Source: Acinetobacter phage Acj61
Reading direction: 5' to 3' (one strand)
DNA: 64,000 nt
Sequence record: GU911519.1
Shown: piece after piece, positions 1 to 64,000 of the stretch
How positions within the stretch are numbered: position 1 is the stretch's first letter
Layout of the letters: each line of letters starts with the position of its first letter
Notes under the pieces: generated by a model
The model's database searches: none
What the model was told of the DNA's origin: nothing
What the model saw: only the letters and a program-made list of their open reading frames with translations
Made by a program: the position numbers and the translations under genes

Positions 1-1012
1 GTAGAATTTTAGTGATGAAAGTCCAATAATCGTATGAGTCTGCAACATAAGACACAATGCCTGTTGGGAAGCGTTCAGTTAACAATTTCTTGGCATACAA
101 GAATTCTGCTTCTTCGAGTGAAATAGGCTCATCCGGGGTGTTAACCTGAAGTGAAGTGTTCCATCGTTCTTGTTCTGTCAAAATACCAGAAGTGGTTACT
201 GAGTGTTCACCTGCTGGGACTGAACCAGCTAATAAACGATGATCATTTTTAGCGTTGTAGAATGTTTTAGCAGCCCATAGTGAAGCTACATTATCGGTAC
301 CACATGAGCTCAATAAGAATGCTGCACCATTGATTGCACATGATTCAAAACCAGATTGACCTCGTGACGAGAAGTCATGGTTCTGGAATTCTACACCTGC
401 TGTAGAACCAGTAGTACGAATTGCATAATCATTTGAGATCAAACGATAAGTACGTGCAATTGTTGCAACAGTGAGTTGTTTCCACATGTCCATCGAGATG
501 CCAGTTTCTAAGAAGTTTGGCAACCATTCGAAATCAGGATGTGTATTTCGAATTGTGAAAACTGGAGTTCCAATATCAACTAAAGTACCTTCATCAAGAG
601 CTTTGATTTCAACTGGCAGGTAACCAAGATCATGTAATGCTTCAAATTGATCGAATTTTTCTTGTCCAATGTATGGACCTAAAACATCTTTCATTTCTTG
701 AATTGCTTCAGCTTTAGGACGATCGAAGAATCCTTTCTTAGCCATTAGATGCAAACGAATAACCATCCATTGGATACCAAATACAACTACTTTGCCGTCG
801 TAGTGTTTGCCAAGCATAGCACGTAAGTAATGGTCAAAGCGAGGTGTCAAGTTTGAGTAAATTTCACTAACGCCTTCAGTTTCAAACAAGATATGGCTCA
901 ATTTATAAGAATCGGTCCAATATAAAAACGGGTTGATTGGAGCGATAAACTCTGCAGCATTTTCTAAAGCAATTTGAATGACGGTCTTTTGCGATTCGAT
1001 TGGTGCGTTCAT
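1..1012 (-). CDS. nadV: Nicotinamide phosphoribosyltransferase NadV, N-terminal part; ORF runs off the window start
   Basis: Minus-strand ORF starting ATG at 1012. Translation MNAPIES...WTDSYKLSHILFE...HDFSSRGQSGFES...GTDNVASL matches the NAMPT family (DSYK; F-x-RG-x-S; GTD-VA-L motifs). Confidence 0.75.
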   Translation of the reverse strand, partial: MNAPIESQKTVIQIALENAAEFIAPINPFLYWTDSYKLSHILFETEGVSEIYSNLTPRFDHYLRAMLGKHYDGKVVVFGIQWMVIRLHLMAKKGFFDRPKAEAIQEMKDVLGPYIGQEKFDQFEALHDLGYLPVEIKALDEGTLVDIGTPVFTIRNTHPDFEWLPNFLETGISMDMWKQLTVATIARTYRLISNDYAIRTTGSTAGVEFQNHDFSSRGQSGFESCAINGAAFLLSSCGTDNVASLWAAKTFYNAKNDHRLLAGSVPAGEHSVTTSGILTEQERWNTSLQVNTPDEPISLEEAEFLYAKKLLTERFPTGIVSYVADSYDYWTFITKIL

Positions 1013-1022
1013 GTAGAACTCC

Positions 1023-1937
1023 TTATGCATTGATTAGGGTATTAACAATTACTTTTTCTTGCTCTTGAACAGTCAAGGCAAAATACGTGCTTCGTTTCAT
1101 GTAATGAGTATAGATTGTATCATACTCTACTAAAAGATTTTCGACTGCATAGTTTGAAAATATACCATGAGTAACGTATAGGTATAATTTTACACCATTT
1201 TTCGGCTTAAGTACACCGTTTTTTACATTTTCTTTAAAACATTTTGCAACTTCAATGAATGTTCGACCACCTTCACAGATGTCATCGACAACTAAGAATT
1301 CGTTGAACTTTTCAGGTTGTCCTACAATTTGTGAATCAAGCTTGAAGCCCGTGATTTTACCTGTAGCCAGATCGCGAGTCTTATCAAACCGAATGATTGC
1401 ATCAGGAATCTTTTTACGAGCACCATTATCAGGACAGATCAAACCAACATTTTCGAGTTCAACAGTGTTTTGACATAAAACTCGCTGATGAAGATTCAAA
1501 GAGCCTTTGACCAAATCTGTCATGACTTCACTATGGCAGTCACTAAAAACAACGGAATCGAATCCAATTGAGTTGACGAAATCTGCAAAGACTTTAGCTC
1601 CAAAGCCATCGATACCATCAAGCATCGGGCGATCATATCGAGTGTAAGGTGTCGATAAGATATTCAAGCAATACGAACGTGGTCGATTTACAGAGTTTTG
1701 CTCCAAGATATTTTTGATTTGTGCTACAATCATTAGGTCGTCCATCGATTCAACAAATGCATCAATACGTGCAGTTTGCCATTCAAAACCTTTTGTGATA
1801 GATGGAATCAGTACTCGTACTGACCCATCGTTAAAGGTGTTGATCTCGACGCCGACTTCTACAGTTTTAGCACCCATGTACGCTAGTTGCAGTGTATCAG
1901 GGATAAGGTTCACTGTGAATTTTTCGACGACTTTCAT
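1023..1937 (-). CDS. prs: Ribose-phosphate pyrophosphokinase (PRPP synthetase)-like
   Basis: 304 aa. STPYTRYDRP resembles the Prs PYFGYARQDR motif; VVDDICEGGRTF resembles the PRPP-binding loop DDMIDTGGT; adjacent to nadV. Confidence 0.6.
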   Translation of the reverse strand: MKVVEKFTVNLIPDTLQLAYMGAKTVEVGVEINTFNDGSVRVLIPSITKGFEWQTARIDAFVESMDDLMIVAQIKNILEQNSVNRPRSYCLNILSTPYTRYDRPMLDGIDGFGAKVFADFVNSIGFDSVVFSDCHSEVMTDLVKGSLNLHQRVLCQNTVELENVGLICPDNGARKKIPDAIIRFDKTRDLATGKITGFKLDSQIVGQPEKFNEFLVVDDICEGGRTFIEVAKCFKENVKNGVLKPKNGVKLYLYVTHGIFSNYAVENLLVEYDTIYTHYMKRSTYFALTVQEQEKVIVNTLINA

Positions 1938-1947
1938 TTACTGCTCC

Positions 1948-2133
1948 TTAAAATTTAGTTAGTGCGTATTCGATTGCAAGGTACCATGAGATTGGCGGGA
2001 TAAAGATTGATCCGACCGTCCACCAAAAACCTTTTGCAACAACGATGCCAGTAATCCAAATTGCGAATGCGATTAAGCTTGCTAAGTAACGCATGTGTTT
2101 CTCCTGTTGATTAATTGATTTCACCACAGTCAC
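1948..2133 (-). CDS. Small membrane protein
   Basis: 61 aa, two hydrophobic helices. Confidence 0.35.
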   Translation of the reverse strand: MTVVKSINQQEKHMRYLASLIAFAIWITGIVVAKGFWWTVGSIFIPPISWYLAIEYALTKF

Positions 2134-2476
2134 GTAGTGATTTTTCGACTCGAGCTAGATAACCTTCAGTGTATCCAGACCAGTTATTTGCTACAACTCC
2201 ACCATTAAGCTTGTGAGCTGATTCAAGGCAAGTTTTAGCTAATTCGTTAGTGTCGTTGTATACTACATCTCGATTAGTATTACCTGCTATACAAGAGCGA
2301 TAATCTTTTTTGATGTCATCGCGATAAGTCCAGTTGTTCTTAACCGCTTGACGAATTCCACCACCAAATGAACATTCTTTAGCTTCTGCGGCTTGTTCGC
2401 GTTCAAGTTGCTCAGCAGATTTGACACAGCCAGTTAAAGCAATTGCAATTAAAGATACACATAGTAAGGTTTTCAT
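2111..2476 (-). CDS. Putative lipoprotein
   Basis: 121 aa; signal peptide with lipobox LTGC. Confidence 0.5.
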   Translation of the reverse strand: MKTLLCVSLIAIALTGCVKSAEQLEREQAAEAKECSFGGGIRQAVKNNWTYRDDIKKDYRSCIAGNTNRDVVYNDTNELAKTCLESAHKLNGGVVANNWSGYTEGYLARVEKSLRDCGEIN

Positions 2477-3459
2477 TTCATTTCACCATTTGGATTATAT
2501 GGAAGTATTATACCATCTTTCATGGCATTTGTAAACTTTGTAATGTAATCATCGTTGTAAAGATTTGTAACTACATCAAAGTTTTCCCAAGCGAATTCAC
2601 GGAACCAGCCTGAAGTAATCGACGTACAGACTTTCTCGAGAGCAATCATGAAACTTTCGTATGGACGAACCATAAACTCATTAGGAATCTGTGAACGTTC
2701 TAATGCAAGGACGTATGATTCTTCGAGGACTCCGAGTAATTGGACTGCCTTGCTTTGAGCAAAGAAACGATCTTTGTCGCAATGAACTTCTTGATTTTCA
2801 GTCATGTAGTATTCGTATGCTGGCTTGTCAAGAAGCTTTACTGCTCGATGAATCGAGTCATGGTCATAAATGTAATTGAAATTTGAATGGAAGAAATCTG
2901 ATTTGCCTACGTTGAGCTTTGGAGTCGCGTAATCGTATGTCTCCTTCATTCGTGCCTGATAGAACTGCTCGTCGATGATCTTTGCACCGATTTTACGCAT
3001 GTTCTTGATGTGTTTCATGGTCTTATGAAAATGAGGACTATTACGAAGATAACGATGACTCATCTTAAGCGTATAAAGCAAATCTAATGACGCATACATG
3101 TAGTTAGCGTAATTGATTGACTCTGGTAGTTTAGGAGCGAGTTGAACTTCATGTTCGAAGCCATGATATAACTGATAAGTCGTAGACTTCTTTGAAGTTG
3201 GAAAGGTGAGTTCCCACATTGATCCGTAATGATTCAAGACGATTGTACCAGTCTTGAATTTCTTAGATGTGGTAATCTTTTCGATTGCAAGAGATGAGTT
3301 GAATTGACGTAAGTAATCAATAAACTCGTATGCAGACTTTTGATTTGGCACGATGATATCGTGATCAAGAGGTTCGAGATTGTGATCGATATGCAGTTTG
3401 TCAAGATGACGAACTAATGCATGAGAACCAATAACGAGAGGTTGAAATGATAATTTCAT
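2473..3459 (-). CDS. Hypothetical protein, possible minimal nucleotidyltransferase fold
   Basis: 328 aa; N-terminal VIGSHAL...DHDII resembles the GS...DxD NTase motif; function not assignable. Confidence 0.5.
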   Translation of the reverse strand: MKLSFQPLVIGSHALVRHLDKLHIDHNLEPLDHDIIVPNQKSAYEFIDYLRQFNSSLAIEKITTSKKFKTGTIVLNHYGSMWELTFPTSKKSTTYQLYHGFEHEVQLAPKLPESINYANYMYASLDLLYTLKMSHRYLRNSPHFHKTMKHIKNMRKIGAKIIDEQFYQARMKETYDYATPKLNVGKSDFFHSNFNYIYDHDSIHRAVKLLDKPAYEYYMTENQEVHCDKDRFFAQSKAVQLLGVLEESYVLALERSQIPNEFMVRPYESFMIALEKVCTSITSGWFREFAWENFDVVTNLYNDDYITKFTNAMKDGIILPYNPNGEMK

Positions 3460-3485
3460 GATGATTTCCTCAATTTGATTAATGA

Positions 3486-3527
3486 TTTGATAGGACCATT
3501 ATACCATGAATCCTATCAAAAGTAAAC
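3486..3527 (-). promoter_or_regulatory. PeSL-like early promoter cassette with inverted repeat
   Basis: On the minus strand, GTTTAC-N18-TATAAT with TTGATAGGA...TCCTATCAA flanking the -10; identical 42-mer at 33174-33215. Confidence 0.55.
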
Positions 3528-3529
3528 AA

Positions 3530-3868
3530 TTAATTGTAGAATTCTTCACATCCGGCGAAAATAATTCTAAGGGCTTCTTTATGAGAGCATTCCCAACCTA
3601 CATTTTCATGACCGTGCTTAACAACGTCATGCCATGCAAATAAAGGAATCTCGTCATTGATTACTTCATAGATGTTTCGCACATACTCATCAAAGTATTC
3701 GCGTTGAATCGCAACATCTTCAAGTAGATCAGCAGAACAATGACTGCCATGCTTTTTCCATAATAGCTTTAGAACCGAGTTTGCGAACTGTGCACGATGA
3801 TCGTTATTATGGAAATGTGATTGCTTCTTACTCATAAGAAGACGACCAGCTTTGAGTCCAATCGACAT
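3530..3868 (-). CDS. Hypothetical protein; true start probably internal Met (MSKKQ, about 3835)
   Basis: 112-aa ORF; the first 11 codons overlap an upstream small ORF, and an ATGAGTAA stop/start overlap is present. Confidence 0.5.
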   Translation of the reverse strand: MSIGLKAGRLLMSKKQSHFHNNDHRAQFANSVLKLLWKKHGSHCSADLLEDVAIQREYFDEYVRNIYEVINDEIPLFAWHDVVKHGHENVGWECSHKEALRIIFAGCEEFYN

Positions 3869-4001
3869 TCACATCAGTACGATTTTTAAAGCGAACTGTG
3901 AACTCAAGAGAGTTGTCTTCAGCAAGCTGTTCAGCTTGTTCAACCAACGCATTGATTGATTCTTCAAGAGCAGATAAATGCTGTTGTGGTGATGTAGCCA
4001 T
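3828..4001 (-). CDS. Small hypothetical protein (57 aa)
   Basis: Unlisted short ORF MATSPQQHLSALEES...; fills the gap between annotated ORFs, with the early promoter at 3486-3527 downstream. Confidence 0.3.
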   Translation of the reverse strand: MATSPQQHLSALEESINALVEQAEQLAEDNSLEFTVRFKNRTDVNVDWTQSWSSSYE

Positions 4002-4011
4002 GTGGCTCTCC

Positions 4012-4212
4012 TTAACAAGATTCAGATGAGTTGTACCATGAAATGGTAGTGTGGCCGCCAGATTTTTCTAGGTCAAATCCATGGCGTGAATTCCAATCTA
4101 AGTTGGCTTCAGTTGCGATGTCATCCGCAAGACGAGCAAGAGATTCGATGTTTTCCAAAATCTCTTTAACACGTCGAGATGCCTTAATTTCTGCTTCAGT
4201 ATATGCTGCCAT
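4012..4212 (-). CDS. Small protein, SSESC-tail paralog A
   Basis: Start taken at MAAYTEAE because the longer ORF overlaps a promoter cassette; C-terminus ...WYNSSESC is shared with the neighbour. Confidence 0.4.
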   Translation of the reverse strand: MAAYTEAEIKASRRVKEILENIESLARLADDIATEANLDWNSRHGFDLEKSGGHTTISWYNSSESC

Positions 4213-4280
4213 TTCAATTTCCTCTTTGTTTGATGATAGGACCATTATAACATGGTCATAATTTAAAGTAAACCGCTTTT

Positions 4281-4490
4281 TTAACAAGATTCACTAGAAG
4301 GATACCATTTTCCTTCTTCACCATCATAACGTCCACCCATACCGTAAGCAGGATAAATGTCGAATGACAAGTTATGCTTGTCTGCATGAGCTTCAGCTTC
4401 TGCAATAGCTTTGCTAATTGCGGTATCGAGTTCATCCATACGTTTACGTGGATTAGTTGCTGGTGCACCTTTACTCATAATAGTCTCCAA
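4281..4490 (-). CDS. Small protein, SSESC-tail paralog B
   Basis: 69 aa ending ...WYPSSESC; tandem paralog of 4012-4212. Confidence 0.4.
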   Translation of the reverse strand: METIMSKGAPATNPRKRMDELDTAISKAIAEAEAHADKHNLSFDIYPAYGMGGRYDGEEGKWYPSSESC

Positions 4491-5067
4491 ATAATTTAAA
4501 GTCGCCTGATAGGCTTAAGTCCATAGTTGCGATACTGTGGGCGATATCTTCTTTAAGGGTTTGAAGCATTTCGAATGCCTCTTCCATCGTTTTCGCCTTG
4601 CCTAAGTTACAGACTGGAATCATGTAATCTTTTGCAAGACGTAGGGCTTGGCCTGTACCACCAGTCACAAGTCCATCTGGCGTCCAACATAGAATGAAAG
4701 CCACTGGTTCGATTAAATGTGGTCCCAAAATGATGTTACAATTTCGAGCATGCATTAAGCGAGCTGTTGGTGAGCAACGATTCCATGCGGGATGATATTT
4801 CTTTGCTAAGTCCATGACCTTTTTGCTTCGATCAAAAGGCATGATGTTATTGCGATATCCATTGTAGCCAGGGAAAGGAAGATAGTTCCGAAGAGAACCA
4901 TTACCTTGCATAGCTCCATCAATAAACGCAGAATCAGCACCTTTAGCTCCACCTGTTGAAACAGTGTGTCCTTGTTCAGCCATGTATGTTGCAAAGTTTC
5001 TCATACCTTTAAGTATGATGGTAGGAGTCTCGCGACTCCCTATTCCTGCATAATTTAAGACAGCCAT
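4471..5067 (-). CDS. DprA/Smf-like (SLOG-fold) Rossmann protein
   Basis: AGIGSRETP ... VSTGGAKGADSAF motifs typical of DprA/SLOG. Start moved to M26, which has an AAGGAG RBS, because the longer ORF overlaps the promoter at 5127-5170. Confidence 0.5.
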   Translation of the reverse strand: MAVLNYAGIGSRETPTIILKGMRNFATYMAEQGHTVSTGGAKGADSAFIDGAMQGNGSLRNYLPFPGYNGYRNNIMPFDRSKKVMDLAKKYHPAWNRCSPTARLMHARNCNIILGPHLIEPVAFILCWTPDGLVTGGTGQALRLAKDYMIPVCNLGKAKTMEEAFEMLQTLKEDIAHSIATMDLSLSGDFKLFGDYYE

Positions 5068-5126
5068 TTTGGTCTCCTTCAATTCTTTTAAAACCTTCTT
5101 AGCTAATTTGAGCCATTTGGATGTTT

Positions 5127-5170
5127 GATTTGATAGGACCATTATACAACAGTCCTATCATAAAGTAAAC
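5127..5170 (-). promoter_or_regulatory. PeSL-like early promoter cassette with inverted repeat
   Basis: GTTTAC ... TTGATAGGACtgttgTATAATGGTCCTATCAAA on the minus strand. Confidence 0.5.
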
Positions 5171-5176
5171 TGCTTT

Positions 5177-6628
5177 TTAAAATTTAATTTGATCTGCTAA
5201 ATCTTCCAATTCGGATCGTGATGCAGCTTGAACTCGATGAACTTTGTTTAGATGCTCTTGAGTTGTTTGCTGAGCATGAGAGATTTCCATTTCATGATCA
5301 CTTGCAGCCGGAATCTTTGGAGCAGTTTCACCGTCAGGTTCAACCCATCGTTGATTGCCTTTCTTGACAACTAATGTGAACTTGTTATTGATCATCTTAT
5401 CACCATAGCGTGATTTGAGCTGTTTGATCAATTGAAGTCCTTGTTGTGCAAGTTCTTCTGTTTCAATGACACCTAACATGAAGTCAGCTGTATGTACAAG
5501 ACCTGCAGATTCAGCAACATCACTCATTGACATGTCTGATGCATCCCATCCACCACGAGTAGTTTGAGCTGCTGACCAAATCAATGTGTTTGTGTCAAAC
5601 GCTAATGCACGAAGTTCTTCGGCAATCGCTTTAACTAATGTGTATGAGTTTTCAGTGTATTGTTTAATACGACATGAACCACAAATACCTAAGTAGTCAA
5701 TGATGATTACGTCAGGCACAAAGCCTTTCTTCAATTTCAACTCGTTGATTAATGCTCGGAATGTGTTAGCATTAGCTCCACCAGTTGCATATTGTTTGAT
5801 GTACAATTGTCCAAGTACGTTAGCTTTTCTCCAACGTTCCATCTTAGACTTGTACTCTGGGTACGAGATTTTGCCATCATCAATATCGTCTAATGTGACA
5901 TCTAACAAGTTAGCATCGATACGTTTAGCACATACCTCTTCTGCCATTTCCATTGTGATGTACAAGACGTTTTTACCAGTCTGCAAATAATCTGCTGCTA
6001 ATGTACAAAGACCTAACGATTTACCAACGTTCGAACCGGCAAGTAAGATGTTTAATGTAGCATTCTCTGCTCCACCTTTAGTGATTCTGTTCAAAATAGG
6101 AAGTTTGAATGGAATCTTGCGTGTTTTGTTTTGATAAGATAACCAACGAGCTTCATAGTCATCCATCCAGTTGTGACCAACTGATGAGTCAAAGCAAACA
6201 CTTAATGCATCGCGCATGATGTCTGGAATTGCACCGACATCTTGAATTTTTCGATTTCTCTGTTCTGGTGGAAGATCAGCATTCGTTTGAATTTGAATAA
6301 TTCGAGATGTTGCGTTGTACATTGCTACCTTTTGAATGTACTTCTCGGTTTCTGGGATTAACCAATCACAGCTTTCTACTTGATCAGAAAGAGAGTTCAA
6401 AAGGTCATTTGCGCCTTTAAGTTCAACTTCGCCTGCACGTGAATTTGATAGTGCAAGATTCAAAGCTACTTTAGATGGCACACCATTATAATCGTTTACA
6501 TGTTTCCGAATTGAGTTATACAAAATTCGTGCCGGTCCTTTCTCGAAGTAGTCTTCATTGAGATATGGCCACACACGTCCAAAATAGTCTTGATTGGCGA
6601 CTAATTGCCCTAAAATCACATCGATCAT
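5177..6628 (-). CDS. 41: Replicative DNA helicase gp41 (DnaB-like)
   Basis: Near-colinear match to T4 gp41 (YFGRVWPYL..., Walker A AGSNVGKS, C-terminal ...LKF); start chosen at MIDVILGQL with a GGTGG RBS. Confidence 0.9.
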   Translation of the reverse strand: MIDVILGQLVANQDYFGRVWPYLNEDYFEKGPARILYNSIRKHVNDYNGVPSKVALNLALSNSRAGEVELKGANDLLNSLSDQVESCDWLIPETEKYIQKVAMYNATSRIIQIQTNADLPPEQRNRKIQDVGAIPDIMRDALSVCFDSSVGHNWMDDYEARWLSYQNKTRKIPFKLPILNRITKGGAENATLNILLAGSNVGKSLGLCTLAADYLQTGKNVLYITMEMAEEVCAKRIDANLLDVTLDDIDDGKISYPEYKSKMERWRKANVLGQLYIKQYATGGANANTFRALINELKLKKGFVPDVIIIDYLGICGSCRIKQYTENSYTLVKAIAEELRALAFDTNTLIWSAAQTTRGGWDASDMSMSDVAESAGLVHTADFMLGVIETEELAQQGLQLIKQLKSRYGDKMINNKFTLVVKKGNQRWVEPDGETAPKIPAASDHEMEISHAQQTTQEHLNKVHRVQAASRSELEDLADQIKF

Positions 6629-6670
6629 ATTTCCACCTTTGTCCAATTAGAAATCATTATATACCACAAA

Positions 6671-6686
6671 TGGTCCCGAAGGACCA
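6671..6686 (-). terminator. UUCG-tetraloop hairpin downstream of gene 6691-7023
   Basis: Minus-strand GGTCC-TTCG-GGACC; same type at 8178-8195 and 23893-23908. Confidence 0.4.
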
Positions 6687-6690
6687 TTGC

Positions 6691-7023
6691 TTAAAACATA
6701 AATCGTTTTGTTGATTTGAGAATCTCGTCAAGCTGAAGCTTGAGCACATGTTCGACATGTGGTGTCAACTCTGCCTTACGATCTTCACTTGGAGTACTGA
6801 AGCCATATGATACTCCATTACCAGAAATTTGAAGTTCTGTAACGTAAACAATATGATCAGTACCGTCTTCCAGTTTAATCAGGATTTCTTGCTTGACATC
6901 TTTCATGGCCTCTTTAATGATACCTAAAGACTTGTCATAGAGAGTGTTATCAGGTGGACCTGATGGTTCAATGTACTCTTCTACGTCTTCGATGTCTAAA
7001 TTCAAATCGAAATCATTAGCCAT
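6691..7023 (-). CDS. Acidic hypothetical protein
   Basis: 110 aa, D/E-rich N-terminus; position between 41 and the GT genes. Confidence 0.5.
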   Translation of the reverse strand: MANDFDLNLDIEDVEEYIEPSGPPDNTLYDKSLGIIKEAMKDVKQEILIKLEDGTDHIVYVTELQISGNGVSYGFSTPSEDRKAELTPHVEHVLKLQLDEILKSTKRFMF

Positions 7024-7026
7024 TTC

Positions 7027-8145
7027 TTACTCCATCAATGCCTTTTCCCACATTGCGAATACACGTTCTGGGCGATACTGCTCATACAATGCATTAGCTC
7101 GTTCAACACGTTGTTCAAACGTATCGGTGAATTCATTCAATGCCTTTGAATATGCAGCAATAATTTCTTTGGTGTCCATACCATCTTCAATCCAAACGAT
7201 CTTAGTGTTAGGGTCATGTTCAAGCGTTGCATGACTATAACCACGTTGAATCAATTGCAGAACTGGAACACCTTTCTCAATTGCTTCCATTGAGCCATGT
7301 TCGATGGTACCTGTGTCATGACAAGTATTGACGAGCACAAGTGCTTCTTTCAATGTTTCTTGAATCAATTTACGGGGTTTGTCCATTTGAACGAATGGCT
7401 CTTTCAAATATTTCTTTGGTGGAGCCCATTGGCTTGGCAAGAACGCAACGATTTTGTGAGGACACTGTGCCATAGATTCTAACGCAACGTTTGTCTTTCG
7501 GAATTTCAAGTCATAACGCTGAGCTTGGACAACAGTACCATTTGAAGGCAGAACTTCAGGCTTTTTCTCAATCAGAGTTGCTGGGAAGAAATTGTCTGAA
7601 ATGATGTCATGTTCAGCCCAGTAATCAAAATCGATAGCATCAACAGCAAGTTTGGTATTCATTTTAGAATAGACACGAGTTGTCAAATCCTTAAATGTAT
7701 GAGTTGGCACTAAGTTCTTACCACCGTTCTGATGAATGAAGATTGCTGTACGCCAGATCGAAATAAGTGTACGGATGCCTGGGTCAAGTGGAGTTGCTAA
7801 AAGATTTCGAATTTTTGGTCCAAGTCCTAATTTGACAAGACCATTGATTACACCTTTAGCGCCTTCAACAGTAACGACAACATCATATTTTGAGTAGTCT
7901 TGCTCAGCAATTTTCTCAACGATTTTATTGCCATGTTTGATTGTGTACTTATCCACAATAGGATAATCAATCGAGATCGGATTTACTTTGTACGGACCAA
8001 AGTTCTCGTCACCAAAAGCCATATAATCAATTTCATGATGTTGGCTCATTGTTTTGATGAAGTTTAATTGAACCGACTCGAGACCACCTGAAATGTAGTC
8101 TGCGTTGAAAGTGATAAAACGACATGGAATGTATAAAATTTTCAT
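7027..8145 (-). CDS. GT-B fold glycosyltransferase, paralog 1 (candidate DNA sugar transferase)
   Basis: 372 aa; C-terminal LVNTCHDTGTIEHGSMEAIEKGVPVL resembles the GT4/GT-B EX7E-type motif; tandem paralog of 8203-9321. Confidence 0.55.
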   Translation of the reverse strand: MKILYIPCRFITFNADYISGGLESVQLNFIKTMSQHHEIDYMAFGDENFGPYKVNPISIDYPIVDKYTIKHGNKIVEKIAEQDYSKYDVVVTVEGAKGVINGLVKLGLGPKIRNLLATPLDPGIRTLISIWRTAIFIHQNGGKNLVPTHTFKDLTTRVYSKMNTKLAVDAIDFDYWAEHDIISDNFFPATLIEKKPEVLPSNGTVVQAQRYDLKFRKTNVALESMAQCPHKIVAFLPSQWAPPKKYLKEPFVQMDKPRKLIQETLKEALVLVNTCHDTGTIEHGSMEAIEKGVPVLQLIQRGYSHATLEHDPNTKIVWIEDGMDTKEIIAAYSKALNEFTDTFEQRVERANALYEQYRPERVFAMWEKALME

Positions 8146-8202
8146 GTTAGGTCCTGACGTGATTGTAATGATATTTATAGAGCCCGAAGGCTCTATAACA
8201 TT

Positions 8203-9321
8203 TTAGCTCAAAACTGTTTCCCACAGTTTGAAGTATGCATCTTTGTTGAAACGATTGTACAAATATTCTGCACGTTTGACACGATTTTCTTGAGTGTCAG
8301 TGAATTCATTTAATGCTTTAGCATACATATCAATCAATGTTGCAGTGTCAGTACCTTCTTCAAATTCAACACGAACTGTTGTCGGGTCGTATTCGAATGT
8401 TGCATGATTGAATCCTTTTTGAATCAATTGCAAGACCGGTACACCTTGTGAAATGGCTTCAAGACTTCCATTTTCAACTGTGCCAGTGTTATGACATGTG
8501 TTGACAAGAACTTTAGCAACAGAGATTTCGATTTGGATTTCACGACGAGATGAATCGATCATGACCCATGACTTCTCTAACCATTTCTTGCCTGGTGCCC
8601 ATTTGCTAGGACAGAATGCAAGTTTAGGACCTTGATACAAGTCCATTGCACCGAATGCTACATTTGATTTACGAAATGCATTGTCAAAACGTTGAGCTTG
8701 AACAATGTGTCCTTCTGATTCAAGGACGTCTGGCTTTTCTTCAATCAAGATCGGTGGATAGAAATCATCTGCGATGATGTCATTGGCTTGCCAATATTCA
8801 AAGTCTATGACTTCTGCTGCAATTCGTGTATTCATTTTCGAGTACACTTGAGCTGCTAAGTCTTTAAACGTTTGAGTTGGAACAATGTTCTTTCCGCCTA
8901 ATTTGTGAACCATTACTGCGTTGTTCCAGCATTGAACGATACCACGAACCGATGGGTCAAGTGGAGTTGCAAGAATATTGCGAACTTTTGAAATTTGACC
9001 AAGTTCAGCTAATGCATTGAGAACCATCTTACTGCCTTCGATAATAACGATAGCATCATATTGGTCCCAATCTTGAATTTCTTGCAACAAGTACTTGATC
9101 TTGTATGCATGTGCTGTAGTGAACTTACCACCAATCGGTTTGTTGATAGACAATTCATTGACTGCTAAGTGTCCGAAGTCTTCATCGCCAAATGATACAT
9201 AATCGATGTCATGTACCTTTGACATGTTGTTGATGAAGTTGTACTGAACAGCCTCAAGTCCGCCATCGACACGATTGATATTGAAAGGTACTGAACGGCA
9301 AGGCAAATATAAAATTTTCAT
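8203..9321 (-). CDS. GT-B fold glycosyltransferase, paralog 2 (candidate DNA sugar transferase)
   Basis: Start moved to ATG (MKILYLPCR) with a GGAG RBS, because the ORF-track start is a TTG. C-terminal motif VLVNTCHNTGTVENGSLEAISQGVPVL. Confidence 0.55.
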   Translation of the reverse strand: MKILYLPCRSVPFNINRVDGGLEAVQYNFINNMSKVHDIDYVSFGDEDFGHLAVNELSINKPIGGKFTTAHAYKIKYLLQEIQDWDQYDAIVIIEGSKMVLNALAELGQISKVRNILATPLDPSVRGIVQCWNNAVMVHKLGGKNIVPTQTFKDLAAQVYSKMNTRIAAEVIDFEYWQANDIIADDFYPPILIEEKPDVLESEGHIVQAQRFDNAFRKSNVAFGAMDLYQGPKLAFCPSKWAPGKKWLEKSWVMIDSSRREIQIEISVAKVLVNTCHNTGTVENGSLEAISQGVPVLQLIQKGFNHATFEYDPTTVRVEFEEGTDTATLIDMYAKALNEFTDTQENRVKRAEYLYNRFNKDAYFKLWETVLS

Positions 9322-9322
9322 G

Positions 9323-9862
9323 TTATGCTCCAATGAATTCTTTGATTTTCAAATCAGCTACTACTTGATCAAATGGCTTGGCTTCGATAACGCCATTGTA
9401 CACATCATGTTCAAGAATTTTGTATGGAGTAATCCAAAGAGCTTTGTACAAGCTTTCGAATTCATCAACGATCTTATTGAATTGATCTTCTGAGATTGCA
9501 ATCAAATCATCGGCGAAATTATCTTCAAGTTTGTTACGAGTGAGTCCAACTACAAGAACTTGGTTGTTCTCGATGAATCGTTGGAAGTCATCCATGAACA
9601 CATCAGTTCGTTTTCCACGAAGTACACTTTCATACACAATGTTACTTAAACCACCACGATCAAGAACATAAGTCTGATCATTATTGATATATTGTAACAT
9701 AGTTTCAAAGATAGCAACTTCATTACGTGTTACACAAGTGAAACGTCCTTCACTTGTCTTTTTAGGAAACTTCATTACCTTTGCTCCAAGGCTTTCGAGG
9801 CCTTGGATAAAAGTAGTTTTTCCTGAGTTGTCGGGACCTTCAACCAGAATTAACTTAGCCAT
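9323..9862 (-). CDS. P-loop nucleotide/nucleoside kinase (thymidylate/dNMP-kinase-like)
   Basis: LILVEGPDNSGKTT Walker A at the N-terminus; 179 aa; a second kinase in addition to gp1. Confidence 0.55.
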   Translation of the reverse strand: MAKLILVEGPDNSGKTTFIQGLESLGAKVMKFPKKTSEGRFTCVTRNEVAIFETMLQYINNDQTYVLDRGGLSNIVYESVLRGKRTDVFMDDFQRFIENNQVLVVGLTRNKLEDNFADDLIAISEDQFNKIVDEFESLYKALWITPYKILEHDVYNGVIEAKPFDQVVADLKIKEFIGA

Positions 9863-10779
9863 ACATCTTCTCCATTTTCGATAACTACATCTTCGTATAG
9901 AGGCATTATATACTCGGATTCAATGTCAGCATCGAAATAGATCAATTCTGCAAGACCTGGATGAAAAACTTTTTGAGGATTTTCATTGTAGATAATTTTT
10001 GGTTGTCCAATCAAAACTCGATAATAATCTTGCTTTGACAACTTGATATTGTGAATCACAGCTCGTTCAGGATATTTTGAACGATCGAACGTGTCATTAG
10101 GGTCGGTCACAAAGACTGCACCATTTTTGAGTTCCATAGATTTCTCTACAACTGCATCAAAATCATAACACTTATCCGAGATTCGGAATGGATGAAAAAT
10201 AGTTCTATCACCAATATGAATAACTTCTGCATCACCCAAATATCGGTCAATGATTTCTGGACTCACAACCTTTTGACAAACAACAATTTTTTCTGCCGGG
10301 GCACCATTTTCAACAAGTACATCTTTTTGACATTGATTCAAAACGAATGTACGTTGTGATAAGATCACACTTGCTACATCAGTTTGTAAGAATCCATCAA
10401 TGTATGCTCGTGGATTTTCAGGGTCAGCAGTAATGTTGAAGTTGAAGATGATTGGAATCTTGCCGAAGTAACCAGTGATATCCGTCACAACGATATCGCA
10501 ATCCAAGAATGTGATGATCTTTGCAATCTTATCACGATTACAATTCCAGAACGATCGACGTGTTTCAAATGCATTAGTCATGTAAGGCACTTGGATGTAC
10601 ACGAATTCCGGAAAGAGTTCTTTAAGTTCATCATAGTCTGCAATAGCTGTTGGGATTGTAATTACATCACCAGCTCGAGCACGACTTAAATGAAGTTGGA
10701 AATTGCCGTCCTTAAGGACTGAGTATAACCCAGTCTCATAAGAACGCATAGAGAAGATTGGTACAATCAGCTTACGCAT
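9850..10779 (-). CDS. Hypothetical protein in the hmC-modification cluster (possible sugar transferase)
   Basis: 309 aa; occupies the position where T4 carries beta-gt; no recognisable motif. Confidence 0.4.
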   Translation of the reverse strand: MRKLIVPIFSMRSYETGLYSVLKDGNFQLHLSRARAGDVITIPTAIADYDELKELFPEFVYIQVPYMTNAFETRRSFWNCNRDKIAKIITFLDCDIVVTDITGYFGKIPIIFNFNITADPENPRAYIDGFLQTDVASVILSQRTFVLNQCQKDVLVENGAPAEKIVVCQKVVSPEIIDRYLGDAEVIHIGDRTIFHPFRISDKCYDFDAVVEKSMELKNGAVFVTDPNDTFDRSKYPERAVIHNIKLSKQDYYRVLIGQPKIIYNENPQKVFHPGLAELIYFDADIESEYIMPLYEDVVIENGEDVWLS

Positions 10780-10789
10780 ATCAGGTTCC

Positions 10790-11503
10790 TTATTTTACCC
10801 ATGGTAAAAATGTTTTGACATATTCGAGGTCTCGTTCAAAGACATGAGCAGATACGATTGAATGTGAATATGTACCCAATTCTACTCCACATTTATCAGC
10901 AATGTGTTGCATAAATTTCTGCATCAAGTAGAAATCTAATTGCATAACAACAGCACAGTTTTGACTACGCATGTGTGTATGAGCATAAAGGCGACCTTCA
11001 CGAATATAGAACGTCACAGAATCAGTACACGGATATTCCAATGTTTCATCTGCATCAAGAAGAACTTGGTCCTGTTCTTGCAAGATTTGAAAAACTACTC
11101 GACGTGAGTTTTCCTTTTCTTTGAGCTCTTTAATAAGAGCGGGCATTTGTGCAGCGATTCGTGGACCATAGAAAGTGTTGAAATTCGCAGGAAGAGATTC
11201 CGTCTTCGGTTTCGCAAGGAATTTCGCGACATTTGGATATTCCTTAAACGCTTGTTCCGCATCTGTGCCACCTGCAATCATGAATTCCCAGAACTTTTCT
11301 GCATAGTTGTAATCAATACGATTGATCTTTTTGTTTCCGAAAGTTGCACCTTCTTCAGGATATTCAACTTCGATTAGAAGTGATCCAATTTCACGACATT
11401 TGCCAATGCGAGATTCAGTGATGAATTCAGGAGTTTCTACTACTTTGGCGACAGTCAATAAGAATGCTTCTTCAAATGTTGCTGCGTCTATATACTTTGA
11501 CAT
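10790..11503 (-). CDS. 42: dCMP hydroxymethylase gp42
   Basis: Thymidylate-synthase-like active-site segment CTDSVTFYIREGRLYAHTHMRSQNCAVVM matches T4 gp42 CTNTVQYLIRDKKINAVVNMRSND. Confidence 0.8.
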   Translation of the reverse strand: MSKYIDAATFEEAFLLTVAKVVETPEFITESRIGKCREIGSLLIEVEYPEEGATFGNKKINRIDYNYAEKFWEFMIAGGTDAEQAFKEYPNVAKFLAKPKTESLPANFNTFYGPRIAAQMPALIKELKEKENSRRVVFQILQEQDQVLLDADETLEYPCTDSVTFYIREGRLYAHTHMRSQNCAVVMQLDFYLMQKFMQHIADKCGVELGTYSHSIVSAHVFERDLEYVKTFLPWVK

Positions 11504-11889
11504 TACTTCACCTGTGGTTTGTATGGTTGTTTAGATAATAATTCATTTTTGAAGAAAGCATCTTTGAATTCTTGTGGATTCATCGATTTGTCATCAATAA
11601 TCCAGTCATACACGGGCTTGTGAGTCATGAGTTCATGATATTTGACGCCGATCTTTTCAAGATTCTTGACTAAAGATGGAACGATATCTGTTGCGATACG
11701 TCCAGGACCAACTGACTTCATTCCACGAGCAGTGTAAAGAGTGATATGATGACCTTGCTCATACAACTCATTGATAATTTGAACCATTGTTACATCAGGC
11801 TTGAAATTTTCATAATCTCTGTTGTCGTCCCAGAGAGTTATCGTATCATCGATGTCCACACAAAAATGCTTGCGTTTTACATTGTCCAT
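11503..11889 (-). CDS. HAD-superfamily sugar-phosphate phosphatase
   Basis: HAD motif I CVDIDDTIT; start placed at MDNVKRK (TAATG overlap with the upstream stop); 128 aa. Confidence 0.55.
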   Translation of the reverse strand: MDNVKRKHFCVDIDDTITLWDDNRDYENFKPDVTMVQIINELYEQGHHITLYTARGMKSVGPGRIATDIVPSLVKNLEKIGVKYHELMTHKPVYDWIIDDKSMNPQEFKDAFFKNELLSKQPYKPQVK

Positions 11890-12209
11890 TAGTATAAGTC
11901 CTCTGAAAATAAAATACCTGGCGAACCAGTAACACGACGAATTTGATTTGCTGCTTTGGCAATTAACCAAGCTTCTTCACGATCAACAAAACGTCCTTCC
12001 GATGTGGTGAATCCTTGATGCCAGTGATTGTAGTCAGCATCTTCACCATAAATTTTATCAGCGACATTAAAAAATATATCGTCGCCATGACGTTTAGACA
12101 TAATCATCATATTGTCTTCAGGATTCAGTGCCGAAGCACTGATCACGATTTCCTGAAGTTGACGATGTCCAGTATGTTTATCAACACATAATAGAGCACC
12201 GATTGGCAT
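11889..12209 (-). CDS. Hypothetical protein
   Basis: 106-aa ORF translationally coupled to its neighbours. Confidence 0.45.
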   Translation of the reverse strand: MPIGALLCVDKHTGHRQLQEIVISASALNPEDNMMIMSKRHGDDIFFNVADKIYGEDADYNHWHQGFTTSEGRFVDREEAWLIAKAANQIRRVTGSPGILFSEDLY

Positions 12210-13867
12210 TAGATTTTCTCCCAGTCAAAAACTTGTACAGGATGAGCATTAGGGCGATACTTTTCACCAGTTTCTAAGTCTGTAAGAAGCCATTTGCCTG
12301 GATTCTTTGTCTTTAGAACTGATACGACGAGATCAGTATCATGTGAAACTTTACCATTACGAAGACGTCGACCAGCTTCATCAAGAGTCCGAGTCAATAG
12401 ATGCATCCCGTAATAGTATGCACTTACTGCTTTGATTGGATTGTTCTTGAAATATCCAGCTAATGCGATCCAAATAACTGCAACCCATAGACGATGGAAA
12501 ATGTTGAAGTTTGGATTGTAGAAGCTATCAAGTTCATTGATCTTGACTGTTGCTGATTGACCATCAATCGATAATCCACCCCACATAGGGTCAGAATTAA
12601 ATTCATCATAACCACTTAATGCATAAAGCACTTTAGCTTCATCATAAATTCGTGGACCAAATAATTTCGTTTTACCGAAGTAGCCACGTGGGTCAATCAA
12701 ACGAACACCTGAATCATCGAGCATCAAGTTACTAAAGTTCGGATCACCATGAATGATGTGGTAGTTATTGTGAATTGATTCATAGATCAAATGTGAATAT
12801 GCTTGTTGCAACATAGTCTTCAAACGACCAATACGAGTTCCATTGACAAAACGAATCTTGCCGAATGAATCAATGACACCTTGAATTTCTTTACAACGAG
12901 CTAAAACTTTATCGATGACTTCATATTGATAATCACGAGCTTTAGTTTCGTATGTGACTTTGCATCCAATTTCTGGGAATTTCAAAGTTTCAAGAATTTC
13001 ATCCAATAATTCTGGTTTGTAGACTTCGAACATTGGTTTGCCATGAATTCGTTCCATTTTGAAGTTGCATGCATTAGGAGTATTGCGTCGATCAATAATC
13101 TTTGGCAATGCTGGGCTATCAACATGGTCATACCATGACAGTTCTTCAGCTTGCAGTTCACGACCCTTTTCATTTAATGCAGCTTTGAAAACTACATCAC
13201 CAGAGAAAGTAACTGAGTTGAATTCACGATTCAATTCACGATGACGATGAGCATTTTGAAGTTTCGGTTTGTCACCTAAATCAGTGAGCCCAATCAATTC
13301 TTCTTGATAGAACGAATCTTTAACATCGAGCAATTCGACAAAGTCACGACCTTTGAAATATTCGTTGGCTTCATCTTTGTCATCGAAACGCTGAATGAAG
13401 AAATCATCGTACTGATAAATGCCAACTACGTTGCCGCCGGTTCCACCGGTTTCTTTGAGTTCATTGCCATCAAAGTTATAGCGGCATTCATCACCGAATG
13501 TGTAGATCGCATCATGGTCCCATGAGAATGCATCAAATTCTGGAATGACATCACACCAGTTGAAAACGACATTATGCCCATTGATTCGATTGGCAACTTG
13601 AGATATAGCATAGGCTGAACCATAAGCTTCGTCAACTGTTTCAACTGTGATGTTGAGTTTAAAGACTTTGGCATATTCGCGAACTTGTTTTGCAAACTTG
13701 CTATGAACGACAACAATAATTTCTTGAGCACCAGCTTGTTTATAGATCGAATATAAATGATGCAGAATTGTGTGTTGTTTGTAGTTCACCAAGACTTTAG
13801 GAATATGGTGTGTGATTGGATACAATCGAGTTGCAAGTCCAGCACCAAGAATAACTACTTTTTTCAT
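12209..13867 (-). CDS. Bifunctional sugar-1-phosphate nucleotidyltransferase (N-terminal) / APH-like anomeric sugar kinase (C-terminal)
   Basis: N-terminal ILGAGLATRL resembles the G-x-G-x-R NTase signature (RmlA/GlmU/MurU type). C-terminal HGDPNFSNLMLDD...IDPRG resembles the APH/choline-kinase/AmgK/NahK catalytic loop. Confidence 0.6.
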   Translation of the reverse strand: MKKVVILGAGLATRLYPITHHIPKVLVNYKQHTILHHLYSIYKQAGAQEIIVVVHSKFAKQVREYAKVFKLNITVETVDEAYGSAYAISQVANRINGHNVVFNWCDVIPEFDAFSWDHDAIYTFGDECRYNFDGNELKETGGTGGNVVGIYQYDDFFIQRFDDKDEANEYFKGRDFVELLDVKDSFYQEELIGLTDLGDKPKLQNAHRHRELNREFNSVTFSGDVVFKAALNEKGRELQAEELSWYDHVDSPALPKIIDRRNTPNACNFKMERIHGKPMFEVYKPELLDEILETLKFPEIGCKVTYETKARDYQYEVIDKVLARCKEIQGVIDSFGKIRFVNGTRIGRLKTMLQQAYSHLIYESIHNNYHIIHGDPNFSNLMLDDSGVRLIDPRGYFGKTKLFGPRIYDEAKVLYALSGYDEFNSDPMWGGLSIDGQSATVKINELDSFYNPNFNIFHRLWVAVIWIALAGYFKNNPIKAVSAYYYGMHLLTRTLDEAGRRLRNGKVSHDTDLVVSVLKTKNPGKWLLTDLETGEKYRPNAHPVQVFDWEKI

Positions 13868-13940
13868 ATTTGAATAATTCCTAAGAAGAACTGTGATACG
13901 TTAATTATACCACAGTTCTGAGTTAAAGTACATTGCTATT

Positions 13941-14573
13941 TTATTTAGTTTCGGACTTTAACATAGCACCTAATGAACCGCCAGGATGATACGCATAGAA
14001 ATCTTCACGTTTAAAGCCAACATACTTCGACAGAATGACACCGATTGTATCGAGAAGAGCCAATAGAACTGTCGTACTGGTCGTCGGAGCCAAGTTATTG
14101 TCATCACATTCTACAATGCCAGGAATACCAAATTCGATGTCAAATGGAGCTTTCTGCTCATCAGTCAAATTCGGGTTACAATGTAACAAGATTTGAAGAA
14201 CATTTGGACGAATTTTATTGAGGTGCTGTGCCATGTACTGCATTTCGTCAGTTTTGCCTGAACGTGAAACGTGAATAACTACGTCGTCATGTGCAATGAA
14301 GCCAGCGTCACCGTGTGAATAATGACATGTGTTAAGGTACATTGATGGGATACCTAAGCTTGCGAAAGTTTCAGAAGCTTTAGCTGCCATGTTTGCATTT
14401 TTACCAACACCGGTGATCATGATACGACGACGATAATTTGATGCTGCAACTGGCTTTAACGTTTCAATCATGCTGTCATATTTGTCGCCGTTAAGAGCGA
14501 TCGCGGTATGAAGATGATCTAATGCGTCATTTTGAGCTTCAACAACTTGTAATGCTAAATCGATATTGTCCAT
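13941..14573 (-). CDS. SIS-domain sugar-phosphate isomerase (KdsD/GutQ-like arabinose-5-phosphate isomerase type, no CBS domains)
   Basis: ITGVGKNANMAAKASETFASLGIPS...HGDAGFI resembles KdsD GxGKSG...LASTGTP...HGDLG; 210 aa, single SIS domain. Confidence 0.6.
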   Translation of the reverse strand: MDNIDLALQVVEAQNDALDHLHTAIALNGDKYDSMIETLKPVAASNYRRRIMITGVGKNANMAAKASETFASLGIPSMYLNTCHYSHGDAGFIAHDDVVIHVSRSGKTDEMQYMAQHLNKIRPNVLQILLHCNPNLTDEQKAPFDIEFGIPGIVECDDNNLAPTTSTTVLLALLDTIGVILSKYVGFKREDFYAYHPGGSLGAMLKSETK

Positions 14574-14581
14574 ATTTACCT

Positions 14582-14854
14582 CTAAATACTAGAAACTGCT
14601 GCGAACTCAGCAATTGCCATAATGAATGTTACAAGAACGAACGCTACTGTGAAAATAAGAGTTCGAACTATTTGAGAACCGGTTAGCCCTTTCAATGCCA
14701 AGATGAATGCGATAATCCATCCGATAGCAGTCCAACCGAAGAAAATGTTGACCATCAAAACTGATACGTTGTTTGATGTCGTGTAGTAGGTCGCTGTGAT
14801 TCCTGGTAGCAAGTACAGGAAAAATAGTAACGCACAAACTAATAAGATACTCAT
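14582..14854 (-). CDS. Small membrane protein
   Basis: Three TM helices; start taken at the internal Met because the longer ORF overlaps the promoter cassette. Confidence 0.45.
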   Translation of the reverse strand: MSILLVCALLFFLYLLPGITATYYTTSNNVSVLMVNIFFGWTAIGWIIAFILALKGLTGSQIVRTLIFTVAFVLVTFIMAIAEFAAVSSI

Positions 14855-14875
14855 GATGATTTCCTCATCTAAATT

Positions 14876-14920
14876 ATTTGATAGGACCATTATAACACAG
14901 TCCTATCAAATCGTATACTG
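14876..14920 (-). promoter_or_regulatory. Early promoter cassette with inverted repeat
   Basis: TTGATAGGA-N-TATAAT-GGTCCTATCAAA on the minus strand; weaker -35. Confidence 0.4.
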
Positions 14921-14929
14921 CTTTATGAA

Positions 14930-16102
14930 TTAAAAACCGAAAATATCTTCAAGAGAAGCTTTCTTTTCACATTGAAGCCCAGCGGCTTCACACATACCTT
15001 CAAGTGGAGTCTTGAAAGATTTACCGAATAATGAGACATAATCGACTGAACGTAGAACGTTTTGACGAATCTCAGTTGGAATCTCTGTACCAGAAGGCCA
15101 TGCAATCAATTTGTCACCAAATGGGTTGGCAGGTACTAATGGCAGAACCATGACCTTTTCGCCTTCTTGGATGTCTGTTGCACCAGGGATTTCTTTGATT
15201 GCTCGTTTGTAAGTCAGAACTCCACGAATATGAGCAGGACACTTGAGACCAGGGAATCCATTGTCATCATATTTAGCAATGTTGTTTGCAGACGAAACTT
15301 TAGCGATCACTTTGTAATCAAGAGCTCGATATTCATTTTCAAACTCTTTGTAGTAAGTTTGAAGTGATTTCTCACCTTCTTGAAGCATTCGGCGAATAGA
15401 TTCAACTAATGCATCTTGAACTGCCTTAGGAGTAGATGATTGCTGAGTTTCCATTCCCATGATTTTCAAGTATGGTGTCTTGAATCGAGTACCTTCCATG
15501 TCCCATACACAAAGTGCATATCGTTTCTTAGCTTTCCAGAATCCACCGATACCTTCAGAACCAAGTGGTGGTGCAGAGATTGCTTCACGATCCATAAACA
15601 TCAAATGTTCGCGATTGTTCATGTACTCACACATTTCACGATATGCTGTATCAATCATTGGTTCCATTTTCTTGAGACCAAATTGATTCAAGAATTCGAT
15701 CAAATCATTTGTCTCTTTGAAACGTTCGATGCCAACTTTTTCAATTACTTTGTCAACACAGACATAGATCGAATCTGTATCACCAGCAATAACGAATGCA
15801 TGTCCTGTAGTTCCACAGACTTTATTCAAGTACTCGTTAACTTTTCGTTCAATCCATTGAATTGCCATTTGTCCAAACGTAGTAATTGCTGCAGCATTTC
15901 GAAGATCATAGAATCGGAAATAAATATTACCTAAAGCACCATACAACGAGTTAATGAGTAGCTTTCGGTTGATCTGATTCGTGTCACACAACATGATGAA
16001 ATCGGCACAATCTTGTTCAAGTTTTTCGATTTCTTCGTCAGACAGTGTTTGAAGATAAGCGATTTCTTCGTCAGTGAAATCACGTCCAAAGTCAAGGTTC
16101 AT
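14930..16102 (-). CDS. 43: DNA polymerase gp43, C-terminal fragment (43B): polymerase motifs B and C
   Basis: KLLINSLYGALG (motif B) and VIAGDTDSIYV (motif C) of family-B polymerases; 390 aa; own ATG start. Confidence 0.85.
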   Translation of the reverse strand: MNLDFGRDFTDEEIAYLQTLSDEEIEKLEQDCADFIMLCDTNQINRKLLINSLYGALGNIYFRFYDLRNAAAITTFGQMAIQWIERKVNEYLNKVCGTTGHAFVIAGDTDSIYVCVDKVIEKVGIERFKETNDLIEFLNQFGLKKMEPMIDTAYREMCEYMNNREHLMFMDREAISAPPLGSEGIGGFWKAKKRYALCVWDMEGTRFKTPYLKIMGMETQQSSTPKAVQDALVESIRRMLQEGEKSLQTYYKEFENEYRALDYKVIAKVSSANNIAKYDDNGFPGLKCPAHIRGVLTYKRAIKEIPGATDIQEGEKVMVLPLVPANPFGDKLIAWPSGTEIPTEIRQNVLRSVDYVSLFGKSFKTPLEGMCEAAGLQCEKKASLEDIFGF

Positions 16103-16144
16103 AAGAACTCCAATTAAGATGGGATAATGTAATTGTATATCAAA

Positions 16145-16318
16145 TTATCGATTCGCACCTGTCGAATCAACTGAGCCGTCACAGACTACACACGGGACTC
16201 TACCAGTTTCTCGTATGTAGTTCTGACGGATTTCTTCAGAAGTCATTGTAGGTGCATCGTAATGATACGTAGTGCAGCCGGTAAGAGTGATAATCAATAA
16301 GCTAATTGCGTACTTCAT
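16145..16318 (-). CDS. Small lipoprotein (57 aa)
   Basis: Unlisted ORF MKYAISLLIITLTGC... with lipobox. Confidence 0.35.
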   Translation of the reverse strand: MKYAISLLIITLTGCTTYHYDAPTMTSEEIRQNYIRETGRVPCVVCDGSVDSTGANR

Positions 16319-16484
16319 ATGTTATGTCTACCCGTGCTGTAAGAGATAATTCTTCTTCGCAATTTGAGCATTCGATGACGAATGAATCGCCATCATGTCT
16401 CCAGTTTTCAGTGTAGTCGGTAGAGTCGTTTTGGTGTCCACAGAATGGACACCCAACGTCATCACTCATACTTTTCACCTTCAA
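16302..16484 (-). CDS. Small zinc-ribbon protein
   Basis: CPFCGH...CSNCEE CxxC pairs; 60 aa. Confidence 0.45.
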   Translation of the reverse strand: MKVKSMSDDVGCPFCGHQNDSTDYTENWRHDGDSFVIECSNCEEELSLTARVDITYEVRN

Positions 16485-17019
16485 CTTTATTTTGAAGTTT
16501 GAAACGACGATTCAAGTCAACGTTAATGTTGAGATATCCTGACACGTTTCGTGAAATTTTGTCTGCAACACCTGCATCGTTTGCAAGTGAAACAAGTTCA
16601 GTCAAACGAATTTCAGCTTCATTGATCTCGCCTGTGTAGTCTGATGAGCTATAACGCTGAGAATAATTTGCATACGTGTAATCATGTACTGCAGATTGAA
16701 TTCGACGTTGTAATTGATCGATCATAGATGTGCCTCGTTGATAGTAGACTGGCTCTGGTTTCTTCCAATCATATGGGAATAATTTGTGGCACTTTGTGCA
16801 ACGTTTTTGAGGAGGATTCGATAGTAACATACGTCCTTCCTGAAATTCATGTTCGCATTCTGGAATACGAGGCTCGATACCTGAAACACATCCAGTTGTT
16901 AAGCTCAGAGGTGCTTGCACTGGCGGTGTAGCAACAAGTATTGAATGTTTCAATTCAGGTGCAGGTTGTCCATATACACCATTGAACCATTGTTCAGCTA
17001 AAGATTTCATACGAACCAC
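16462..17019 (-). CDS. Hypothetical protein with Cys/His cluster
   Basis: 185 aa; CEHEF...CTKCHK. Confidence 0.5.
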   Translation of the reverse strand: MVRMKSLAEQWFNGVYGQPAPELKHSILVATPPVQAPLSLTTGCVSGIEPRIPECEHEFQEGRMLLSNPPQKRCTKCHKLFPYDWKKPEPVYYQRGTSMIDQLQRRIQSAVHDYTYANYSQRYSSSDYTGEINEAEIRLTELVSLANDAGVADKISRNVSGYLNINVDLNRRFKLQNKVEGEKYE

Positions 17020-17483
17020 TCCGGTTGATTACGATTTTTCCATTCAGCAAGATTTCGTTTTTCAGTCATGTACAACTCGCGATACAATTGAACTGTGTCT
17101 GCGTTGTGTACTACACGTCCAGGCAAAACTGCAACGAATGGAGTCAATTCACCTTTTCCATCAGGAATTTTATCAAGAACATCGATAAACAAAGGAATCA
17201 AACGAGAACCTGCATGTACCTTACCATATCGATGAGTGTACTCATCAAGAAGAGCCATGTTAAGTTCGAGTAGATATTCAAAGTTTGCTTTAGATTCACG
17301 AACCCAAACTGCTGAAGGATGATTGACATGAGTTTTACGATACATATCTTCCGTAGCTAAGCCGAAAACATGGCATGCAGTCGAAAGAAGTTGATTGTAC
17401 TCAGTAATCATTTTAACAACGTGTTTGTTGCCATGTGCTTGAGCACATAGATTTATGTCGTGATCTAAAAGAAAGATGTTCAT
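17007..17483 (-). CDS. Hypothetical protein
   Basis: 158-aa ORF in the gp43 split island. Confidence 0.5.
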   Translation of the reverse strand: MNIFLLDHDINLCAQAHGNKHVVKMITEYNQLLSTACHVFGLATEDMYRKTHVNHPSAVWVRESKANFEYLLELNMALLDEYTHRYGKVHAGSRLIPLFIDVLDKIPDGKGELTPFVAVLPGRVVHNADTVQLYRELYMTEKRNLAEWKNRNQPEWFV

Positions 17484-17500
17484 GATAATTCCATCATTGT

Positions 17501-17542
17501 TTTGATAGGACCATTATAACATAGTCCTATCAAAAAGTAAAC
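17501..17542 (-). promoter_or_regulatory. PeSL-like early promoter cassette inside the gp43 split island
   Basis: GTTTAC-N18-TATAAT with flanking TTGATAGGA/TCCTATCAA. Confidence 0.5.
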
Positions 17543-17814
17543 TAAACTTTGGTCAAAAGTTTCTTGATTTCAGAAATTAATGCTTCAACTTCTTTCGCCA
17601 TTGTAGTCTGATGCTCAGGCTTGGTTGTAACTTCAGCAACACCTTTTATTCGATAGGCTGCAATAAGAATCTCTTCAATTTGAGGTTTTAATGCAGGTCC
17701 AACCCGAAAACTTTCGAATTTGAAATCATCGGTACTTATACGACGTGGTTCAGTGATAAGTGGATTGCGTTGTCCAATTCCGATACCAACGCCTGGAAAA
17801 TTACCGTCATGCAT
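17542..17814 (-). CDS. Hypothetical protein
   Basis: 90 aa. Confidence 0.45.
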   Translation of the reverse strand: MHDGNFPGVGIGIGQRNPLITEPRRISTDDFKFESFRVGPALKPQIEEILIAAYRIKGVAEVTTKPEHQTTMAKEVEALISEIKKLLTKV

Positions 17815-17824
17815 AGCATGTCTC

Positions 17825-18022
17825 CTATTTGATTTGCTCTAATTTATCTCGAAGCCCGTGAAGAGTACCAAGTGTACCTTCATCAGTGCAGAACAAGATT
17901 TCGCCTTCGATCATACCTAGACATTCACGAGCGATGAAATGTGCATCATCAAACTTGTCCTTCCAGTTGACCAACTTGTTAGCTTCATTTTCAGAAGCTA
18001 ACGTACCATTAATTGCTATCAT
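17825..18022 (-). CDS. Hypothetical small protein
   Basis: 65 aa. Confidence 0.4.
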   Translation of the reverse strand: MIAINGTLASENEANKLVNWKDKFDDAHFIARECLGMIEGEILFCTDEGTLGTLHGLRDKLEQIK

Positions 18023-18030
18023 TCTAGCTC

Positions 18031-18267
18031 CTAGAATAACCCGTCGATAGTTTCTTTACCAGCAGCGTGTGGATTCATGAACCACAACAAACCAGTGATA
18101 AAACCCGCGATGTACAGCAAAGGAAATGCAATTAACAAAGTCACAATGAATTTGTAGACAATCAATGCTTTCATAGCAGTTGATTCTTGGTCTTTGTATG
18201 CACCTTTAGCAGCTTTGTATAGATCCATTTTATACTCCAATTTCCCAGAAGCATTGTGCAATGGCAT
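18031..18267 (-). CDS. Small membrane protein
   Basis: 78 aa with a TM helix. Confidence 0.4.
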   Translation of the reverse strand: MPLHNASGKLEYKMDLYKAAKGAYKDQESTAMKALIVYKFIVTLLIAFPLLYIAGFITGLLWFMNPHAAGKETIDGLF

Positions 18268-18598
18268 GATTCAATTGCATGTCAGAATGAAGTGACTGCT
18301 GAATCAATTGAGCAACAAATGCAATCTCAGATTCTTTGTTGGCTCGAGCGTTGATAGTAACTTCTGCATTTCGTCGAGCCAGATCGATTGCAGAAAACCG
18401 AGCTTTGTAGCGAGGCTGTGTAATGGCTTTCAATAAACCAGGTTGCCATGAAATCGTGAAGCCAGATTTGATTTCAGCAATAATGAACATACTAGTCTCG
18501 CATGACTGCGTCACGCAGGCTTCGCCTTTCTCATTTTTGTAAATCATTTTTCTCGCTCCAAGATTTTCGTACAGCAAAATCGTAGTCTTTGCTAGCAT
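18230..18598 (-). CDS. Hypothetical protein
   Basis: 122 aa. Confidence 0.45.
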   Translation of the reverse strand: MLAKTTILLYENLGARKMIYKNEKGEACVTQSCETSMFIIAEIKSGFTISWQPGLLKAITQPRYKARFSAIDLARRNAEVTINARANKESEIAFVAQLIQQSLHSDMQLNHAIAQCFWEIGV

Positions 18599-18983
18599 TC
18601 AAGAAATGACCATGCATCTTATGGATTTCAATTGAGATAAGATGAAATACTTCATCATTCATCGGTTTGTGACGATACATATCTGACATACGTTCGATAG
18701 CAACAGTGATGTCGTCTAAGATTGATGCACCACCTGATGATTCAATTCGATCAATAACAACTGGGTCAACATTGACTGCAATAACATTAGCTTGTGGCTT
18801 ACACACAAGAGTGTAAGGATACAACGTAATGATTGTTGTGTCTTCCAATTTTTGCACTGATGGCAATGGATACACTTCAGATGGAGTGAATGACATCAAT
18901 CCATCAATAGGCATCTGTTCTAAACCAATCATATCTTCTACTCCCAAAGTAATCTGAAGTGACAGAACTATTATAATGAACAT
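18531..18983 (-). CDS. Hypothetical protein
   Basis: 150 aa. Confidence 0.45.
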   Translation of the reverse strand: MFIIIVLSLQITLGVEDMIGLEQMPIDGLMSFTPSEVYPLPSVQKLEDTTIITLYPYTLVCKPQANVIAVNVDPVVIDRIESSGGASILDDITVAIERMSDMYRHKPMNDEVFHLISIEIHKMHGHFLNASKDYDFAVRKSWSEKNDLQK

Positions 18984-19223
18984 TTTATACTATTCAGGCT
19001 TATAGCACTCTTCCGTTGTAAATATTTTTGCCAACTTCAGGAGGATAACTTTTGAACTGTTTACGAGTCACCACATCTTAAACACTTTGTGTAACGCATA
19101 GAGAATTTGTATGCATTGCTTTGAGTTAGTCCACCGCCTTTAACTCGTTCGGTCCATTGGTCCTAGTGATGAAAGATTTCTTCATGTTCGACTGTGTGTT
19201 TGCACATAAGTTGCTGAAGTATT

Positions 19224-19658
19224 TTAAACATTGAACGGACTCACTACAGGTAAATTGATTGTGTTACCATACATACGACGAGAACCTTGATAACATCCGG
19301 ATAACGAGTTTGCCATAATTGTATAAAATGGGCGAAGAGCAGGTTTTTGAGATTCAACTTCTACTGAAAGCCCGTATTCAGTCATGAGTTTGTTATACAT
19401 TTGATCATGAACCATCAAATTATGTTCAAGACGTTCAAGGATTGACATTGTTACAGGAATGAATTGCTCGAGAACTGAAGGATCGATTGCAACTGGTTTA
19501 GGGTCCCAAAAACCACCAAGTGTACATTTAGAAGAAGATCCGAACACCTCATTAAACTGCTTGTCAATTGCATCAGAGATAATAGTATCCATCATATTCA
19601 CAGTTAGATTATCCTGTGTTAAATCCTGAATGGCCTGTGTTAAAGTAGTTTGTTTCAT
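19224..19658 (-). CDS. Hypothetical protein
   Basis: 144 aa. Confidence 0.5.
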   Translation of the reverse strand: MKQTTLTQAIQDLTQDNLTVNMMDTIISDAIDKQFNEVFGSSSKCTLGGFWDPKPVAIDPSVLEQFIPVTMSILERLEHNLMVHDQMYNKLMTEYGLSVEVESQKPALRPFYTIMANSLSGCYQGSRRMYGNTINLPVVSPFNV

Positions 19659-19766
19659 AATTTAATACTCATTAGATGATAAGACTATAATAACAAATCA
19701 TATAGCAAAAGTAAACTATTAGATGCCACAAAAGGAGCATAAAGCTCCTATGTGATTACATTTTGA

Positions 19767-20036
19767 TCAGAACAATGTATCTAACTCTACTGCAATAGGC
19801 AGAAGTTCGTTAGTCAATGCTTTGATATTGTCACCTGTGATAGGTAATCCAATGTACTTGTGAGTGATCTGCTCCATATCTGCGATACGTTGCTTGTTCA
19901 TGTCTCGATCACGTGGGTCAACGATCAAACGAATATTTTCTTTAGCGAACTCAATAGCTACAATGCCAAGAGTAATTTTTGCATCTAAAGAACGAGTTGC
20001 ACGAGTATCAATTTTAGGTTTGAATGTGTTTTTCAT
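19767..20036 (-). CDS. Hypothetical protein
   Basis: 89 aa. Confidence 0.45.
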   Translation of the reverse strand: MKNTFKPKIDTRATRSLDAKITLGIVAIEFAKENIRLIVDPRDRDMNKQRIADMEQITHKYIGLPITGDNIKALTNELLPIAVELDTLF

Positions 20037-20089
20037 ATCATAACTCCGGTTTGTAAGATCATTATACTACATGTTAAGAAGAAGCACAA

Positions 20090-21598
20090 TTACTTGCGCA
20101 ACTTCTTGAGGATTTCTAAGTTTCGTTTACCAGGCAACATCTTGTTTTTCCATTCTTTACGTTGGAAGAACACTTTGGTGATTTCTTCAGGAATCACACC
20201 TTGGACATCTTTGGTGTACATCATGCCGTTTGGTGAACAACTGTACACTTCTGAAGGACGTGGAGCAGTTTTGTTGATGTACTCAGCCAATGGACTTAAT
20301 GCGAATGTACCTGCAATAGTTTCTGGGCTGATATTCACTTGACGAATGATCGATGGATACAATGATGTCAAGTCAAATGACATAACATATTTGTAAGCAC
20401 CTGGTTTTGGTTCCTTAACGTATGCACCTGGATAACCTTGACGAATATGAGATTTGCCTTCTGGTAAGATCGTGTGCTTTGATTTCAATGAGTTGAATAA
20501 AATCGCATCCCAAGTTTTGATTGGAGACATGACTGATCCGATTGCCATTTTAGCATAGTAACCCATTGAAAGTGATAGGTTAATGAATCCACGTTTCACA
20601 TCAATCGCTTGTACAGATTCAACGTCCATGATGTTGTACGAAATGTAACGTTGGTGATTTCGTTCACGTAACTTGTTAATTGGACCATCATATTCCAACT
20701 TACCAACACCGGTTTCATATTTCGCAATGAAGTCAAGTTTATAAGTCGGTTGGTTTGTGAATGCGAACTTTTTGTATAAGTCCATGTAGTCAAGAATCGT
20801 GACACCTACGATATTGAAGATTTCTTTGTCACCATACATGTTAGTGATGACTTTAGAAGTTACTTTACCGAATGGACTCATTCGATTGACTGCACTGTTA
20901 CCAAGAACTCGTTTCAAACGATTGAGCACGTATGGAATATCGAATCCTTCAACGTTCCAACCTGTGAAAATTACTGGTCGTTTAGTTTCCCAAAGATTGA
21001 CGTATTCCATCAATAATTCTTTTTCAGAATCAAATGGCATGTACACGACTTTGTCTAAAAGATTTTGAGGTACTTCATCACCACCTTCAGAATCTGGGCG
21101 AGCTGCAAGTTTGATGTCCCATTTCGAAACAGAACCATAAACCGAATTCAACAAGTCAAAGACATAGTACTTGTCATCGATTGAATCATAGTGAGTGATC
21201 GCATCGATTTCATACATCGCTTCAGCTGGATTCGGGAACTCTGCTGCAGTCACCTCAATGTCCATATTGGCAACACGAACATATTTTCGATTGTACTCAA
21301 TCACATCTTTGTATGTGTCAGCAATATATGCTAATTTGAAGTCATCCATACCAAGAACATCGACGATACCACGAGTTTTCTGCATCCAATCTTTGGCATC
21401 TTTGATGCATGTGAATCGTTTAGGGAGACATGGCTTACCATAAATGTCTTTGTACTTTGATTCAACGTGATCTTGTGCATGAATGAATAATGTCGGTTCA
21501 TATGGCACATAACGAATAACTTCTTCACCAAATTCATTGATGTATCGTTCACAAATGTTGTTACCAATCTGTTCGACTGCTAAATAAAAAGGCTTCAT
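20090..21598 (-). CDS. 43: DNA polymerase gp43, N-terminal fragment (43A): 3'-5' exonuclease domain plus motif A
   Basis: VANMDIEVT (Exo I D-x-E) and SFDLTSLYPSII (motif A); 502 aa ending at a stop codon. Sum with 43B is 892 aa against T4 gp43 898 aa. Confidence 0.85.
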   Translation of the reverse strand: MKPFYLAVEQIGNNICERYINEFGEEVIRYVPYEPTLFIHAQDHVESKYKDIYGKPCLPKRFTCIKDAKDWMQKTRGIVDVLGMDDFKLAYIADTYKDVIEYNRKYVRVANMDIEVTAAEFPNPAEAMYEIDAITHYDSIDDKYYVFDLLNSVYGSVSKWDIKLAARPDSEGGDEVPQNLLDKVVYMPFDSEKELLMEYVNLWETKRPVIFTGWNVEGFDIPYVLNRLKRVLGNSAVNRMSPFGKVTSKVITNMYGDKEIFNIVGVTILDYMDLYKKFAFTNQPTYKLDFIAKYETGVGKLEYDGPINKLRERNHQRYISYNIMDVESVQAIDVKRGFINLSLSMGYYAKMAIGSVMSPIKTWDAILFNSLKSKHTILPEGKSHIRQGYPGAYVKEPKPGAYKYVMSFDLTSLYPSIIRQVNISPETIAGTFALSPLAEYINKTAPRPSEVYSCSPNGMMYTKDVQGVIPEEITKVFFQRKEWKNKMLPGKRNLEILKKLRK

Positions 21599-21642
21599 AA
21601 ACTACTCCATAATTATAGGGAAATTGTATACCAAAAAAATTT

Positions 21643-21662
21643 AAAGCGGGTTTCCCCGCTTT
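21643..21662. terminator. Bidirectional hairpin terminator upstream of gene 43
   Basis: AAAGCGGG-TTTCC-CCGCTTT, flanked by A-run and T-run. Confidence 0.5.
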
Positions 21663-21665
21663 CTT

Positions 21666-21905
21666 TTAATTGGTTTGAACATCGTTTGCGATTGCTCGTT
21701 TGCTCATTTCTTCTCGAGGAATCCAGCCTTTTTCTGTTTTGACATAACATCCTGAAACTATGCTATATCGAGTTTGCCGATCAGTCATTGATTCGTAACT
21801 ATTGCATTGCATGAATCCAGAAACAGTGTTCCATCCAGCGATTAAGATTGCAATAACGACTACTAAAATGATTGTGGCCCATAATTCAAATGCGGCGTTT
21901 GACAT
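21666..21905 (-). CDS. Small membrane protein
   Basis: 79 aa with an N-terminal TM helix. Confidence 0.45.
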   Translation of the reverse strand: MSNAAFELWATIILVVVIAILIAGWNTVSGFMQCNSYESMTDRQTRYSIVSGCYVKTEKGWIPREEMSKRAIANDVQTN

Positions 21906-21906
21906 A

Positions 21907-22263
21907 TTAGTTTCCTACAGTGTACTTTGATTTAAGTGTCCATTCAGACTTTTGACTGAACTTAATAACTCGGAAATTGTTAGAGATTTCTACATCTCCG
22001 AGGTCAGTTTTGATAAGACCCCATGCTTCAAGAGTCTTAGCAATTGATTTGGTACGAAGCAGATCATCTTCAGACATGTTGACAGCTTTGCCATCTAATT
22101 TCATCATGTCTTTAAAATGAGCAATGAAATATTTTCCTTGCTTTTGCAAGATATGGCAAGACTGGTACAAGACTTTGTCTTTATTGTTTGCGATACCCAT
22201 GCGAGTAAGAGTTTCTTTAACTTTTAGGAAGTCGTCTGGTGTGTTCAAAATAATGTTAATCAT
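21907..22263 (-). CDS. regA: Translational repressor RegA
   Basis: 118 aa (T4 RegA 122 aa); synteny 62-regA-43. Confidence 0.65.
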   Translation of the reverse strand: MINIILNTPDDFLKVKETLTRMGIANNKDKVLYQSCHILQKQGKYFIAHFKDMMKLDGKAVNMSEDDLLRTKSIAKTLEAWGLIKTDLGDVEISNNFRVIKFSQKSEWTLKSKYTVGN

Positions 22264-22826
22264 AGCAATCTCTTTAACTCTTTCTGCTCTTTGACATTTT
22301 TCGTGATCGACTTCAAAAATTCATCAGTCACGAATCCTTTAGCTTGTTGCAACACTGCATCAAGTTTACCTTTATGTTGTAGCAAATCACGATATTCTAC
22401 CGCTTTGCCTGGGTTGACTTTGTAAAACTTCTGTAGAAGTTGAAGTACAAATTTGTCTTTGAATGATTCATCAAGCTTAACTGCCTTAGCGAATCGTTTG
22501 CCATGTGGAATCGCATTCATTAAGTAGTTATGATGAGCTTGGTCACTCATTCCATGAAGTAACATGTTAGCCATGTACACATGGTGGATGCAATCAACGT
22601 GTTTCGATAACATGTTGTCAACTGCAAACTTTGAATATGAATCGATGTTGCCAACAGGTAATTCTTTCTTACCCGTGTTGATATTGTTGAGCAACATGAA
22701 GAATTCATTTTCAGGTTTTTCTTTATATGAATCAGCCAACTTCTGAACTGCTTCCCAATCTTTGCCAAACCAAGCAACGTCATGTTCAGAATATTGTTGT
22801 TCATCTTCACCAAATAAACAGATCAT
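22260..22826 (-). CDS. 62: Clamp loader small subunit gp62
   Basis: 188 aa (T4 187 aa); coupled to gp44. Confidence 0.7.
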   Translation of the reverse strand: MICLFGEDEQQYSEHDVAWFGKDWEAVQKLADSYKEKPENEFFMLLNNINTGKKELPVGNIDSYSKFAVDNMLSKHVDCIHHVYMANMLLHGMSDQAHHNYLMNAIPHGKRFAKAVKLDESFKDKFVLQLLQKFYKVNPGKAVEYRDLLQHKGKLDAVLQQAKGFVTDEFLKSITKNVKEQKELKRLL

Positions 22827-22887
22827 GATAATGTCCTCATTTAGTTGATAAGGCTATTATATCAAATAGCCTTGGATTTGTAAACAC

Positions 22888-23853
22888 TTAGTTCCATTGA
22901 ATTTCGAGAACTAAACGAGTGAACATGTACATCATGTGGATTTCGACGTTGGCTGCAAGACCATGCATCTGATTATTTTCACCTACAATTTCATACATAC
23001 GAATGATACTGGCTTTTGAGACCTTAGTGTACAATTCATTTGCAAGTTTTTCGATGAAGAATGAATAATCCGGTGCATACTTAGGAGCTAATGCTCGTAA
23101 TGTTGCAAGGTCTTTTCCTTTGAGAGCTTCGAGAACATCATCAATTGAACCACGATCATTTGTTACAATCGAAAGAATACCTTCGTCAATAACACCTTTG
23201 GTTGAATAATGATCTAATTGCTTGATCGTTTCACGGAAATCTGGGAAGTTTTTCTTGACCAAAGCTGCAATGACCTTACGATCTTGGACTTCGATGCCTT
23301 CATTTTCACAGATTGCCATACAACGAACAATCATTTCTTTCATCATGGTACGTGTATCTTCTTGAGTTGGTGACCCAAATTGGATAACGTTAGCACGAGA
23401 ACGAAGTGGTTTGATGATACCTTCGAGATTGTTGGCAGTGATAATGATTGAACAGTTGTTGCCATAAGTTTCCATGAAAGTACGTAAGTGACGTTGTGCT
23501 TCAGCAACACCAGCTCGGTCGAACTCATCAATAACAATAACTTTTTGACGTCCATCCATTGATTTAGATGATGCGAAACGAGTCAATTCATTACGAACGA
23601 AATCGATCTTACAGTCAGAACCATTGACAAAGAACATTTCTGCATTAATATCAGCACATAGGGCTTTTGCAACAGTTGTCTTACCGGTACCAGGAGAATT
23701 TGATTGGAGAATGAGATGTGGAATCTTGCCTTTCTTAACCAAGGCTAAAAAGATTTCCTTATCATGTGCAGGCAAAACACATTCTTGAATTGATTGTGGA
23801 CGATATTTCAACTCAAACATATGTTCTTGTGCGTTAATTGTTAAATTACTCAT
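22888..23853 (-). CDS. 44: Clamp loader large subunit gp44 (AAA+)
   Basis: SNSPGTGKTT Walker A and VIVIDEFD Walker B; 321 aa. Confidence 0.85.
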   Translation of the reverse strand: MSNLTINAQEHMFELKYRPQSIQECVLPAHDKEIFLALVKKGKIPHLILQSNSPGTGKTTVAKALCADINAEMFFVNGSDCKIDFVRNELTRFASSKSMDGRQKVIVIDEFDRAGVAEAQRHLRTFMETYGNNCSIIITANNLEGIIKPLRSRANVIQFGSPTQEDTRTMMKEMIVRCMAICENEGIEVQDRKVIAALVKKNFPDFRETIKQLDHYSTKGVIDEGILSIVTNDRGSIDDVLEALKGKDLATLRALAPKYAPDYSFFIEKLANELYTKVSKASIIRMYEIVGENNQMHGLAANVEIHMMYMFTRLVLEIQWN

Positions 23854-23911
23854 AATAAGCTCCGTGTCATTTCAGAAAAATAAGAAGTAAGGAAGGCCCG
23901 AAGGCCTTAAC

Positions 23912-24598
23912 TTAGAAATCGTGTGTTGAATCAGCTTCTACTGCTAAGACATATGATGCAGTTGTACCTTCGAACTTAGAAGCGAACATTTCACCAGTAG
24001 CCCATAGCAATACTTTGTAGCTATCTTGTTGCATTTTCATATTTGCAATATTGATAACAAAGTTGAAGTTGTTAGAGTCATTATATTCTGTTGCATCGAA
24101 CTTGTACAATGGTTTTTCAAGTTTTGAATCGGCAATTTTGTTAAATGATTTGATAACGATTTTACCATCTTCAGAACCAATTGTCAAAGTATCAGCGCCA
24201 AGACCACGTGAAACTCGCATGATTTGTTGATATTCTTCGGCATTCAATTCGAAGATCACGTTTGCAGTTGGGAAACTGATTTGTTTCTTAGGTGCAACGA
24301 TTGTTGATGGGTCTGCAGAAGGCCAAGTGATTTCAGATCGAGCACCTTTGATTGAGATGTCACCTTCTTTATTCAATGAGATTGTTGCATTTTCATCAGC
24401 TAACGATAGAATGCTTAAGAACGCATTGAGATCGTAAATACCAAATTCTGCATCAATTTCATCACTCAATGTTGCTTCGGCATAAGTTGCACCATTGACA
24501 GATCGAGTCATTACGAATTGACCAGGTTTTAATACGATACCGCCATTGATTGTTGCAAAGTTTTTAAGAGTAGCCAAAGATTCTTTAGAGAGTTGCAT
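23912..24598 (-). CDS. 45: Sliding clamp gp45
   Basis: 228 aa; N-terminus MQLSKESLATLKNFATINGGIVLKPGQFVMTRSVNG is close to T4 gp45. Confidence 0.85.
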   Translation of the reverse strand: MQLSKESLATLKNFATINGGIVLKPGQFVMTRSVNGATYAEATLSDEIDAEFGIYDLNAFLSILSLADENATISLNKEGDISIKGARSEITWPSADPSTIVAPKKQISFPTANVIFELNAEEYQQIMRVSRGLGADTLTIGSEDGKIVIKSFNKIADSKLEKPLYKFDATEYNDSNNFNFVINIANMKMQQDSYKVLLWATGEMFASKFEGTTASYVLAVEADSTHDF

Positions 24599-24646
24599 AA
24601 TTACCTCGAAATGTTAATAAAAATGTTGTTAGTGATATTATATCAC

Positions 24647-25021
24647 TTATTCGCCTTTCGCAGAACGAGTTGCGAAATCTTCAAGCCATAGTTGAGCTGC
24701 AGTGATGAGTAATTCATCGGAGTCAGAGCAGAAGGCATCTTCAAGACGTTCGATACCATCGACTTTAACAAATTTAGCACCATCTTCAATTGCTTTGAGA
24801 CGTGCATCTTTCATGAGTTTGACCCAGATCGCTTGAACTTCAAAGTCGAATTCACGGAACAGTTGACATTTTACATATCCAGGGAAGTGTTCAAATTTGG
24901 CTTTATCTGCCTCAGGCATCTGAAGTTTCCAAGCATTTCGAACACGTTGATCACAAGATTCACCACGAGTTTTCTTTGGTTGGATGTCTGCAGGAGTGAT
25001 CATAGTCATTGAATTGTTCAT
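24647..25021 (-). CDS. Hypothetical protein at the rpbA position
   Basis: 124 aa; sits between 45 and 46 as rpbA does in T4. Confidence 0.4.
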   Translation of the reverse strand: MNNSMTMITPADIQPKKTRGESCDQRVRNAWKLQMPEADKAKFEHFPGYVKCQLFREFDFEVQAIWVKLMKDARLKAIEDGAKFVKVDGIERLEDAFCSDSDELLITAAQLWLEDFATRSAKGE

Positions 25022-25097
25022 AATAAATTCCTTGATTAAGTGGATGTATCAATTAAGATTTGATGAGAGTATTTTAAACTACAATTTAATATAGCAC

Positions 25098-25286
25098 TCA
25101 ATCATAATACTCTGATAAGAGCCAGGCGTCATTTCGCCCTGATTTAATTTTGAGGAATCCCTCTTCACCAAAGGCAGCTAAAAGCTGCTCTTTAGTAACG
25201 AGAGTTTCTTCATTCGTATAGAGATTAGTAAGTGTATACTTCTTAATCTCTGGGTGCAATGACAAATCGTTTAGAGTTTCCATCAT
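25098..25286 (-). CDS. Small hypothetical protein
   Basis: 62 aa, coupled to gp46. Confidence 0.4.
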   Translation of the reverse strand: MMETLNDLSLHPEIKKYTLTNLYTNEETLVTKEQLLAAFGEEGFLKIKSGRNDAWLLSEYYD

Positions 25287-26965
25287 TACTCCATAATTGT
25301 GAATCGGCCCACCTTCTTCATTTGCAAGTGCTGGCCATAATCTTGCGGATTATGATCTCGGTGAGAGATAATGAAAATGTTAGCGTCTTTCAATTCGCCT
25401 AGGATTTGATTGATAGACTTCATTGCTTGTGCGTCAACTGGGCCATCGAAAACTTCATCCAAGAACAGACAGTTAATTTTAATACCACTTACTTTTTCAG
25501 CAATATCTCGCCAAGTAAATAGCAATGCGATGTCAATACGAGCTTTCTCGCCTTGACTGAATGAAGCATAGGTGAACTCTTCACGTCCACGTGACTTGAT
25601 CGTTTCTGAGAATTCTTCATCAAGAACGAACGAGTAGTCAGCTTCCATAATGTTCAAATAGTGATTAATTTGCTTATTGAACAAAGGGATGTACTTCTTG
25701 ATAATAGAGCCTTTGATGCCAGAATCTTTGAGCATTTCAGTGATTAGACCACGACGATGTTTTTCAAGTACCAAGTCAGACTTGTGCTGAATGTCATTAT
25801 TTAATTTCGACTGAAGCGAATTAACTTCTTCAGTGTTATCAACAAATTCCTTTGATGCTTCTTCAAGAGCAGCATTGATCTTTCGAATTCGTTCGACTTG
25901 TTGAACAGCCAATTGGCGATTCGTTGCGATCTGGTTTTCATAACGACGAATTTCCTCTTTAGCATTCAAGTGAGCTACTTTACGAGAGTGAACTTCAGCA
26001 TGAACTTCTTTAAGGCGTTCGAATTCTGATGTCAATGAAGCTTTAGAATCTTCAATCTTGTCTACCAATGAGTCATCTGAAAGTTGTTGTAAACATGTAG
26101 GACATGAGCCACCTTTTTGATACAATGATAGCACACGAACTGTTTGATTGAGTTCACCTTCGATTTGTACTACAGCACGATGAGCATTATGGCTTTCGTC
26201 TGATGGGTCTTCACCTGCATCAACGCCTAAGATTTTTTCATTCAATGACTGATTTTCTGCTTTGATCTTTTCGATCTCAGCCATCGCCTCGTCTTTCATT
26301 GTCTGTAGTCGAGTGATGTTGTCACCAGACAATTTCTTTTGACGCTCAGCATAGTCATTATGAGTTTTGATCTGAGTTTGGGTATGTCCAATTGTCAAAT
26401 CAATTTGCTGTACATCAGTGTTCAATTCACGAATTGCACTTTTGTTAAGCTTGTCCATTTCTGCAAGAATCGTTACTTCTAATAAGTCTTCAACTAACTT
26501 ACGACGTGAAGGAGTATTGAGTCCCATAAATGGCGTGTAACCAGCAGTACCGAGTACGACGATTTGCTTGAATGATGCATAGTTCATTCCAATCATTTCT
26601 TCGAAGTGAGTTTGGAAATCACGTACACTTGCTGATTCATCGATTGGTACACCATCTTTCTTGACGGTGAACACATTCGGCTTGATGCCACGAGCGATTT
26701 CAAACACATGTCCATCATACTCCATTGCCAATTCAACTAACAAAGCTTTCTTTGTAACTGAGTTGACCAACTGGCCTTTTTTGATGTCACGAAACGGTTT
26801 TCCAAATAGAGCAAATGTGATTGCTTCTAACATTGTACTCTTGCCACCGCCATTTTTACCTGTGATGAGAGTCTTATGATGTGCATCAAGTGCAATTCGG
26901 ATTTCTGTATCGCCTACAGACATGATATTCTTGTAGGCGACGCTGTTGAGTTTAAATGTTTTCAT
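25286..26965 (-). CDS. 46: Recombination nuclease subunit gp46 (Rad50/SbcC-like ATPase)
   Basis: Start set at MKTFKLNSVAYKNIMSVG, matching the T4 gp46 N-terminus. Walker A TGKNGGGKST; coiled-coil; signature motif near the C-terminus. Confidence 0.85.
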   Translation of the reverse strand: MKTFKLNSVAYKNIMSVGDTEIRIALDAHHKTLITGKNGGGKSTMLEAITFALFGKPFRDIKKGQLVNSVTKKALLVELAMEYDGHVFEIARGIKPNVFTVKKDGVPIDESASVRDFQTHFEEMIGMNYASFKQIVVLGTAGYTPFMGLNTPSRRKLVEDLLEVTILAEMDKLNKSAIRELNTDVQQIDLTIGHTQTQIKTHNDYAERQKKLSGDNITRLQTMKDEAMAEIEKIKAENQSLNEKILGVDAGEDPSDESHNAHRAVVQIEGELNQTVRVLSLYQKGGSCPTCLQQLSDDSLVDKIEDSKASLTSEFERLKEVHAEVHSRKVAHLNAKEEIRRYENQIATNRQLAVQQVERIRKINAALEEASKEFVDNTEEVNSLQSKLNNDIQHKSDLVLEKHRRGLITEMLKDSGIKGSIIKKYIPLFNKQINHYLNIMEADYSFVLDEEFSETIKSRGREEFTYASFSQGEKARIDIALLFTWRDIAEKVSGIKINCLFLDEVFDGPVDAQAMKSINQILGELKDANIFIISHRDHNPQDYGQHLQMKKVGRFTIME

Positions 26966-27068
26966 AGTTGTGAACCTGCCATAAGACCGCCAAAAAATGC
27001 AGCTGTTGCGATAGCACACCAAATCAATTCATTTGCGAACCATTCACGTTTTGTCATCTTGACATAAA

Positions 27069-28085
27069 TCATTTTGAAGCCTCCAAGTACAATTGTTTAA
27101 CGATTATCTTTGTTGCATCGATATCTGCAGCATTGACTTCAGGTAGAGCATCAACATATTCTTCCATCAAATCTGGTAGTGTCTTGATCTCTTCATCAAC
27201 TGCATCGTCAGTTACTTCAACTGATGTATCAACTTTAACAATGACCTTCAATTCATGAACAACTTCTTCGAGTGCAGTTTCAAATGCAACCAAAGACTTA
27301 TCCATTTTGTCTACTATAACACGTAATGAGATGTTTGTAAACTGTCTTGGATTAATTGAGCATGGATAATAAATCTTTTTGTGCCAGATCGTTTCATTTG
27401 GAACGAATTCTGATTCTTCGGTTTCTGTATCAAAAATCCAGAATCCACGAATGTCATTTTCATCACCAGCAGTCAGTGTGTAAGGAGTTCCAATGTAACT
27501 GACATTCTTATTTTCTGATTGTGTATGGAAGTGACCTGACCATGCTCGTTTGTATCGACGTAAGAAATCAGGCTCAATACCATGTGATTTCATGCCTTTG
27601 TAGAAATAGAATCCATTTAGTTCGAAGTGTCCTAAACAATATCGAGCTTCAGTAGTTTTCATGTACTCAAGAATTTCTTCTCGATTCTCATCACAAATCC
27701 AAGGCACCATATCGATTTTGAGTCCATCATAATCAACAGTTGTGATCTTATCATAGATTGTGAAGTGCGGGAACTGAGTCAACAATTCTGTGCAAGCATT
27801 CGGATGAATTTTTTGTTTGAGTGACATGTCGTGATTACCCACAATCACATCGACTTCAATACCTGCATTGCCAATTTCAGTTGCGATTTCACGAGTGAAT
27901 TCCATGCACTTGTGAGTAATTGCTTTGCGTACATCGAACCAGTCACCAGCCTGTAACCATTTCGTGATGCCGTGCTTCTTTGAGATTTCAATCGCTTGAC
28001 GAATTGCATCTCGTTGTAAGTCTTGAACCCATTTGTCATCTTGCTTGACTCCAAAATGAAGGTCGCCAAGTTTAAGTACTTTCAT
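27069..28085 (-). CDS. 47: Recombination nuclease subunit gp47 (Mre11/SbcD-like)
   Basis: GDLHFG and GNHD phosphoesterase motifs; 338 aa. Confidence 0.85.
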   Translation of the reverse strand: MKVLKLGDLHFGVKQDDKWVQDLQRDAIRQAIEISKKHGITKWLQAGDWFDVRKAITHKCMEFTREIATEIGNAGIEVDVIVGNHDMSLKQKIHPNACTELLTQFPHFTIYDKITTVDYDGLKIDMVPWICDENREEILEYMKTTEARYCLGHFELNGFYFYKGMKSHGIEPDFLRRYKRAWSGHFHTQSENKNVSYIGTPYTLTAGDENDIRGFWIFDTETEESEFVPNETIWHKKIYYPCSINPRQFTNISLRVIVDKMDKSLVAFETALEEVVHELKVIVKVDTSVEVTDDAVDEEIKTLPDLMEEYVDALPEVNAADIDATKIIVKQLYLEASK

Positions 28086-28226
28086 GTTTTACCTCCAACG
28101 TAATGATTCCATTATACCACAAAAGGATGCTAAAGCATCCCCGTGAAGTTATCGAACAAATCAGGCTTCGCTTCGCGCTGGTCCGGGTCCGGACCAGAAA
28201 TCCACTTCGTAAATAACTAACGAAGT

Positions 28227-28234
28227 TATTTATA
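28227..28234 (-). promoter_or_regulatory. Possible late promoter (TATAAATA on the minus strand) within a palindrome-rich intergenic region
   Basis: Plus-strand TATTTATA, the reverse complement of TATAAATA; embedded in the 16-bp palindrome AAGTTATTTATAACTT. Confidence 0.3.
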
Positions 28235-28355
28235 ACTTTTCTCTGAGCACTTTCTCGAAAAGTGAACAATTTAGTTTAGAAAGTAAACATCCAATTGTAT
28301 TGTATTTGTAACAACATATAGATACGCGAAAGGGACTCAATTGAGTCCCTATACG

Positions 28356-28724
28356 TTATTTAGCGGTTTGTACAATATCGAGCAATGATTGACGGCTGGT
28401 ATTCCACATTGTGCGAATGAGTTCGTCGTTATAAGGCTGTTTATAAATGTCACGCAATTTCTTAATAGCGTATGCATAACCATCAAATCGGTTTTCCATT
28501 AAACATTTACCAGCATGATTTTTGAGACGTTTGATTTCACGTCCATTTCGTTTTAAAACCCGTTGTGCTTTTTGAGTAGCCATAGACATCATTTTATCGT
28601 GCATCTTTTCTGCATCGTAGTGGTCTAAGAGAGATGATTGACCTTCATCTTCGGCTTGTTCTTCAGTGAGGTTTGCTTGGATTGCTTCAGCTTCAACTAA
28701 TTGATGTTCGATATTGGCTTGCAT
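28356..28724 (-). CDS. Hypothetical protein
   Basis: 122 aa. Confidence 0.5.
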   Translation of the reverse strand: MQANIEHQLVEAEAIQANLTEEQAEDEGQSSLLDHYDAEKMHDKMMSMATQKAQRVLKRNGREIKRLKNHAGKCLMENRFDGYAYAIKKLRDIYKQPYNDELIRTMWNTSRQSLLDIVQTAK

Positions 28725-28726
28725 AA

Positions 28727-28972
28727 TTATCCCTTTGTTTCGTAGGTGAGCTGCAATCCGAATGATGATTCAGATACGTTAAATTGATAATCTAAATCGA
28801 AATTCGGATCGATTTCAGCTCTGAATAGATTGTTACCACCAGGTAACGTTGCGTATTGGCTGTCTTCATTTAATAGATGAGTTATGTCAAGATTCATCTC
28901 CATATAGGAAATCCAGGTTAGGTCCATCAGCTTTCGCTTGCTCTTTCGGCTGAGCTTTAACTGACTCTTCAT
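28727..28972 (-). CDS. Possible small ORF overlapping the gp55 3' end
   Basis: 81 aa; overlaps gene 55 by 86 nt in another frame; uncertain. Confidence 0.2.
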
Positions 28973-29432
28973 ATTGCGTCATTTTGTCGTAGATGTCTTG
29001 AATGAAATTCTCATCGGCTATTGAGGCCATATCAGTATCTCGTGAATCATAAACATTGTTGACAAAGTAGCTATATTTCTTAGCCATCTCTTTACGTTCT
29101 TTCTTGATACGCTGAACAAAGGCATTGAAACAAGCTTGGGTGATATACGCATGTGGATTATTGAATCGGGTCTCATCGAAGTTGATAAGACCTTTAATCG
29201 ACGCTTCAATCCCATCCGATATCATTTCCTCTTTCCAAGACGACGAATATCCTGAAAAGTTGAATCGTTTCGAAAGTCCTTTTGCAATTAAAAGGATTGC
29301 TTTACCGATCGTGTCATTTTGGCGAACAGGTTCACCTGCCTCAGCACATTTCTGTTTCCAATCGCAAATCGCTTGATACAGCTCTTTGTTATTGACATAA
29401 TTGTTCTTCGGCTTAATTGGTTGGTCAGTCAT
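28887..29432 (-). CDS. 55: Late-transcription sigma factor gp55
   Basis: [12 protein letters not shown]...VRQNDTIG...[11 protein letters not shown]...[22 protein letters not shown] is near-identical to T4 gp55. Confidence 0.9.
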
Positions 29433-29492
29433 AGTTAATTACCTCTTGATAAGATAATTATACAACACTTAATCATAAAGCATATGAAATAT

Positions 29493-29900
29493 TTATGTCT
29501 TTGGTAACTTGTCTATCGGTTTGATTTCATCGGCTTTCCAAACTTTACCTTCAACATATGATTTGAACACAAGTTCTTCAGATTCTGACACACGTTTCAA
29601 ATCTCCAGAGATATCTACAGAGACATACACAATTTCACCGTTGCGAACACAGATTTCGCCTAGACGTTGACATTGGTCATTGTAGATCGTCGCAATTAGA
29701 TTTGAATTCGTGCGAGTTTCATATGACAAGATATGAACGTACCCAATAACAGTAGGCTCAACAATGGTTTCTTCAATGAATAACCACTTTTTCTTAGTGA
29801 CTAACTGATTCCATTGTAAGGCGTGAAAGCCTTGATTAAGAGATTGTAGTCGTTTGATTGCACTTAACATATCATACTCCAGTTTGTTTTGATAGTTCAT
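29493..29900 (-). CDS. Hypothetical protein
   Basis: 135 aa. Confidence 0.5.
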   Translation of the reverse strand: MNYQNKLEYDMLSAIKRLQSLNQGFHALQWNQLVTKKKWLFIEETIVEPTVIGYVHILSYETRTNSNLIATIYNDQCQRLGEICVRNGEIVYVSVDISGDLKRVSESEELVFKSYVEGKVWKADEIKPIDKLPKT

Positions 29901-29902
29901 TA

Positions 29903-29945
29903 TACCACAAAAGACAGTTTGAAGTAAACTGCCTTTTTCAATTAA
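29903..29945 (-). promoter_or_regulatory. Terminator-promoter cassette: hairpin with GTTTAC in the loop, followed by TATAAT
   Basis: Minus strand AAAAAGGCAGTTTACTTCAAACTGTCTTTTGTGGTATAATG; a near-identical copy (G-A changed to G-C in the stem) at 36568-36612. Confidence 0.45.
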
Positions 29946-30244
29946 TTTTGTGGTGGGTCAACATCGTATCCCATTTCGTATAACGTTGACTGCAAATTTT
30001 TGATTCGTACTATGTTGTCGTCAATGAATACGACAGGGTACATGATTTGTCGGTTAGGAAACTTTGCTCGTTTGACTAATGAATCTATTAACTCGGTGTT
30101 GTACACAGGGAAGTCATCTTCACCTCGAGTCACCACCTTATGAAATTCAAATTCAATTCCAGCCTCACTGAACAATCGTTTTGCTGCTATGCAGCCTCCA
30201 CATCGAAAATCTGATTCGTCGACTCCATAAATCTCAGCTTTCAT
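29942..30244 (-). CDS. Glutaredoxin-like protein
   Basis: CGGC redox motif near the N-terminus; 100 aa. Confidence 0.55.
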   Translation of the reverse strand: MKAEIYGVDESDFRCGGCIAAKRLFSEAGIEFEFHKVVTRGEDDFPVYNTELIDSLVKRAKFPNRQIMYPVVFIDDNIVRIKNLQSTLYEMGYDVDPPQN

Positions 30245-30729
30245 TTCGCACCCTTCAAAAATAATTTGAGCCCTTTCTTAAAGATTGGAACTCGTTTGAC
30301 CTTAGTCGTTTTAGGTGGAAATTCGACATTGTATTTTGCAGCCATGTCGTCCATACCTTTAACATCAAGTCGAGAAAATAATTTAGACAAATCATTGACA
30401 AATTGAGGATGGATGTTGTGTTCTGAAAGGTCTTTGCGATAATATTCTGCTAATGTTTCTAACCAATCAGCAATATCGACTCCTTTCGTCTTTAATCCAG
30501 ACGTGTCAAATTTGTGTTTGATTTGTCCTTCTAATGAATTGCAGTACAAACAGAGAAGAGCTCGAACTTTACCGGCGTTAGGACCTTCTAGCGTGTGGTC
30601 ATGATCTAAATGATTTGAGGCGATGTCTTCGTTTAGTTCTCTTCCACAAATCGGACATAATCCATTCTGTTCTTGATACAAGCGTTCTTTCTCTGCAACA
30701 TAGAGCTTTCCAATAAGTAGAATATTCAT
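30241..30729 (-). CDS. 49: Endonuclease VII (Holliday-junction resolvase) gp49
   Basis: LIGKLYVAEKERLYQEQNGLCPICGREL...HLDHDH...GKVRALLC..CN..EGQIKHKF matches T4 endo VII. Confidence 0.85.
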   Translation of the reverse strand: MNILLIGKLYVAEKERLYQEQNGLCPICGRELNEDIASNHLDHDHTLEGPNAGKVRALLCLYCNSLEGQIKHKFDTSGLKTKGVDIADWLETLAEYYRKDLSEHNIHPQFVNDLSKLFSRLDVKGMDDMAAKYNVEFPPKTTKVKRVPIFKKGLKLFLKGAK

Positions 30730-30759
30730 ACAATCCTCCGTAGATGATTGTATTTATTG

Positions 30760-31044
30760 TCAGATTTCCACTAATCGGATTGAATCATTCTTGTCGAATA
30801 AGCACCAATATTCTTCAAGAGCTTCAAAATTGTTGACATCAAAAATTTCTTGAGTTTCGATATCTTTGATCGATACGATTCCCCATTCATCTGGATGTCC
30901 ATCAAGCGTGTCTACTTCTAAAATCTCATAGACTTTGCCTGGGGTCAGGTTAGGCATAGACTGAACGAAAAATTGATTAGGTTCCATCCATGCTTTGTTG
31001 ATGATTAGATGTTGACCAACATCTGGTTTTATACGAATAGGCAT
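30760..31044 (-). CDS. Hypothetical protein
   Basis: 94 aa. Confidence 0.45.
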   Translation of the reverse strand: MPIRIKPDVGQHLIINKAWMEPNQFFVQSMPNLTPGKVYEILEVDTLDGHPDEWGIVSIKDIETQEIFDVNNFEALEEYWCLFDKNDSIRLVEI

Positions 31045-31394
31045 TATTTCTCCACAAATTCAAATTCGGCTGTTACGTCAGTGTAGACGAAGCACCAGTA
31101 ATCATGAGCAGGACGCTGATCTTCAGGTAATCGACCTAGTTCAGCAATATCAAAGAAGGCACCAGTTGCAGTGTCACGAAGTTTTGTGATACCAAAATCG
31201 TTTTCGTCTTCCGTTAAATATTCGGTTCCGACGATTTCATATGTCGCATCAGCACTTAGTTCCGGGAATAGCTTAACTAGCCCATCAACTTCGTTTTCAA
31301 AAAATGCTTCAGTTAAAGTAATAAACTTAGACGGCATAATAGGCTCCAAAAGGGACCGAAGTCCCAATTTAATCGATTGATAATTAGAACTCAA
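31044..31394 (-). CDS. Hypothetical protein (paralog of 31384-31713)
   Basis: 116 aa; C-terminus ...EFEFVEK. Confidence 0.45.
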   Translation of the reverse strand: MSSNYQSIKLGLRSLLEPIMPSKFITLTEAFFENEVDGLVKLFPELSADATYEIVGTEYLTEDENDFGITKLRDTATGAFFDIAELGRLPEDQRPAHDYWCFVYTDVTAEFEFVEK

Positions 31395-31713
31395 CTATTT
31401 CAAATCGTTCTGCACTAAATTCTGAAAAGAATGCCCAGAAGTCATCCTTTTCATCGAGATACACATCATCAATATCGATGACTTTACCAGTTTTAGCGTG
31501 ACGAAGCTGAGTAGCTCCAATTGTTAATTCAAGAATTTCAGTGTGTTCGTCTTCAGCCATTGAATCACGAGTTTTAATAACAAAGAACTCGTCAGAAGTT
31601 CCGAGTAAAGGTTCATTTTTAACTAACTTGCGCATGTCTTTTCGGAAAGTTTCAGTTAAAGTAACAAGAGTGCCTGTACGAAATTTTACTGGGTTAAGAG
31701 CTGAAGTAGTCAT
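31384..31713 (-). CDS. Hypothetical protein (paralog of 31044-31394)
   Basis: 109 aa; C-terminus ...ERFEIVEF. Confidence 0.45.
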   Translation of the reverse strand: MTTSALNPVKFRTGTLVTLTETFRKDMRKLVKNEPLLGTSDEFFVIKTRDSMAEDEHTEILELTIGATQLRHAKTGKVIDIDDVYLDEKDDFWAFFSEFSAERFEIVEF

Positions 31714-31762
31714 AATATCTCCAAATGTTTGGGTTCAATTCGTTAAAAGTATATTGTAAACC

Positions 31763-32044
31763 TTATTTCGATTTAGCAATATGGGTTCGTAATTCGTTAA
31801 AGCCACCAATGTGTTTTTCATCTTCAAATACAACTGGCAAACTGAGACCTACAATCGAGGTACGTCTAAGTTTTTGAAGCAAATCTGCAATGATCTCATC
31901 ATTAAAGACCGGGCCTTCTTCATTTTTTGAATCGGCTAAAGACACAAATTCAAATTCACGTTTCTTTGCAGTACAGAGACGTTTTGCTCCATCACAATTG
32001 ATGCATTTTTGAATTTCGGGTAAGAAGCCGTAGATCGTAATCAT
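31763..32044 (-). CDS. nrdC: Phage thioredoxin/glutaredoxin NrdC
   Basis: IYGF..IQKCINCDGAKRL...EFEF...GLSLPVVFEDEKHIGGFNELR matches T4 NrdC. Confidence 0.75.
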   Translation of the reverse strand: MITIYGFLPEIQKCINCDGAKRLCTAKKREFEFVSLADSKNEEGPVFNDEIIADLLQKLRRTSIVGLSLPVVFEDEKHIGGFNELRTHIAKSK

Positions 32045-32086
32045 GGTTGAAAATTTCCTTAGTTTGTTGATGTCATAATATCATAT

Positions 32087-32893
32087 TTATGATTTAGCAT
32101 CAAGGAGTGAACCACCCATTAATGCGAAAATTCGTTTGTTGAGTTCAGGCAACGGATGTACTCGATTTGTATCGACCGACTTAGGATTCACATTTAGCTG
32201 TACACATGCTTCTTGGAATGATTCAAATCGATTGCCGTAATCTTCACGTAAGAAGTTTTCACGTTCTGTGTACTCATGCCAAGTCCCTGTGCAACGACCG
32301 GTATCACCTTTGTGAGCTGTTGAACGATCGTACTTGTAATAGTGTTTAAATGGATACGCTTCGAAATCTGGCCCTAATGTGAAAACTGCTTCATAACCTT
32401 TTGTGAATGTACGTCCAAGTACTTGACGATACTCTCCACCTTGAGTAAGGTACATCTCACCGATTTGATATGTGAAAGGTGAAACGTATAACTCTTTCGT
32501 TAAATTGCCATTAGCGAATTGAATGATAATTTCTTCGATAAGTTTGTATGAACGCATCGTTAGTGCACCTTCACCGAATACTACATGATGTCCAGTGTTG
32601 TAATTCTTAGCGAATTCTTGTGCAAGCTGAATGATGTCAGTATCATATGCACCTGTGTTGATCATACGCTGTAATTCGCTATAGATGTCTTCGATACATT
32701 CATACGTGTAAAGAGGTTCTATGTCATGAGTTTCAAGAAGCTCTTGAGGGTTGTAGATTGGCTCGCCATAGTAATCATTTACTAAGCGTGCTTCATCTTC
32801 AGATACCATGATGATATGCTTGGCAATTCGGATTCTACGTGAACCATCAAATTTAGGACGTAAAACATATTCGCGGTTGATTAAAAGTTCCAT
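32087..32893 (-). CDS. Hypothetical protein
   Basis: 268-aa ORF. Confidence 0.5.
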   Translation of the reverse strand: MELLINREYVLRPKFDGSRRIRIAKHIIMVSEDEARLVNDYYGEPIYNPQELLETHDIEPLYTYECIEDIYSELQRMINTGAYDTDIIQLAQEFAKNYNTGHHVVFGEGALTMRSYKLIEEIIIQFANGNLTKELYVSPFTYQIGEMYLTQGGEYRQVLGRTFTKGYEAVFTLGPDFEAYPFKHYYKYDRSTAHKGDTGRCTGTWHEYTERENFLREDYGNRFESFQEACVQLNVNPKSVDTNRVHPLPELNKRIFALMGGSLLDAKS

Positions 32894-32920
32894 GTGAATT
32901 TCCTCATTTCAAGTTAAGTT

Positions 32921-33147
32921 TAAGCATCTTTACGAGCAGTACCAGATTTACCAAAACGATCAACGTATGCATCAGTGATTACGTTAGCCCATTTAATTGC
33001 GGTTGATGTTGATTTGCAATCTTGGCACTAGCTACAGCGCAAGCAACTCGAGTCTAGACTTCACGTTCAGCCAACTCAAATTCAATGCTGACGTTGTGAT
33101 TAGTGGTTTTAGGTGAAACGTTATCAAAAATATTATCAGCGTTCATG
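32921..33147 (-). pseudogene. Disrupted small gene: a 30-codon N-terminal ORF and a separate C-terminal reading frame, separated by a segment carrying TAG in all three frames
   Basis: ATG at 33147 gives MNADNIFDNVSPKTTNHNVSIEFELAEREV then stop. The downstream frame ...CQDCKSTSTAIKWANVITDAYVDRFGKSGTARKDA ends at 32921. Minus-strand 30-mer CTAGACTCGAGTTGCTTGCGCTGTAGCTAG (plus coordinates 33028-33057) carries TAG in three frames, with adjacent palindromes ACTCGAGT (XhoI) and AGTCTAGACT (XbaI). Confidence 0.4.
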
Positions 33148-33173
33148 TCATTTCCTTTTAAATGGATGTTTGA

Positions 33174-33215
33174 TTTGATAGGACCATTATACCATGAATC
33201 CTATCAAAAGTAAAC
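33174..33215 (-). promoter_or_regulatory. PeSL-like early promoter cassette (exact copy of 3486-3527)
   Basis: 42-nt identity with the 3486-3527 copy. Confidence 0.55.
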
Positions 33216-33454
33216 TACTTTTTGCAATAATGATCAATTAATTCATTACAAAGTTCGTGGCTAATATCGATCTTGTAACACTCATAGATCGTTGAGGGCA
33301 GATAACTGTTATGTTCAGTGTAACCATGAGATACGATGAATCTCTTAATGTTATCCTTTAACTTTTTAGGTGCTCTACGAAAATATTCATCTATAGAGCA
33401 CTTGTACGTACGTTTCTCCCAGCGATTTCGGCATTGACGTTCTGAAAGGTTCAT
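33215..33454 (-). CDS. Small Cys-rich hypothetical protein
   Basis: 79 aa. Confidence 0.45.
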   Translation of the reverse strand: MNLSERQCRNRWEKRTYKCSIDEYFRRAPKKLKDNIKRFIVSHGYTEHNSYLPSTIYECYKIDISHELCNELIDHYCKK

Positions 33455-34443
33455 AGCATCATGATCTCCAATGCTTTGTTAAGAGTTTTGATGTCTGACT
33501 CAGTCCAAACGACTTGCTTGTCTAGTTCAGCCTGACGCTTTTTGATAGTTTCGAGTTCGGCATTCATAGCCTTAAGAGCATCATGACGAGATTCAAGTTT
33601 ATCTTTTATCGCATCAACAGCTACGTTAGCACCATGATTGAGCTCTAATGGACTCTTCATAAATTCACCTTTCTTTAAAACTACGACAAGGCAAGATGTG
33701 TCAACTTCAACACTTCGGACTATGTGCATCATTCGGAACATCTTGGCTAATGAATTGAGAATGCTTTTATACAATTCAGCTTCTTTAGGGCCAAGGCCTA
33801 CTGGTTGACCGGGCTTTTTCGTCAATTTGATACGAAGTACATCGCCGTGAGTACTTGCAGAATAATGTTCTGAATAGACAACAAAGCCCATGTATTCACA
33901 ACCGATATTTCCGCCACCTACATTGATTTTTTGTAGCTTTTGATTTGATCGATTATCTCGTTTAGCAAAACGTCCTTCGATGCCTAATAAATGAGGCCAT
34001 TGGCTACGTAATAATTTTAGTACTGCGTTTGAGCGATGCTGACTTGCATACACGAAATCAGTTGTAGCGCCTTTGATCAAAATCTGGTCGATGCCTTCTT
34101 TGTTTTTAAAGTGAGACATTGATCCGAACTGTTTGAGACGTTGACCAATCAGATATTGCTGCGCAACACGGGACTTCATAATTCGACGAGAAATTCGTTT
34201 GATATCGAATTCTTTAACTAGTGCAACGTCACCTCGAATCAAACTTTCTAAGTCAGCTTCATATTGATCAGAGAATCGATTTGAGATTCCAAATACAATA
34301 GAACGAATTAATGATTCACGATCAGGTATCACAGACAAATCATTTCGTGCAACGATATTTGCTACGCCTTGACGTTGACATTCACCTTCGAATGCTGTTT
34401 CGATAGTTCCAAGAACTAATTGTAAAAATTGAGTTTTATTCAT
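33451..34443 (-). CDS. Hypothetical protein with C-terminal coiled coil
   Basis: 330 aa; C-terminus ...LKAMNAELETIKKRQAELDKQ. Confidence 0.5.
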   Translation of the reverse strand: MNKTQFLQLVLGTIETAFEGECQRQGVANIVARNDLSVIPDRESLIRSIVFGISNRFSDQYEADLESLIRGDVALVKEFDIKRISRRIMKSRVAQQYLIGQRLKQFGSMSHFKNKEGIDQILIKGATTDFVYASQHRSNAVLKLLRSQWPHLLGIEGRFAKRDNRSNQKLQKINVGGGNIGCEYMGFVVYSEHYSASTHGDVLRIKLTKKPGQPVGLGPKEAELYKSILNSLAKMFRMMHIVRSVEVDTSCLVVVLKKGEFMKSPLELNHGANVAVDAIKDKLESRHDALKAMNAELETIKKRQAELDKQVVWTESDIKTLNKALEIMML

Positions 34444-34556
34444 CTCATGACTCCTCAGTCTATCTGTCCAGTAAATAATAAATTAGTAGTTGTATTGACC
34501 TGAAGGTATTGTATCATACATCCTCCAGGTAGCAATTAGTGGTTTAGATCAAATGA

Positions 34557-35471
34557 TCATTTTTTGTTCAAGCGAGCTTCCGAAACTACAAGAGCTTTAG
34601 CGAGAATATTGATGTCATTATTAAGCTCAAAGATTTCTCTTTCGAGAGCATCTTGTTTAGCCTTTAATGCTTTACGTTCTTCAGTCTTAGCCAATGACTC
34701 TTCACGAAGTTTATCAATAAGGTCTTGCAAAGGCAATTTAGGTGCTATAGGCCTGTTCATTTCACTATCAAGAATTTTATAATTGAATGAAATCCACGTT
34801 TCTCCGTGACCTTTTATTTGCATTGATTTAAATTTCAATTTTGTCATCTTGAGATAGGTTTTGATATCGTCAACTAATTCATTCGCTGGTACAGTTCGAT
34901 TGTGGCCTCGAATATTAACACCAATCTCTTTTGTGTTAGGCTGCAACACAAAGCTGAACTGTACACCTGAATTGCTAATATACTCATTTGGCTTGTACTG
35001 TTCTACACCATGATATGACTTATTACGACCTTTCAAACGGAGATATGCTTTAAAGCCTTGAGTAAATTCTCGTTTGAAAATTTCAAAGAATTGTGGGCTG
35101 ATGTAACCTTGCTCAAGGCGATACATTCCACGAAGTCCTTGGATGTAATAACGATCGCCATAACGATACATGTCAAACTGAGCATTGAGTGCTTTAGTAC
35201 TTGCGAGAACATTAGCAAACTTGTACTTTTTGATTTCTTGCATGATAGCAGGAACATCATAGTTGTACGGAGTCAAGTTAGGCACATATAATTTCTTGAC
35301 AACGTTATCTGCTAAGTGATGATTGAAGTCAAGAAGATTTGTACCATCAATAGCACGTTCAAGAATAAAGCGGATTTCTTGTTTGATGCCTTTGGTATCT
35401 CGACCAGCAAGATTGCCAATAAGACCTTCAAGTTCAGTTTTTACAAATTCGTTAATATCTTTTATAGTCAT
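34557..35471 (-). CDS. Hypothetical protein with C-terminal coiled coil
   Basis: 304 aa; C-terminus ...KTEERKALKAKQDALEREIFELNN. Confidence 0.5.
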   Translation of the reverse strand: MTIKDINEFVKTELEGLIGNLAGRDTKGIKQEIRFILERAIDGTNLLDFNHHLADNVVKKLYVPNLTPYNYDVPAIMQEIKKYKFANVLASTKALNAQFDMYRYGDRYYIQGLRGMYRLEQGYISPQFFEIFKREFTQGFKAYLRLKGRNKSYHGVEQYKPNEYISNSGVQFSFVLQPNTKEIGVNIRGHNRTVPANELVDDIKTYLKMTKLKFKSMQIKGHGETWISFNYKILDSEMNRPIAPKLPLQDLIDKLREESLAKTEERKALKAKQDALEREIFELNNDINILAKALVVSEARLNKK

Positions 35472-35545
35472 GATAATTTATCCATGTTAAGATGATAGTT
35501 CAATTATACACCAAAAAGGGAACCGTGTAAACAGTTCCCTTAAAA

Positions 35546-35986
35546 TTATTTACTCAATGTACGTTTGGCATTGATTTCGAATACTACTGCAGCAGGTGTG
35601 TAGTTAGGACCTGGGCCATCATATTCTTTTTCAAACGACATCTCCATTTGAGTCATGTCTTTGTGTTTGTACATAACTTCATAGAGTTTGCGAAGCTTGT
35701 TAACGTTGCCATTTGGAGCCTTGTAACGATAAGTCCAACAGTCGTCAAACGGGCGTTTATCGATTTGCTCAGCAATGTTCTTTTCTGCGAATTCGAAAAT
35801 CTTTTCAATTTCTTCAATACCAGATTCTTCGTTTTGGCGTCGTGTAATGAGTTCTTTAAAATTAAGCAAGAGAATGTACTCCTTTAGAGATTGCGTATGA
35901 GATTCGTGGCATCGCGAGTCCGGTGCCATAATTGAATGTGATGCCATCAACAGTTCGTTGTCCGTAAGACCCGATTTCGACACCAT
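35546..35986 (-). CDS. Hypothetical protein (start uncertain; overlaps the upstream gene)
   Basis: 146-aa ORF; 125-nt overlap with 35862-36449 suggests a later start. Confidence 0.35.
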   Translation of the reverse strand: MVSKSGLTDNELLMASHSIMAPDSRCHESHTQSLKEYILLLNFKELITRRQNEESGIEEIEKIFEFAEKNIAEQIDKRPFDDCWTYRYKAPNGNVNKLRKLYEVMYKHKDMTQMEMSFEKEYDGPGPNYTPAAVVFEINAKRTLSK

Positions 35987-36449
35987 TTAATTCAATGTCA
36001 ACTTCATGATCTTTTTCTTGAACAACTTCCAATTTGTCGCCAGATGGACGATATTTGTGAAAGAAGTCCCATGCGTCAAATTGAGGATTTCGATCAAAAC
36101 TAATCAATTCGAGCTTTAAGAAGATTTCAAAATGAGAATCATCAATGACTTCTTCATTGCGTTGGCAAGGAGTCAGAGCCATGAATGAACCATGTTGACT
36201 CATAGGACGTCCATTCTTTTCGTACTCTTTAATGAGTTGAATGAAACTTTGTTCAGCACTGCCTACATAGAACTTGCCTTTGCGATGATGCCTAGCGAAT
36301 CGATCTGTTGGCATCGTTACTTTGATTGCTTCCCAATCTACACACATTGGTACTGTGATCATTTTGTAACCACGAGATGCATAGAATTCTAGCGCATGGT
36401 ACAGCATAGGTAAATTGATTTCGAAACGTGAGTCCATATTATACTCCAA
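35862..36449 (-). CDS. Hypothetical protein
   Basis: 195 aa. Confidence 0.5.
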   Translation of the reverse strand: MEYNMDSRFEINLPMLYHALEFYASRGYKMITVPMCVDWEAIKVTMPTDRFARHHRKGKFYVGSAEQSFIQLIKEYEKNGRPMSQHGSFMALTPCQRNEEVIDDSHFEIFLKLELISFDRNPQFDAWDFFHKYRPSGDKLEVVQEKDHEVDIELNGVEIGSYGQRTVDGITFNYGTGLAMPRISYAISKGVHSLA

Positions 36450-36567
36450 AACGGGTTTTGATAAATTCTTCTACAAGCTTGTAAGGTCTTAGAACTCCTG
36501 ATTTCTTAATTGCTGTTATGTGATAACCACTCATACTGATTTCCTCGTTGGGTTATTTGATAAGATC

Positions 36568-36612
36568 ATTATACCACAAAAGGCAGTTTGAAGTAAACTG
36601 CCTTTTTAAATT
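36568..36612 (-). promoter_or_regulatory. Terminator-promoter cassette (copy of 29903-29945)
   Basis: Same about 40-nt sequence. Confidence 0.45.
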
Positions 36613-36629
36613 ATTTTCAATGTGTGACG

Positions 36630-37106
36630 TTATGATCCGAACAACACTGTACGTTCTGTTGCAGGGCAATACGATATACTAACAATCGAATGAATACCAA
36701 ACTCTCCGTATGGGAGAAATTCTTGTACGTATTCTCTGAGAATTTCGAATGCAGCCTCATAATACTCTTCAGGATTATCCGCATCTTCGTCTTCATCAAG
36801 TAGTGTGATGTCAATATTGTACAATTCTTGAGCAAGCATTCGAATCGTTTCGCGAACTGGCAGGTCAGTGCAATCATATTCAAATTGTGCCCAGTTGTGA
36901 CGAGTTTCACGAGGCATCTTCAACACTTTAGCAAGTGCTTCGATAAATTCGAGTTCTGTGTAGTCCTGAATGGTTTGATACACAGTGCCATTACTGGCAG
37001 TCAGTGCTGGCAATTCCATTGTGTCGACATCATTAATTGTATTTGTTGCTGTGATATAATCTGCATCATTTGTATCGCCAACGATAGTTAAGATGAATTG
37101 AGTCAT
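36630..37106 (-). CDS. Acidic hypothetical protein
   Basis: 158 aa. Confidence 0.5.
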   Translation of the reverse strand: MTQFILTIVGDTNDADYITATNTINDVDTMELPALTASNGTVYQTIQDYTELEFIEALAKVLKMPRETRHNWAQFEYDCTDLPVRETIRMLAQELYNIDITLLDEDEDADNPEEYYEAAFEILREYVQEFLPYGEFGIHSIVSISYCPATERTVLFGS

Positions 37107-37115
37107 GATTAGCTC

Positions 37116-37340
37116 CTAAATTACTTTGTATTCGATTATGAATTTGAATCCAGAGATTGTTACTTTCATCTCTGCTACTTGTACATTATTAACCATCCAT
37201 TTGATAAGCATATTAGGATGGCACTCTTTTACAATGTCGTTTGGATAGCCATAAATTGACAACAAACGACGACAAATGTTATTCTCAGTTTCATAGAGCA
37301 GTTTGTGATACTCATCGAGAATTGAACCGACGTTAACCAT
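37116..37340 (-). CDS. Small hypothetical protein
   Basis: 74 aa. Confidence 0.4.
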   Translation of the reverse strand: MVNVGSILDEYHKLLYETENNICRRLLSIYGYPNDIVKECHPNMLIKWMVNNVQVAEMKVTISGFKFIIEYKVI

Positions 37341-37878
37341 GCCATTCTCCTAAATATTTTCGAGTTTCGGATTTTAGCCATACACAATTGTTGACTACGA
37401 CAAATTTTCGTAAACGCTTGTTGCTGTTCCACCACCAATAATCTGGATTCTGCAAATCTCGGATCATGTAACCAGCAGCGTTTCGATATGTTGCATAGTG
37501 CTTGTACTTTGGATTCGCTTTAATCTTTTTGATGATCTCATCTACCATTGCACATGGCTTGACCATCGATGCAACGATTCGATCAATGTTGTTCATTTCA
37601 ACTTTGAATCCATGCCAATGAGCAAATCGTCGACGTTCATAAGGACACATACCCCACTTCTGTTTTCGGTCATAGTGCATGTAAGTATTAGTACCTGTCA
37701 TAAACTTTTCGAGTTTACCAGATGGAATACCTGAAGTGTCAACATTAAAATCGCATCCCAGTTGCCAATCAAAGTGGTAGTCCCATGGCAAAGGCTCCGG
37801 TTCATATTCGAAATCCAATGTAAAGGGATCATAATCGTCGAATAGTGGATTTGGGAATTCATTAAACTTTCTTTGCAT
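37333..37878 (-). CDS. Trp/Tyr-rich hypothetical protein
   Basis: 181 aa. Confidence 0.5.
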   Translation of the reverse strand: MQRKFNEFPNPLFDDYDPFTLDFEYEPEPLPWDYHFDWQLGCDFNVDTSGIPSGKLEKFMTGTNTYMHYDRKQKWGMCPYERRRFAHWHGFKVEMNNIDRIVASMVKPCAMVDEIIKKIKANPKYKHYATYRNAAGYMIRDLQNPDYWWWNSNKRLRKFVVVNNCVWLKSETRKYLGEWHG

Positions 37879-37892
37879 GTTGTGCTCCTGGA

Positions 37893-38153
37893 TTAAAGGA
37901 CCTTGTAGTTCTTTTTGATGATTGTGTTACCTTTAACGATTTTCTCAGGTCGATTCAGCCATTTGTAGATGTGAGGCTTAGTACCGAATGTGCCATTCAA
38001 AATATCAGTGATCATAATCGACTTGACGATGTTATGCAAACTTTCAACTTCAACGATATGTTTTGAAGTTCCATTTTCGATGAATTCCCAAGTTCTTGAG
38101 GATGTTCTAAAGTCTGGTGAATAAACTACTTTACTTACAATTGCGATTTTCAT
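37893..38153 (-). CDS. Small hypothetical protein
   Basis: 86 aa. Confidence 0.4.
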   Translation of the reverse strand: MKIAIVSKVVYSPDFRTSSRTWEFIENGTSKHIVEVESLHNIVKSIMITDILNGTFGTKPHIYKWLNRPEKIVKGNTIIKKNYKVL

Positions 38154-38207
38154 ATTTTTTCCTCAATGATATAAGGTTCTGATCGAATGACCAGAACCTA
38201 GATTTAA

Positions 38208-39215
38208 TTAACGAAGTTGAGTAACTTCAGCGATTTCTTTCCAGTTTTGGCGATCAGTAATAACGAATGATGCAAGATATAATGCTGTACGAAGTGATAC
38301 ATTGCGAAGACGTTTAACATTATCTTTCATCCATTGCAAAACTTCTACTGTGTCTGCATCACTTAATCCAATACGTTGTAACATATCAGTTGTTGTAATA
38401 ACATCTTCAACTCGAACCATAATCTCTTCGTTTGTGTGAACTCCAAGATCAAGATAAACTGAACGAGATACTAAAGCCATAAGGTGAGGAGCAATTTTAG
38501 TACCACGTTGGATTTCATTATCTATATCGGTGTTTGTAATGAAAACGATTGTACCTTCAAATTCGAATTCATTTGGAATTTCTTTTTCTTCAAGGAAAGA
38601 TGAAGCAGTTGACCAACATACTTTGCGTTTCTCTCCAGAATCAAGTGCAGCTTTAAGAAGGTTTAGAACATCTTCAGAAGAGAAAACGTCTACGTCATCA
38701 AGAAGAAGTACTGAACCTTTCTCTTTAGCATCCCATAAGCGGCAGTATAAACCAATTCCAGAAATTTTACCATTTACTGATGCATAATCGATAATACCAT
38801 TATCATTTGCAGCTTGAAGATCACGATCAAGTGTATAAGTTTTCCCAATACCAGGTGCTCCAGAGATGATGAGAGAACGAATGCTTCCACCGATAATACC
38901 AGAAGTCATAAGATTCATTACGTTGAAGCGTTTGTTGATTCGTGCTTTCATTTCTTCAACTGATTCAACAACAATTGGAGCAGCTAAAGGAGCTTCAAGT
39001 TTAATTGATTGCGGAAGTTGACCTTCGATTTCGTAATCACCGTGGAATACCCAGATTCCGCGTTCTTTACCATTTAAGTTAATGATTACTTTACCATTAC
39101 CTTTATGAACTTCTGCAGGATGAAGTTCTTCAGGGAACCAAGTGTTTAGTAATTCAAATGTACCAGTAACTTCGTTTCCACGGAATGTACCTTTTTTGAT
39201 ATTTACTGTAGCCAT
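38208..39215 (-). CDS. AAA+ ATPase of unknown function
   Basis: Walker A GAPGIGKTYT and Walker B VLLLDDVD; 335 aa. Confidence 0.6.
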   Translation of the reverse strand: MATVNIKKGTFRGNEVTGTFELLNTWFPEELHPAEVHKGNGKVIINLNGKERGIWVFHGDYEIEGQLPQSIKLEAPLAAPIVVESVEEMKARINKRFNVMNLMTSGIIGGSIRSLIISGAPGIGKTYTLDRDLQAANDNGIIDYASVNGKISGIGLYCRLWDAKEKGSVLLLDDVDVFSSEDVLNLLKAALDSGEKRKVCWSTASSFLEEKEIPNEFEFEGTIVFITNTDIDNEIQRGTKIAPHLMALVSRSVYLDLGVHTNEEIMVRVEDVITTTDMLQRIGLSDADTVEVLQWMKDNVKRLRNVSLRTALYLASFVITDRQNWKEIAEVTQLR

Positions 39216-39315
39216 GATATTTTCCTCAATTTAAACTAAATGATATATTTGATTTGATAAGACTATTATACACTACTATGGAATCAAAGTAAACCATTTT
39301 GTGAAAATAAATTGA

Positions 39316-39480
39316 AATTATTTCATAAAATGTCTACATACGACTTCTACTACCGAAGGATTAACTAAGCCATTTGTTGCTACCATAATTCGCTTTACCA
39401 AAGTCATTCGGTCACAGTCTGTCAAATTATTTTCTTCTAGATGAGCGATAAGTTGCTCTTTTGTCCACATGTTTCGCATA
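39316..39480 (-). CDS. Small hypothetical protein (54 aa)
   Basis: Unlisted ORF MRNMWTKEQLIAHLEENNL... Confidence 0.3.
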
Positions 39481-39481
39481 A

Positions 39482-39778
39482 CTACCTCAATTGGCTATCT
39501 TTTGAGCCGCGTCGATTGTAATAAGATTTGTGAACAGCGTCATGTTCACATTGATGTTTAATGCAGTACTGGACTCCTGGGACAGCCTTTCGTCTGCCTT
39601 CAGGAATAGGCTCATCACAATCAAGACAGAATTCTTCAGATTCACGCTTAGAAGCTAGTTCGAGTTCAAGTCTTGCCCAGTCAACAGCATCATCAATTGT
39701 TGCTTTGTTGGTTTCGAATACTGGATCGTTAGGTCCCCATCCGTTCATGATAATTTCCTCATTATTGCTTAAAGACAT
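39482..39778 (-). CDS. DksA/TraR-family C4 zinc-finger protein
   Basis: CLDCDEPIPEGRRKAVPGVQYCIKHQ CxxC-x17-CxxH pattern; 98 aa. Confidence 0.55.
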   Translation of the reverse strand: MSLSNNEEIIMNGWGPNDPVFETNKATIDDAVDWARLELELASKRESEEFCLDCDEPIPEGRRKAVPGVQYCIKHQCEHDAVHKSYYNRRGSKDSQLR

Positions 39779-39822
39779 TATACTACAAACGGAGAACTAA
39801 GTAAATAGTTCTCCGGAATTAA

Positions 39823-40104
39823 TTACATTGCAGAATATGCTAAAATCAAGATGAACAAGATCAGCATAGGAATAAACGACGATAGTTTCGTGATTTTTGA
39901 TTCAACATTCGAAACTCTGTTTGCGAAGTTTTGAGGAGACTTGATCACAAACTTGTTCTGCCATTCGAGCGAACTGATTGGAAATTCACAATCATTGTTC
40001 TTAACCCAAAGTGTGATCAAGTCACCAGACTTGCGAACTGATGAAATCTGGAAGATTTGCAGCATTGACCAAATGATGATGTATTGTCCTTCTTTGTACT
40101 TCAT
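39823..40104 (-). CDS. Small membrane protein
   Basis: 93 aa with a C-terminal TM helix. Confidence 0.4.
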   Translation of the reverse strand: MKYKEGQYIIIWSMLQIFQISSVRKSGDLITLWVKNNDCEFPISSLEWQNKFVIKSPQNFANRVSNVESKITKLSSFIPMLILFILILAYSAM

Positions 40105-40114
40105 GATGATCTCC

Positions 40115-41179
40115 TTAAACTCGATAGCCTAATGATTTCTCTACTTCGTAAAGATATGTGTTGTGAACAAAGTTTTCCCAGAATTGGCGATCAACTTTAG
40201 CTGGCATACCATTTTTGCCTGCTGTTACACATGCTTTATCAACATCGACGATCAGGTCTTCAAGACATTCTTGGAAGGCTTTGAAGTTGATTTCACCTGC
40301 TTTGATTTGCTTAACAAATTCAGCTTGTCCAAGTGGATACTTCAGATCGCCTGTTTGATAGATTTCAAGCAACTGGATTCCACCTCGATAAGCATGACTC
40401 AGAGCTTTCCAATCGATACCTTCATTTGACTCTGCTTGACGTGCTCGAGCTCCATATTCATCCCATACTCGAGCTAGTTTCTCTTTAAGCTCGGATACTC
40501 GAATTGTGAGTTGGTGTTTGCGTCCTAACACATTATAGAACTCATTACCTTTCTCATCGACTTCTAATGAAGCAAATTCATTAAGAGGCAGCTTATCTTT
40601 GAAGTCTTTCAACTTATTGATTCGAACTGTGCTGATGTGACCAAGCTCAGAGAAGTTTTGATGTTTCGTCATTGCTTCATCTAAAGCCTGTTTGGCAGAA
40701 ATGTGACGTTCATCAGGCAATGTTACTACAACTTCTAAGACTTGGCGAAGAGCTGCAAGACGAGTTCCTTTGATGCCATATTTTGCTGCTTGTTTCTTGA
40801 CATAGCCAAGATATGCTTTCATATCAGTTGTATAGAAACGATGACGATTCTTTTGAATGTAGTTCCAAGTTGCATTGTGTTCAGCGAAGTTTTGATGAAC
40901 AGGAGTGTGAAGCATATCAATTGCAATGGTTTCACCTTTGGAAGCTAATTCAATGAAGTACTTGAGAGAGTAGTATTCACGATCTACGTCTTCTGAAGTG
41001 TTCTTCGAATTCTTAGTGTTTGTATCACGATTAAAATGAGATGGACCATTGCCAAGGATGATTTCTCGTGCTGTTGGTAAGAAGATTGCTTTGAAATCTT
41101 GGTCGCTTGTTGGAGTGTTCGTGCCATAAAGAGTTGAACCAAAAACTCCGTCGAAAATGATTTTGTGATCGATATTCAT
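40115..41179 (-). CDS. Pol-beta-superfamily nucleotidyltransferase, unknown substrate
   Basis: N-terminal GSTLYGTNTPTSDQDF (GS...DxD); 354 aa with a large helical C-terminal domain. Confidence 0.5.
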   Translation of the reverse strand: MNIDHKIIFDGVFGSTLYGTNTPTSDQDFKAIFLPTAREIILGNGPSHFNRDTNTKNSKNTSEDVDREYYSLKYFIELASKGETIAIDMLHTPVHQNFAEHNATWNYIQKNRHRFYTTDMKAYLGYVKKQAAKYGIKGTRLAALRQVLEVVVTLPDERHISAKQALDEAMTKHQNFSELGHISTVRINKLKDFKDKLPLNEFASLEVDEKGNEFYNVLGRKHQLTIRVSELKEKLARVWDEYGARARQAESNEGIDWKALSHAYRGGIQLLEIYQTGDLKYPLGQAEFVKQIKAGEINFKAFQECLEDLIVDVDKACVTAGKNGMPAKVDRQFWENFVHNTYLYEVEKSLGYRV

Positions 41180-41237
41180 AATGATCTCCAGTTAATATAA
41201 GAGCAATTATACTACAATTTGTGTTGTGTGTAAACTA

Positions 41238-41269
41238 AAAATGGGAATTATTTTGAAAATAATTCCCAT
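41238..41269. terminator. Perfect 14-bp-stem hairpin
   Basis: AATGGGAATTATTTT-GAAA-ATAATTCCCATT between two gene ends/starts. Confidence 0.5.
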
Positions 41270-41275
41270 TGGTTA

Positions 41276-41572
41276 TTAAGGACGAGGACGAAGTGGAGCG
41301 TACCAGGCACCGTTACTGTACTCAACATCGAATGGAGGCTTGATGTTATTCTTGTAAAGCAAGTTGCTTGTGAATGGCTCTACCGAGATTTCTTTAACTG
41401 AGCCATCAGGCCAGATAAATTTTGCTACGGGTACTTTGAAGAACGAGTTGTACCCAATTTCTGCTCGAAACTGAATGTGTACTTGAACCCCATTTTCTTC
41501 GATGATGTAGTATGCAGTGTGTCGAAGAAGTTGAGTTGCAATACGAGCTTGTGCTTCCATATTAATTTCCAT
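41276..41572 (-). CDS. Hypothetical protein
   Basis: 98 aa. Confidence 0.45.
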   Translation of the reverse strand: MEINMEAQARIATQLLRHTAYYIIEENGVQVHIQFRAEIGYNSFFKVPVAKFIWPDGSVKEISVEPFTSNLLYKNNIKPPFDVEYSNGAWYAPLRPRP

Positions 41573-41962
41573 TTAATCTACGATTTCTATGATTGGACAT
41601 ACTTTAGCCTTTTTAGCTTTGAAGTATGCCATGATTACACCGTCTGGTGTAGTGTCATCAGAGATTTTGCTTTTCGTCATGTACACAATGTACCCGACTA
41701 ATGCACTGGCTCCGAGTCCAGTTATAAATGCTACAATGACTTCCAAAACTGGATGGATAATCTTGTAGTCAGATATCGAGAATGGATACCAAAGAATCAG
41801 GAATCCAATTAAAACAAAGAAGAATATTAATCCAGCTAACGCTGCTGCGACATGCAATACGCTGAATACGAGTTTCCAGAAATATCCACATAAAGACGTA
41901 GGAATTTCATTTTGCAAGAATTTGTGTAGACGATAGTGCCAAGATTGAGTACTTACTTTCAT
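41573..41962 (-). CDS. Membrane protein, paralog A
   Basis: MKVSTQSWHYRLHKF...SLCGYFWK with multiple TM helices; paralog of the next gene. Confidence 0.5.
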   Translation of the reverse strand: MKVSTQSWHYRLHKFLQNEIPTSLCGYFWKLVFSVLHVAAALAGLIFFFVLIGFLILWYPFSISDYKIIHPVLEVIVAFITGLGASALVGYIVYMTKSKISDDTTPDGVIMAYFKAKKAKVCPIIEIVD

Positions 41963-42453
41963 TTCTTCTCTCCATAAGTGAAGTTTAGCTTAGGGCAAAT
42001 TTTCTGGTGTTTCGAACGAATATATGCAACAACCAGATTGTCACTAGAGTTGATTCGTTCCGAGATGCCTTGGCCTTTGAATTTCTGTCCAAGCATACTT
42101 ATTCCAGCAGTGATTGCTATCATTAAGGCTAACAGCCCAAATGTTACTCCAACGGCTAAAGCAAACGTTATTGCACCTACTAAAATTACTACAGGGTACA
42201 TCCAAAATGAAAGTGAGTTAGCTGAAAGATTGGTACTGATCACATTCACAAGCCCAGCATCAGCTATTCCCATAAATGTTATGAATCCACAAATAAACAA
42301 TACTGCTCCGATAAAGGATACTATTGCAGTCAGAATTGCAGAGAACAATGCTGTTGTCCAGAAATATAGACATAAACTCGACGGGATTCTGTGATCGCTC
42401 TTGATAAACAGCTTATTGAGGCGGTAGTGCCAGGATTTCATGTCAATGTTCAT
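41959..42453 (-). CDS. Membrane protein, paralog B
   Basis: MNIDMKSWHYRLNKLF...SLCLYFWT with multiple TM helices. Confidence 0.5.
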   Translation of the reverse strand: MNIDMKSWHYRLNKLFIKSDHRIPSSLCLYFWTTALFSAILTAIVSFIGAVLFICGFITFMGIADAGLVNVISTNLSANSLSFWMYPVVILVGAITFALAVGVTFGLLALMIAITAGISMLGQKFKGQGISERINSSDNLVVAYIRSKHQKICPKLNFTYGEKK

Positions 42454-42516
42454 AATTTACCTCATCATGATATAAAGTTTGTAAGACCATTATATCATGA
42501 TTCCTGATAAAGTAAA

Positions 42517-42804
42517 CTACTTTTTAGCTTTAATTTCGATATTTTTTCGTTCTGCATATTCTGAACCGGCCTTAAATCCTAATCGAGCACAATTGTCTGT
42601 GCATTGGGTATAAATCCATTTCGACTTGATGAATTTGTAGAACTCTTCTGATTCTTGCTTACTTGGTGTCTTGAATTGTGAATAGACAACCATGGCACCT
42701 TCGACATAATTATTAAAGTCTTCTGGTGGCTTTGGTGGATTAGTTGGTGATGCGTTCGCAGCTGAAATTGATAGGCTGCATAACAAAATGAGGACTGCTC
42801 TCAT
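42517..42804 (-). CDS. Secreted small protein
   Basis: Signal peptide MRAVLILLCSLSISAANA. Confidence 0.45.
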   Translation of the reverse strand: MRAVLILLCSLSISAANASPTNPPKPPEDFNNYVEGAMVVYSQFKTPSKQESEEFYKFIKSKWIYTQCTDNCARLGFKAGSEYAERKNIEIKAKK

Positions 42805-43106
42805 AATGACTCTCCATAGCGAGATTGCTCATGCTGTAGGCATTCTTTCGAAAATACGTCTTCGAAGTTTTTGTCAACCCATGAACGGTCGGTTACATTA
42901 GTTAGTGGAATGGTATGAATATATTCGTATTTCAGAAGGCTCAATTGCTTCTTATTAGGACACATCGGCTGGCGATATATCCCATAAGAAAATCCAAGAG
43001 CTTTGATTTCTGTTTCGAACTTATTGTCTTTAGGTTTCAATGGCAAGAAAAACCACGCTGCCATGATGAGCGTTACAATAAGTCCTAGAACTGAACTCTT
43101 GTACAT
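42801..43106 (-). CDS. Membrane-anchored or secreted small protein
   Basis: N-terminal hydrophobic segment. Confidence 0.45.
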   Translation of the reverse strand: MYKSSVLGLIVTLIMAAWFFLPLKPKDNKFETEIKALGFSYGIYRQPMCPNKKQLSLLKYEYIHTIPLTNVTDRSWVDKNFEDVFSKECLQHEQSRYGESL

Positions 43107-43108
43107 GG

Positions 43109-43534
43109 TTATTCCTTGTCAATTGGACCTACATTCTCAAACTTGTAGAGAGTATAGTTATTTGAGGTGTCCCAAATTCCGAAGAACACGGGACGATTGC
43201 ACTCTGTAAAGATTTTGTCCATTTGATCTTCTGACGCTGGGTCACGAAGCATTGGTCCGGCAACAGCACCTACTGTGTCCATAGCGCATGTGCGTAGACG
43301 AAAGATGCCATATGGGACTGTTGATCGTTTTCCATCTGAACTCATAAACGAAACACCAAAGCTATCGTATTTTGAGTTGTACACGATTTCAGCATAAGGC
43401 TGAAGAACAGGTGCAGATTGAGAGATTCGAGTACCATAAATTGTGTACAAGTCTGGACCAACCCTTTCCCAAGCATTTGCAGCTAAGGGACTCATTAACG
43501 CGAGTAATGGTAGAACGAATTTGAGGAATTTCAT
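43109..43534 (-). CDS. Secreted protein
   Basis: Signal peptide MKFLKFVLPLLALMSPLAANA. Confidence 0.5.
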   Translation of the reverse strand: MKFLKFVLPLLALMSPLAANAWERVGPDLYTIYGTRISQSAPVLQPYAEIVYNSKYDSFGVSFMSSDGKRSTVPYGIFRLRTCAMDTVGAVAGPMLRDPASEDQMDKIFTECNRPVFFGIWDTSNNYTLYKFENVGPIDKE

Positions 43535-43863
43535 CGATTGAGAAGACCTGTCATGTACTTAAGCATTAGTTGGTTCTTGTATGATTCACAACCTGCTTTG
43601 TCCTTAGCGTGCGTACAATAGTCCTTAAGTGATCGATCTTTACGATTAATCAAAGTGCCTATTGTAAATTGCTTGGTTTCATTCAAGCCTTGATAGTACA
43701 TAGCATCAAGTTCCATCGCAACAACGTCAATGCATTCCTTGTCTGCTGAGCAGTACACGTTTGCAGTTTTGTTAGATTGATCGTACTCGACGTTTACGTT
43801 CGCTGATGCCACGCCAGACGCAAGAACTGCGCCTAACATGACAATGAAAGTTTTGAGTTTCAT
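43531..43863 (-). CDS. Secreted Cys-containing protein
   Basis: Signal peptide MKLKTFIVMLGAVLASGVASA. Confidence 0.5.
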   Translation of the reverse strand: MKLKTFIVMLGAVLASGVASANVNVEYDQSNKTANVYCSADKECIDVVAMELDAMYYQGLNETKQFTIGTLINRKDRSLKDYCTHAKDKAGCESYKNQLMLKYMTGLLNR

Positions 43864-44384
43864 TATTTGACCTTTAAAACATTGTGGTCCCTTAAGTATG
43901 TGGCTTTGCGTATCACAGAAGACGAGTATCTGTAACCAGCTCCTACGTTATAGCCTGCATTGTATGATGCCAATGCTTTAGGCATATTGCCTTTGTGAGT
44001 CTTTAACCAAGAATCAATTTCCACGTTTGCCCAATGTGCGGATCGATTAAAGTTTGAGAGCTCGCGTGAGATTTCTGCATGGCTCTTTGTGATGCCTTGC
44101 TGTTTCAAACGACTCTTAACAGTTGGGATATAATTTTGAAAGGCTCCGACAGCATGCCCATTCTTAATATTTATTCCAGCTGAACTCTCTTGCCATAAAA
44201 TTGCAGCCATGATGTACCCAACATTCAAGTTGGTCCCGTGGTAGTTTTTCTTGCCTTGCGACTGTCCAAACTGATATGCTTTTTGCATATTTGCTATTTG
44301 TGCATCGCTAAAATTATAGTTGGCGAATGCAACGGGGCTAATTAAAAATATAAGTGCCAGGATGGCAACTTTTACGAACTTCAT
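43863..44384 (-). CDS. Secreted lytic transglycosylase (SLT domain)
   Basis: Signal peptide plus AAILWQESSAGINIKNGHAVGAFQ, resembling the family-1 LT catalytic ES...GxxQ. Confidence 0.55.
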   Translation of the reverse strand: MKFVKVAILALIFLISPVAFANYNFSDAQIANMQKAYQFGQSQGKKNYHGTNLNVGYIMAAILWQESSAGINIKNGHAVGAFQNYIPTVKSRLKQQGITKSHAEISRELSNFNRSAHWANVEIDSWLKTHKGNMPKALASYNAGYNVGAGYRYSSSVIRKATYLRDHNVLKVK

Positions 44385-44688
44385 ATATTCTCCTAAAACT
44401 GGTGGCCAGCTCTGTGATGTAATACGCTATGCGCTTCCTTATACTAAATGACGATAATAGTATTTATTAATTGTACCATTTATCGAGTTCTTCGTCAGCA
44501 CCCTTGCAGGTGAAGATGAATCCAAAGACAAATAATCCAATTCCTAAAATGATTGAGAGACAAACCCAAAATGCAATACTCATAACATTCTCAACATGAT
44601 TAAAGGTTCATTATACTCTATTTGAGCAACAACGTAAACCATATAATGTATATATTATATACAACCTGTAGAGACGCAAAAAGGACAA

Positions 44689-45123
44689 CTAGTGTCCTTG
44701 AGTTTGTGCACGAGACTTGCCTTTGCACATTTTTGAGTACCAATCTTCATAGAAAACTGGGTCTTTCAATTTTTCTTGAAACACTTTTGATGCACGTTCA
44801 GCTCGTTCTTGGCGATCTTCTTTGGTCATAGTAGCATTGATGTAATCAAAACCACCTGTGCCTCCGAGCTTGAGATTGTATGTGTCATCTCGATCAATGA
44901 ACTCTTGATCTACAAGTTGAGATTCATGCTCAAACATTTCTTCTTGAGATGAATGAAATTTGAGGATTTCTTTTTCAAATTTGTCAGCTCCATATTTAGC
45001 CATAGCACGTTTGAGAATTGTGCCTGAACCCATGTAGCCATCATTGAGACGTTTGGTTTTGTGGGCTCCTATGTAAATGTGTTTAGTGACTGAATTTGTG
45101 ATTTTGTATGTGTAAAAATACAT
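44689..45123 (-). CDS. GIY-YIG homing endonuclease (Seg-like)
   Basis: [18 protein letters not shown]...DGYMGSG GIY-YIG motif; 144 aa. Confidence 0.7.
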   Translation of the reverse strand: MYFYTYKITNSVTKHIYIGAHKTKRLNDGYMGSGTILKRAMAKYGADKFEKEILKFHSSQEEMFEHESQLVDQEFIDRDDTYNLKLGGTGGFDYINATMTKEDRQERAERASKVFQEKLKDPVFYEDWYSKMCKGKSRAQTQGH

Positions 45124-45241
45124 GACTCTTTACCGTTTGTTCAACGTTGGAGAATCTCATAGAGAATACCATCAAGTGGCATATGTATTTATACAAAACC
45201 AGCCAATTTGAGCATTGTTAAGAGGCTTGGCTGGTCAATTT

Positions 45242-45580
45242 TTATTTGATGAACTTTTTGGTCACGTTGCCTGTTCGGCTTCGGTAAAGTCCTTTGAGTT
45301 TATCGTTGATGTCCCAATCACATTGAGTGAATAGAATAGGGTCACCTTTTTCTTGTTCATGAAATTTGATTCCGTAACAGTAACGCAGACGATCTGGTCC
45401 GATGAGTGAAATCAAATTGTTGATGTCCATATTGGCACGAACAATGCCGTTTAGATCATATTGGCGTTGTTGATATTCTTTTATGAGACGAGAAAATGAA
45501 CAGTTTCGATTGAGATGGATGCAGCCTAAAATGACTAAAGCTGCTACGAATGTGATCAAATAGAATACAGGTAGTGTCAT
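45242..45580 (-). CDS. Membrane-anchored hypothetical protein
   Basis: 112 aa with an N-terminal TM helix. Confidence 0.45.
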   Translation of the reverse strand: MTLPVFYLITFVAALVILGCIHLNRNCSFSRLIKEYQQRQYDLNGIVRANMDINNLISLIGPDRLRYCYGIKFHEQEKGDPILFTQCDWDINDKLKGLYRSRTGNVTKKFIK

Positions 45581-45807
45581 TAGTCCTCCCAGTGAGATTC
45601 AATCTCGGCTTGCAATGCGGTCGACAGTTCTTTATTGAATTCCGGAATGTTTGATTCAACGTCGTGCCTATAAACATATTTGAGCTCGTCACCCATCCAT
45701 TTTTTGCATTCTTCAATAAAGTGTTCTACACTAATCACATGTAACAAGTGAAGATAATGATCAGAACTCTCGGTGGTCATGCTAACTGCTACTGGTACAG
45801 TTCCCAT
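45580..45807 (-). CDS. Small hypothetical protein
   Basis: 75 aa. Confidence 0.4.
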   Translation of the reverse strand: MGTVPVAVSMTTESSDHYLHLLHVISVEHFIEECKKWMGDELKYVYRHDVESNIPEFNKELSTALQAEIESHWED

Positions 45808-46032
45808 AATATTTCTCCTTTAAAAGGGCCATGGCTTTCGCCTTGTTTGCGCAATAACTTCGTTCAGAAGTCGATTCAGCGAATACTCCCGATGCAATGT
45901 GAATAACTCGTACATTGGTCGGGTTGATATTCAGTTGGTTGGTTTTTCGAAAAGTTTCAGTTCGAATTTCATGAGCTCCGAATTCCATGTCATCCTGCCT
46001 TGATGGGTCGAGTTAAATGTTTTTCGAGTTTT

Positions 46033-46290
46033 TTAGGTACTCATCTCTCTGTAGTATTTAAACGTGGCTGCAGCTCGTTTCGTAAGAAGTACGCTGTAGC
46101 CAGAACGCCATAGAGTCAAATCGTCATTGTATGCACGCCAGATTCGAGCTTGGTCATTTGTTTCAATGCATAAATCACGAAACTGTACTGTCATAGGCAG
46201 TTTGGCTACGTACAGTTGACGAATGACATCATTACAAATCTTGGTGAATTCTAAGAGGTCGGCTGCTTTGTAAAGTTTATATGGCTTCAT
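46033..46290 (-). CDS. Small hypothetical protein
   Basis: 85 aa. Confidence 0.45.
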   Translation of the reverse strand: MKPYKLYKAADLLEFTKICNDVIRQLYVAKLPMTVQFRDLCIETNDQARIWRAYNDDLTLWRSGYSVLLTKRAAATFKYYREMST

Positions 46291-46721
46291 GATAGTCTCG
46301 CATATCCAATAACTAAATTATCTTGTACATCAAACAAGAATGAACCGGCTAAACTACCTGTTTGCTTTGCATACATACGAAGGATTCCCATGTTTTCGGA
46401 CATGTCCCAATCGCGTACATACTTGACGAGATATTCACCGGGCTCCCATGTATCTTGGATATCGCCAACAGTGATAGGAGTTTCTAAAGCAGTCCAATCA
46501 CCAAGATCAAGATTGGCATCGAATTCATATGTGAGTTCAAGCTTTTTGATATTCCAGCTATAGATGTCTTCACCTGAATCAATGTGCCAGAATTTCTTTG
46601 ACAGCCAATCAGATGTGTCCATCACAATGTCGACCCATTCGTCACCGATAAGAGCTCGAGTACGAGTAATTCCTTTGTCGATTAATTTGTCACTAGGACA
46701 TACAATAACAACATGTTTCAT
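46287..46721 (-). CDS. Hypothetical protein
   Basis: 144 aa. Confidence 0.5.
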   Translation of the reverse strand: MKHVVIVCPSDKLIDKGITRTRALIGDEWVDIVMDTSDWLSKKFWHIDSGEDIYSWNIKKLELTYEFDANLDLGDWTALETPITVGDIQDTWEPGEYLVKYVRDWDMSENMGILRMYAKQTGSLAGSFLFDVQDNLVIGYARLS

Positions 46722-46722
46722 T

Positions 46723-46890
46723 TCATTCTCCTACATAGAATTTGAGGATGCAAAAGATAATCATTAGACCGGCAACATGGATTTTAGGCCATGCATTCAT
46801 TTTGTCGATCTTGTCACCAACCATCAATGACAAGATGCCATCTAAAAGAATTATCAGCGAAATTACGAATATAACAGCAAATATGAACAT
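46723..46890 (-). CDS. Small membrane protein (55 aa)
   Basis: Unlisted ORF MFIFAVIFVISLIILLDG... with two TM helices; stop overlaps the start of the next gene. Confidence 0.35.
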   Translation of the reverse strand: MFIFAVIFVISLIILLDGILSLMVGDKIDKMNAWPKIHVAGLMIIFCILKFYVGE

Positions 46891-46957
46891 AATGGTTCTC
46901 AATATGTTTTGATAGATTGATTATATCATAAACATCTGAGAAAGTAAAACCTTTTGC

Positions 46958-46991
46958 AAAAAAAAAGGACTGACGAATTGCTCGACAGTCC
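46958..46991 (-). terminator. Rho-independent terminator closing the tRNA array
   Basis: Hairpin GGACTG-N13-CAGTCC followed by a 9-T run on the minus strand. Confidence 0.6.
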
Positions 46992-47023
46992 TAGATTTGT
47001 AATAATTTATTGTTGTAGTTATT

Positions 47024-47113
47024 TGGTAGTTGTGCTGGGTAACGCTCCCAGATCAAGCACTTATCTAGTGGAAAGGTGTATAAATCCTCTTGCTTTCTTT
47101 AAGCTACACAACC
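47024..47113 (-). ncRNA. tRNA-like small RNA with acceptor-like stem and encoded CCA (about 90 nt)
   Basis: 5' GGTTGTG pairs with 3' CACAACT, followed by A-CCA; internal hairpin CTGGG-AGCGTTA-CCCAG. Flanked by the same AAT(T)AT spacers that separate the tRNAs, but no canonical D/anticodon/T arms. Confidence 0.35.
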
Positions 47114-47119
47114 ATAATT

Positions 47120-47196
47120 TGGCAGAATCGCCTTCGATTCGAACGAAGATTAACGGGGTTGGAGCCCGTCGTGGTACCATTACACTAGCGACCTAT
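47120..47196 (-). tRNA. tRNA-like, anticodon CCA (Trp); acceptor stem imperfect, possibly a pseudo-tRNA
   Basis: Anticodon arm ACGGG-CTCCAAC-CCCGT, T arm CTTCG-TTCGAAT-CGAAG and D-loop AATGGTA are present. The 3' acceptor strand GCGATTC pairs poorly with 5' AGGTCGC. Confidence 0.35.
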
Positions 47197-47200
47197 AATT

Positions 47201-47276
47201 TGGTGCACGAGACATGATTCGAACATGTGACCTGCTGCTCTTCAGGCAGCCACTCTACCAACTGAGTTACTCGTGC
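47201..47276 (-). tRNA. tRNA-Phe (GAA)
   Basis: GCACGAGTAACTCAGTTGGTAGAGTGGCTGCCTGAAGAGCAGCAGGTCACATGTTCGAATCATGTCTCGTGCACCA; canonical cloverleaf; CCA encoded. Confidence 0.8.
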
Positions 47277-47282
47277 GTTATT

Positions 47283-47356
47283 TGGTAGCGATATCCAGAC
47301 TCGAACTGGAACCTTTGGGTTATGAGCCCTATGTGCAACCTTTACACCATATCGCG
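47283..47356 (-). tRNA. tRNA-Met/Ile2 (CAT)
   Basis: Anticodon loop CTCATAA; T arm TCCAG-TTCGAGT-CTGGA; CCA encoded; 1-72 pair mismatched. Confidence 0.6.
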
Positions 47357-47362
47357 ATAATT

Positions 47363-47436
47363 TGGAAGTCGCAAAAGGGATCGAACCTTTACTAACAGAG
47401 TCAAATTCTGTGGTGCTACCATTACACCATGCGACA
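47363..47436 (-). tRNA. tRNA-Gln (TTG)
   Basis: Anticodon stem-loop ACAGA-ATTTGAC-TCTGT; T arm AAAGG-TTCGATC-CCTTT; U1-U72. Confidence 0.65.
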
Positions 47437-47527
47437 ATTGATAGTTTTTGATCTGCTGAACTATAACAGCAGCTCGACAGTAAGTTCATCGAGTCTCAAG
47501 AAGTGTATTTCTACACTTAGACAAATT

Positions 47528-47603
47528 GGTCTCCCTAGTTGGATTTGAACCAACGACATCTTCTTTCCAAAAGAAGTAGGCTACCAGACTGCCCTATAGA
47601 GAG
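47528..47603 (-). tRNA. tRNA-Pro (TGG)
   Basis: CTTCT-TTTGGAA-AGAAG anticodon arm; GTTGG-TTCAAAT-CCAAC T arm; CCA encoded. Confidence 0.8.
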
Positions 47604-47659
47604 ATAACAAAAATAATGGATTAGTGAGCATTGTAAAGAGGCAAATCCATATCTGAAAT

Positions 47660-47735
47660 TGGTCGTCGAGACATGATTCGAACATGTGACCTGCGGATTA
47701 TCGGTCCGTTGCTCTACCAACTGAGCTACTCGACG
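47660..47735 (-). tRNA. tRNA-Ile (GAT), with unusual C33
   Basis: Perfect acceptor stem CGTCGAG/CTCGACG; anticodon loop CCGATAA; T loop TTCGAAT. Confidence 0.65.
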
Positions 47736-47830
47736 GGAGGTGAAACTGGGATTTGAACCCAGGGCCCCATATCACTATGAGACGGTAGTTTTCAAGACTA
47801 CTGCAATAAGCCAGACTCTGCCACTTCACC
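47736..47830 (-). tRNA. tRNA-Ser (TGA), type II, CCA not fully encoded
   Basis: GGTGAAG acceptor; anticodon arm GTAGT-CTTGAAA-ACTAC; long variable arm; T arm CTGGG-TTCAAAT-CCCAG. The 3' end is ...TCC, shared with the first nucleotide of the next tRNA. Confidence 0.65.
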
Positions 47831-48034
47831 AAAATTCTGTGATAGTTTTGTTTATGTAACGACCAAGCTCTATCAACTTCGCCAATCATTCAAAAGAATG
47901 ACAACATTTTTCAATTCTCACTTGAGGTGGAGGAACACCTTGTTAGGACAGCTCCAAAACGTTCTAAAGTTTCGTAAGGTATCCCGAGCTAAATCAGTCA
48001 TTGCGCTTATGGCTATGATTCAACTACTAACATT
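47831..48034 (-). ncRNA. About 200-nt non-tRNA spacer inside the tRNA array; candidate small stable RNA
   Basis: No tRNA fold found and no credible ORF; T4 carries two small stable RNAs (species 1 and 2) in its tRNA region. Confidence 0.25.
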
Positions 48035-48110
48035 TGGCTCCCCAGACACGGATCGAACGTGTGACCCACAGATTAACAGTCTGCTGCTCTACCAACTGAG
48101 CTACTGAGGA
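48035..48110 (-). tRNA. tRNA-Asn (GTT)
   Basis: TCCTCAGTAGCTCAGTTGGTAGAGC...CTGTTAA...TTCGATC...CTGGGGAGCCA. Confidence 0.8.
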
Positions 48111-48143
48111 AGAAATTGTTTAATTTATTATAATTATTTATAT

Positions 48144-48218
48144 TGGTTGGACCACACAGATTCGAACTGAGACTAACGACATCACAAATCGCGGTGCTAA
48201 CCATTACACCATGGTCCA
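48144..48218 (-). tRNA. tRNA-His (GTG)
   Basis: Acceptor TGGACCA/TGGTCCA; anticodon loop TTGTGAT; T loop TTCGAAT; A73-CCA. Confidence 0.7.
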
Positions 48219-48226
48219 CATCAAAT

Positions 48227-48302
48227 TGGTACTCTTATCGGGACTTGAACCCGAGTTTTCAACGTGAAAGGCTGACGTCCTAACCGACTAGACGATAAGA
48301 GC
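48227..48302 (-). tRNA. tRNA-Glu (TTC)
   Basis: Anticodon arm TCAGC-CTTTCAC-GTTGA; T arm TCGGG-TTCAAGT-CCCGA; CCA encoded. Confidence 0.75.
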
Positions 48303-48308
48303 AATGTT

Positions 48309-48394
48309 TGGTGGGGCCGGTGAGACTTGAACTCACAGATGCTTTTGGCGTCGGATTTACAGTCCGATGGGGTTACCAATTTTCCTACGTCCCC
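48309..48394 (-). tRNA. tRNA-Tyr (GTA), type II
   Basis: 86 nt; anticodon arm TCGGA-CTGTAAA-TCCGA; long variable arm; T arm GTGAG-TTCAAGT-CTCAC; CCA encoded. Confidence 0.7.
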
Positions 48395-48410
48395 GTAGTA
48401 ATTCTTAAAG

Positions 48411-48481
48411 TTCTGGCACGAGTAATCGAAACTCGGTGACTGGAGTACAAAACCAGCATAATACCACTATATGATGCCAGA
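48411..48481 (-). tRNA. tRNA-Thr (TGT), no encoded CCA; flanked by a 12-13-bp extended inverted repeat
   Basis: Acceptor TCTGGCA/TGCCAGA; D arm CATA-TAGTGGTAT-TATG; anticodon loop TTTGTAC; T arm CGAGT-TTCGATT-ACTCG. The 3' trailer is CTT instead of CCA. Confidence 0.55.
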
Positions 48482-48594
48482 ACTTTAAGAACTATGTTGT
48501 TTAGTTGATATAGACAGTATATCATACTTTTCCTAACAGCATATTGATTTGCTGTTGGGGCGTGTGTTTCTATAATTATATTTATACAACAATC

Positions 48595-48670
48595 TGGAGG
48601 CGTCAACAGGACTCGAACCTGCATCGACGCGGATTTGCAATCCGCCGTATAACCATTCTACCACAACGCC
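48595..48670 (-). tRNA. tRNA-Cys (GCA)
   Basis: Anticodon arm GCGGA-TTGCAAA-TCCGC; T arm GCAGG-TTCGAGT-CCTGT; CCA encoded. Confidence 0.7.
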
Positions 48671-48678
48671 TTTAATTT

Positions 48679-48755
48679 TGGAGCCCCGCATGAGATTCGA
48701 ACTCATATAAGTCGCAATAGAACTACGATGCCTAATCCAACTCGGCCAGCGAGAC
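48679..48755 (-). tRNA. tRNA-Arg (TCT)
   Basis: Acceptor GTCTCGC/GCGGGGC with two G-U pairs; anticodon loop GTTCTAT; T arm ATGAG-TTCGAAT-CTCAT; CCA encoded. Confidence 0.6.
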
Positions 48756-48760
48756 ATATT

Positions 48761-48847
48761 TGGCGGAAAGAGGAGTGCTCGAAACTCAACCGTTACCAGT
48801 CAACTCGCTTAGCAGGCGGTTCCCAATCCAAGATGGGTTCACTTTCC
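48761..48847 (-). tRNA. tRNA-Ser (GCT), type II
   Basis: 87 nt; acceptor GGAAAGT/TCTTTCC; anticodon loop CTGCTAA; long variable arm; T loop TTTCGAGC; CCA encoded. Confidence 0.55.
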
Positions 48848-48855
48848 AAATTAAA

Positions 48856-49038
48856 CTATTCAAATTTAGCTTTCAAGAATTCGTACAACGCTCGAGATTC
48901 TTTAGGGTCAAAAGTTGTATCAACTGACTCATATTGCTCATCGTCATACACTGACTTGACTACAAGAATATCGCCATCAAATTCAACGTCGAAACTGCAA
49001 TTTCCAGGTACGGATAAATCTCGTTCTAAGATAGCCAT
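48856..49038 (-). CDS. Small acidic hypothetical protein
   Basis: 60 aa. Confidence 0.4.
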   Translation of the reverse strand: MAILERDLSVPGNCSFDVEFDGDILVVKSVYDDEQYESVDTTFDPKESRALYEFLKAKFE

Positions 49039-49206
49039 TGCTAACTCCTTTAAGTAACTTTTTAAAACGTTCTATTCTTGCAACTAATCGGAATTCAACC
49101 GATAATCTTAGGGCTTATTGTCAGGCCTATATTCTAACTTTGAACTAGTCATCACTAAGAACGTTTTAAAAAGTTACCTCAATTAAGAGGTAACTCCGAG
49201 GTAAAT

Positions 49207-49653
49207 TTAATCCAATTCAGGGTCAAATGGACCATCAATATACAATGAAGCGATTTCATCAAAATCTTCAGTTACGAATGCCAATGTCGGCACTGCATTT
49301 TCAGAAGTTTTGATTGTGAGTTGAGTACCAAGATGATTTTCAACTACTCCAACGAGTTTGCGTACATCGAGTACAAACTGTGCAATGAGTGATTGTTGCA
49401 CCTTATGATTGACCGTCACAACTGTTTTGTTCGGATTTTCGAGTTGCAATGTTTCAGCAAGTTCTTCGAAAGTTTCAGTAACGTATACTGATTTTGGCTG
49501 AGCAACTGCAGCTGGTTTGAATACTACGCCAGTGTTGCCGTGTACATCTTTGAATAAGCCAACGATGTTTTCTGTGTCAAGTACAAAGCGACGAGTATTA
49601 GTTGCTTGTGGAAGACGGGTGTCGACGGTTAAGATGATTTTAGCCATGTTCAA
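49207..49653 (-). CDS. Hypothetical protein
   Basis: 148 aa. Confidence 0.5.
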   Translation of the reverse strand: MNMAKIILTVDTRLPQATNTRRFVLDTENIVGLFKDVHGNTGVVFKPAAVAQPKSVYVTETFEELAETLQLENPNKTVVTVNHKVQQSLIAQFVLDVRKLVGVVENHLGTQLTIKTSENAVPTLAFVTEDFDEIASLYIDGPFDPELD

Positions 49654-49707
49654 TTTCCTTCGTGGATTGATTTCGATTCAAGTGATTTGATAAATTTATT
49701 TATACGA

Positions 49708-49956
49708 TTACTTGTTCATACTCATACCTCGCAATTTCAGGGTTAGTTCATCATAATACTGAGCAACGAAATGACGAATTACTTCGAAGATACATCCTAC
49801 TGCAGCCATTTTAAATGCTTGCATTGCAAGAGATTTCATTTCGGCGTTAGTCATCAAAACTCCTAGAGCTACTGTGCCGAGAATCGTAATTGCAGCCAAA
49901 GCTAAAAATACATTTCGAACAATAATTGAAGATTTGATAATAACTTGCTTGATCAT
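49708..49956 (-). CDS. Small membrane protein
   Basis: 82 aa with two TM helices. Confidence 0.45.
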   Translation of the reverse strand: MIKQVIIKSSIIVRNVFLALAAITILGTVALGVLMTNAEMKSLAMQAFKMAAVGCIFEVIRHFVAQYYDELTLKLRGMSMNK

Positions 49957-50046
49957 GATGTTTTACTCAATGTAATATTTGATAAGACTATAATAACACA
50001 TTTTTCAACAAAAGTAACCTGCTTTACGAAAATAATTTTTGATTGA

Positions 50047-50511
50047 TCAAATTTTATCCTTTGTCCAATCTAGGTCCAGATCTTCCACAACTTCGTGTGA
50101 AACAACGATAGGCATATTGACATCTGCGATCGTCAGATCAACAGCTTGAGCACCAAGATTATAAGACAACGTTATGTGAGGCTTGTAATCAGGATAATCG
50201 TATGTAGCACCTAAGATGCGAGAATATTTGTGGCGTTCTACCAAGTACTCAGATTCCAAACAAAGAATTAGAGCAGGTCCATTGTTGGTTTGCCATACTT
50301 CTAAATGATTTTTGTTTGAAACTTCGAGAGATGCATTCGATGCAGTGAATGGCACATTAACTCGTGAGAAGCAAATTGTAGTATGCAGATCAGCACGAGA
50401 AACAGGATTAAGAAGACCCAAATATTTCTGAATCTTCTCAATACGATCTAATGTGTCTTCAGTGAACTTGGCAGAAACGTAAGTTCCTTTGTCAACTTCA
50501 CTGAATTTCAT
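50047..50511 (-). CDS. gp57B-position hypothetical protein
   Basis: 154 aa (T4 57B is 152 aa); immediately downstream of 57A. Confidence 0.45.
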   Translation of the reverse strand: MKFSEVDKGTYVSAKFTEDTLDRIEKIQKYLGLLNPVSRADLHTTICFSRVNVPFTASNASLEVSNKNHLEVWQTNNGPALILCLESEYLVERHKYSRILGATYDYPDYKPHITLSYNLGAQAVDLTIADVNMPIVVSHEVVEDLDLDWTKDKI

Positions 50512-50771
50512 TATTCACCTTCGACAGTTGCAGCTTTAAGCGAATCGCGTTCTTCAACAATAGCTTCAACTGCTGATACGATATCAGCAAGCTGAACTTG
50601 GCCATTTTCTGAAGCTGGCAGTTCAATAGCTTGAACGATGCTAGTCAAAACATCAGCAAGTTCTTTTGTTTGAGCTTGCGCTTGAGTAAGAGCATCTTGG
50701 GTATCTAAGATACGTGATTTCAAGTTTTGAATTTGAAGCTCTTGGCGTTGTTCGTTTGTTAATTCAGACAT
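50511..50771 (-). CDS. 57A: Tail-fibre assembly chaperone gp57A
   Basis: 86 aa; MSELTNEQRQELQIQNLKSRILDTQDAL... resembles T4 gp57A (LKSRILDTQD). Confidence 0.65.
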   Translation of the reverse strand: MSELTNEQRQELQIQNLKSRILDTQDALTQAQAQTKELADVLTSIVQAIELPASENGQVQLADIVSAVEAIVEERDSLKAATVEGE

Positions 50772-51500
50772 TTATATTACCTCTAACACTTTTGATTTAA
50801 GATCAGCAATTGACCCGTTGTTTTGAATGACAATATCAGTAGGAGCAGGTTTTAATCCAGCTTCTGTGATGTGGTCATCGATTCTGTTTTTATTTATACG
50901 ATCTTCACGTTCAACAAAAATAATTATTGCACCTAAATCACGCATTAATTGAATTTCATGTTCTTGACGAATGTCAGAAATGATGAAATATGGAGTGTCT
51001 TCTGAATCAGTGTTCAAAAACTCATTCAGCATGCAACGATTCCAGAATTGTGTATCAATCAAGTTGACAACAATATCTGTGCCTAAAACTTGCATGAAAC
51101 GACGTACACACCAGTAATCTGTTGAGTTCCAGAGCAATGATTCAATTTGAGAATTGATCGAATGTACTTGTACGGTCTTTTTCTGTTTGAGACCGAGCAA
51201 CTGTTCAAGATATTTAACCGAAGTTTGCATCAACTCAATCGCATCAGCATTTGAGATATTGATTGGACGTTCACGATCATAATCTTGACCTGTTAAAGGG
51301 TCGATACCATCAAAGTGTTCACGTGTTAAATCGACACCAGATTTGTTTTTAAGATTGATCATATTGTACGCATATGATAATGCTTCTTTGATTGGCTTTG
51401 CCAATGCATATTTTACAGCTAAGGGATTCTCAGCTATTATGATGTCGGCGACCGTGTCTTTACCAGATCGTTTTTTGCCGACTACACAGAGAAATTTCAT
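50772..51500 (-). CDS. 1: dNMP kinase gp1
   Basis: MKFLCVVGKKRSGKDTVADII... P-loop; colinear with T4 gp1 (QALGTD..., HITEAGL...); start at the ATG with a GGAGGTGG RBS. Confidence 0.85.
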   Translation of the reverse strand: MKFLCVVGKKRSGKDTVADIIIAENPLAVKYALAKPIKEALSYAYNMINLKNKSGVDLTREHFDGIDPLTGQDYDRERPINISNADAIELMQTSVKYLEQLLGLKQKKTVQVHSINSQIESLLWNSTDYWCVRRFMQVLGTDIVVNLIDTQFWNRCMLNEFLNTDSEDTPYFIISDIRQEHEIQLMRDLGAIIIFVEREDRINKNRIDDHITEAGLKPAPTDIVIQNNGSIADLKSKVLEVI

Positions 51501-51544
51501 AACCACCTCCAACGTAGATAAGATGATTATATACCAACTTTTTA

Positions 51545-52201
51545 TTAAGCACGTTGACTTGGGTGCCTCCCAATTTTAGGAGCTGATTCGCCAGTCGTTT
51601 GTCCACGCTCGGTGATTGATTCACGAGTCTCAATGATACGTCCATCTTTTTCGATGACATAGTACTTGTAATTAAATGTAGCTACGCATGAAACAGCTGG
51701 ATCAGAGTCTTCAACAAATGTGTACTCAATTTCGCCAAGGTCGGAACACCAAGCTCCATAGTAATGAATTGACATGACAATGTTCTCTTTTGTGTTATCG
51801 AGAATATGCAATGTGATAAATTTTGGAAGCGTGCCTTCATGCCAGCCCATGTTGTCATGAGTCAAGTAGTTATTGATTGAAAGCATCCATGTGTACAAGT
51901 CAACCCATGCATCAAGATTTTCATCGACAAGGAATCGAACTACTAATGGGTCAAACTCGACAGTCGAGCCAGGCAAGTTAGCACGTGCCAATCCCTTTGT
52001 GCCAGCTGGCGTGTTAGTTGGTGGAATCCGGATGCCAGGAATTAAAGCACTTTGGACGTTTAACTTGAATGCTCGTGTGATATTCGCGTCTGGAATATCT
52101 AAAGCAAAGTTGGTAATGTTGGTTTGATTGTATGCTACTGACATAATTCTCTCTTTGTATAAAATTTGATCGCTTGATTCGAGACTAAATATGCTATCCA
52201 C
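51545..52201 (-). CDS. 3: Tail completion/sheath stabiliser gp3 (assigned by synteny)
   Basis: Position between gp1 and gp2; about 200 aa; start possibly at an internal Met. Confidence 0.5.
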   Translation of the reverse strand: MDSIFSLESSDQILYKERIMSVAYNQTNITNFALDIPDANITRAFKLNVQSALIPGIRIPPTNTPAGTKGLARANLPGSTVEFDPLVVRFLVDENLDAWVDLYTWMLSINNYLTHDNMGWHEGTLPKFITLHILDNTKENIVMSIHYYGAWCSDLGEIEYTFVEDSDPAVSCVATFNYKYYVIEKDGRIIETRESITERGQTTGESAPKIGRHPSQRA

Positions 52202-52356
52202 GGAAATTGTTTATAATAGCTTCAGCTGCTTCCGCCGTTCAAAGTTATTCATTTGGTCGGAATAGATAGAGGGTCAGATGTTTCAGATTTCTCTGATCTA
52301 TAACGACGAAAATGAATGACTGTGGCTCTGCCACTTGTGCGTAGCACAAAGTCTGA

Positions 52357-53196
52357 TTATTTCCAGACCTTGTTAGCACTAAATTTCTTACCGTTAGATA
52401 AAAATTGCTGTAATGGCATCAACACGACATTTGCCCAATCAGAAGGTTTAATTTCGATAATTGGACCTTTGATGTGTGCGGGTAGATATGCTTTAATCAT
52501 CTGATCAGCGCCTTGAAATCCTTTGACCTTGGACCAGTCAATGTTTAACTTTGTGCTGTTAGTGATTGTCTTCGTGTTAGCATATTGCTTCAATAAGTCT
52601 TCAAGAAATTGCTGACGTGCTTTAGGTGGAATATAGTGCAAGTTCAAACCATGCATGAGCAGTGTGTTACTCTTTGATGACTTGTAGAATCCAAGAAAAA
52701 CGATAAGTGGATATTTGTCCCAGTATGGAAGTGTGTCTTTGTGTTTAGCATCATATTGATATGCATAGACTTTTCCAGGAGTAGGACGAGAAACTTTGTG
52801 TCCTTTGACACCCTTACGAAGAGTATCAGCAAACCATTTCGCAGATTTGTTGTTCTGCGCAGCACCTTTGTCGGCGACTCGAGCCCGCAAAGATTGTCTA
52901 AAGCTATTGATCATTATGACAGCACGATCTTCACGAGTCAACTTGTTGTCAGGCTTTTTAGCTAATGCTTCAGCTTTAACAGCAAGTGCGATCTTCAATT
53001 TGAAACGTGTCATTGATCGACTGAATGTGCTGTAGTTGAGTCCTTTCTCTTCTGCGAATGCTTTGCCAGAAACGCCTTTTGCTTTAGCTTTGTACCATTC
53101 GACACCAATATTGACCCATTGGAGCTCGTCCTTTGTCATCTTAGGCAGATTGCTCTTTTGAATCTGTGTTGATTCATCAATTTGGAAAATACTCAT
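52357..53196 (-). CDS. 2: DNA end protector gp2 (assigned by synteny and size)
   Basis: 279 aa (T4 gp2 274 aa); position between gp3 and gp4; basic. Confidence 0.5.
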
Positions 53197-53837
53197 ACTA
53201 TCTCCTTCATTCTACAATTGTCGCCATGCCATCGTTTGTATGGAGCTGGCTTGCAGCTCTTTTGACAATGTGGACATACTTTATCAGGGGTATTTATGAA
53301 TGCAGATCGCATAGAGGCTTTGGCTGATTCTGAACGAGGAATACCTCTGAGCAATTCTGCTCGTCGCTTGACATCTTCTTCAGGCATCTTAAATCCTTTT
53401 GTTGCTTTAGAAATCTTGAGCTTAGTAGCATTAGACAATTTCTTGCCTTTATGAGCTACTGACATTTTGGCCTTTGATTCTGCAGAATGAGTTTTACCGG
53501 TTGCAACAATTCTCATTGACTCGGCGATTTTCTTACGAACTTCTTCAGACCGAGCACCGCCACCTTTTCCGCCTAAGTCAATGTTATAGTTTGTATCCAA
53601 CTTAACAAATTCTTCCGTGACGAGTTCTGATTCAGCGTCGAACATTTCTTGTTCAGTTTCAAATACATGCAGAATTTCCTTTGAGAAATTTTCTGTACCA
53701 TGTTTAGCAATAGCCTTCAATATTAATCTTCCTGAGCCAAGATATGAGTCATTCACATCATGAGTTTTGTGAGCCCCGATATAGATTTTGCCGTTGATGC
53801 TATTTGTTACTTTATAGACTGTATAAAAAATGTTCAT
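53193..53837 (-). CDS. GIY-YIG homing endonuclease (Seg-like) inserted between gp4 and gp2
   Basis: [18 protein letters not shown]...DSYLGSG; Lys/Ser-rich NUMOD-like middle region; C-terminal Cys/His cluster. Confidence 0.75.
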
Positions 53838-53844
53838 ATATTCC

Positions 53845-54306
53845 TCAACATACGTACCCTAATTTTCTAAGACCTTCTTCGGTCAAAATTCGAAAATTGA
53901 TTTTGTTTTTGTCTGCTACTGCTTTTGCTGCTTTCCACTTGTCAATGTTCACACTATATGTGTAGATTTCATTCATAAATCTACGTTTAGCACCAGCAGT
54001 TAATTGTGTAGGCTTGATAGGTGGCAGAGTTTCTTTCTTAGGCTTGACTTCAATCAAAAATTCTTGTCCTGTATCATACTTGACCCAGAAATCCATGAAG
54101 TATCGACGACGTTTGCCATCAGCCTGAGAGAAGTAAGGGATAACAACTTCTTCTGAACTCCACTTGACGATTGCGTCATTTTTGTCACAATAATTCATGA
54201 AAAACTTTTCCCAGTTAGAACGATAATGAATTTTTGTGATCTCGCCTTTGTATTTTTCACGATTTTTAGGCATGAAACTGCCGCTGTAGGCCATAAAATC
54301 CTCCAT
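53845..54306 (-). CDS. 4: Head completion protein gp4 (assigned by synteny)
   Basis: 153 aa (T4 gp4 150 aa); divergent from gp53 as in T4; possible PD-(D/E)XK-like D...E.K segment. Confidence 0.55.
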   Translation of the reverse strand: MEDFMAYSGSFMPKNREKYKGEITKIHYRSNWEKFFMNYCDKNDAIVKWSSEEVVIPYFSQADGKRRRYFMDFWVKYDTGQEFLIEVKPKKETLPPIKPTQLTAGAKRRFMNEIYTYSVNIDKWKAAKAVADKNKINFRILTEEGLRKLGYVC

Positions 54307-54308
54307 AA

Positions 54309-54336
54309 AGTATAAATACGACTAGTTAATATTTAT
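54309..54336. promoter_or_regulatory. Divergent T4-type late promoters (TATAAATA) for gp53 (plus) and gp4 (minus)
   Basis: TATAAATA at 54309-54316 on plus, and its reverse complement at 54329-54336 on minus, between the divergent genes. Confidence 0.55.
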
Positions 54337-54338
54337 AA

Positions 54339-54926
54339 TTGGAGACAACTGTGCTATTATCATTTTATAATCCAATTTACTACTCAGCTAAAACAGTTTC
54401 GAAGAATGCACCTACGATTTTGATGACTGACACATTTCGTAATTACAAACGATACTTTGACAATGTCGCATCAAATTATAACTTAGTGACATACTATATT
54501 CAAGGTGCTCCTCGTCCAGAAGTTTTAGCGTACAGTATGTATGGGAATACACAACTCTACTGGGCATTGCTCATGGCAAATAATGTCTATGACCCGTATC
54601 ACGACTGGATTAAATCTCAAGAAGCGTGTTATGAATCTGTTGCTCAAGAGTATACAAATCCAGAAGCAGTGATTATGTACCATGTTGACATTCGTGGTGA
54701 AAAGTATTACAATCTCGTCGAAGACAAGACGAATCCAGGTTGGTGGTACGATAAAGGCGACGTCGAACAGCTACATGTTCAATTTAGAGGTTCATTAGCT
54801 GCAGTCAATGCATATGAAGCTGCACTACATGACAATGAATACAAACGTAAGATTCGAGTTATTTCGCCATCAGATATTGATAACTTTGTGGCTGACATGA
54901 TTCGTGAAATGGAGCGAAATGCATAA
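54339..54926 (+). CDS. 53: Baseplate wedge protein gp53
   Basis: 195 aa (T4 196 aa); first gene of the plus-strand baseplate operon; late promoter upstream. Confidence 0.7.
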   Translation: METTVLLSFYNPIYYSAKTVSKNAPTILMTDTFRNYKRYFDNVASNYNLVTYYIQGAPRPEVLAYSMYGNTQLYWALLMANNVYDPYHDWIKSQEACYESVAQEYTNPEAVIMYHVDIRGEKYYNLVEDKTNPGWWYDKGDVEQLHVQFRGSLAAVNAYEAALHDNEYKRKIRVISPSDIDNFVADMIREMERNA

Positions 54927-56701
54927 TGAGAATGCAATCAGATGACGTCAACTGGTTCGTTGGCGTTGTAGAAGATCGATTAGACCCGATGCAACAAGGA
55001 CGTGTACGCGTACGAGTAGTAGGCGTACATCCATTCAGTCGAATTCAAGGTGACGTCGCTGGTATTCCTGTTGAAGAATTGCCTTGGATGTCAGTTGGTT
55101 TGCCAGTCACATCGGCATCAGTTTCTGGCATCTCAGGTGCTGTTACAGGTCTTGTGAATGGCTCATCAGTTTTTGGTATCTGGCTTGACAAGTACAAGAC
55201 AAATGGACTCGTACTCTGCTCATACTCGGGTAACCAAGTCAATATTCCTAACAGCGAAGAAGGATTCTCTGACCCGTTTGGACAATATCCAAACAATGCT
55301 GGACCTGACATAAGTGGTCTAAATGCTGGTGGAGCTTATGGCGATGCATCAGGTGCGAATGGAATTCAAAATGGTAACTCGTCAACCGGTATTCTGCCAG
55401 GTGGTAAAGACGTTGCTGGCGAAGACAATAATCCTGCATTGACAATCGAAACAATGCTTCGAGGTGACGAAGGTGTCAAGAATCAAGTGTATTGGGACTC
55501 ATTAGGGTACCCGACAGTTGGTATTGGACACTTGATTGTGTACAAGAAAACTCGAGACATGAATCAAATTCTTCCAATTTTGAGTCGTCAACTTGGCAAG
55601 TCAGTTGGTTCATCAATCAACTCTGCTGATATTTCTACTTTGTTTAAGATGGACCTTCAAAAGGTTCAGTCAGAAATTCGAAAGAACGGAGTTATTGCAC
55701 CAGTCTATGCTAAGATGAATCGATCACGTCAAATGGCATTAGAGAACATGGCCTTTCAAATGGGTACTGGTGGTCTCGCTAAATTCAGACGTGTTTTAGG
55801 GTTCATGGGTGCAGGACAATATGCCGAGGCAGCAGCTGCAGCAAAACAATCTAAATGGGCTCGTCAGACACCTGGACGTGCTAACCGAATTTCACTCATC
55901 ATCAAAAATGGTAATGTTGCCTCGTATGGCGTGTTGCCTCCAAAACCAGCTGGCAAAATGATGCTTCGTTCGAATTTTAGTGAAATGCCTTTCATGGATG
56001 GATTTGACCCATATGATCCGAATGACCAAGAAGTTGTACCTGACTACACAAAGATTCCAATTCTCGACGGTATGCCTGAAGATTTAAGTGAGCCATTTGT
56101 TGAAGAAGAAACCGCTGTGCTGTTCTCAGAACCAAAGAGTTCATATCGTGGTGAGTATCCATACGTTAAAGCAACTCGATCTGAAGGTGGTCACGTAGTT
56201 GAATATGATGACACGCCTGGTCAAGAACGTCATCGTCAAATGCATCCAAGTGGTTCATACACAGAAGATGCTGCAGATGGACGAAAAACCGATAAAGCAA
56301 CAGGCGATCGATATTTCTTGACTGGTGGCTCACGACATGATTTGTGTGAAGGCGAGTACAAAGTCAACGTAGGTGGTGTAGAGACATACATCAATTTCTC
56401 TGATGCTATACAGCAAGTAGAAGGTAATCGTACTTCAAAAATTGCTGGTAATGAGACTATCGAAATTGCTGGCAATGAAATCAAAAAGATCACTGGTGAT
56501 GGCACAATCGAAGTTTCGGGCAATATTAAAATTGTTGTAGCTGGTAATGCATCTATTGACGTTTCTGGTAACACAGAATTAAAAGTTGGTGGTTCTATGA
56601 ATGCTAATGTTTCTGGTAGCTATACTATGAATGTTGGTGGAACGTACAGCGTAACATCTGGTGCTGTTACTTGGAATACTCCTCGATTTGATGTGGTGTA
56701 A
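54926..56701 (+). CDS. 5: Baseplate hub / tail lysozyme gp5
   Basis: N-terminal OB region; central T4-lysozyme-like domain (NQVYWDSLGYPTVGIGHLIV...); C-terminal beta-helix repeats (VGGVETYINF..., IEIAGNE...). Confidence 0.85.
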   Translation: MRMQSDDVNWFVGVVEDRLDPMQQGRVRVRVVGVHPFSRIQGDVAGIPVEELPWMSVGLPVTSASVSGISGAVTGLVNGSSVFGIWLDKYKTNGLVLCSYSGNQVNIPNSEEGFSDPFGQYPNNAGPDISGLNAGGAYGDASGANGIQNGNSSTGILPGGKDVAGEDNNPALTIETMLRGDEGVKNQVYWDSLGYPTVGIGHLIVYKKTRDMNQILPILSRQLGKSVGSSINSADISTLFKMDLQKVQSEIRKNGVIAPVYAKMNRSRQMALENMAFQMGTGGLAKFRRVLGFMGAGQYAEAAAAAKQSKWARQTPGRANRISLIIKNGNVASYGVLPPKPAGKMMLRSNFSEMPFMDGFDPYDPNDQEVVPDYTKIPILDGMPEDLSEPFVEEETAVLFSEPKSSYRGEYPYVKATRSEGGHVVEYDDTPGQERHRQMHPSGSYTEDAADGRKTDKATGDRYFLTGGSRHDLCEGEYKVNVGGVETYINFSDAIQQVEGNRTSKIAGNETIEIAGNEIKKITGDGTIEVSGNIKIVVAGNASIDVSGNTELKVGGSMNANVSGSYTMNVGGTYSVTSGAVTWNTPRFDVV

Positions 56702-56703
56702 TT

Positions 56704-57165
56704 ATGGCTACTATTTTACCAGAAGAATCGTTGCTTCCGGTCATTATGGAAGGTTCGAATTTCTCATTCACATTTACGAATACTCTTGAGGCAGATGAAG
56801 TTTTAGTTGATTTCAAAATCACTGAGACTGATATGCCTCAAGCTATCGCAATCAATGGACCAACGTTCAGTGGTAATTTCTCTGGACTATTTCAATTGCC
56901 TCCTGGCTCTCTCAAGTATAGATTAGGGAATGATCTACTTGAAGCTAGTTCATTTAATGATCTACCTCCAAAGGGAACTGCAGACTTGTACTCATACTCT
57001 GCTCCACGTCAAATGCTTAAGAATTTCAATATCAAAGTTGAATTGACTTACAGCAAAGGAGAGCCCGGTGCAGAGCAAGTCTTAAATATAACTAAACAGT
57101 ATACTCAACCTGTACAAGGCAATTGGGATACTTTCACAAATATGTTTTTAGCTTATGTGAGGTAG
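56704..57165 (+). CDS. gp5.1-like baseplate-associated protein
   Basis: 153 aa between gp5 and the PAAR gene. Confidence 0.45.
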   Translation: MATILPEESLLPVIMEGSNFSFTFTNTLEADEVLVDFKITETDMPQAIAINGPTFSGNFSGLFQLPPGSLKYRLGNDLLEASSFNDLPPKGTADLYSYSAPRQMLKNFNIKVELTYSKGEPGAEQVLNITKQYTQPVQGNWDTFTNMFLAYVR

Positions 57166-57167
57166 AA

Positions 57168-57443
57168 ATGGCAGCAGTAGCATATGACATGTGCATGACT
57201 ACAGGACATAGTCCTTATCCACCTACACCAATTAAAGCGACTCAAAGCAAATTCTTTGTAGGTGGCATACCAGTCATCGTTAATGGCGATGAAGCACAAT
57301 ATCATGGACACAGTCCTGTTGGAAAATGTATAGCATCTTCAACTAAGGTATTCGTGTCTGGCAAAGCAATTGTTCAGATCGGTGATTCACTGACTGATGG
57401 CGATCATGTTGCTCAAGGCAGCCCAAAACTATTCATATCTTAA
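57168..57443 (+). CDS. 5.4: PAAR-repeat spike tip protein gp5.4
   Basis: Start at ATG with a GAGGT RBS; Gly/His-rich PAAR-like repeats; 91 aa. Confidence 0.65.
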   Translation: MAAVAYDMCMTTGHSPYPPTPIKATQSKFFVGGIPVIVNGDEAQYHGHSPVGKCIASSTKVFVSGKAIVQIGDSLTDGDHVAQGSPKLFIS

Positions 57444-57452
57444 GAGGTCAAT

Positions 57453-59402
57453 ATGGCAACTGAACCACAAAAATGGACTAACGGACAATTACAACGTACC
57501 GTAAATGCTATTCCCGAAGTGTTCATCGGAGCAACATTCGAAGAAATCAAATTAGCACTGACAAACTGGCTGAGTGGCCAAGAAGAATTCAAAGACTATG
57601 ATTTCGCTGGCTCTCGAATCAACGTGTTACTTGATCTATTAGCATACAACACATTGTACATCCAACAATTCTCAAACACTGCAGTTTATGAATCATTCTT
57701 GCGTACAGCAAACATGCGTTCGTCAGTTATTCAGGCTGCACAAGACAATTCATACTTACCATCTGGCTTGACAGGTGCTAAGACAAGTCTTCAACTTCGT
57801 GTATCGAACTCGTTGAATCCAAACAACATTCGAATTCCACGTGGTACAAAATTCTTGGCGTATGCTCGAGAAACTAGTGCCGATCCATATCCATTTGTTG
57901 TAACTGAAGAAGTAACAGCAGTAAAAGATTTAGCAAATGAATATTGGCCAATCGTTCGTCTTGCTCAAGGACGTATCGTTCGTACTGAATCATTATTCAA
58001 ACGCAAAGACCCAATCATCATTCGTGATGAGAATATTGACCGAAATCAAGTTCGAGTTTTTGTTGATGGTAAAGAATGGGCTAACTGGACTCACAAGTCA
58101 ATGGTCAATGCTGGTTCAACTTCAACAATTTACTACATTCGTGAAACAGTCGATGGCTTTACAGAAATCTACTTTGGTGAAGGTGAAGCATCTATCGCTG
58201 CTGCAGGCGGTGTGTTACAAGCCAATTACATTGGTGGTTTGAAGCCAATCGAAAATAGTTCAATCGTTGTTGAATATCTACGTACTGATGGCGCTAAAGC
58301 AAATGGTGCTACAGATTTCACTTATGCTGATACTTTGCAGTACATCACAGTGAATGAAGTACTTGAGAACTATAACAATGACAAAGATTATGTTGGTGCT
58401 GATGGCGGTGGTGACCCAGAAGATATCGAACGTATTCGTGAAATGGCAGCAATCAAACGTGAAGCTCAAATGCGATGTGTAACAGCATCTGATTATGATG
58501 CATTCGTTTCTGAACGATTCGGTTCAATTGTGCAAGCAATTCAAACCTTCACAGACAATGACAAGCCTGGTTATGCATTCATTGCTATCAAACCGAAGTC
58601 TGGATTGTACTTGACTGCTGTACAACGTGAAGACATGCAAAACTACTTGAAAGAGTACAATTTAGCACCAATCACGCCTTCAGTTATTTCACCAAACTAC
58701 TTGTTCATCAAGCATGAAATTGACGTGACCTATGCGATCAATAAATTGCAAGAATCAGAACAGTGGCTCAACTCAAAAATTATCGATCAGATCGATCGCT
58801 ATTACATTGATGATGTTGAGATGTTCAACAAATCGTTTGCTAAATCGAAAATGTTGACATACGTCGATAATGCTGACCATTCGATCATTGGTTCATCAGC
58901 ACGCATCAGTTTGGTTCGTGAAATCTCTAACTTCTTTGTGACACCAGAATCAGGGATTAAATACTATAATCGAGTTAAGTCTCGTTCAATCACATCAAAC
59001 GAATTCCCATTTAGTCCTGGACTCGACAATGACTATTACAACGTCAAAATCGTTTCAACTGATGCTAACAACGAAGGCAAAGGTAAAATTCTAATTGGTC
59101 CATTCATCCCAGGTGACATCAAAGTTAAAGCGCCTTATCAGGGAAATGACTTTAATCGTGAACCATTAAATGCACAACGTGATTACTTCGAAATCGGTGA
59201 AGTGGATTATGTACGTGACTACATTTATTGGAACATTGCTGCTATTGATATGACATCTGATCGTTTCGAAGTACAGCAAATTGAATTGTCAAGTACACCT
59301 GACGATGACAACATCTTTACTCGAGATGGTTCTTTGATCGTGTTTGAGAACGACTTACGTCCACAATACACAACAATTAATTTAGAGGCAGTAACACAAT
59401 GA
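57453..59402 (+). CDS. 6: Baseplate wedge protein gp6
   Basis: 649 aa (T4 660 aa); synteny 5-6-7-8. Confidence 0.75.
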   Translation: MATEPQKWTNGQLQRTVNAIPEVFIGATFEEIKLALTNWLSGQEEFKDYDFAGSRINVLLDLLAYNTLYIQQFSNTAVYESFLRTANMRSSVIQAAQDNSYLPSGLTGAKTSLQLRVSNSLNPNNIRIPRGTKFLAYARETSADPYPFVVTEEVTAVKDLANEYWPIVRLAQGRIVRTESLFKRKDPIIIRDENIDRNQVRVFVDGKEWANWTHKSMVNAGSTSTIYYIRETVDGFTEIYFGEGEASIAAAGGVLQANYIGGLKPIENSSIVVEYLRTDGAKANGATDFTYADTLQYITVNEVLENYNNDKDYVGADGGGDPEDIERIREMAAIKREAQMRCVTASDYDAFVSERFGSIVQAIQTFTDNDKPGYAFIAIKPKSGLYLTAVQREDMQNYLKEYNLAPITPSVISPNYLFIKHEIDVTYAINKLQESEQWLNSKIIDQIDRYYIDDVEMFNKSFAKSKMLTYVDNADHSIIGSSARISLVREISNFFVTPESGIKYYNRVKSRSITSNEFPFSPGLDNDYYNVKIVSTDANNEGKGKILIGPFIPGDIKVKAPYQGNDFNREPLNAQRDYFEIGEVDYVRDYIYWNIAAIDMTSDRFEVQQIELSSTPDDDNIFTRDGSLIVFENDLRPQYTTINLEAVTQ

Positions 59403-62400
59403 CAGTAAAAGCACCGAGCATCACAAGTCTCACTATCGCAAAACTATCTGCCACAAGCGTTAGTTTGAAGTGGGACGAGGTCGGTGAAAACTTTTATTAC
59501 TTTGTTGAAGTAGCTAAGACACGTGAGCCAGGAAATATTTCTTGGCAATCACTTGGCTATACAAGTGATAACTTTTGGTTTTCATCAGATTTAGCCAAAT
59601 TGACATACTACAAATTCCGAATTGCGGTAGGTGCTGAAGGGTTTGAACAGAGTGATTGGGTAGAGACAGAAGAACTCCAAACTTTTGAGCAAAATGCTTA
59701 CACATTCGAATTGATGAACGAGTTGACTCTCAATAAGACATTCATCAATGAAAAATTCTTGAAAGGCAACAATTCATACGTTGACTTTAATCGTGACGTT
59801 ATCTGGGCTGCATTGACGAACGAACAGTTCACATACTCAGACGGATACTCACATATTTCTCAAATGTCCAACTTCATCATTAAAGAGAACGAGTACCACG
59901 AAATTCAAGGTTCGATTCAAAAAGTCTGTAAGGACTTAGAACGCATGTACTTGATGGAAGATGATGGCGTTCTCTACTTGTTTGAACGTTGGCAAGGTCT
60001 TGTTAAAGTATCAAACGACAAAGGACAGAACTGGCAAGCAGTTAAATTGCTTAATGATCGAGTTGGCTGGCCATTGTCACAAACTGTGTTCTATCAAACA
60101 TCAAGCACAAACTATGTACTTGGCTGGGATCGAATTTTCTATGGTCGAAAATCAACTGACACTCGTTGGTCATCTGATGAAGTTCGATTCAGCGCTGAGG
60201 ACATCACATTTGCTAAGAAAGGCGATACGCTAAAACTTGGTTTTGATGTGAATATTTTTGGTACATATGCACGCTTGCCGGGTGATGTGTCACAAATCGC
60301 TGAAGCTATTACAGCAAACGATGATTACATTTATGTTGTAGCACGTGACAAAGTACGTTTTGCAAAAGCTAAAAATGCTCCAATCGACACTGATCCGTTG
60401 AGTTCTACTTTTGGTGAAAAATTATTCGAAGATGAATCTCATACAATCACCGGCAACCCTAAAGTTGTCACATGGAAAATGGACTCTGTTGAAGGACGTG
60501 TGTTTGCACTCGTTATTGGCGAAATGGAACAAGCTGGTCAAGACCCTCGTAAGTTTCCAATTCTCGATTCTCTTGACAAAGGCGTCTACATCTTAGAAGA
60601 TCATGATACCGGCAAATGGACCCGTGTGTTTGGTAACACAGAAGAAGAGCGTCGTCGTATTGAGCTTGGCTATACAAACATGTCTTGCGACAACAAAGAA
60701 ATCTTCATTTCTTCAAGCAACTACAAAATTCTTGACAAAGATTTAGTACCTGACACTGAATTGCCTGCGAAATATCCTGGCGTTGTTTCAAGTGCTGTTA
60801 AGCCTTTAATCGAACAGCAATTCTTACATGACAAACATTATTTGATGATGTCATTCCGAGCTAATGGATTTGATGGCTGGGATAAATGGAAGCCTGGACG
60901 CATGCGTTATTATGCTGAACCATTTTTCTCTAAGTGCACAAACTCTGGTACTCGTTGTTGGGTAAACAATGATTGGCGAGTTGTTATGGTCTATTCAGAC
61001 GTAGAACACTCATATGCTATTGACCCAGCATCAATCAGTTCACCTGATCGTGTCATGAAAGAAGTTTGGAAAGCAGGTGACTGTACTGTCATTTCACCTA
61101 ACGTCGAATTCAAGAACTTCACTCAATACGCAAGTGGTGTAATGTTCTATCGATATTCTGGTGAGCTCATTGGTTACTACGAATTCAATTATCGAGTAAA
61201 AGATAACGTTCGTATTGTTTGGAAGCCTTCTAACGTCATGTTACGTGCTTACTTGCAAAATCAAGAGTGGCCTACTGAATGGAAGCCAGATGACGAAGGT
61301 GGATACAACAATCCTGACTTACGTCCATTCTTGACTAAAATGATTCCAGATAGCTACTTGCTTGAAGATTCAAATTTCGAGAAATTCTGTCAATATTACC
61401 TTCAATACTTGTCAGATGGCTATGGCACATCATACAATAACTTGGTGAATTTGATTCGTGACAAGTATCCTAAAGAGAAGCACTCTTGGGAGTACATGTG
61501 GTCAGAAATTTATAAGCGTAACATCTATTTGAACAAAGACAAACGTGACCTCGTATCTCGATTCTTTGAGACTCGTAAAAACGATTTCTATTCAACTAAA
61601 GGTGTTGAAGCATCATATAAATTCTTGTTTAAAGCATTGTACAACGAAGATGTTGAAATCGATATTGAGTCTAACAACGGGCTTGAATACGACATCATCG
61701 TGCAGTCTGACAACATCACAGAAGATTTAGCAGGTCGAACTATCTACACACCTACTGGTCGTTCAAACGTTACATACATCGAGCGTCACTATGCCAAAGG
61801 TAAGCTTCAATGGCGATTAACGATTCACAACTTGATGGGACGCTTCTTAGCTGGTCAAGAAATCAAGTCAGAACGAACTAATTTTGAAGGAATGATTGTT
61901 CAAGGTGTACGTGGTAAAGACATGTCATCTAACACAATCGAGTACATCAACCGTAGTCGTGCTTACTATGTGATGAAAATCAAATCTCAATTACCAACTT
62001 CGCGTTATCGTGATGACGTACTTCGATTCGTTCATCCAGTTGGATTCGGCTTCATTGGTATCACATTATTGACTATGTTCATTAATGCTGGTCTGAGCCT
62101 TAAACATGTTGAGACGATCATCAACACATACAAAAACTATCGTTGGGATTCTGGGTTGCCATCTCATTATCCAGATCGAGTTGCTGTTATTGGTCCAAAT
62201 GGCAAGATCGAACATGACATCACAACAGGTGAGCCGATTTATTCTCCTACAGGTCGTGAAGATGAAGAATTCCCACTTCGTCCTGACTACATGAGCATAA
62301 ATAATACTACATACTATGGGCTAGATGCTGATCAACGACGTAGACCTATGAGTCCACTATTTGATCAAAGTGCTGTTACTTTCTCTAAGTTCAGAGCTTT

Positions 62401-62479
62401 GGTTGATTTACGACTTAAGTCAAACATCGGAAATCCACGTGACCCAGAACATCCAACACAGGTAAAAGTAGATGAATGA
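59399..62479 (+). CDS. 7: Baseplate wedge protein gp7
   Basis: 1026 aa (T4 1032 aa); synteny. Confidence 0.75.
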   Translation: MTVKAPSITSLTIAKLSATSVSLKWDEVGENFYYFVEVAKTREPGNISWQSLGYTSDNFWFSSDLAKLTYYKFRIAVGAEGFEQSDWVETEELQTFEQNAYTFELMNELTLNKTFINEKFLKGNNSYVDFNRDVIWAALTNEQFTYSDGYSHISQMSNFIIKENEYHEIQGSIQKVCKDLERMYLMEDDGVLYLFERWQGLVKVSNDKGQNWQAVKLLNDRVGWPLSQTVFYQTSSTNYVLGWDRIFYGRKSTDTRWSSDEVRFSAEDITFAKKGDTLKLGFDVNIFGTYARLPGDVSQIAEAITANDDYIYVVARDKVRFAKAKNAPIDTDPLSSTFGEKLFEDESHTITGNPKVVTWKMDSVEGRVFALVIGEMEQAGQDPRKFPILDSLDKGVYILEDHDTGKWTRVFGNTEEERRRIELGYTNMSCDNKEIFISSSNYKILDKDLVPDTELPAKYPGVVSSAVKPLIEQQFLHDKHYLMMSFRANGFDGWDKWKPGRMRYYAEPFFSKCTNSGTRCWVNNDWRVVMVYSDVEHSYAIDPASISSPDRVMKEVWKAGDCTVISPNVEFKNFTQYASGVMFYRYSGELIGYYEFNYRVKDNVRIVWKPSNVMLRAYLQNQEWPTEWKPDDEGGYNNPDLRPFLTKMIPDSYLLEDSNFEKFCQYYLQYLSDGYGTSYNNLVNLIRDKYPKEKHSWEYMWSEIYKRNIYLNKDKRDLVSRFFETRKNDFYSTKGVEASYKFLFKALYNEDVEIDIESNNGLEYDIIVQSDNITEDLAGRTIYTPTGRSNVTYIERHYAKGKLQWRLTIHNLMGRFLAGQEIKSERTNFEGMIVQGVRGKDMSSNTIEYINRSRAYYVMKIKSQLPTSRYRDDVLRFVHPVGFGFIGITLLTMFINAGLSLKHVETIINTYKNYRWDSGLPSHYPDRVAVIGPNGKIEHDITTGEPIYSPTGREDEEFPLRPDYMSINNTTYYGLDADQRRRPMSPLFDQSAVTFSKFRALVDLRLKSNIGNPRDPEHPTQVKVDE

Positions 62480-63476
62480 TTCAAGCGTAGTTTATCGTGC
62501 CATTATCACCTCAAAATTTCGTACTGAAAAGATGCTAAATTTTTATCAGACGATCGGTAATGGTGCTGACAAAAATTCAATTTACTTGTCATTTGGACGA
62601 GATACACCTTGGGCCTCAAACGAGAACGATCCTGGATTTGCACCGCCTTATCCAGTCGATAATACTCGAGGCGTTGAAGATGTATGGACTAATATGCTTG
62701 GAGCAGTGAAAGTTAATCAATCACTGCTCGATGCAGTTATTCCTCGTAAAGATTGGGGTGACGTTCGTTACTCCAATTCTCGTACATTCCAAATCGGCGA
62801 GATTATTGTCACAAACACTGCACCGTACAACCGAGTTACAGGTGCTGAAGGATGGCTCGTGTATCGGGTTGTCGATGTTCCAAGTCTCGGTGTATGTTCG
62901 ATTGGTTCAATTACCGACAAAGGTGAATGTATCAAGCTCGGTGGAAAATGGACTACTTCCGTTGAGTCTCGTTTTGCTCCAAGTGGACGTGGTGACACAG
63001 AAGGAATGGTAGACACTGGTGATGGCTATCTATGGGAATACTTGTATGAGATTCCACCTGACGTTTCAATCAACCGCTGTACAAATGAACACATCGTTGT
63101 GCCATGGCCTGATGAACTCGGTAGTGACCCTGCTCGTTGGGGTTATCAGCACAATTTATCATGGCAACAAAATGATTTTGGATTGATTTTCCGAATCAAA
63201 GCAGTTTCAATGCGATTTAAAGCATTCTTTGACTCAGTACATTTCCCTAACGCATCTGTGCTTGGTAACAAAGGCTTCCGTCAATTATCTATGATTGTCA
63301 ATCCATTTGAAGCAAAAGCAAAACCTACTGACCCTAACGTGAAAGCAGAAAAAGAAAATTATTCTGCAAATCAATTGTTCCGTCATTCAGGTGAAATGGT
63401 CTACATTGAGAATCGACAACCAATCGTTCGCTCTATGGACCAGACAGAAGAAATAAACATTATTTTTGAATTCTAA
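62472..63476 (+). CDS. 8: Baseplate wedge protein gp8
   Basis: 334 aa, identical in length to T4 gp8; synteny. Confidence 0.75.
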   Translation: MNDSSVVYRAIITSKFRTEKMLNFYQTIGNGADKNSIYLSFGRDTPWASNENDPGFAPPYPVDNTRGVEDVWTNMLGAVKVNQSLLDAVIPRKDWGDVRYSNSRTFQIGEIIVTNTAPYNRVTGAEGWLVYRVVDVPSLGVCSIGSITDKGECIKLGGKWTTSVESRFAPSGRGDTEGMVDTGDGYLWEYLYEIPPDVSINRCTNEHIVVPWPDELGSDPARWGYQHNLSWQQNDFGLIFRIKAVSMRFKAFFDSVHFPNASVLGNKGFRQLSMIVNPFEAKAKPTDPNVKAEKENYSANQLFRHSGEMVYIENRQPIVRSMDQTEEINIIFEF

Positions 63477-63506
63477 GTTATTGATTTATAAAGGATTTTT
63501 ATTAGA

Positions 63507-63650
63507 ATGTATAATTTTACTTACTTAACTACTAATTTGATTAATGGCAAGATGTATTATGGCGTGCATTCTACTAAAAACATTAATGACGGGTATATAG
63601 GGTCTGGAAAGGCCCTTAAACTAGCAATACAAATCATGCAAAGGTTTTGA
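63507..63650 (+). pseudogene. Truncated GIY-YIG homing-endonuclease remnant (47 codons) between gp8 and gp9
   Basis: MYNFTYLTTNLINGKMYYGVHSTKNINDGYIGSGKALK... is the GIY-YIG N-terminus only, then a stop; followed by the terminator hairpin. Confidence 0.6.
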
Positions 63651-63668
63651 ATGGCATTACATATAAAG

Positions 63669-63700
63669 GAAAAGGAGCCCAGTGCTCCTTTTCGTTTTTG
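63669..63700 (+). terminator. Rho-independent terminator
   Basis: GGAGCCCAGTGCTCC hairpin followed by TTTTCGTTTTTG. Confidence 0.6.
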
Positions 63701-63701
63701 T

Positions 63702-63709
63702 ATAAATAA
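63702..63709 (+). promoter_or_regulatory. Late promoter TATAAATA upstream of gp9
   Basis: Exact octamer 21 nt upstream of the gp9 ATG. Confidence 0.5.
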
Positions 63710-63729
63710 TAAAATTAAGAGGATTTCCT

Positions 63730-64000
63730 ATGATCAATCAAGAAGTAAAGCAATACATTGACGTTGGTGAAATCGGTAACGCATCTACTGGCGACATCTT
63801 ATATGATGGTGGTGTCAAAATCAACCACAACTTCGACAGTGTCTACAATGCTTTCGGTGATCAACGCTTAGGTTCTGTAGGACACGGCGAAGGACATCAA
63901 ACCATCCATGCTACCGGCTACTACCAAAAAGTTACTCAACATGATTTTCGTACTCCAATTGGCTTAGGTACAATGTGGGATGTCGATACGACAACTGGCG
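63730..64000 (+). CDS. 9: Baseplate wedge / tail-fibre socket protein gp9 (N-terminal part; continues beyond the window)
   Basis: MINQEVKQYIDVGEIGNASTGDILYDGGVKINHNFDSVYNAFGDQR...IHATGYYQK is near-identical to the T4 gp9 N-terminus. Confidence 0.85.
   Translation, partial: MINQEVKQYIDVGEIGNASTGDILYDGGVKINHNFDSVYNAFGDQRLGSVGHGEGHQTIHATGYYQKVTQHDFRTPIGLGTMWDVDTTTG

Follow-up and report, generated by a model that had tools for sequence, protein, structure and literature searches.

The minus-strand array at 47024-48847 of the 64,000-nucleotide window analysed here (Acinetobacter phage Acj61, GU911519.1) is very probably a T4-like tRNA operon, from an Acinetobacter phage of the Straboviridae, made up of 14 canonical tRNA genes and two conserved non-canonical genes, with a proposed route of processing. 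The array itself is of a known type; what is new here is confined to the two non-canonical units and a tRNA-Thr precursor whose ends are locked in a long helix.

Composition and genomic setting of the array

A gene was counted as a canonical tRNA when its Rfam RF00005 score reached the gathering threshold (29 bits) and ARAGORN called it at default thresholds. The same 14 tRNAs, at 47124-48755, were obtained with both programs, their Rfam scores ranging from 40 to 70.9 bits. The large minus-strand array described in an earlier note on this DNA is thus reproduced and its anticodons agree in 14 of 14 cases; of the about 15 tRNAs that it counted, Ser(GCT) falls below the default thresholds of both finders. 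The units of the array are the following:

48761-48847, minus strand: Ser(GCT)-like class II tRNA-like gene, 87 nt, ending in G-CCA (ARAGORN at -ps85)
48679-48755, minus strand: tRNA-Arg(UCU), CCA encoded (ARAGORN; Rfam, 40 bits)
48595-48670, minus strand: tRNA-Cys(GCA), CCA encoded (ARAGORN; Rfam, 53.7 bits)
48410-48481 (ARAGORN) or 48399-48494 with the leader/trailer helix, minus strand: tRNA-Thr(UGU), no CCA (Rfam, 50 bits)
48309-48394, minus strand: tRNA-Tyr(GUA), class II, A5.G68 mismatch, CCA encoded (ARAGORN, Rfam)
48227-48302, minus strand: tRNA-Glu(UUC), G1.U72, CCA encoded (ARAGORN, Rfam)
48144-48218 (ARAGORN), or to 48219 with the encoded G-1, minus strand: tRNA-His(GUG), G-1 opposite A73, CCA encoded (Rfam)
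48035-48110, minus strand: tRNA-Asn(GUU), CCA encoded (ARAGORN, Rfam)
47736-47830, minus strand: tRNA-Ser(UGA), class II, 3' end ...ACC-U-CC (ARAGORN, Rfam)
47660-47735, minus strand: tRNA-Ile(GAU), C33, C1-G72, CCA encoded (ARAGORN, Rfam)
47527-47603, minus strand: tRNA-Pro(UGG), CCA encoded (ARAGORN, Rfam)
47363-47436, minus strand: tRNA-Gln(UUG), U1.U72 mismatch, CCA encoded (ARAGORN, Rfam)
47283-47356, minus strand: tRNA(CAU), 'Met(cat)' in ARAGORN, C1.U72, CCA encoded (ARAGORN, Rfam)
47201-47276, minus strand: tRNA-Phe(GAA), CCA encoded (ARAGORN; Rfam, 70.9 bits)
47124-47194 (ARAGORN) or 47120-47194 with a bulged acceptor, minus strand: tRNA-Trp(CCA), ending in G-CCA (Rfam, 46.3 bits)
47024-47113, minus strand: 90-nt tRNA-derived RNA, cloverleaf, ending in A-CCA (ARAGORN 'Ile(tat)' at -ps95)

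The last of these, a sixteenth unit that had been left without a name, closes the array; its 3' end is position 47024, from which the earlier description had started.

In 13 of the 14 tRNAs, the anticodon loop has seven nucleotides, carries U33 and shows a purine at position 37. The exception is tRNA-Ile(GAU), whose loop is C32 C33 GAU A A; the C33, already remarked upon, recurs in tRNA-Ile of Acinetobacter phage 133. Mismatched 1-72 pairs, likewise pointed out before, are confirmed in the ARAGORN drawings (U.U in Gln, C.U in the CAU tRNA, A.C in Trp, besides G.U in Glu). Like E. coli tRNA-fMet (PMC1524935), the tRNA(CAU) combines C1.U72 with G29-31:C39-41 in the anticodon stem, and its T arm resembles that of T4 tRNA-Ile(CAU); its identity may be fMet, Met or Ile2. 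The 3' acceptor strand of tRNA-Trp has eight nucleotides with a one-nucleotide bulge, and CCA is encoded only if the bulged nucleotide is admitted (...GCGAUUCU-G-CCA). A Trp(CCA)-like copy had been recognized and called degenerate: its presence stands, the adjective does not, in view of its score of 46 bits and because phage 133 carries the same extra nucleotide, which points to a lineage trait rather than to decay.

The array is located where T4 has its own tRNA cluster, in synteny with it, a dNMP kinase gene and a 57B-like gene lying upstream. Both share neighbourhood and strand logic, tight packing with ...CCA-AAUUAU-type spacers, CCA-less tRNAs (Pro and Ser in T4), adjacent tRNAs as dimeric precursors, and a 3' end that holds non-tRNA stable RNAs. 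The T4 cluster consists of eight tRNAs plus the stable RNAs rnaC and rnaD, with segB inside, whereas Acj61 has 14-16 units, adds Cys, Tyr, Glu, His, Asn, Phe and Trp, lacks Leu and Gly and has no seg gene within the array; its 3'-terminal RNA (90 nt) is dissimilar to rnaC or rnaD. The statement that T4 has only eight tRNAs is correct, but the comparison should be made with phage 133 (HM114315), the nearest relative, which is annotated with 16 tRNAs at the same locus. The Pro-spacer-Gln block is 96% identical between Acj61 and phage 133, which also share the C33 of Ile and the extra acceptor nucleotide of Trp; nonetheless, megablast aligns just 17% of 46800-49100, gene order and content differ, and phage 133 carries Asp, Gly, three CAT tRNAs and interspersed CDSs. 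Other likenesses lead to the Twarogvirinae phages of Acinetobacter (Lazarusvirus, Hadassahvirus), which have the Ser(GCU)-like gene and a locked CCA-less Thr block 96-98% identical. The Acj61 array is a mosaic of single-gene blocks common to different phage lineages.

Between and around the units, the following features were recorded:

49166-49197, minus strand: terminator-like hairpin, 11 bp followed by UUUU (fold z = -3.62)
48482-48594, minus strand: 113-nt spacer between Cys and Thr, with a TATAAATA box (48579-48586) and an 11-bp hairpin (48531-48560)
48135-48142, minus strand: TATAAATA box between His and Asn (motif scan)
47831-48034, minus strand: 204-nt spacer between Ser(UGA) and Asn, with a 39-nt conserved block (47902-47940)
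47437-47526, minus strand: 90-nt spacer between Gln and Pro, three predicted hairpins (fold z = -2.25)
46992-46958, minus strand: intrinsic terminator, 7+3-bp hairpin followed by U9 (fold z = -4.06)
46948-46920, minus strand: sigma-70-like promoter of the next unit, just past the array terminator (consensus scan)

Tightly packed units are followed by spacers of 5-10 nt (e.g., AAUUAU, AAUAAC, AAUAU), in keeping with the short AAT(T)AT spacers reported earlier, and the terminator then placed at 46958-46991 was found again as a GC-containing hairpin with a U run directly behind it, even though a simple terminator scan missed it because of its internal mismatch and long loop. Ahead of the array come a 60-aa ORF (48856-49038) and, upstream of it, the hairpin at 49166-49197, which is likely to be the upstream boundary of the transcription unit; the consensus scan gave no convincing sigma-70 promoter immediately upstream of the array. 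The TATAAATA box, which we take to resemble the T4 late promoter consensus, occurs 10 times in the window, against 3.3 expected, with 8 of the 10 copies on the minus strand, and may represent a putative late promoter. Among the longer spacers, the 39-nt block is conserved directly 5' of tRNA-Ser(tga) in Lazarusvirus phages, and the Gln/Pro spacer is 94% identical to that of phage 133, about level with the flanking tRNAs, its stem differences being G.U to Watson-Crick and C-G to U-A.

We infer co-transcription of the array, as we do the RNase III cleavage and the CCA addition discussed below. The array would be transcribed from the minus strand as one or a few polycistronic RNAs ending at the terminator, with the late-promoter-like TATAAATA boxes inside, and the units would be separated by host RNase P and 3' nucleases cutting at the short A/U-rich spacers.

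CCA-less tRNAs and the threonine leader/trailer helix

Encoded CCA is present in all the units of the array (Trp in its bulged reading) except tRNA-Thr(UGU) and tRNA-Ser(UGA), the same two for which its absence had been claimed. In tRNA-Thr, the discriminator A73 is followed by CUUUAAG. In tRNA-Ser(UGA), the sequence ends with U73-CC, the terminal A being unencoded, and tRNA-Ile begins with the very next base, C 47735; the two genes abut with a spacer of 0 nt, which reproduces the contact described before. In phage 133, the orthologous Ser gene encodes the complete CCA and is separated from Ile by a CDS.

CCA-less tRNAs are textbook T4 biology, and Pragai and Apirion are said to have found in 1981 that RNase III participates in the processing of the T4 tRNA cluster. 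In the T4 Pro-Ser dimeric precursor, both tRNAs lack an encoded CCA and the host nucleotidyltransferase is required (PMC11143913; PMC2330249); moreover, RNase P favours a 3' CCA (PMC11143913). The CCA-less ends, together with this precedent, support the dependence on 3' processing and CCA addition suggested before, so that the maturation of both Thr and Ser(UGA) would need 3' trimming and tRNA nucleotidyltransferase; trimming alone could finish neither. An RNase P cut at Ile would leave Ser(UGA) as ...UCC, and since its fusion to Ile makes it end in CC, the A would have to be added afterwards.

The case of tRNA-Thr is more elaborate. The extended inverted repeat of 12-13 bp previously seen around it corresponds to 13 bp formed between leader and trailer, which prolong the 7-bp acceptor stem into a helix of 19-20 bp in total (fold z = -6.65), for which no T4 counterpart was found. 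The 19-bp helix is 100% paired across six distinct phage sequences, in which one extension pair is U.G in three, C-G in two and U-A in one, and another is an invariant G.U. Because G·U pairs exist only in the tRNA-sense RNA, and are mismatches in the DNA or in the other strand, the pairing reads as a helix of the RNA. The repeat might instead act at the level of DNA, e.g., as the target of a homing endonuclease, as a recombination site or as the terminal repeats carried by a small mobile cassette. In favour of this are the 94-nt Thr block, with 96-98% identity among T4-like genera of Acinetobacter phages where the neighbouring tRNAs are unmatched by megablast, and the Seg-like homing endonuclease genes near the block in Kimel and Maestro, tRNA genes being known SegB targets (PMC2330249). 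It is nevertheless very unlikely: the repeat meets positions -1 and 73 exactly, thus stacking on the acceptor stem, the extension pairs described above hold only in the tRNA-sense RNA, and no target-site duplication was seen flanking it. Homing-driven spread and an RNA function are compatible with each other.

In the RNA-level reading, the Thr precursor would be locked by its 19-20-bp helix. A paired 5' leader is described as blocking RNase P (PMC7897497). Before RNase P, the 3' trimming nucleases and the CCA-adding enzyme could act on the precursor, the helix would have to be opened, either by cleavage, for which RNase III is the most plausible enzyme, or by melting.

Two conserved non-canonical units

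The units at the two ends of the array are termed tRNA-like or tRNA-derived, and not tRNAs, because they fall below the thresholds adopted here: neither has an Rfam tRNA match at E<=10, and ARAGORN calls them only when its thresholds are lowered to 85% (Ser(GCT)-like) and to 95% (90-nt RNA).

In the Ser(GCT)-like gene, the anticodon stem has three Watson-Crick pairs plus C.A and A.G, and U7.U66 is mismatched. Lazarusvirus and Hadassahvirus phages have homologues of it, some of which are labelled tRNA-Ser(gct). In the alignment of the family, 98.9% of the cells are paired and four pairs, in the D and T stems, are compensated. The Ser(GCT) tRNA listed in the earlier note hence does not stand as a default call of either finder; it stands as a covarying, structurally conserved family, the covariation speaking for the family and not for the single gene.

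The 90-nt RNA folds into a cloverleaf with G1.U72, and its variable region, of 20 nt, holds an additional 4-bp hairpin. Its anticodon-type loop is UUUAUA(C/A) ('UAU'), where U33 and A37 are obtained only on accepting an A.A closing pair; the D loop has no GG and the T loop is non-consensus. Since the D-loop GG and the T-loop consensus of a normal tRNA elbow are absent, this RNA may not be aminoacylated. In the alignment of its homologues, 25 of 25 pairs are 100% paired and five are compensated, in four of the five helices. These homologues (83-89% identity) lie inside or adjoining tRNA genes in Acinetobacter phages of about 94-98 kb, and one more is found in a metagenome contig; BLAST gave no match in T4-like phages, its only phage matches being those of about 95 kb. 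The unannotated element of YMC13/03/R2096, P577, Bestia, BS46 and Phab24, ~94-98-kb phages unrelated to T4, unlike the T4-like Acj61, has the length (90 nt), the fold and the ACCA end of the Acj61 RNA, and likewise follows a tRNA gene by a few nucleotides. The Acj61 copy differs in having U-A instead of C-G at 4-69, C instead of A at loop position 38, and the T loop AGCGUUA instead of GGCAGUA.

Being the last unit before the terminator, after an AAUUAU spacer, the 90-nt RNA matches T4 rnaC / rnaD in position only. In sequence and structure it is unlike them: the covariance model R1 found no match on the T4 locus, the lengths differ (139 and 119 nt against 90) and so do the folds. A bacterial Y RNA-like identity (YrlA, RF02553, gathering score 69 bits) was discarded as well, the sole match (22.4 bits) falling across the Ser/Ile junction and none at Thr or at the 90-nt RNA.

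It might be argued that the Ser(GCU)-like gene, the 90-nt 'UAU' RNA, the bulged Trp and the locked Thr are decaying, functionless pseudogenes, which would leave only about 11 or 12 functional tRNAs. The sub-threshold calls of the first two, the mismatches in anticodon and acceptor stems, and the 'pseudo' labels given to the Thr homologue of AbTZA1 (tRNA-Pseudo-TGT) and, in P577, under the match to the 90-nt query, would fit with decay. This appears unlikely, since all four units are kept from one phage genus to another, their stems 99-100% paired and showing compensatory changes, conservation starts and stops exactly at the 5' and CCA ends of the units, and the odd features (the C.A/A.G anticodon stem, the G.U of the Thr extension, the Trp bulge) stay invariant, which points to selection rather than to drift.

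A bolder proposal is advanced tentatively and as a whole. The 90-nt RNA would found an undescribed family of phage tRNA-derived RNAs, marked by a 'UAU' loop, 20 nt in the variable region and an elbow unlike that of normal tRNAs, swapped among unrelated Acinetobacter phages and processed out of phage tRNA operons; it could read AUA codons independently of TilS, or else mimic a tRNA without taking part in translation, e.g., as a decoy against tRNA-targeting defence. At the same time, Thr maturation would depend on RNase III, the conserved 19-20-bp helix making a gated precursor of a type undescribed for phage tRNAs.

Proposed codon supply, possible counter-defence and significance

The mature phage tRNAs would supplement or replace the host tRNA pool during infection. 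The GC content of the phage is 38.8%, and that of Acinetobacter is close to it, so that there is no obvious need for simple codon compensation. Two codons are rare in the genes of the phage itself, AGA with 5% of the Arg codons and AUA with 6% of the Ile codons.

The main role of the array might be counter-defence rather than codon supplementation, phage tRNAs replacing host tRNAs cut or depleted by tRNA-targeting nucleases, with C33 in Ile, U31.U39 in Thr and the weak Ser(GCU) anticodon stem conferring resistance. The similar GC contents of phage and host weaken the case for codon compensation, and C33 and the other oddities are kept in relatives. In other phages, anticodon-loop variants evade anticodon nucleases (PMC10264068), and PARIS and retron effectors are neutralised by T5 tRNAs (PMC11464382, PMC11555353). 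We regard this role as possible rather than probable: no Acinetobacter defence system or nuclease target can be named here, and the tRNA set fits the codons most used by the phage (GAA, CAA, CCA, UCA, ACA), as plain supplementation would predict. The two roles can coexist.

As a tRNA array, the region represents a small advance, T4-like Acinetobacter phages being already known with 10-16 tRNAs. For annotation, it discloses two structurally conserved tRNA-like genes which, in dozens of deposited genomes of Acinetobacter phages, have been missed or labelled inconsistently, be it as tRNA-Ser, tRNA-Thr, 'pseudo' or 'hypothetical protein', or left without a label. Since many of these relatives are candidates for A. 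baumannii therapy, sorting out their functional small RNAs would be useful; the conserved departures described here (C33, bulged acceptor, weak anticodon stems, locked CCA-less precursor) are of the type that is being linked to the evasion of tRNA-targeting defence.

Composition and unit ends of the tRNA array

In the 64-kb window, ARAGORN with default settings reports 14 tRNA genes, all on the minus strand (47124-48755), whose order in the 5'->3' direction of that strand is Arg(UCU), Cys(GCA), Thr(UGU), Tyr(GUA), Glu(UUC), His(GUG), Asn(GUU), Ser(UGA), Ile(GAU), Pro(UGG), Gln(UUG), a tRNA with the anticodon CAU, Phe(GAA) and Trp(CCA). A scan of the whole window with the tRNA covariance model of Rfam recovers 13 of the 14, and one limited to 46800-49000 recovers 14/14; there their scores range from 40 to 70.9 bits against a gathering score of 29. 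The earlier note, made by a model from the sequence alone, had counted about 15 tRNAs between 47024 and 48847. Its 14 anticodons are exactly those obtained with ARAGORN and the Rfam model, and the tRNA-finder check of the region, run with ARAGORN, placed 14 genes with the listed anticodons above threshold; the gene called Ser(GCT) falls below it, and the left coordinate, 47024, is the end of a sixteenth unit that had been left unnamed. The two additional units are as follows.

48761-48847, minus strand: Ser(GCU)-like unit, the former Ser(GCT) gene
47024-47113, minus strand: 90-nt unit, reported by ARAGORN as 'tRNA-Ile(tat)', 90 nt, at 95% of thresholds

Since opposite-strand false positives start at 80% of the ARAGORN thresholds, 85% was taken as the useful floor. 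The intron mode added nothing further in the array, the tmRNA mode at 80% gave spurious permuted calls only, and the other Rfam families found in the array at E<=10 (YrlA, 22 bits; Plastid-ycf2; alpha_tmRNA, 8 bits) are weak chance matches. The ORFs overlapping the array, such as that at 47193-47489 (98 aa), were treated as ORF-calling artefacts because tRNA genes lie within them.

The table of unit ends shows an encoded CCA at the end of every unit but tRNA-Thr and tRNA-Ser(UGA). As had been proposed, tRNA-Thr lacks it, its discriminator A being followed by CUUUAAG. For tRNA-Ser(UGA), the 3' terminus had been described as overlapping the first nucleotide of tRNA-Ile; the gene does lack a full CCA (it ends ...ACC-U-CC), but the two genes abut, with a spacer of 0 nt, and C 47735 is nucleotide 1 of tRNA-Ile, in a C1-G72 pair. 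The Trp unit ends in ...GCGAUUC-U-GCCA: in the 7-bp stem drawn by ARAGORN it has A1.C72 and no CCA, and allowing a one-nucleotide bulge in the 3' strand gives A1-U72, G73 and CCA, an acceptor end which is that of E. coli tRNA-Trp. The extra acceptor nucleotide is common to phage 133, the nearest relative, and is not present in five other Trp genes compared.

Mismatched 1-72 pairs, which had been noticed in several tRNAs, are found in the ARAGORN structures of tRNA-Gln (U1.U72) and of the CAU tRNA (C1.U72), and tRNA-Glu has G1.U72 too. The same holds for the C33 of tRNA-Ile (ARAGORN loop C32-C33-GAU-A-A), which also occurs in the tRNA-Ile of phage 133, and in tRNA-His a G-1 is encoded opposite A73. 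The tightly packed units are followed by the short spacers of AAT(T)AT type already recognized, which are A/U-rich and 5-10 nt long (AAUUAU, AAUAAC, AAUAU, AACAUU); the T4 rnaD/rnaC junction has the same CCA-AAUUAU. The terminator thought to close the array consists of a 7+3-bp hairpin and a subsequent run of nine U residues (46992-46958, fold z = -4.06).

Two conserved sub-threshold tRNA-like genes

The Ser(GCU)-like unit is reported by ARAGORN at 85% of thresholds, not at defaults, and has no match to the Rfam tRNA model even at E<=10. Its homologues, with 73-80% identity, occur in many Acinetobacter T4-like phages, being annotated as tRNA-Ser(gct) in PhT2 and Maestro and either unannotated or lying under a 'hypothetical protein' in Konradin and Kimel. 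Pairing is present in 98.9% of the cells of an alignment of four distinct sequences, the D and T stems contain four compensated pairs, and the anticodon arm is invariant, C.A and A/G.G non-pairs included. With its G73, CCA and 5-bp variable arm, the unit is a constrained class II tRNA-like gene; the copy in the window falls below threshold because of an added U7.U66 mismatch.

The 90-nt family consists of four distinct sequences (the window, YMC13/03/R2096, Bestia and BS46), each exactly 90 nt, whose conservation starts at G1 and ends at ...ACCA. The unit is 83-89% identical to elements of Acinetobacter phages of ~94-98 kb, which are not T4-like. In every genome its position is within or beside a tRNA array, a few nucleotides past a tRNA gene, so the enzymes that process the tRNAs presumably release it as well. 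The proposed fold has five helices: acceptor (7 bp), D (4 bp), anticodon (5 bp), an extra hairpin (4 bp) and T (5 bp). Pairing is 100% over the four distinct sequences, against 36-57% with the partners slid, and five compensated pairs are distributed over 4/5 helices, one T-stem pair occurring in all four Watson-Crick forms; a variable-arm pairing (CUAGAU/AUCUGG) was discarded, as it is not kept in the homologues. Aligned with ordinary tRNAs, the RNA is class I-like, with a 16-nt insertion in the variable region and a shorter D loop without GG, and in its T loop (AGCGUUA or GGCAGUA) C56 and R57 are all that is kept.

In the loop, UUUAUA(C/A), the 'UAU' anticodon is flanked by U33 and A37. A73, A37, A38, U12-A23 and C4-G69 are among the identity elements of E. 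coli IleRS; A73, A37 and U12-A23 are present in the 90-nt RNA, as are A38 and C4-G69, each in 3/4 sequences. These elements are weak discriminators. AUA accounts for only 6% of the Ile codons in the window's genes.

The covariance model built from this RNA (R1) finds 90-nt copies only, at 113-119 bits, the next matches being ordinary tRNAs at 21-28 bits. Homology with T4 rnaC/rnaD was rejected, R1 having no match in T4 and the folds being different. Pattern scans of IMG/VR returned the known YMC13 genome and two chance matches without tRNA context (loci L013 and L014), that of metagenomes one contig identical to YMC13, and that of GTDB genomes no match. The best non-self match of R1 (28 bits) is a gene of the Kimel tRNA cluster (L007:533-607) annotated as 'tRNA-Pyl', whose aligned anticodon loop has CUA (amber-reading).

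The tRNA-Thr helix and the Ser(UGA)-Ile fusion

The extended inverted repeat in which the earlier note had placed tRNA-Thr is indeed there: the 5' leader pairs with the 3' trailer, running straight on from the acceptor stem, and the 13 extra pairs of the window bring the helix to ~20 bp (fold z = -6.65). Seven phages, with six distinct sequences between them, have a 19-bp helix in common whose pairing is 100%; sliding the partners lowers this to 29-48%. In the extension, one pair varies among the six distinct sequences (three U.G, two C-G, one U-A) and another is an invariant G.U; four more compensated pairs lie in the acceptor and T stems. Because pairs of the G.U and U.G type can form only in RNA of the tRNA-sense strand, the constraint acts on the Thr transcript and not on a DNA cruciform or a protein-binding repeat. 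By contrast, the Thr homologue of Saclayvirus phiAbaA1 has an ordinary single-stranded flank and an encoded CCA. In T4-like phages the annotation of the gene varies ('tRNA-Thr', tRNAscan 51.6; 'tRNA-Pseudo-TGT'; or none).

According to PMC7897497, RNase P is blocked by a paired 5' leader, and because of this the Thr helix would have to be cleaved or opened first; its length of about two turns makes RNase III the obvious candidate. We infer a maturation order in which, once the helix is opened, the tRNA would be finished by RNase P, 3' trimming and CCA addition.

Phage 133 has a tRNA-Ser with a full CCA and a CDS between Ser and Ile, whereas in the window both genes are fused after 'CC'; an RNase P cut at Ile +1 would leave Ser-...UCC, one A short. 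The fusion parallels the T4 Pro-Ser dimeric precursor, where CCA is encoded in neither tRNA and the host nucleotidyltransferase is required (PMC11143913), T4 tRNA-Ser being without CCAG (PMC2330249). A nucleotidyltransferase ORF of 354 aa at 40115-41179 (minus strand) belongs to the RlaP family (PF10127, E = 2e-11; phrog_388, E = 1e-108). It has no match to the Pfam CCA-adding/poly(A) polymerase family, which we take to be PF01743, and a sequence search gave no relative of solved structure. As a phage-encoded CCA-adding enzyme the ORF was rejected, being of the RlaP family and not a canonical enzyme of that kind. In tRNA repair, members of the RlaP family extend RNA 3' ends by one or two NMPs (PMC12776372), and the ORF may be relevant to the Ser ...UCC end, as a lead only.

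Mosaic make-up, neighbourhood and role of the array

The window is that of a T4-like Acinetobacter phage, with a dNMP kinase gene and a T4 57B homologue upstream of the array and gp43-like DNA polymerase, clamp loader, helicase and SbcD-like genes elsewhere. In the equivalent neighbourhood T4 has eight tRNAs, rnaD and rnaC, the equivalent locus of phage 133 is annotated with 16 tRNAs, and Kimel, AB1I1M-1, PhT2 and Maestro harbor clusters comparable to that of the window; the size of the array is therefore normal for the group. By megablast, the array matches patches of known phages only, the best match being phage 133 (Straboviridae; 17% of 46800-49100 covered, 92% identity). The array is a mosaic. 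Its Pro-spacer-Gln block is 96% identical to phage 133, and the 94-nt Thr block (the tRNA with its leader/trailer helix) is 96-98% identical to ~50 Lazarusvirus, Hadassahvirus and related genomes, whose other tRNAs were missed by megablast. The 90-nt Pro-Gln spacer contains three hairpins (fold z = -2.25) and shares 94% identity with phage 133; the differences between the two in its stems are G.U to Watson-Crick (hairpin 2) and C-G to U-A (hairpin 3), which makes a structured RNA or a signal for processing the probable reading.

The motif TATAAATA, which we take to be the T4 late-promoter consensus, occurs in 10 boxes in the window against 3.3 expected, eight of them on the minus strand. The signals inside and near the array are:

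48579-48586 and 48135-48142, minus strand: TATAAATA boxes inside the array, from the motif count
49197-49170, minus strand: terminator-like hairpin, preceding a 60-aa ORF that runs into the array

Other elements were observed on the minus strand. Directly after the array terminator, a strong sigma-70-type promoter (46920-46948; TTTACT, 17-nt spacer, TG-extended TATAAT, 10/12 matches) starts the next small-ORF block. The 39-nt block AGGUGUUCCUCCACCUCAAGUGAGAAUUGAAAAAUGUUG (47902-47940), 90-97% conserved in ~27 A. baumannii T4-like phages, is aligned immediately 5' of tRNA-Ser(tga) in Kimel and lies 70 nt upstream of it in the window. About 1 kb downstream of the array, a 68-aa ORF (45782-45988) matches the RF-1 (GGQ) domain (31.5 bits, E = 2e-7), falling short of the Pfam cut-off, which is 35; the Kimel tRNA cluster contains a gene annotated 'putative peptidyl-tRNA hydrolase / release factor 2'. 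A TATAAATA box (45186-45193) precedes a 144-aa ORF (44689-45123) whose only match to Seg-type homing endonucleases (phrog_314; PF01541; PF19835 SegE) is to their N-terminal GIY-YIG domain; the ORF is possibly a seg gene that has been truncated. The gp43-type DNA polymerase is split into two ORFs (20090-21598, N-terminal 502 aa; 14930-16102, C-terminal 390 aa), separated by ~4 kb with several small ORFs, and two adjacent full-length paralogues of phrog_8302 lie at 7027-8145 and 8203-9333 (E = 1e-192 and 2e-187).

An abiF RNA motif close to the consensus (45198-45234, minus strand; Rfam RF03085) lies 1.8 kb downstream of the array, between a 112-aa ORF and the GIY-YIG homing-endonuclease-like ORF; it scores 58 bits, the gathering score being 37. 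None of the four nearest ORFs has an Abi_2/AbiF match, and BLAST with the motif found no other Acinetobacter phage, the sole match being one of 42 nt in a Roseobacter phage. A preprint (bioRxiv 10.1101/2025.04.15.648962) reports that RNA of this motif binds the AbiF HEPN toxin directly and so neutralises it; this orphan copy in a lytic phage could therefore be an antitoxin mimic.

As for the role of the tRNAs, codon counts on 57 ORFs of the phage window revealed that the array covers the commonest codons in several families (GAA 81%, CAA 79%, CCA 48%, UCA 41%, ACA 41%) and also rare ones (AGA, 5% of Arg codons). This coverage is consistent with tRNA supplementation and leaves room beside it for a counter-defence role, which has been documented for tRNAs in other phages (PMC10264068, PMC11464382, PMC11555353).

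The earlier finding is correct and its interpretation essentially right, but the array is an ordinary example of a kind already known. What deserves to be kept is the pair of conserved sub-threshold tRNA-like genes and the RNA-level leader/trailer lock on the CCA-less tRNA-Thr and, apart from the array, the orphan abiF-motif RNA.
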